Source: Stylophora pistillata
Lineage: Eukaryota
DNA: 64,000 bases
Reading direction: 5' to 3'
Assembly (NCBI RefSeq): GCF_002571385.2
Contig: NW_019217844.1
Location: forward strand, 190,407 to 254,406
A program made the translations under genes and the position numbers. Below are positions 1 to 64,000 of the stretch, in pieces (positions within the stretch are counted from its first letter, which is position 1; each line of letters starts with the position of its first letter). The notes below the pieces were generated by a model that ran no database searches, was not told the DNA's origin, and saw only the letters and a list, made by a program, of their open reading frames with translations.

Positions 1-38439: not shown

Positions 38440-41124
38440 ATGAACTTTCTTTGTGGACATCTTTCCATACTCTTCTTCCAGGGTAACTGGTTGTTTAAAT
38501 CAAAATTTTTTGCGATTTCGGTAAGTTGCAGTGTCAGCAATATTATTAAGAAATGGATAATTGCAGGGAAAACAATACTGCAGGAAAGCGTACGATCGTT
38601 TTCTCAACGAACTCTTTTAAATCTCTCTTACGTAGAAAGAAGAAACACGTCGAACTATAATATGTGACCGAAAAGTTATGCTGAAACTCTGTATTCAGCT
38701 GTTATCCCGGACCGTAGCTAGTTAATAATTATTTCACCCTAAAAATTGATCGTGTGATTCGCAGGCTAGCGTGATATCAACAGCACCTCGCTTGCGTTCA
38801 TCAATGGAAGCCCACGATAAGCTACGCATCTGGCAACATTTCATCGTCGCGAAACATCTATATTTCATGTAACCTATAAATGTTTTGATCTAACACTTTT
38901 GATTTTAGCAAATTGGACTGTTCCTTTCGCAATTAACCGAACACATTTCTCCGCATAAAAACTCTTGAAAGTGAGATAGGTAGATCTCTTTCTTAAAAGG
39001 AAATTCCTCTACGATCACATTAAGAAGTTTCGAGTGTGGGTTCGATTTCTTGATTTGCCTTTTGCTGTTGATCTGGCTCAGCGAGGGCATGCATATCCAA
39101 CTTTGGCTTTTAGAAGCAAAGTCATACTCTCTATCGACTATGGGTTGATTGATTGGTACAGAGAGGGTTATCTCTGCTTGGTTATTCTTCACATTTTCTT
39201 GATTTTTGTCTTTTCTTTCCACAGTTATTTCTTGCACTTTCAACATTCAGTACTGTTAAAGGCAAAAATTGGCAGTGCCCAGATTGCAATAAAGAAGGAT
39301 ATATCGAAATCATTGATCCGAAAACTGGCAATTGTGAAACATGCTGGCCTTGTCCTGAATGTGGGGAGGGTGCAGGTTCATCTGTTCAATGCAAATCGAG
39401 TGTACCTAGGGGCACAGACATACACTGTGTTTCTTGCATTATGGGCATTAACTTCTCTAACAGCTCCAGTACTGAAAAGTGCCAACCTTGTGGTGTCTGT
39501 TCAGGAAAGCACGAGCATGTCACAGCTGAATGTTCCCCTTTGAGTGATGTGGAATGTGAATGTGAAAGTGGATTTTATAGAAACAAAACCACTCATGAAT
39601 GCCAGTCATGTGATTCCTGTTGCTTCACTGATGCAGACGATGATATCATCGAAAAATGTCAGGAAAACGTTGAAATCAAAGAAGATGAACAATCTGTGTT
39701 CAGCCCCTCTACAGCCATTGCAAAAACCACAACTTCATTCAAATCAATCAAGATCCATAAATCTGTAACTCCTTTTCTTCTGGGCTCCACTGGTATTCCA
39801 GTTCCTTCGAGGACCCAATTAATCCAATCTACACCAACAAGTGTTTCATTTCCAATTCAAAAGCATGATGTGGTACCTACAGAAAATGTGATCATTATGA
39901 ATGTACATACAACAGGACATGAACATGGTGAAAGTATGAAATGGATCAGAGGACTTACATGCACTATGGGTGTTTCTATTTTTGTCATACTGTGTTGTTG
40001 TTTACTCTACCTAGTGTTAAAAAGAGTAAGGAAAAACAGAGGAAACAGAAATGTATTACCAGCTGTATTTTATCGTGTACCTCAGCATGATGTGGAAAAC
40101 TATGGGTTGCAAAAGAGGATTGATGGGCACTGTACCCCTGGTTCTGATGAATCAAGAAGAAATTCAAATACAGTTGTTTTTCAAAAGGATCATGGAGTTG
40201 TAAAAGGGGATCAGCTTGAGAACACTGCCAGCAAAGACTCAGTTCAGACAGGTGAAATTAAGGAAAACTAAAGGGTCATTAGTCTAATTTACTGGGATTA
40301 AGGGTTACACAGCCAAAATAATGATAACTTTGGAGAAACACAACACGGTGCCATTTGAAGTGATTGTAACCTCTAGAATAACAATAGTTGCACTAAGTGT
40401 TTTCCTTAGCTACTCTGGTAATTATAACATAACACTTTTTACTTTTTTCTTCCATTGAAGGATAGATTCAATTATTTTTATTTCTGTCTGGCAAGAAATA
40501 TTTATATTTATAAAATTCCAGTCTCTAGCCTTCAAAAGGATTGCTCACAAGGTGAGATCCTCACTTACTGTGAATTTTTCCAAAGTGAACCCTTGGTCTA
40601 TATGCCTACAAGAAAGTTTAAGAATGAAATTTTGCCACCAATGTCAGCGACATGTTTTATTATTCCTCATCGAAAATATGACACTTATTTTGCCTTTTTT
40701 TGATTCTTACATAGCATCTGATCTACTTGTTGTTGATATGCAAGGGGGAAACCATGGAGCAGGCTGTAACTCAACTCCACTTCCTCAACCTGCAAAAGAC
40801 AACTTTGGCTATTCAACCTGCATAACAGATGTACCTCAACCTATCATCTGTAAAATGTGCAGGCTACTTGACATTGAAAGAGTTGCTGATGAGAACGATT
40901 ATAGAATGCTTGGATATGAACTTGGCCTTACACCATCAGAGATCACTTCCATCAAACAAAAAAGTAAAGAGCCATCTTTTGTGCTTTTGATGGAAAAGTT
41001 TGCAACCAAGCCACACTCTGGAACACTCAATCATCTCAAATCCATATTAGTAAAACTTGAAAGATATGATGTGATTCAGGTTATAGATAAATGGGTACAA
41101 AATCAACCATTGCAGACAAGTTAG
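38440..41124 (+). CDS. TNF receptor superfamily member with death domain (gene 1); exons 38440-38520, 39225-40251, optional 40522-40551, 40715-41124; ~505 aa
   Basis: Signal peptide, TNFR cysteine-rich repeats (CWPCPEC..C..C; CQPCGVC..C..CEC..GFY..C..C..CC), S/T/P stalk, TM GVSIFVILCCCLLYLVL plus KRVRK, death domain (DYRMLGYELGL...GTLNHLKSILVKLERYDVI). Confidence 0.88.
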
Positions 41125-41233
41125 AGATTAGGCTGCAGATGCAGTTCACTTAAGGTGACTGAACACAACTTTTTTGATACCTGTGTTTCTTTCACCATTT
41201 TCTCTAAAACCCTTGATCTCTTGGTTGCCAAAA

Positions 41234-41845
41234 CTGGCAGCAAGCAAGTTACCAACACAAACTTTGTTTTTTTGACAGTGAAGCTGACGTACATGCCATT
41301 GTCATGGCGACATGAATAAATATAAACAGGCCTTTAAAATCGGTTTTGTTCATTTGTAGAAAATCTAGTCATTAGTTTTTCTTTATGATTTGCATGCAAT
41401 GAGCTTGTAACAATACTCACAAGTTCAAACCATTTTGCTAACAATTTCACAGAGAGGTCTTTAATTGTCCCTTGTTGAAGGTTCATTTGATTATTTAGAA
41501 TTTCCTTAGTTAAAAATCAATTTTTTTCAATACTCCAGTTACTTATTTCCTAAAGTATTTTCGTGCCGAATTTCGTGAAATTCTAATGAGTGGTTCTTGA
41601 AAAATAGACATATTTCCAAGAAAGCAATTTTCCATTCAATTGCAATTTTTTTACCTACTACGCATGCGCTTTATTTAACTGGGTTCTCTTGGTAACGGTG
41701 AAAAAGCTGAGGGTTCTTTGCACCATTAACTTTTCTAACACGTCTTTGTAATAAAAGATTAAAGCCCTCAATAGAAAAAAATAGCACAGATAGTGCGGAT
41801 ATGTGTCGAGTAAACAAAACGACCACTCTGTTGACAGCATGTTTG
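41234..41845 (+). repeat. Non-coding block duplicated downstream of TNFR gene 2 (51366-51744 plus 53161-53445)
   Basis: Colinear high-identity alignment by eye: GCAGCAAGCAAGTTA..ACACAAACTTTG...TGTAGAAAATCTAGTCATTAG...CTACGCATGCGCT...GCATGTTTGTTT. Confidence 0.85.
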
Positions 41846-41926
41846 TTTGTTTTTTGCAATCATCCTTGCGCATGCGCTGAATTGCAACAGCAAAAGCGCA
41901 CACGAAAACTATGTTCACCATCTTAA

Positions 41927-42129
41927 CCCTCTAACTTCCAGAAGTGATTTGCATATGACCCCCTCATGTGATATCCATACAGTATTCAGCAAACAGGTAA
42001 TGAGAAAATTCAAACTCATCAGGTAATTTTTGTTATCTTGATCTAACACCAAATTCTTGTTACTCATTAACAAAGAAATGTATAGCAGCTAGAGGGGAGA
42101 ATAAACAATCATATCTTGGTGTTAAAGGG
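41927..42129. mobile_element. piggyBac-type MITE
   Basis: TTAA|CCCTCTAAC...GTTAAAGGG|TTAA. Confidence 0.7.
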
Positions 42130-42399
42130 TTAACCTAGCAAGAATCATAGTAAGATCTTTGTTACAATTCAAAATCATGACAAGTCTTTTAAGTATTTTT
42201 GAGTGAGATAAATTAAAATTAACTTAACACCTTAAAATAAATGTCATTTTATAGCTTTTAAAGCAGGAAAGAAAATGATAAAAAGATATATTTAGTACAA
42301 TGTTCTTTTACAATACAATGTTCTTTATGGGTAAATACACGATTAACCCAGTAAAGAGTTTTCTAACAAATGGCCCTCACCCACCCTACCCACACCACA

Positions 42400-42675
42400 A
42401 AGATAGACCACAACACTGGGCACAACGTGCCCTACTCTTTTTGATCAGTGTGTGGGTTCATTAACGTCCCACAATTTTTTTTGTTATCACATTCAAGGGC
42501 GTGTGAGACGGGACCTTTGGCTTTACGTCCTATCTGTGAAGATGAAGCAATGTGAGCAAAGCGTCTTGCTTAAGGACACAACGTCATGCCCGACCCAGGA
42601 CTTGAACCCGGGCCATCAGACTCAGAGTCCAGCGCACTGACCACTGACGCACTGACCACTGGACTACTCACGCCT
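42400..42675 (-). mobile_element. tRNA-derived SINE
   Basis: Minus strand AGTGGTCAGTGCGCTGGACTCTGAGTC..CCCGGGTTCAAGTCC (A/B boxes), followed by a body ending GTTGTGGTCTATCT. Confidence 0.65.
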
Positions 42676-44030
42676 CAATAGTAAGAGTTGGGGGTTGAGG
42701 GAAATCTTTCTCTAGGAGGCTCTATTTACATGATGTTTTTTAGTTGGTGAAAATGGTTTCCAAAATAATCCTGTTTCAGGAATGGTAAAAAAAAAAATTG
42801 ATTTGGGCAGACTGTAAGATTATCTTCCCTGTCCCTTCCTATCAGATTTGTAAATCGATCAGTATCCAGACTAGGCACCTTTTATATTTTTTTAGACCTT
42901 TTACATTTTAATTTTCTTCTTTTTTTACCTTGTTTGGCTCAGTGATAACCATTTTCTCTCATATTTTTCATTTTTTTACCAAAGAAACTGCCTTTAATTA
43001 AGGACACCATCACTCTAAAAATTAATTATTTCATCATTTATTTTTTATTGTTATTCAAAGTTATACTCTTAATTCTGATTAAGTTTGTCTACCTGCATTT
43101 CAACATGACATTTTAAACCCTCATTACAATGGAGCCACAATTATTATCCACTTGGCAGCTTCTTAAGGTACATTATGATATCCCGTGACTTTCCTCTAGG
43201 ATTCTTAAATAGCTTTTTCATTCCTAAAATAGCTTTTTCTGGAAACAGCGTTATTTCTCGGGGAAAAATAGTTTTAATAATAGTCATAATATATAGGATA
43301 AAGATCAAATGTTCGCCTTTAAAAAAAAAAGCATATTATTTTATTCATCTAGTGAATGAATTAGAAACCTAACTTAAGTTATTATTCCCGGATGAAATAA
43401 ACAAAGGCTCTCCTTGAAACTTTGATTCATTGTCTCAGCTTCCACTTGTTGGTCTTTTTTAATGCTCTTTGAACCTTGAAAAATGCTTACTCATGAAAAG
43501 TTTCAAGATTTCTTCATTGATTAGATCAGATTTGCAATTACCTCAGTCATTTTCAAGCACATCAACAAAATGTAAGACCCTAATACTTAAACTATGTAAG
43601 AAAAGCATTCTACGGTAAGACTTCAGAATTGCCCCATAGTGTTATGATCTATTGTTGTAGCTCCCATTGCGAGCCTATGTTTACGTCAACATCCGGGCAA
43701 TCGCCCATGTGCTTTGAAAGAAAAAATCGTCGCGTTCATTTTCAAGAATGTTTTGTTGCCGTTTATTGTCGTTGTTTGAAAACCCTAAGCTCGAACAGTC
43801 GGTGAGTTTTCATTTCAGTTGTTAATGTTGTAATTTCGTTTGTTTTAAGGGTGTTTTCTGTTTGCAGAAAACCTCTCCTTTACTGGTTAGTCGAGTTTTC
43901 GACTCAAGCAAATGTTTTTGTGAAATAAACAACATCATATAAGGAACGGCTCGACCAATCAGATTGCTGGAAACTCTTTGCTCAGCTCTGAAATTATACT
44001 AAATGTATATATTGTATATATGTATATATT

Positions 44031-44428
44031 AAACAACAACAAACATATGAAACATATGTGTGAACTGCGGTTATGAGACGTATATGAGAACGATCCTTCG
44101 CAGTAAAGCACTATTTGAGCAATAGTGAAAATCAGACCTGAAAAAAATTTCAGGCCTGTACGGGACTCGAACCACTGACCTCTGCGATACTAGTGCAGCG
44201 CTCTACCAATTGAGCTAACAAGCCAACTGGGAGCAGGCCATCAAATTAATTCGATATAAACCCGTAGATGATAAATCAAACAACAACAAACATATGAAAC
44301 ATATGTGTGAACTGCGGTTATGAGACGTATATGAGAACGATCCTTCGCAGTAAAGCACTATTTGAGCAATAGTGAAAATCAGACCTGAAAAAAATTTCAG
44401 GCCTGTACGGGATTCGAACCACTGACCT
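44031..44428 (-). repeat. Tandem ~247-bp units containing a tRNA-like sequence (truncated at the N at 44429)
   Basis: 44031-44277 repeated from 44278; minus strand GGCTTGTTAGCTCAATTGGTAGAGCGCTGCACTAGTATCGCAGAGGTCAGTGGTTCGAGTCCCGTACAGGCC. Confidence 0.8.
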
Positions 44429-45049
44429 NTTCATCCACTTGTACATATGCTAGATTCGAGGCGTAATGAGAGAAATGCAAAGAATGTATGGAATGTAGAT
44501 TGTTCACGTAAGATTTGTGTGCAAACCTTACCGATGCCGTCATCAATTTGCCCTCGTCACTGTTTTTGGGATATTACTTAACAAAATTATAGATCAGCAG
44601 ACCTCGGAACCTCTGGAACTTGCGGGACCCATGATTATTTGTAAAAAGAAAGAGTAATGAAATAATAATAATAATAATAATAATAAATTAAATCAAAAGT
44701 AAACCTTAACGCTGTTCGAAATTTCGTCTAAGAGAATTATTTTTCCATCGCCTTCCACAGTTAGCCTTAGTTTGCACAGCGAGCCCCTGTAAATTTTTTT
44801 GCGTTGCAAAATGTAAGGATTTGTATGGGAATAATAGGTCACGCTCTCAACCAAAATAAAGCCGAATTAGTTTCGTATGAAAAAGAGTTGCCTCGCTTAA
44901 GTAGTTTTTCCTTTGCATAGTGTGAGTTTCCTTGGGCTGACTTGGGGCCGTTTAGTTCGGTTTAGTTCTGGGTTCCACAGGTTCAGACGGTTCCTCGATT
45001 TCCTCAGGTTCTGCAAATCAGCGAGTTCCTCTCGGAATGAGGATCGTTC

Positions 45050-45060
45050 GGGGAAACCCC
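45050..45060. promoter_or_regulatory. NF-kB site upstream of TNFR-like gene 2
   Basis: GGGGAAACCCC, 260 bp upstream of the ATG. Confidence 0.65.
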
Positions 45061-45309
45061 TACGCACAACCGCACGTACTTATATTTACATGGTTATAGT
45101 AAAGGAGGTTTTTCTTTCACAAAGGAATAGCCTTTAATTGATCCCCAATTGTGCTACAAAATACAATCTTCTAAGGTTTGTATGAACTAAATTCGATTAA
45201 CGTTGTAAAAAAAAATCATGTCTTTGTTCGTTTTTTTGCCACTACGACCAAAGTCGACATAAACTGGACAGTTTTCATTTTTTCTGCATGTGTCATCCCA
45301 GACGTAGCG

Positions 45310-48300
45310 ATGAACTTGCTTGGTGGACTTCTCTCCTTTCGTTTCATCAAGGATGACTCGGAGTATAAATCAGGATTTGCAGCAATTATGGTAAGTGATT
45401 AAGTAACGTAAAGACTTGCATATTTTCTACGAAATAGAACTTCTATGGAAAAACACAGAGGCACGTGCTTGTGTAGGTAAAAACAGGGTAATCACTATGA
45501 AATTTGACCGCGAACGCAAACATTCTATGTTGCTGTGTTCAAGTGAGTTTAGACTGAGGCTGTTTAGTTCAATTTCAGTTCATATACTTTGTCAAGGGCA
45601 AAGTGATTAAAAAATCCGACTACGCGAAGGAAAAACCGAAAAGCGAGGTAATTTTTTTAAAAAGGTTTTTAGATTAAGAATGCGAACGTTTCCAAAGTTC
45701 CACACTAGTTCGTGTATTGCGCAACGTAGATGGACATATTTGCATATTTACCCATAGCAAGCTTGCGCCACCTTAAAAAAAATTAGAATCTTTCTGCTCT
45801 CAGCCATGTTTATATCTAGTAAATACGTACTATTCAAGCAAAGTGTGCTTTTTTGCACGCACTGATTGGTTAATGCTGTACGATCAGCCTCGGAAATGTT
45901 TATTCAAATCGATTGAATTTCGGGCTTCGTCCGCACAGCCTCGCTTTCGTTTTAAAAATGATGGAGGCTCATAAAATGTTTTAAATTTCTTACTGAGACA
46001 TTTTTAAGCATCATTTTTCTTTTGGTAAAGACCAAAGCCTGTAATTTTGGAGATCTTCACTGTTAAGTTGGATTTTCAAGGTGATCTGATGTGTGAATTT
46101 TGTGGAACTAAAATTGAAAGTTTCGTACAAATAATTTACCAATGTTTGTTTCATTTTGCATTGTTCCCTTTCATTTTTCTCTGTTTTTCTCATTTTTCTA
46201 TATTGTTCTATATTTCTTAGGTGTTGCTTGCAGTTTCTTCATTCACCGGAGTTAGAGGCAAACATGGCCAGTGCCCAGACTGCACGGGGGGACAATATAT
46301 CAAAGTCATTGATCCAGCAACTGGCAAGTGTGAATCATGCTGGCCTTGTACTGTGTGTCAGGAGGGCACAGGCTCTTCAGTACGATGCGGATCAGTTGTA
46401 CCTAGAGGCATAGATATACACTGTGTTCCTTGTGTTAAAGGCATAAACTTTTCTAGCAGCTCCAGTACTGAACAGTGCCAGCCTTGTGGGGTTTGTTCAC
46501 GGAAGCATGAGCGTGTCTCGGCTGAATGTACCCTATTCAGTAATTTGAAATGTAAATGTGAGACTGGATTTTATCGCAACAAAACCACTACTGAATGTCA
46601 AACTTGTGATACCTGTTGCTCCAGTGATGAAGACAATGATATTGTTGAAAAATGTCAAAAAGATGCAGAAAACAAAGAAGATGAACAGCTCCTAGTGTCC
46701 AGCTCCTTCACAGTCATTTCAACATCTTCATCTGCTGTAAAATCCTCTACATTCCATGTAGCTCCAACTCCTTCACTTTCAAGCTCAACCAAAATCATGC
46801 CAGTTCCATCAAAACCCAAGCTGATCCATCCGACTACAGAAAGTGTTTTATCAGTCTATGAAAGGCATAGTGTGCCATCTGCTGAACTTAAGATTGATGT
46901 GAACCTTAAACATGTTGAAATTATGAAGTGGATCAAAGGACTGACATGCTCTGTGGGTGTTTTAGCTCTCATTTGTGTATCAGATTACTTTCTGAACCCA
47001 AAGCTGAAAAAGTTCAGGGAAAGGGGACAGATTAATCATCCAAGTCAGCAATCTTATAGATTTTCTACCCTTAACCAGCATGACCAAGAAAATCCTATAT
47101 TACTTAAAGGAGCAGGTACTTCATCCAGAAGGTCTGACACTGATGGGCCAATTAGAAGTACAGATGCAATCAATTGTACAGAGGATAATGAGGACGATGA
47201 AGTCATGATGATATGTAACCAGTATGTGCAGAAAACTGAGATGGAAAATTTCCAGAGAGGAATTCCAATATCAACAGGTGGCAAACCTAGAAGTTCCATC
47301 CCTGAAGGTAACAAAAGTAAAGCAAAATTGTAGTCTTAAGATATCATCTAACTAGGCTGTACAATATACAGTACATTATGAAGTCTGTACATACATTAAT
47401 AGGTGCTTACCTGCATCTCATTTTTCCCAGTTTTAGGAGAACTGAATCACTAGAAGTGTTCTCCTCTAGGGGTGGATTTTAGTCCATTGCAGGTCACCAG
47501 TTCTTCTCCCCCCAGCTTTTCATCAAGTTCCACAATTTCCTCTTTGTCATTTATACATATTTGTAGAGAGGACATAGTTAGAGCTGTGTGTCTTGCCCAT
47601 GGAACACAACAATACAACTAGACCAGGGCTGAAATATGGACCTTTCAATGGAAAGCTCGATTTGCAAACCATGAGGCTATTGAACATTTCCTATCAATAC
47701 ACTGTGATACTATCGGAAAGCCAAAATCTGAGAAATATGGCTGTCACATTAGTCAAATATAAAATGCCTTTTGTAAGTTTATCAGGTCTTAGTCATGTCA
47801 ACCACACATTAGCATTAATCACATTTTATTAGTAAAAGCACTGTACTCTGTAAAGAGTATATTGGCTATAGCTACTGCTAAATACAAATCTGACTTGACA
47901 AGACTTCAATTTCTACATTTTGTACATCCAATGTTTAAAGGCAGTTATTTGCATTTGTGGTGAAGAATTTACTATACCTGCGGAGTGAAAAGTGGTGTCT
48001 TGGCCCTCTAATAATTACTTTTAAAAAAGTTGTTTAATCTTGCCGAAACGTTACATGACTCTGATTTATTCCATTTGAAGCCTTGAAATAAATTATTGCA
48101 GTGATGTTGGCCAATTTTTTTTCAGGTTTATTTCCTAATTTGATAGATATTTCTCTCAGAGAGACTCATTGCTGACACTATTGAAATACATCAAACAATG
48201 CATGTTTAACACAGGTTAAAACAGATGTAGCTAATGGGATGTCCTTTACATCAAATTAACTTTTGCAATACTTAATGTTCCTATGATTATTATATATTAA

Positions 48301-49909
48301 TAGTTCCAGCACCAACATTTGAGAAAACTGATGTGCATAAATGTCCTGATCAGGATTATTTAAAACAAGGCACAGGGTCAAGTATGTGATTTGTTTTGTT
48401 TTTTTTTTTTGTGAAAGATATGCTGTAATATGCTAATTAACCCATTTTTCTTTCTTACAACAATTTCAGTTTCAGTCATTATGACAGTTGATTTATTGAC
48501 CTATTTCCTATAGATCTTTTCCCAGCTGTTTCAAAGTCAGTGCAAAACCATATGGAGGGCATCCCACCAACTTCTCCACATTCTGTTGATACTGGATTGC
48601 AACAACTGAGTAAGAAACAGATGTTGAGATTCTTAATTTTCATTAAGTAGAGTTAAATAGCCACAAAAACTATTTTTAATTAGTGACCACGGAGTGGATG
48701 AACACTACACAATAATGATTCTAGTGTGTTACATGATAGCCCATTTGCGAATTACCCTTGACCTCATTTTCAAAACGAGTCCGTGCTAATCCTTTCATAT
48801 GATAATAAGTTTCCATTCACGTGCAAATTAAACTCATTTTCACAAGAATGGTTGAGCATGAGGACTCATTTTGAAAATGAGGCCAAGGGTAATTTGCAAA
48901 TGGGTTATTGTGTTAAAAAGAAACTAATCAGACATGAGGGGGGCTAAAATCAATTTTGATTTCAATTGTGTATCCTACTGTCCTGTTTGAGTGGTCAATT
49001 AAGCATTGAACATTCCTAAGACATTTTTGCCAGCATTTGCTTTTTCACCAGATGACTGGAATAATGATTAATCTTTCATTTCTCTTTTTTTTCTACCACT
49101 AACAGGCAGATCTGAGGGAAATGACAACAATCATGATTTGATAATTTTTTCTGGTACTCCATCTTTCCCTGAAGAGACAACCTGCGATTCCTCTTTGCAT
49201 TTGGAACATAACACGCCATTTGTGAATTGCATAGTGCATATGCATCATCCTACAAGTAAGAAATAGTTTTGGCCAAGTATTTATAATAATTCTTTAGAAG
49301 CATCTTTTCTAAGCTCATGATCAGTGACAAAATTTACAAAGCTTTGGTAAAAGAACAATGAAGTAACAACATGACTGAATGGACAAACTCAGGTCTAGTA
49401 AATGTAATTATTTATAGATGAAGGAACCACTGAGCTAAAATCTATCTTCCATTTGTACAGTTTACCAGGCATGTACCAGTTCATTTTCTCCCCAATCATG
49501 GCCTCCCTCCCTTGCAGAAATTGTAAAGAATAATTCCTTATCTCCTGGATTGGATCAGCCAGTGAGAGTAGCAGTCAGCTGGTCAGAATTATCTCAGAAT
49601 GAAAGATACAGCACCAGGATTTTGGAAATGCCATTTAAGCTTCTCTATGATATGTGCTTGTCCCTTGACATACCACGAACTGATGGCAAAGATATTAGAA
49701 TGCTAGCAGACAAGCTTGGAATTACAGGCCGCAACTTTGATCGTCTTAAACAAGCTGCCATTACAGATAATTCTAATAATCCCATTTCATATGTTCTCCT
49801 GAAAGAAAGTTTTGATGCAGTAAATGGTACTGTGGGGGATTTTGTTGACATAATGAATGAAATAGGAAGGAGGGACATAGTTGATGACATAAATGATTGG
49901 CCTGGCTGA
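45310..49909 (+). CDS. TNF receptor superfamily member with death domain (gene 2); exons 45310-45390, 46221-47307, 48304-48381, 48514-48609, 49106-49255, 49518-49909
   Basis: Exon 1 MNLLGGLLSF.. is homologous to gene 1; same CRD cysteine pattern; phase-compatible GT-AG exons; death domain DIRMLADKLGI...GTVGDFVDIMNEIGRRDIV. Confidence 0.86.
48736..48908. mobile_element. Hairpin MITE in a TNFR gene 2 intron
   Basis: ATAGCCCATTTGCGAATTACCCTTGACCTCATTTTCAAAACGAGTCC / GGACTCATTTTGAAAATGAGGCCAAGGGTAATTTGCAAATGGGTTAT. Confidence 0.75.
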
Positions 49910-51744
49910 TGACAACTTACTTAGTAGGGGCAGATAATTAGAACAGGGGTTTGGAGGAAGGGGGCGAGAAAATTAATTTTCATGTAAGTCATTTATTCCC
50001 CTTCCTGTTGTACAGGATTATAATTTGCATTTATCATGGAACTTAAGGTTAATTAATTAAGAAAATCAGTGTTTGGAGAAGTGTATGATGAGTAGGCCTA
50101 GATACAAAAATCCCCAAAAATTGTCTGAAAAATATTTTGTACATTCTCCAAAAAAATTCTATAAATCTCAATCTTATCTCTAAAAATCTCAATTTACCTC
50201 AGATGATTTGCATAAGAGGTGAGATTCCTTTGCCGAAATTGCATGGAGGCACTTTAAAAGATTCAAAATGATCAGGTAATTAGTAGAAAATTTAAGTGGT
50301 TCGTCTCCTTACAGATTAGTTTCTCAAATAAGCGATAACGACAAATAAAACAGTAGGCAGAGTAAGTTCTGTTAACCACGTTTATTTGATTTTATACCAT
50401 CAGCGGTATTTTTCTAGACATTAGTGCTAAATATCCTTAAATGTTCTACAAATCCTCAAATTGTCATAAACTTCCATTTGACTCTAAAAATCCTTAAAAA
50501 AATTCCTGATTTTTGTACTTAGCCCTGGTGATGAGAAAACAAGAGAAAAAAATTTGTGCTGATCCCAAAATTTCTCACCCTCACCCCTCTTGTCACTTTT
50601 CTAATTGCAGGTCTTCACGTTTTTCATTCCTGCTTGACCCGCTAGGAAATATTTCTTTAAACTTTTTTTTTCAAAGCTTCTAACCATGAAGTTTTATGTA
50701 GCCCAGTAAGAATCATTTTATTTTGGAAAAGTGTCTTTAACTTGAAATGCTGGCAATCTAAAATCCTTGCATGATTTATTTTATTTATTTATTTGAATAT
50801 ATATTTAAAATCTTGACTAGTTTTGACATTTAAATTCTCCCATCATAAGCCCAAACTCCAGTATCTCTTCGTAGCAGCTTCTGAAGTTGCAAAAACTAAT
50901 GAGTTAGTGCAAGTTTTCTTTTAGGTTTAGGTTTAGAAATAGGTTTATTTTAATCACTCTGCTTTACTTAAATAAAATATGGTGGGGTTTTTCTTTCAAA
51001 GTTATTACTTTCCAGGACAATTTACTTAAGGTGATTACTTAGACGAAAAAGCTATAGAGCAATTGTTTTTTCTTTCCTTAAATGTTCACTATCAATGTCT
51101 GTTTTGAAAACAAAATGAAAAAAGATAGGTCACTATGCTTGAATCATAGTACAGTGCGTCAAAAAAATACAGACTTAAAGGTTTCTTTAAAAAAAATAAG
51201 GAACAATTTTTTTTCAACTTTCCTTAAAATGTTTACGGTCAATGTCTGTTTCGAAAATTAAAATAAAAAGGATAGGTCACCGTGCTTGTATCATAGCTCC
51301 CTCTCCCCACCGCACATTCCGCTCGCCCCAATACCCTCTCCTCTCCCCCAGGGCTTGCTTCGCAGGCTAGCAGCAAGCAAGTTAACAACACAAACTTTGT
51401 TTTTTTGATAAAGAGCTGACGTATGTGCTGTTGCCATGGCGACATGAATACATATAAAGAGGCAATTAAAATCGGTTTTGTTTCTTTGTAGAAAATCTAG
51501 TCATTAGATTTTCTTTATAATTTGCTTGCAACGAGCTTGTAACGATACTCACAAGTTAACACCATTTTGCTAACAATTTAACAGAGAGATCTTTAATTAT
51601 CTCTTGTTGAAGGTTCACTCGATTTTCTAGAATTTTCTTTGTTTAAAATCAGTTTTTTTTTTTCAATACTCCAGTTGCTTATTTCCTAAAGTATTATCGT
51701 GCCAAATTTCGTGAAATTCTAATGAGTGGTTCTCAAGAAATAGG

Positions 51745-62200: not shown

Positions 62201-62972
62201 CAAAATGAAAATCTGTAATTTGCAAAATGAAAATTTGTAATTTGCAAAATGGTGTATGAAAATTAAACTGAGTTTGGAAATCTGTATTTTGAAAGGAGAG
62301 AATCCTTGTTTCAGCAAATGTTTTCACCAAGCTGTGGATTTGATGATCTGTTTGGCAGGCAAATAAAATTATAATAATGCTTGAAACTCAAGAATATCAG
62401 AGAGCTTGGGTCAGTTTCATTTTCCCACCAGGCATCATGCATATACACCATATACACCTTTGGCTGTAACATTTTCCGAGAATATGTCCAGTCAGTCATG
62501 TTACATATTCAAGTTATATTCATCAACTATTTACATTGATTACAACTTATTAAAGCGGCACACCTACGGCGCCAGGCAATTTTTTAGATTTGACTCAATG
62601 GTGCAATTTTTCTTTCACATAGCTGCCCCATTGATTCATTCACAAACATATTGGAGATTTTGCAAAGTACATCACAAAGATTTTTCATTTTGTACTTTCC
62701 CTAGCAGTTATAATTTGCTAGGTTGCATGTCAATCCATAATTGTGGTAAACTGACAGGCTCCTCCTTTCAGCCCCCCGAGTTTTTCCAAAGTACAGATTT
62801 TGTTTTTTCAAATTGTAAAATTTCATTCACAATTACAGTTTTAGTTACTCTTATTTACAAAATGATCAATTCCTCTTAGATCCTCTGCCAACTCCTTCAC
62901 AATTTGGACACAATGTGGAAGACATCCCACAGATTTCCCTGCAATCTGTTGATGTTAGATTGCAACAACCTA
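59232..62972 (+). CDS. TNF receptor superfamily member (gene 3), 3'-incomplete; exons 59232-59249, 60076-60829, 61352-61582, 61902-61982, 62880-62972
   Basis: Signal peptide MIMWGL|VAVVSYLLVYEGFGA; CRDs (CPTGHGSTVPC..CVPC; CKSCRNC..C..C..C.KGFY..C.KCS.CC); TM IVGIVVGLVFSFVVGVCVIIW plus CRRNR; phase-1 cytoplasmic exons; no stop codon or death domain found inside the window. Confidence 0.85.
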
Positions 62973-64000
62973 GTAAGCCAGAGATTGTATGATTGTGTTA
63001 AGGATGTATGATGAAAGAAGCATTGTTTGCAAAATTCAATTTTTATTTTTTGATTTGTGACTGTGTGATTTAAGAGGCTTTAAACTAAAAGAATTTAAGG
63101 CTACAAACGGGGATGAAATGAGTAAAAGTAGTTTAAAAATTTATAATCTAAATATACACTCAAAATGTTTCTTTTTGAGGGTGCATGATTCCTCAGAAAA
63201 AAAAGTTACCGTACAATTTGTTTTTATCTTTTGTTAAATTTTCTCTACCAATGTCTGTTTTGGAAAACACACTATAAAGACAGGTTACTATGCTCATTTT
63301 GGAGATACCATGGGCCAGTCTAACAAGCCAATTTGAGCCTGTACTAGTGCTAATTATTTCATCAGTGTAAGGTACATTTTTCCTTAGCTGGAAGCAATGG
63401 TTTGTAAATTGACAGTTAAAGAAAACTTTAACCATTTTAACTAAAGAGTTGTTGCTTTCAGTCAAGGTCATAATTTGCATCACGAGGTATCAACAGGCTT
63501 TGTGCATACTTTTAGCTGTATCATTTTTTCCCTTCAATGAATTTTTTTTAATTTCTCCATTTTTAAGGCGATAGTTTGAACACCAAATTATGCAATAACA
63601 AAATATAGTTCATGGTGCCTTGTTCATGCAAGAGCTAAAGACCAGCATACTTCCTTACCTGGTCCACTGAAAAACAATACTGTATTCTCAGAATGCATGT
63701 GCCCTTAATTGCCTGATTACGTTATTTTTATGTGCACTACAAGATGCACAGTGCAATACTGGGGAATCACTTTAATCAGTGAGCAGTTAAAATAAGAAAT
63801 AAAAAATGAAAATATTTGTGAACTCCCAACTAGTGGCTTTGTAGCCCAGTTGGAATAAGCACCCAAATCAGTCTCAGGGAGGAACAGGTTCATTTTGTTT
63901 TGGGGACTGGAAGTAACTCTTTTTTTTTCTTTAACACGAGACCAGGATTGAACTTACTTGCCTTTTTTTGATCTATTACTTGCCAACATGTAGTTAACAT

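Follow-up and report, generated by a model that had tools for sequence, protein, structure and literature searches.

A coral TNF receptor gene that probably unites exons of three neighbouring paralogues

The gene at 45310-49909 of the window (the whole stretch of 64,000 nucleotides analysed here, from Stylophora pistillata) is RefSeq LOC111324496, called gene 2 in this report. It is an intact, spliced and transcribed death-domain TNF receptor, and a single history for the whole gene is rejected by trees and site counts. Gene 2 very probably carries three ancestries (Table 1). It probably consists of gene-1-type exons 1-2, gene-3-type exons 3-4 and exons 5-6 of the gene 4/6 type, fused from copies of neighbouring genes through two intronic deletions; a ligand-binding ectodomain of gene-1 type would in this way be connected to a death domain of the gene 4/6 type. 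A sequence-only reading had described gene 2 as a chimera of the gene 1 ectodomain and the gene 3 signalling half; its chimeric nature is upheld by the trees and site counts, whereas the gene 3 contribution shrinks to two exons and the death domain turns out to be of gene-4/6 type. With a signalling end of the gene 4/6 lineage, linkers of gene 3 and an ectodomain of gene 1, three sources and two junctions are therefore involved.

Table 1. Features of genes 1, 2 and 3 in the window
Feature	Position	Strand	Remarks
Gene 1, 505 aa (P0008), relative of the putative 5' donor	38440..41124	+	coding exons 38440-38520, 39225-40251, 40715-41124
Gene 2 coding exon 1, leader resembling that of gene 1	45310..45390	+	57/81 nt shared with exon 1 of gene 1
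Gene 2 exon 2: cysteine-rich ectodomain, stalk, transmembrane helix, juxtamembrane tail; gene-1 type	46221..47307	+	
Junction 1 interval within intron 2, putative change from gene-1-type to gene-3-type ancestry	47308..48155	+	exact point not placed
Gene-3-homologous block (to 61763-62046), includes gene 2 exon 3	48156..48440	+	
Gene 2 exon 3	48304-48381	+	78 nt, phase 1-1, alternatively skipped
Gene-3-homologous block (to 62821-62994), includes gene 2 exon 4	48451..48631	+	
Gene 2 exon 4	48514-48609	+	96 nt, phase 1-1
Junction 2 interval within intron 4, putative change from gene-3-type to gene-4/6-type ancestry	48632..49105	+	
Gene 2 exon 5, most similar to exon 3 in genes 4 and 6	49106..49255	+	150 nt, phase 1-1
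Gene 2 last exon, encoding a gene-4/6-type death domain	49461..49909	+	
Gene 3 exons 1-5 (P0233), relative of the putative linker donor	59232..62972	+	59232-59249, 60076-60829, 61352-61582, 61902-61982, 62880-62972

GT-AG ends and positions were verified for all exons named in the sequence-only reading, and an acceptor at 49518 for the last exon was superseded once RNA placed its start at 49461. RNA joints from three runs connect exon 2 to either exon 3 or exon 4, and exon 4 through exon 5 to exon 6. Both linker exons (3 and 4) are present in 11/11 aligned Logan transcript proteins, and 10/11 continue into the death domain. Exons 3, 4 and 5 are 1-1 symmetric with lengths that are multiples of three, and the cytoplasmic introns across six genes of the array are in phase 1 in 16/16 cases. 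It is very improbable that an assembly or gene-model artefact has united neighbouring genes here. The assembly is fragmented and gapped, one public model (P0007) fuses genes 1 and 2, and none of the DNA contigs of run X1 spans both junctions; however, RNA joints from other samples span both, alleles that are 90-95% identical share the gene 2 layout, and the parts of gene 2 are ~30% diverged from their donors and hence are not misjoined copies. The RNA joints and the transcript proteins refute such an artefact.

The assignment of TNFR-type cysteine-rich domains to gene 2 is made on combined evidence, each test being weak by itself. The Pfam TNFR_c6 match (E 3e-4, 21.6 bits) lies below the 29.4 cut-off, and the ten best Foldseek rows for the ectodomain are TNFR ectodomains (DcR3, p75NTR, DR4, TNFR2, OPG), with a best E of 2e-3 and no row reaching 1e-3. 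A single transmembrane helix follows the ectodomain, its best 19-residue hydropathy (1.79) being the lowest among the six genes; the structure model has a long, confident helix at this segment, and the window's allele carries Asp in it as against Val or Ala in most transcripts. At the N terminus, where a cleavable signal peptide would be expected, the hydropathy peak is only 1.57. The cytoplasmic death domain is recognized by Pfam Death (23.6 bits, cut-off 22.6) and modelled as helical with pLDDT 90, and its best Foldseek rows are death domains with probability near 1, TM 0.5-0.8 and E above 0.05.

That exon 1 and the CRD exon are close to gene 1, and the gene 3 ectodomain more divergent, was correctly noted from the sequence. 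Exons 1-2 show 65-72% DNA identity to gene 1, positions 45154-45396 aligning with 38275-38526 at 65%, and the CRD region is 69% (aa) and 79% (nt) identical to gene 1 as compared to 42% and 53% for gene 3. For CRD1, silent-site divergence (pS) is 0.37 against gene 1 and 0.74-0.79 against genes 6/4. Genes 1 and 2 group with support 100/99 in the ectodomain tree, which was built without seven one-CRD proteins. The groups for tree tests were named after the first trees had been seen; in AU tests, a position of gene 2 outside the gene-1-type group is rejected for the whole of exon 2 (1.8e-4), while an alternative placement is not rejected for the CRDs alone (p-AU 0.058), nor is gene 2 with genes 4/6 for CRD1 (p-AU 0.095; tree without 15 gene-3-type or partial rows). 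The stalk, transmembrane segment and tail score z 36 to gene 1 and about 0 to genes 4/6, whose own corresponding segment aligns to one-CRD proteins of other corals. The homology search of the locus gave no match from 46962 to 48156, and the end of exon 2 is of gene-1 type by protein comparison. The nearest outgroups for exon 2 are P0003/P0004.

Beyond junction 1, gene 2 exons 3-4 resemble gene 3 exons 4-5 at 60-66% DNA identity, with about 150 nt of intron included. The likeness claimed earlier between gene 2 exon 4 and gene 3 exon 5, also at the DNA level, is well founded: 61/90 nt and 12/30 aa are identical, with the same codon in 10/12 shared residues, and the score of 192 stands against a control maximum of 82 over 4186 windows of a 224-kb region. 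A 21-base pattern from exon 4 matches exactly only the gene 2 and gene 3 exons in the genome, with one further match at 2 mismatches and 0 for the reversed control; this pattern search was used in place of searching the genome with the linker at the DNA and protein levels, which was too insensitive and returned only the query itself. The parallel drawn between gene 2 exon 3 and gene 3 exon 4 is weak for the exons alone (protein z 1.3; 25/4192 windows score equally high), yet it is recovered in the surrounding block (60%, E 1e-8), the intron portion of which by itself outscores 4158/4158 windows. Homology of both blocks extends past the exon ends, strongly upstream of exon 3 and weakly around exon 4, where 80/4176 windows score as high as the intron flanks. 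A z of 2 or more was obtained for only 2 of the 14 intron flank pairs targeted, while an out-of-register pair of introns gave z 4.8. Two further candidate similarities, one between gene 3 exon 4 and the matching P0176 stretch and one between exon 5 of gene 3 and exon 4 of gene 7, were positional and not significant. No TRAF-type motif was found in gene 2 exons 3-4. The two gene-3-type exons are likely passengers forming a putative flexible spacer, one of them optional.

Gene 1 is without such exons, as had been observed, and its 463-nt intron showed no trace of them. The earlier reading had offered an alternative in which the linker exons are ancestral and gene 1 lost them. In its full form, that the gene 2 layout is ancestral, with the linker exons lost in gene 1, genes 4 and 6 and others, and the gene 1 death domain diverged or swapped, this is largely refuted and, in our view, highly improbable. 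Such a history would agree with P0027 from Montipora, where a death domain of gene-2 type follows a multi-CRD ectodomain, and with gene 1 having lost exon pieces which relatives keep (the exon 2 end in P0238, the middle exon in L056/P0005). However, silent sites between genes 2 and 3 are saturated elsewhere (0.76 in the CRDs, 0.84 in the death domain), yet there is 68% DNA identity in the fast-changing linker exon plus about 150 nt of intron, and loss in gene 1 therefore does not explain the pattern. It is also countered by other corals, where gene-1-type death domains accompany gene-1-type ectodomains (P0005, L053, L056), and by the absence of the linker exons from P0027 and P0036; they are absent as well from P0005 and P0238. 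The linker B exon is present in the Pocillopora gene 3 orthologue (P0219, P0220, P0228).

Exons 5-6 of gene 2 match genes 4 and 6, which are one-CRD genes beyond the window. Its death domain shares 60% identity with those of genes 4/6, compared with 39% for gene 1 and 34% for gene 3, with pS of 0.46, 0.67 and 0.84, respectively. The death-domain tree joins gene 2 to genes 4/6 with support 98/92, and AU tests reject its grouping with gene 1 (2e-18) and with gene 3 (4e-7). Separate domain trees, proposed earlier with inclusion of the gene 3 death domain beyond the window (last exon just past its end, G000:C61 about 254577-255001), are discordant, pointing to gene 1 for the ectodomain and to genes 4/6 for the death domain. 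Exon 5 has a protein z of 5.5 to gene 6 and DNA z of 6.1 and 6.5 to exon 3 of genes 4/6, with a weaker DNA likeness (z 4.6) to a gene-1-type middle exon. A single crossover that joined the gene 1 ligand half to the whole gene 3 signalling half would account for both linker exons being gene-3-like, but with a death domain so unlike that of gene 3, with no counterpart of gene 3 exon 3 in the segment map of the gene 2 locus and none of gene 2 exon 5 in gene 3, it is the least credible explanation, refuted by the last exon of gene 3 and with hardly any chance of being correct. In other corals a one-CRD type (P0036/P0234) leads from exon 2 through an exon-5-like stretch to a gene-2-type death domain without the gene-3 linker. 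In P0027 a more distant multi-CRD ectodomain precedes such a death domain, and this pairing is thus also old in corals.

Along the gene 2 locus the segment map runs from gene 1 (65%, 72%) through gene 3 (60%, 66%) to genes 6/4 (68%, 67%). Informative sites matching gene 1 and gene 4 number 33/11 in CRD1 and 31/98 in the death domain (Fisher p 4e-9; p 2e-9 with gene 6 in place of gene 4). The donor-matching segments lie on the same strand and in the same order as the donor genes, which together with the uniform phase of the cytoplasmic introns makes duplication plus intronic deletions the likeliest route; given three ancestries, we lean towards such a colinear origin. A gene 1 copy would have stood upstream of a copied pair of genes 3 and 4; a first deletion would have taken out the death-domain exon of gene 1 together with exons 1-3 of gene 3, and a second the death-domain exon of gene 3 together with exons 1-2 of gene 4. 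Since every cytoplasmic intron is of phase 1, splicing would have stayed in frame across the junctions. This route would need at least two duplications and two deletions. A later copy of the gene 3 and gene 4 pair is present in the array, no intermediate haplotype was seen, and neither junction can be placed to the base. A palindromic high-copy repeat (48731-48913), visible as a depth spike, lies inside the junction 2 interval.

The same mosaic could have arisen differently, gene 2 being a duplicate of one gene that acquired the remaining parts in separate events of ectopic gene conversion or insertion, for instance a gene-4-type copy with exons 1-2 replaced from the adjacent gene 1 and a two-exon cassette copied from gene 3. 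We regard this as unlikely, though fragments do move in the array, as seen from a broken 3' gene 1 copy (82-85% nt) between genes 3 and 4, the present gene order differs from the product of one block duplication, and the silent divergence of the three parts overlaps, if imprecisely. Conversion requires flanking homology, and none is detectable between donors at either junction (age may have erased it); nor does it predict parts in donor order. The mosaic event is old and not a recent crossover. A common 3' flank of genes 1 and 2 (41234-41817 and 51367-53393), considered as a sign of recent duplication, proved to be a genome-wide repeat, for which scoring 40 of 365 candidates gave 43 matches. 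Protein searches and a metagenome scan yielded no Pocillopora gene 2; one protein search also missed genes 4 and 6, so the negative outcome does not prove absence.

As described in the available portions of PMC6786274, human FCGR2C is an immune receptor in a tandem cluster with two parents, which arose recently through unequal crossover of repeats that are >98% identical. Gene 2 resembles this and similar chimeric paralogues in that ancestry switches along the gene between members of a cluster, with first exons from one paralogue and last exons from another, and the ectodomain joined to a different signalling tail. It differs in having three parents, ~30% diverged, and two junctions rather than two parents and one, and in intronic junctions at which no homology is now detectable and parts that follow the order of the donors, which is the deletion type. 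The excerpted account of phase-symmetric exon shuffling in PMC3632108 also fits, as exons 3, 4 and 5 are of this kind and exon 3 is skippable, the gained 78 and 96 nt exons match the phase of the host introns, and homology starts and ends in introns; unlike in general shuffling, the donors are adjacent, nameable paralogues of the same family. In amphioxus, available passages of PMC2575513 describe transcribed domain-shuffled immune genes such as TNFR-caspase, for which signalling rewiring was proposed. Gene 2 is likewise an invertebrate, transcribed gene with a rearranged TNFR cytoplasmic part; however, the amphioxus genes are new domain combinations, whereas gene 2 keeps the ordinary CRD-TM-death-domain layout, and its swap is therefore invisible to domain annotation.

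Large coral TNF-receptor families have been linked to heat stress and apoptosis (PMC4979521, in the part available), and coral TNFRs are usually tallied per whole gene and assigned to classes from a single domain. Such expansions by tandem birth and death are treated as whole-gene copy number in the accessible portions of PMC4979521, PMC5730576, PMC10236652 and PMC12314368, which describe no ectodomain/death-domain swaps between paralogues; the word 'shuffling' has 0 occurrences in these four. Gene 2 is a clear example of a known process that, within those portions, was not found in print for coral TNFRs. It indicates that the ectodomain and death domain of one receptor may differ in history under an ordinary layout, and single-domain trees would therefore misassign such genes. 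Genes 1 and 2, with the same ectodomain type and different tails, and genes 2, 4 and 6, with the same tail type and different ectodomains, constitute a natural swap experiment. Old recombination in the cluster, the likely source of this patchwork, would couple a given type of ligand sensing to another internal signal; the odds of a changed signalling output of gene 2 are about even. It is a speculative and rather doubtful extension that the array could be a combinatorial kit of old parts, three ectodomain types and three death-domain types with uniform phase-1 introns between them, repeatedly re-paired by deletions, which would connect one ligand class to several outputs, the rewired receptors being kept by selection. 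In another coral, L054/L055 have a death-domain exon of gene-3 type behind an exon 2 of gene-1 type, a second and independent re-pairing, though frameshifted.

The mosaic nature of gene 2 (LOC111324496 of Stylophora pistillata in RefSeq, with two isoforms of 646 and 620 aa) is real, and better defined than in the sequence-only reading, which had joined a gene-1-like ectodomain to a gene-3-type signalling half. All exons were found where that reading placed them, and the gene-1-like ectodomain was borne out, genes 1 and 2 being sisters (support 100/99) in a tree of 37 ectodomains; the signalling half was not, the death domains of genes 2 and 3 being 34 % identical. The death domain of gene 2 is 60-61 % identical to those of genes 4 and 6 and 39 % to that of gene 1, and exon 5 and the beginning of exon 6 are also nearest to genes 4/6. 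When the gene 2 locus was compared by sensitive blastn with the region, which was extended to C61:150407-374000, beyond the window (G000:C61:190407-254406), a clean map of segments from three sources emerged (table). The ranking of gene 1 against genes 4/6 by silent-site divergence reverses along the gene: in CRD1 gene 2 differs by 0.37 from gene 1 and by 0.74-0.79 from genes 6/4, whereas its death domain differs by 0.46 from genes 4/6, by 0.67 from gene 1 and by 0.84 from gene 3. Informative sites reverse likewise between the two ends (p 4e-9 and 2e-9). A MITE-like palindromic high-copy repeat, likely a later insertion, lies at 48731-48913, inside the second junction interval.

Features of the array, the gene 2 locus and its surroundings, in window numbering (continued past 64000)
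Feature	Position	Strand	Remark
Upstream housekeeping gene	1632-2903	-	presumably JmjC protein
Upstream housekeeping gene	3047-7293	+	presumably cap methyltransferase
Upstream housekeeping gene	13857-16043	-	presumably SNM1/Apollo-type nuclease
Gene 1	38440-41124	+	LOC111324499
Gene 2	45310-49909	+	
Gene 3	59232-64595	+	LOC111324498
Broken 3' copy of gene 1	67477-69214 (G000:C61 257883-259620)	+	flanked by genes 3 and 4; identity 82-85%
Gene 4	73561-75810	+	one CRD; counted from exon 2
Broken gene-3-like piece	85871-86278	+	
Gene 6	89811-93765	+	one CRD
Gene 7	103450-107931	+	gene-3 type
Gene 2 segments matching gene 1	45154-45396, 46184-46962		sensitive blastn
Gene 2 segments matching gene 3	48156-48440, 48451-48631		sensitive blastn
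Gene 2 segment matching genes 6 and 4	49452-49918		sensitive blastn
Gene 2 joint	47307>48304		reads X21 3, X24 4; X9 one contig
Gene 2 joint	47307>48514		reads X21 1, X24 3; X9 one contig
Gene 2 joint	48609>49106		reads X21 4, X24 3; X9 one contig
Gene 2 joint	49255>49461		reads X21 6, X24 12; X9 one contig

As the proposal of a chimera implied, trees of the separate domains disagree, the ectodomain of gene 2 falling with gene 1 and its death domain with genes 4/6. The 36 death domains form three old types, gene 2 joining genes 4/6 (98/92), gene 1 representing the second and genes 3/7 the third. AU tests, for which groups were picked after the first trees had been inspected, rejected a pairing of gene 2 with gene 3 in both domains, and for the death domain also its pairing with gene 1. 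Tests on the CRDs only were not significant for two closer alternatives (0.058 and 0.095); for whole exon 2 (16 rows, 335 columns), placing gene 2 outside the gene-1-type group was rejected (1.8e-4). Only 5 matches to the death domain of gene 2 turned up in the genome, every one inside the array. CRD-like matches numbered 51 genome-wide in the first search, and more clusters of TNFR-like CRD exons occur on contigs C334, C1248, C293, C301, C274, C632 and C207.

The match of gene 2 exon 4 to gene 3 exon 5 (linker B) that had been noticed at the DNA level was confirmed: 61 of 90 nt are common, but only 12 of 30 residues. Third codon positions (22/30) are as alike as first (19) and second (20), which argues for common descent rather than convergence at the protein level. 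None of the 4186 control windows comes near the score of the pair, and a pattern taken from linker B has exact matches in these two exons only. The suggested parallel between gene 2 exon 3 and gene 3 exon 4 (linker A) is weak in protein but stands in the surrounding DNA block (E 1e-8), the intron part of which, by itself, outscores all 4158 control windows. Four patterns that we take to be TRAF-type found no such motif in exons 3-4 and, as one of these exons is also optional, the gained exons are read as spacer.

Joints 1>2 and 3>4 of gene 2 lie outside the RNA-run listing but are spanned by transcript proteins. These Logan proteins are 90-95% identical to the RefSeq gene 2 protein; both linker exons are present in all 11 aligned, and 10 of the 11 extend to the death domain. 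The three downstream joints of gene 3 were seen in all four RNA runs, and none of the joints listed for them skips its exon 4. In the transmembrane helix of gene 2 an Asp codon (46983-46985) is replaced by Val or Ala in most transcripts.

Every donor layout is old. In other corals, gene-1-type ectodomain and death domain occur together in protein P0005 and sequences L053 and L056, and proteins P0052 and P0238 give evidence of gene-1-type tails. One-CRD receptors form a separate tree group (93/86); in alignments their stalk and tail match genes 4/6 but do not match gene 2. In Pocillopora, all three full-length gene 3 orthologues examined contain linker B and lack linker A, and protein P0036/P0234 has exon 2 followed, without linker, by a gene-2-type death domain. 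Since the donor layouts are old in other corals, gene 2 would on sequence comparison be the recipient. Gene 2 shares 11 linker B residues with Pocillopora gene 3, and the Stylophora and Pocillopora gene 3 share 17; together with the 13 shared by gene 2 and gene 3 within Stylophora in this comparison, these 30 residues suggest that the linker transfer may predate the split of the two genera. Against a simple story of gene 2 origin counts Montipora protein P0027, in which a more distant multi-CRD ectodomain is joined to a gene-2-type death domain.

Each of the 16 cytoplasmic introns in the array's six intact genes is in phase 1, so that any intronic fusion is in frame, and fusions inside these introns would have kept the reading frame of gene 2. 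It is possible that the parts were acquired by separate conversions. In TNFRs the ectodomain binds the ligand and the death domain sends the signal. The CRDs of genes 2 and 1 are 69% identical, and the gene 2 protein passes structural tests for a death-domain TNFR; in the predicted receptor, binding would fall to the gene-1-type ectodomain and signalling to the gene-4/6-type death domain.

Metagenome contigs L054 (2146-4700) and L055 from another coral, with 5 differences in 4636 nt, carry a frameshifted gene-1-type exon 2 and, ~1 kb on, a gene-3-type death-domain exon. This death domain groups with protein P0178 (99/96), and the contigs likely represent a second, independent re-pairing of ectodomain and death domain.

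FCGR2C (PMC6786274) and symmetric-exon shuffling (PMC3632108) involve similar processes, from which gene 2 differs in having three parents. No report of such TNFR chimerism in a coral or invertebrate was found in searches of openly accessible papers, nor in passages of PMC4979521, PMC5730576, PMC12314368, PMC2575513, PMC10236652 and bioRxiv 10.1101/2024.07.27.603686. In the public gene model P0007 (PFX29733), genes 1 and 2 are run together as a single protein of 1111 aa, and the 'in-frame paralogs' of coral TNFRs described in that preprint may reflect a similar artefact.

Elsewhere in the array, genes 4 and 6 (G000:C61 263967-284171) are death-domain receptors with a single CRD each, a type that is old, judging from relatives in other corals. 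Within intron 2 of gene 6 lie an assembly gap and, over 563 nt, a repeat of the region upstream of gene 6. Exon 2 of gene 1 ends (40251) ~15 codons earlier than in its relatives, and the middle exon of L056/P0005 is absent from gene 1. Logan protein P0010 is an apparent mix of gene 1 and its broken 3' copy, either by conversion or as a contig chimera. A 600-nt genome-wide repeat has copies at 41234-41817 and 51367-53393; an element of 1.4 kb that has similar inverted ends interrupts the second copy. Another element with inverted ends, and a tandem repeat surrounding an assembly gap, lie at 54661-57165, with a fragment near 55000-55570 that we take to be alpha-kinase-like.
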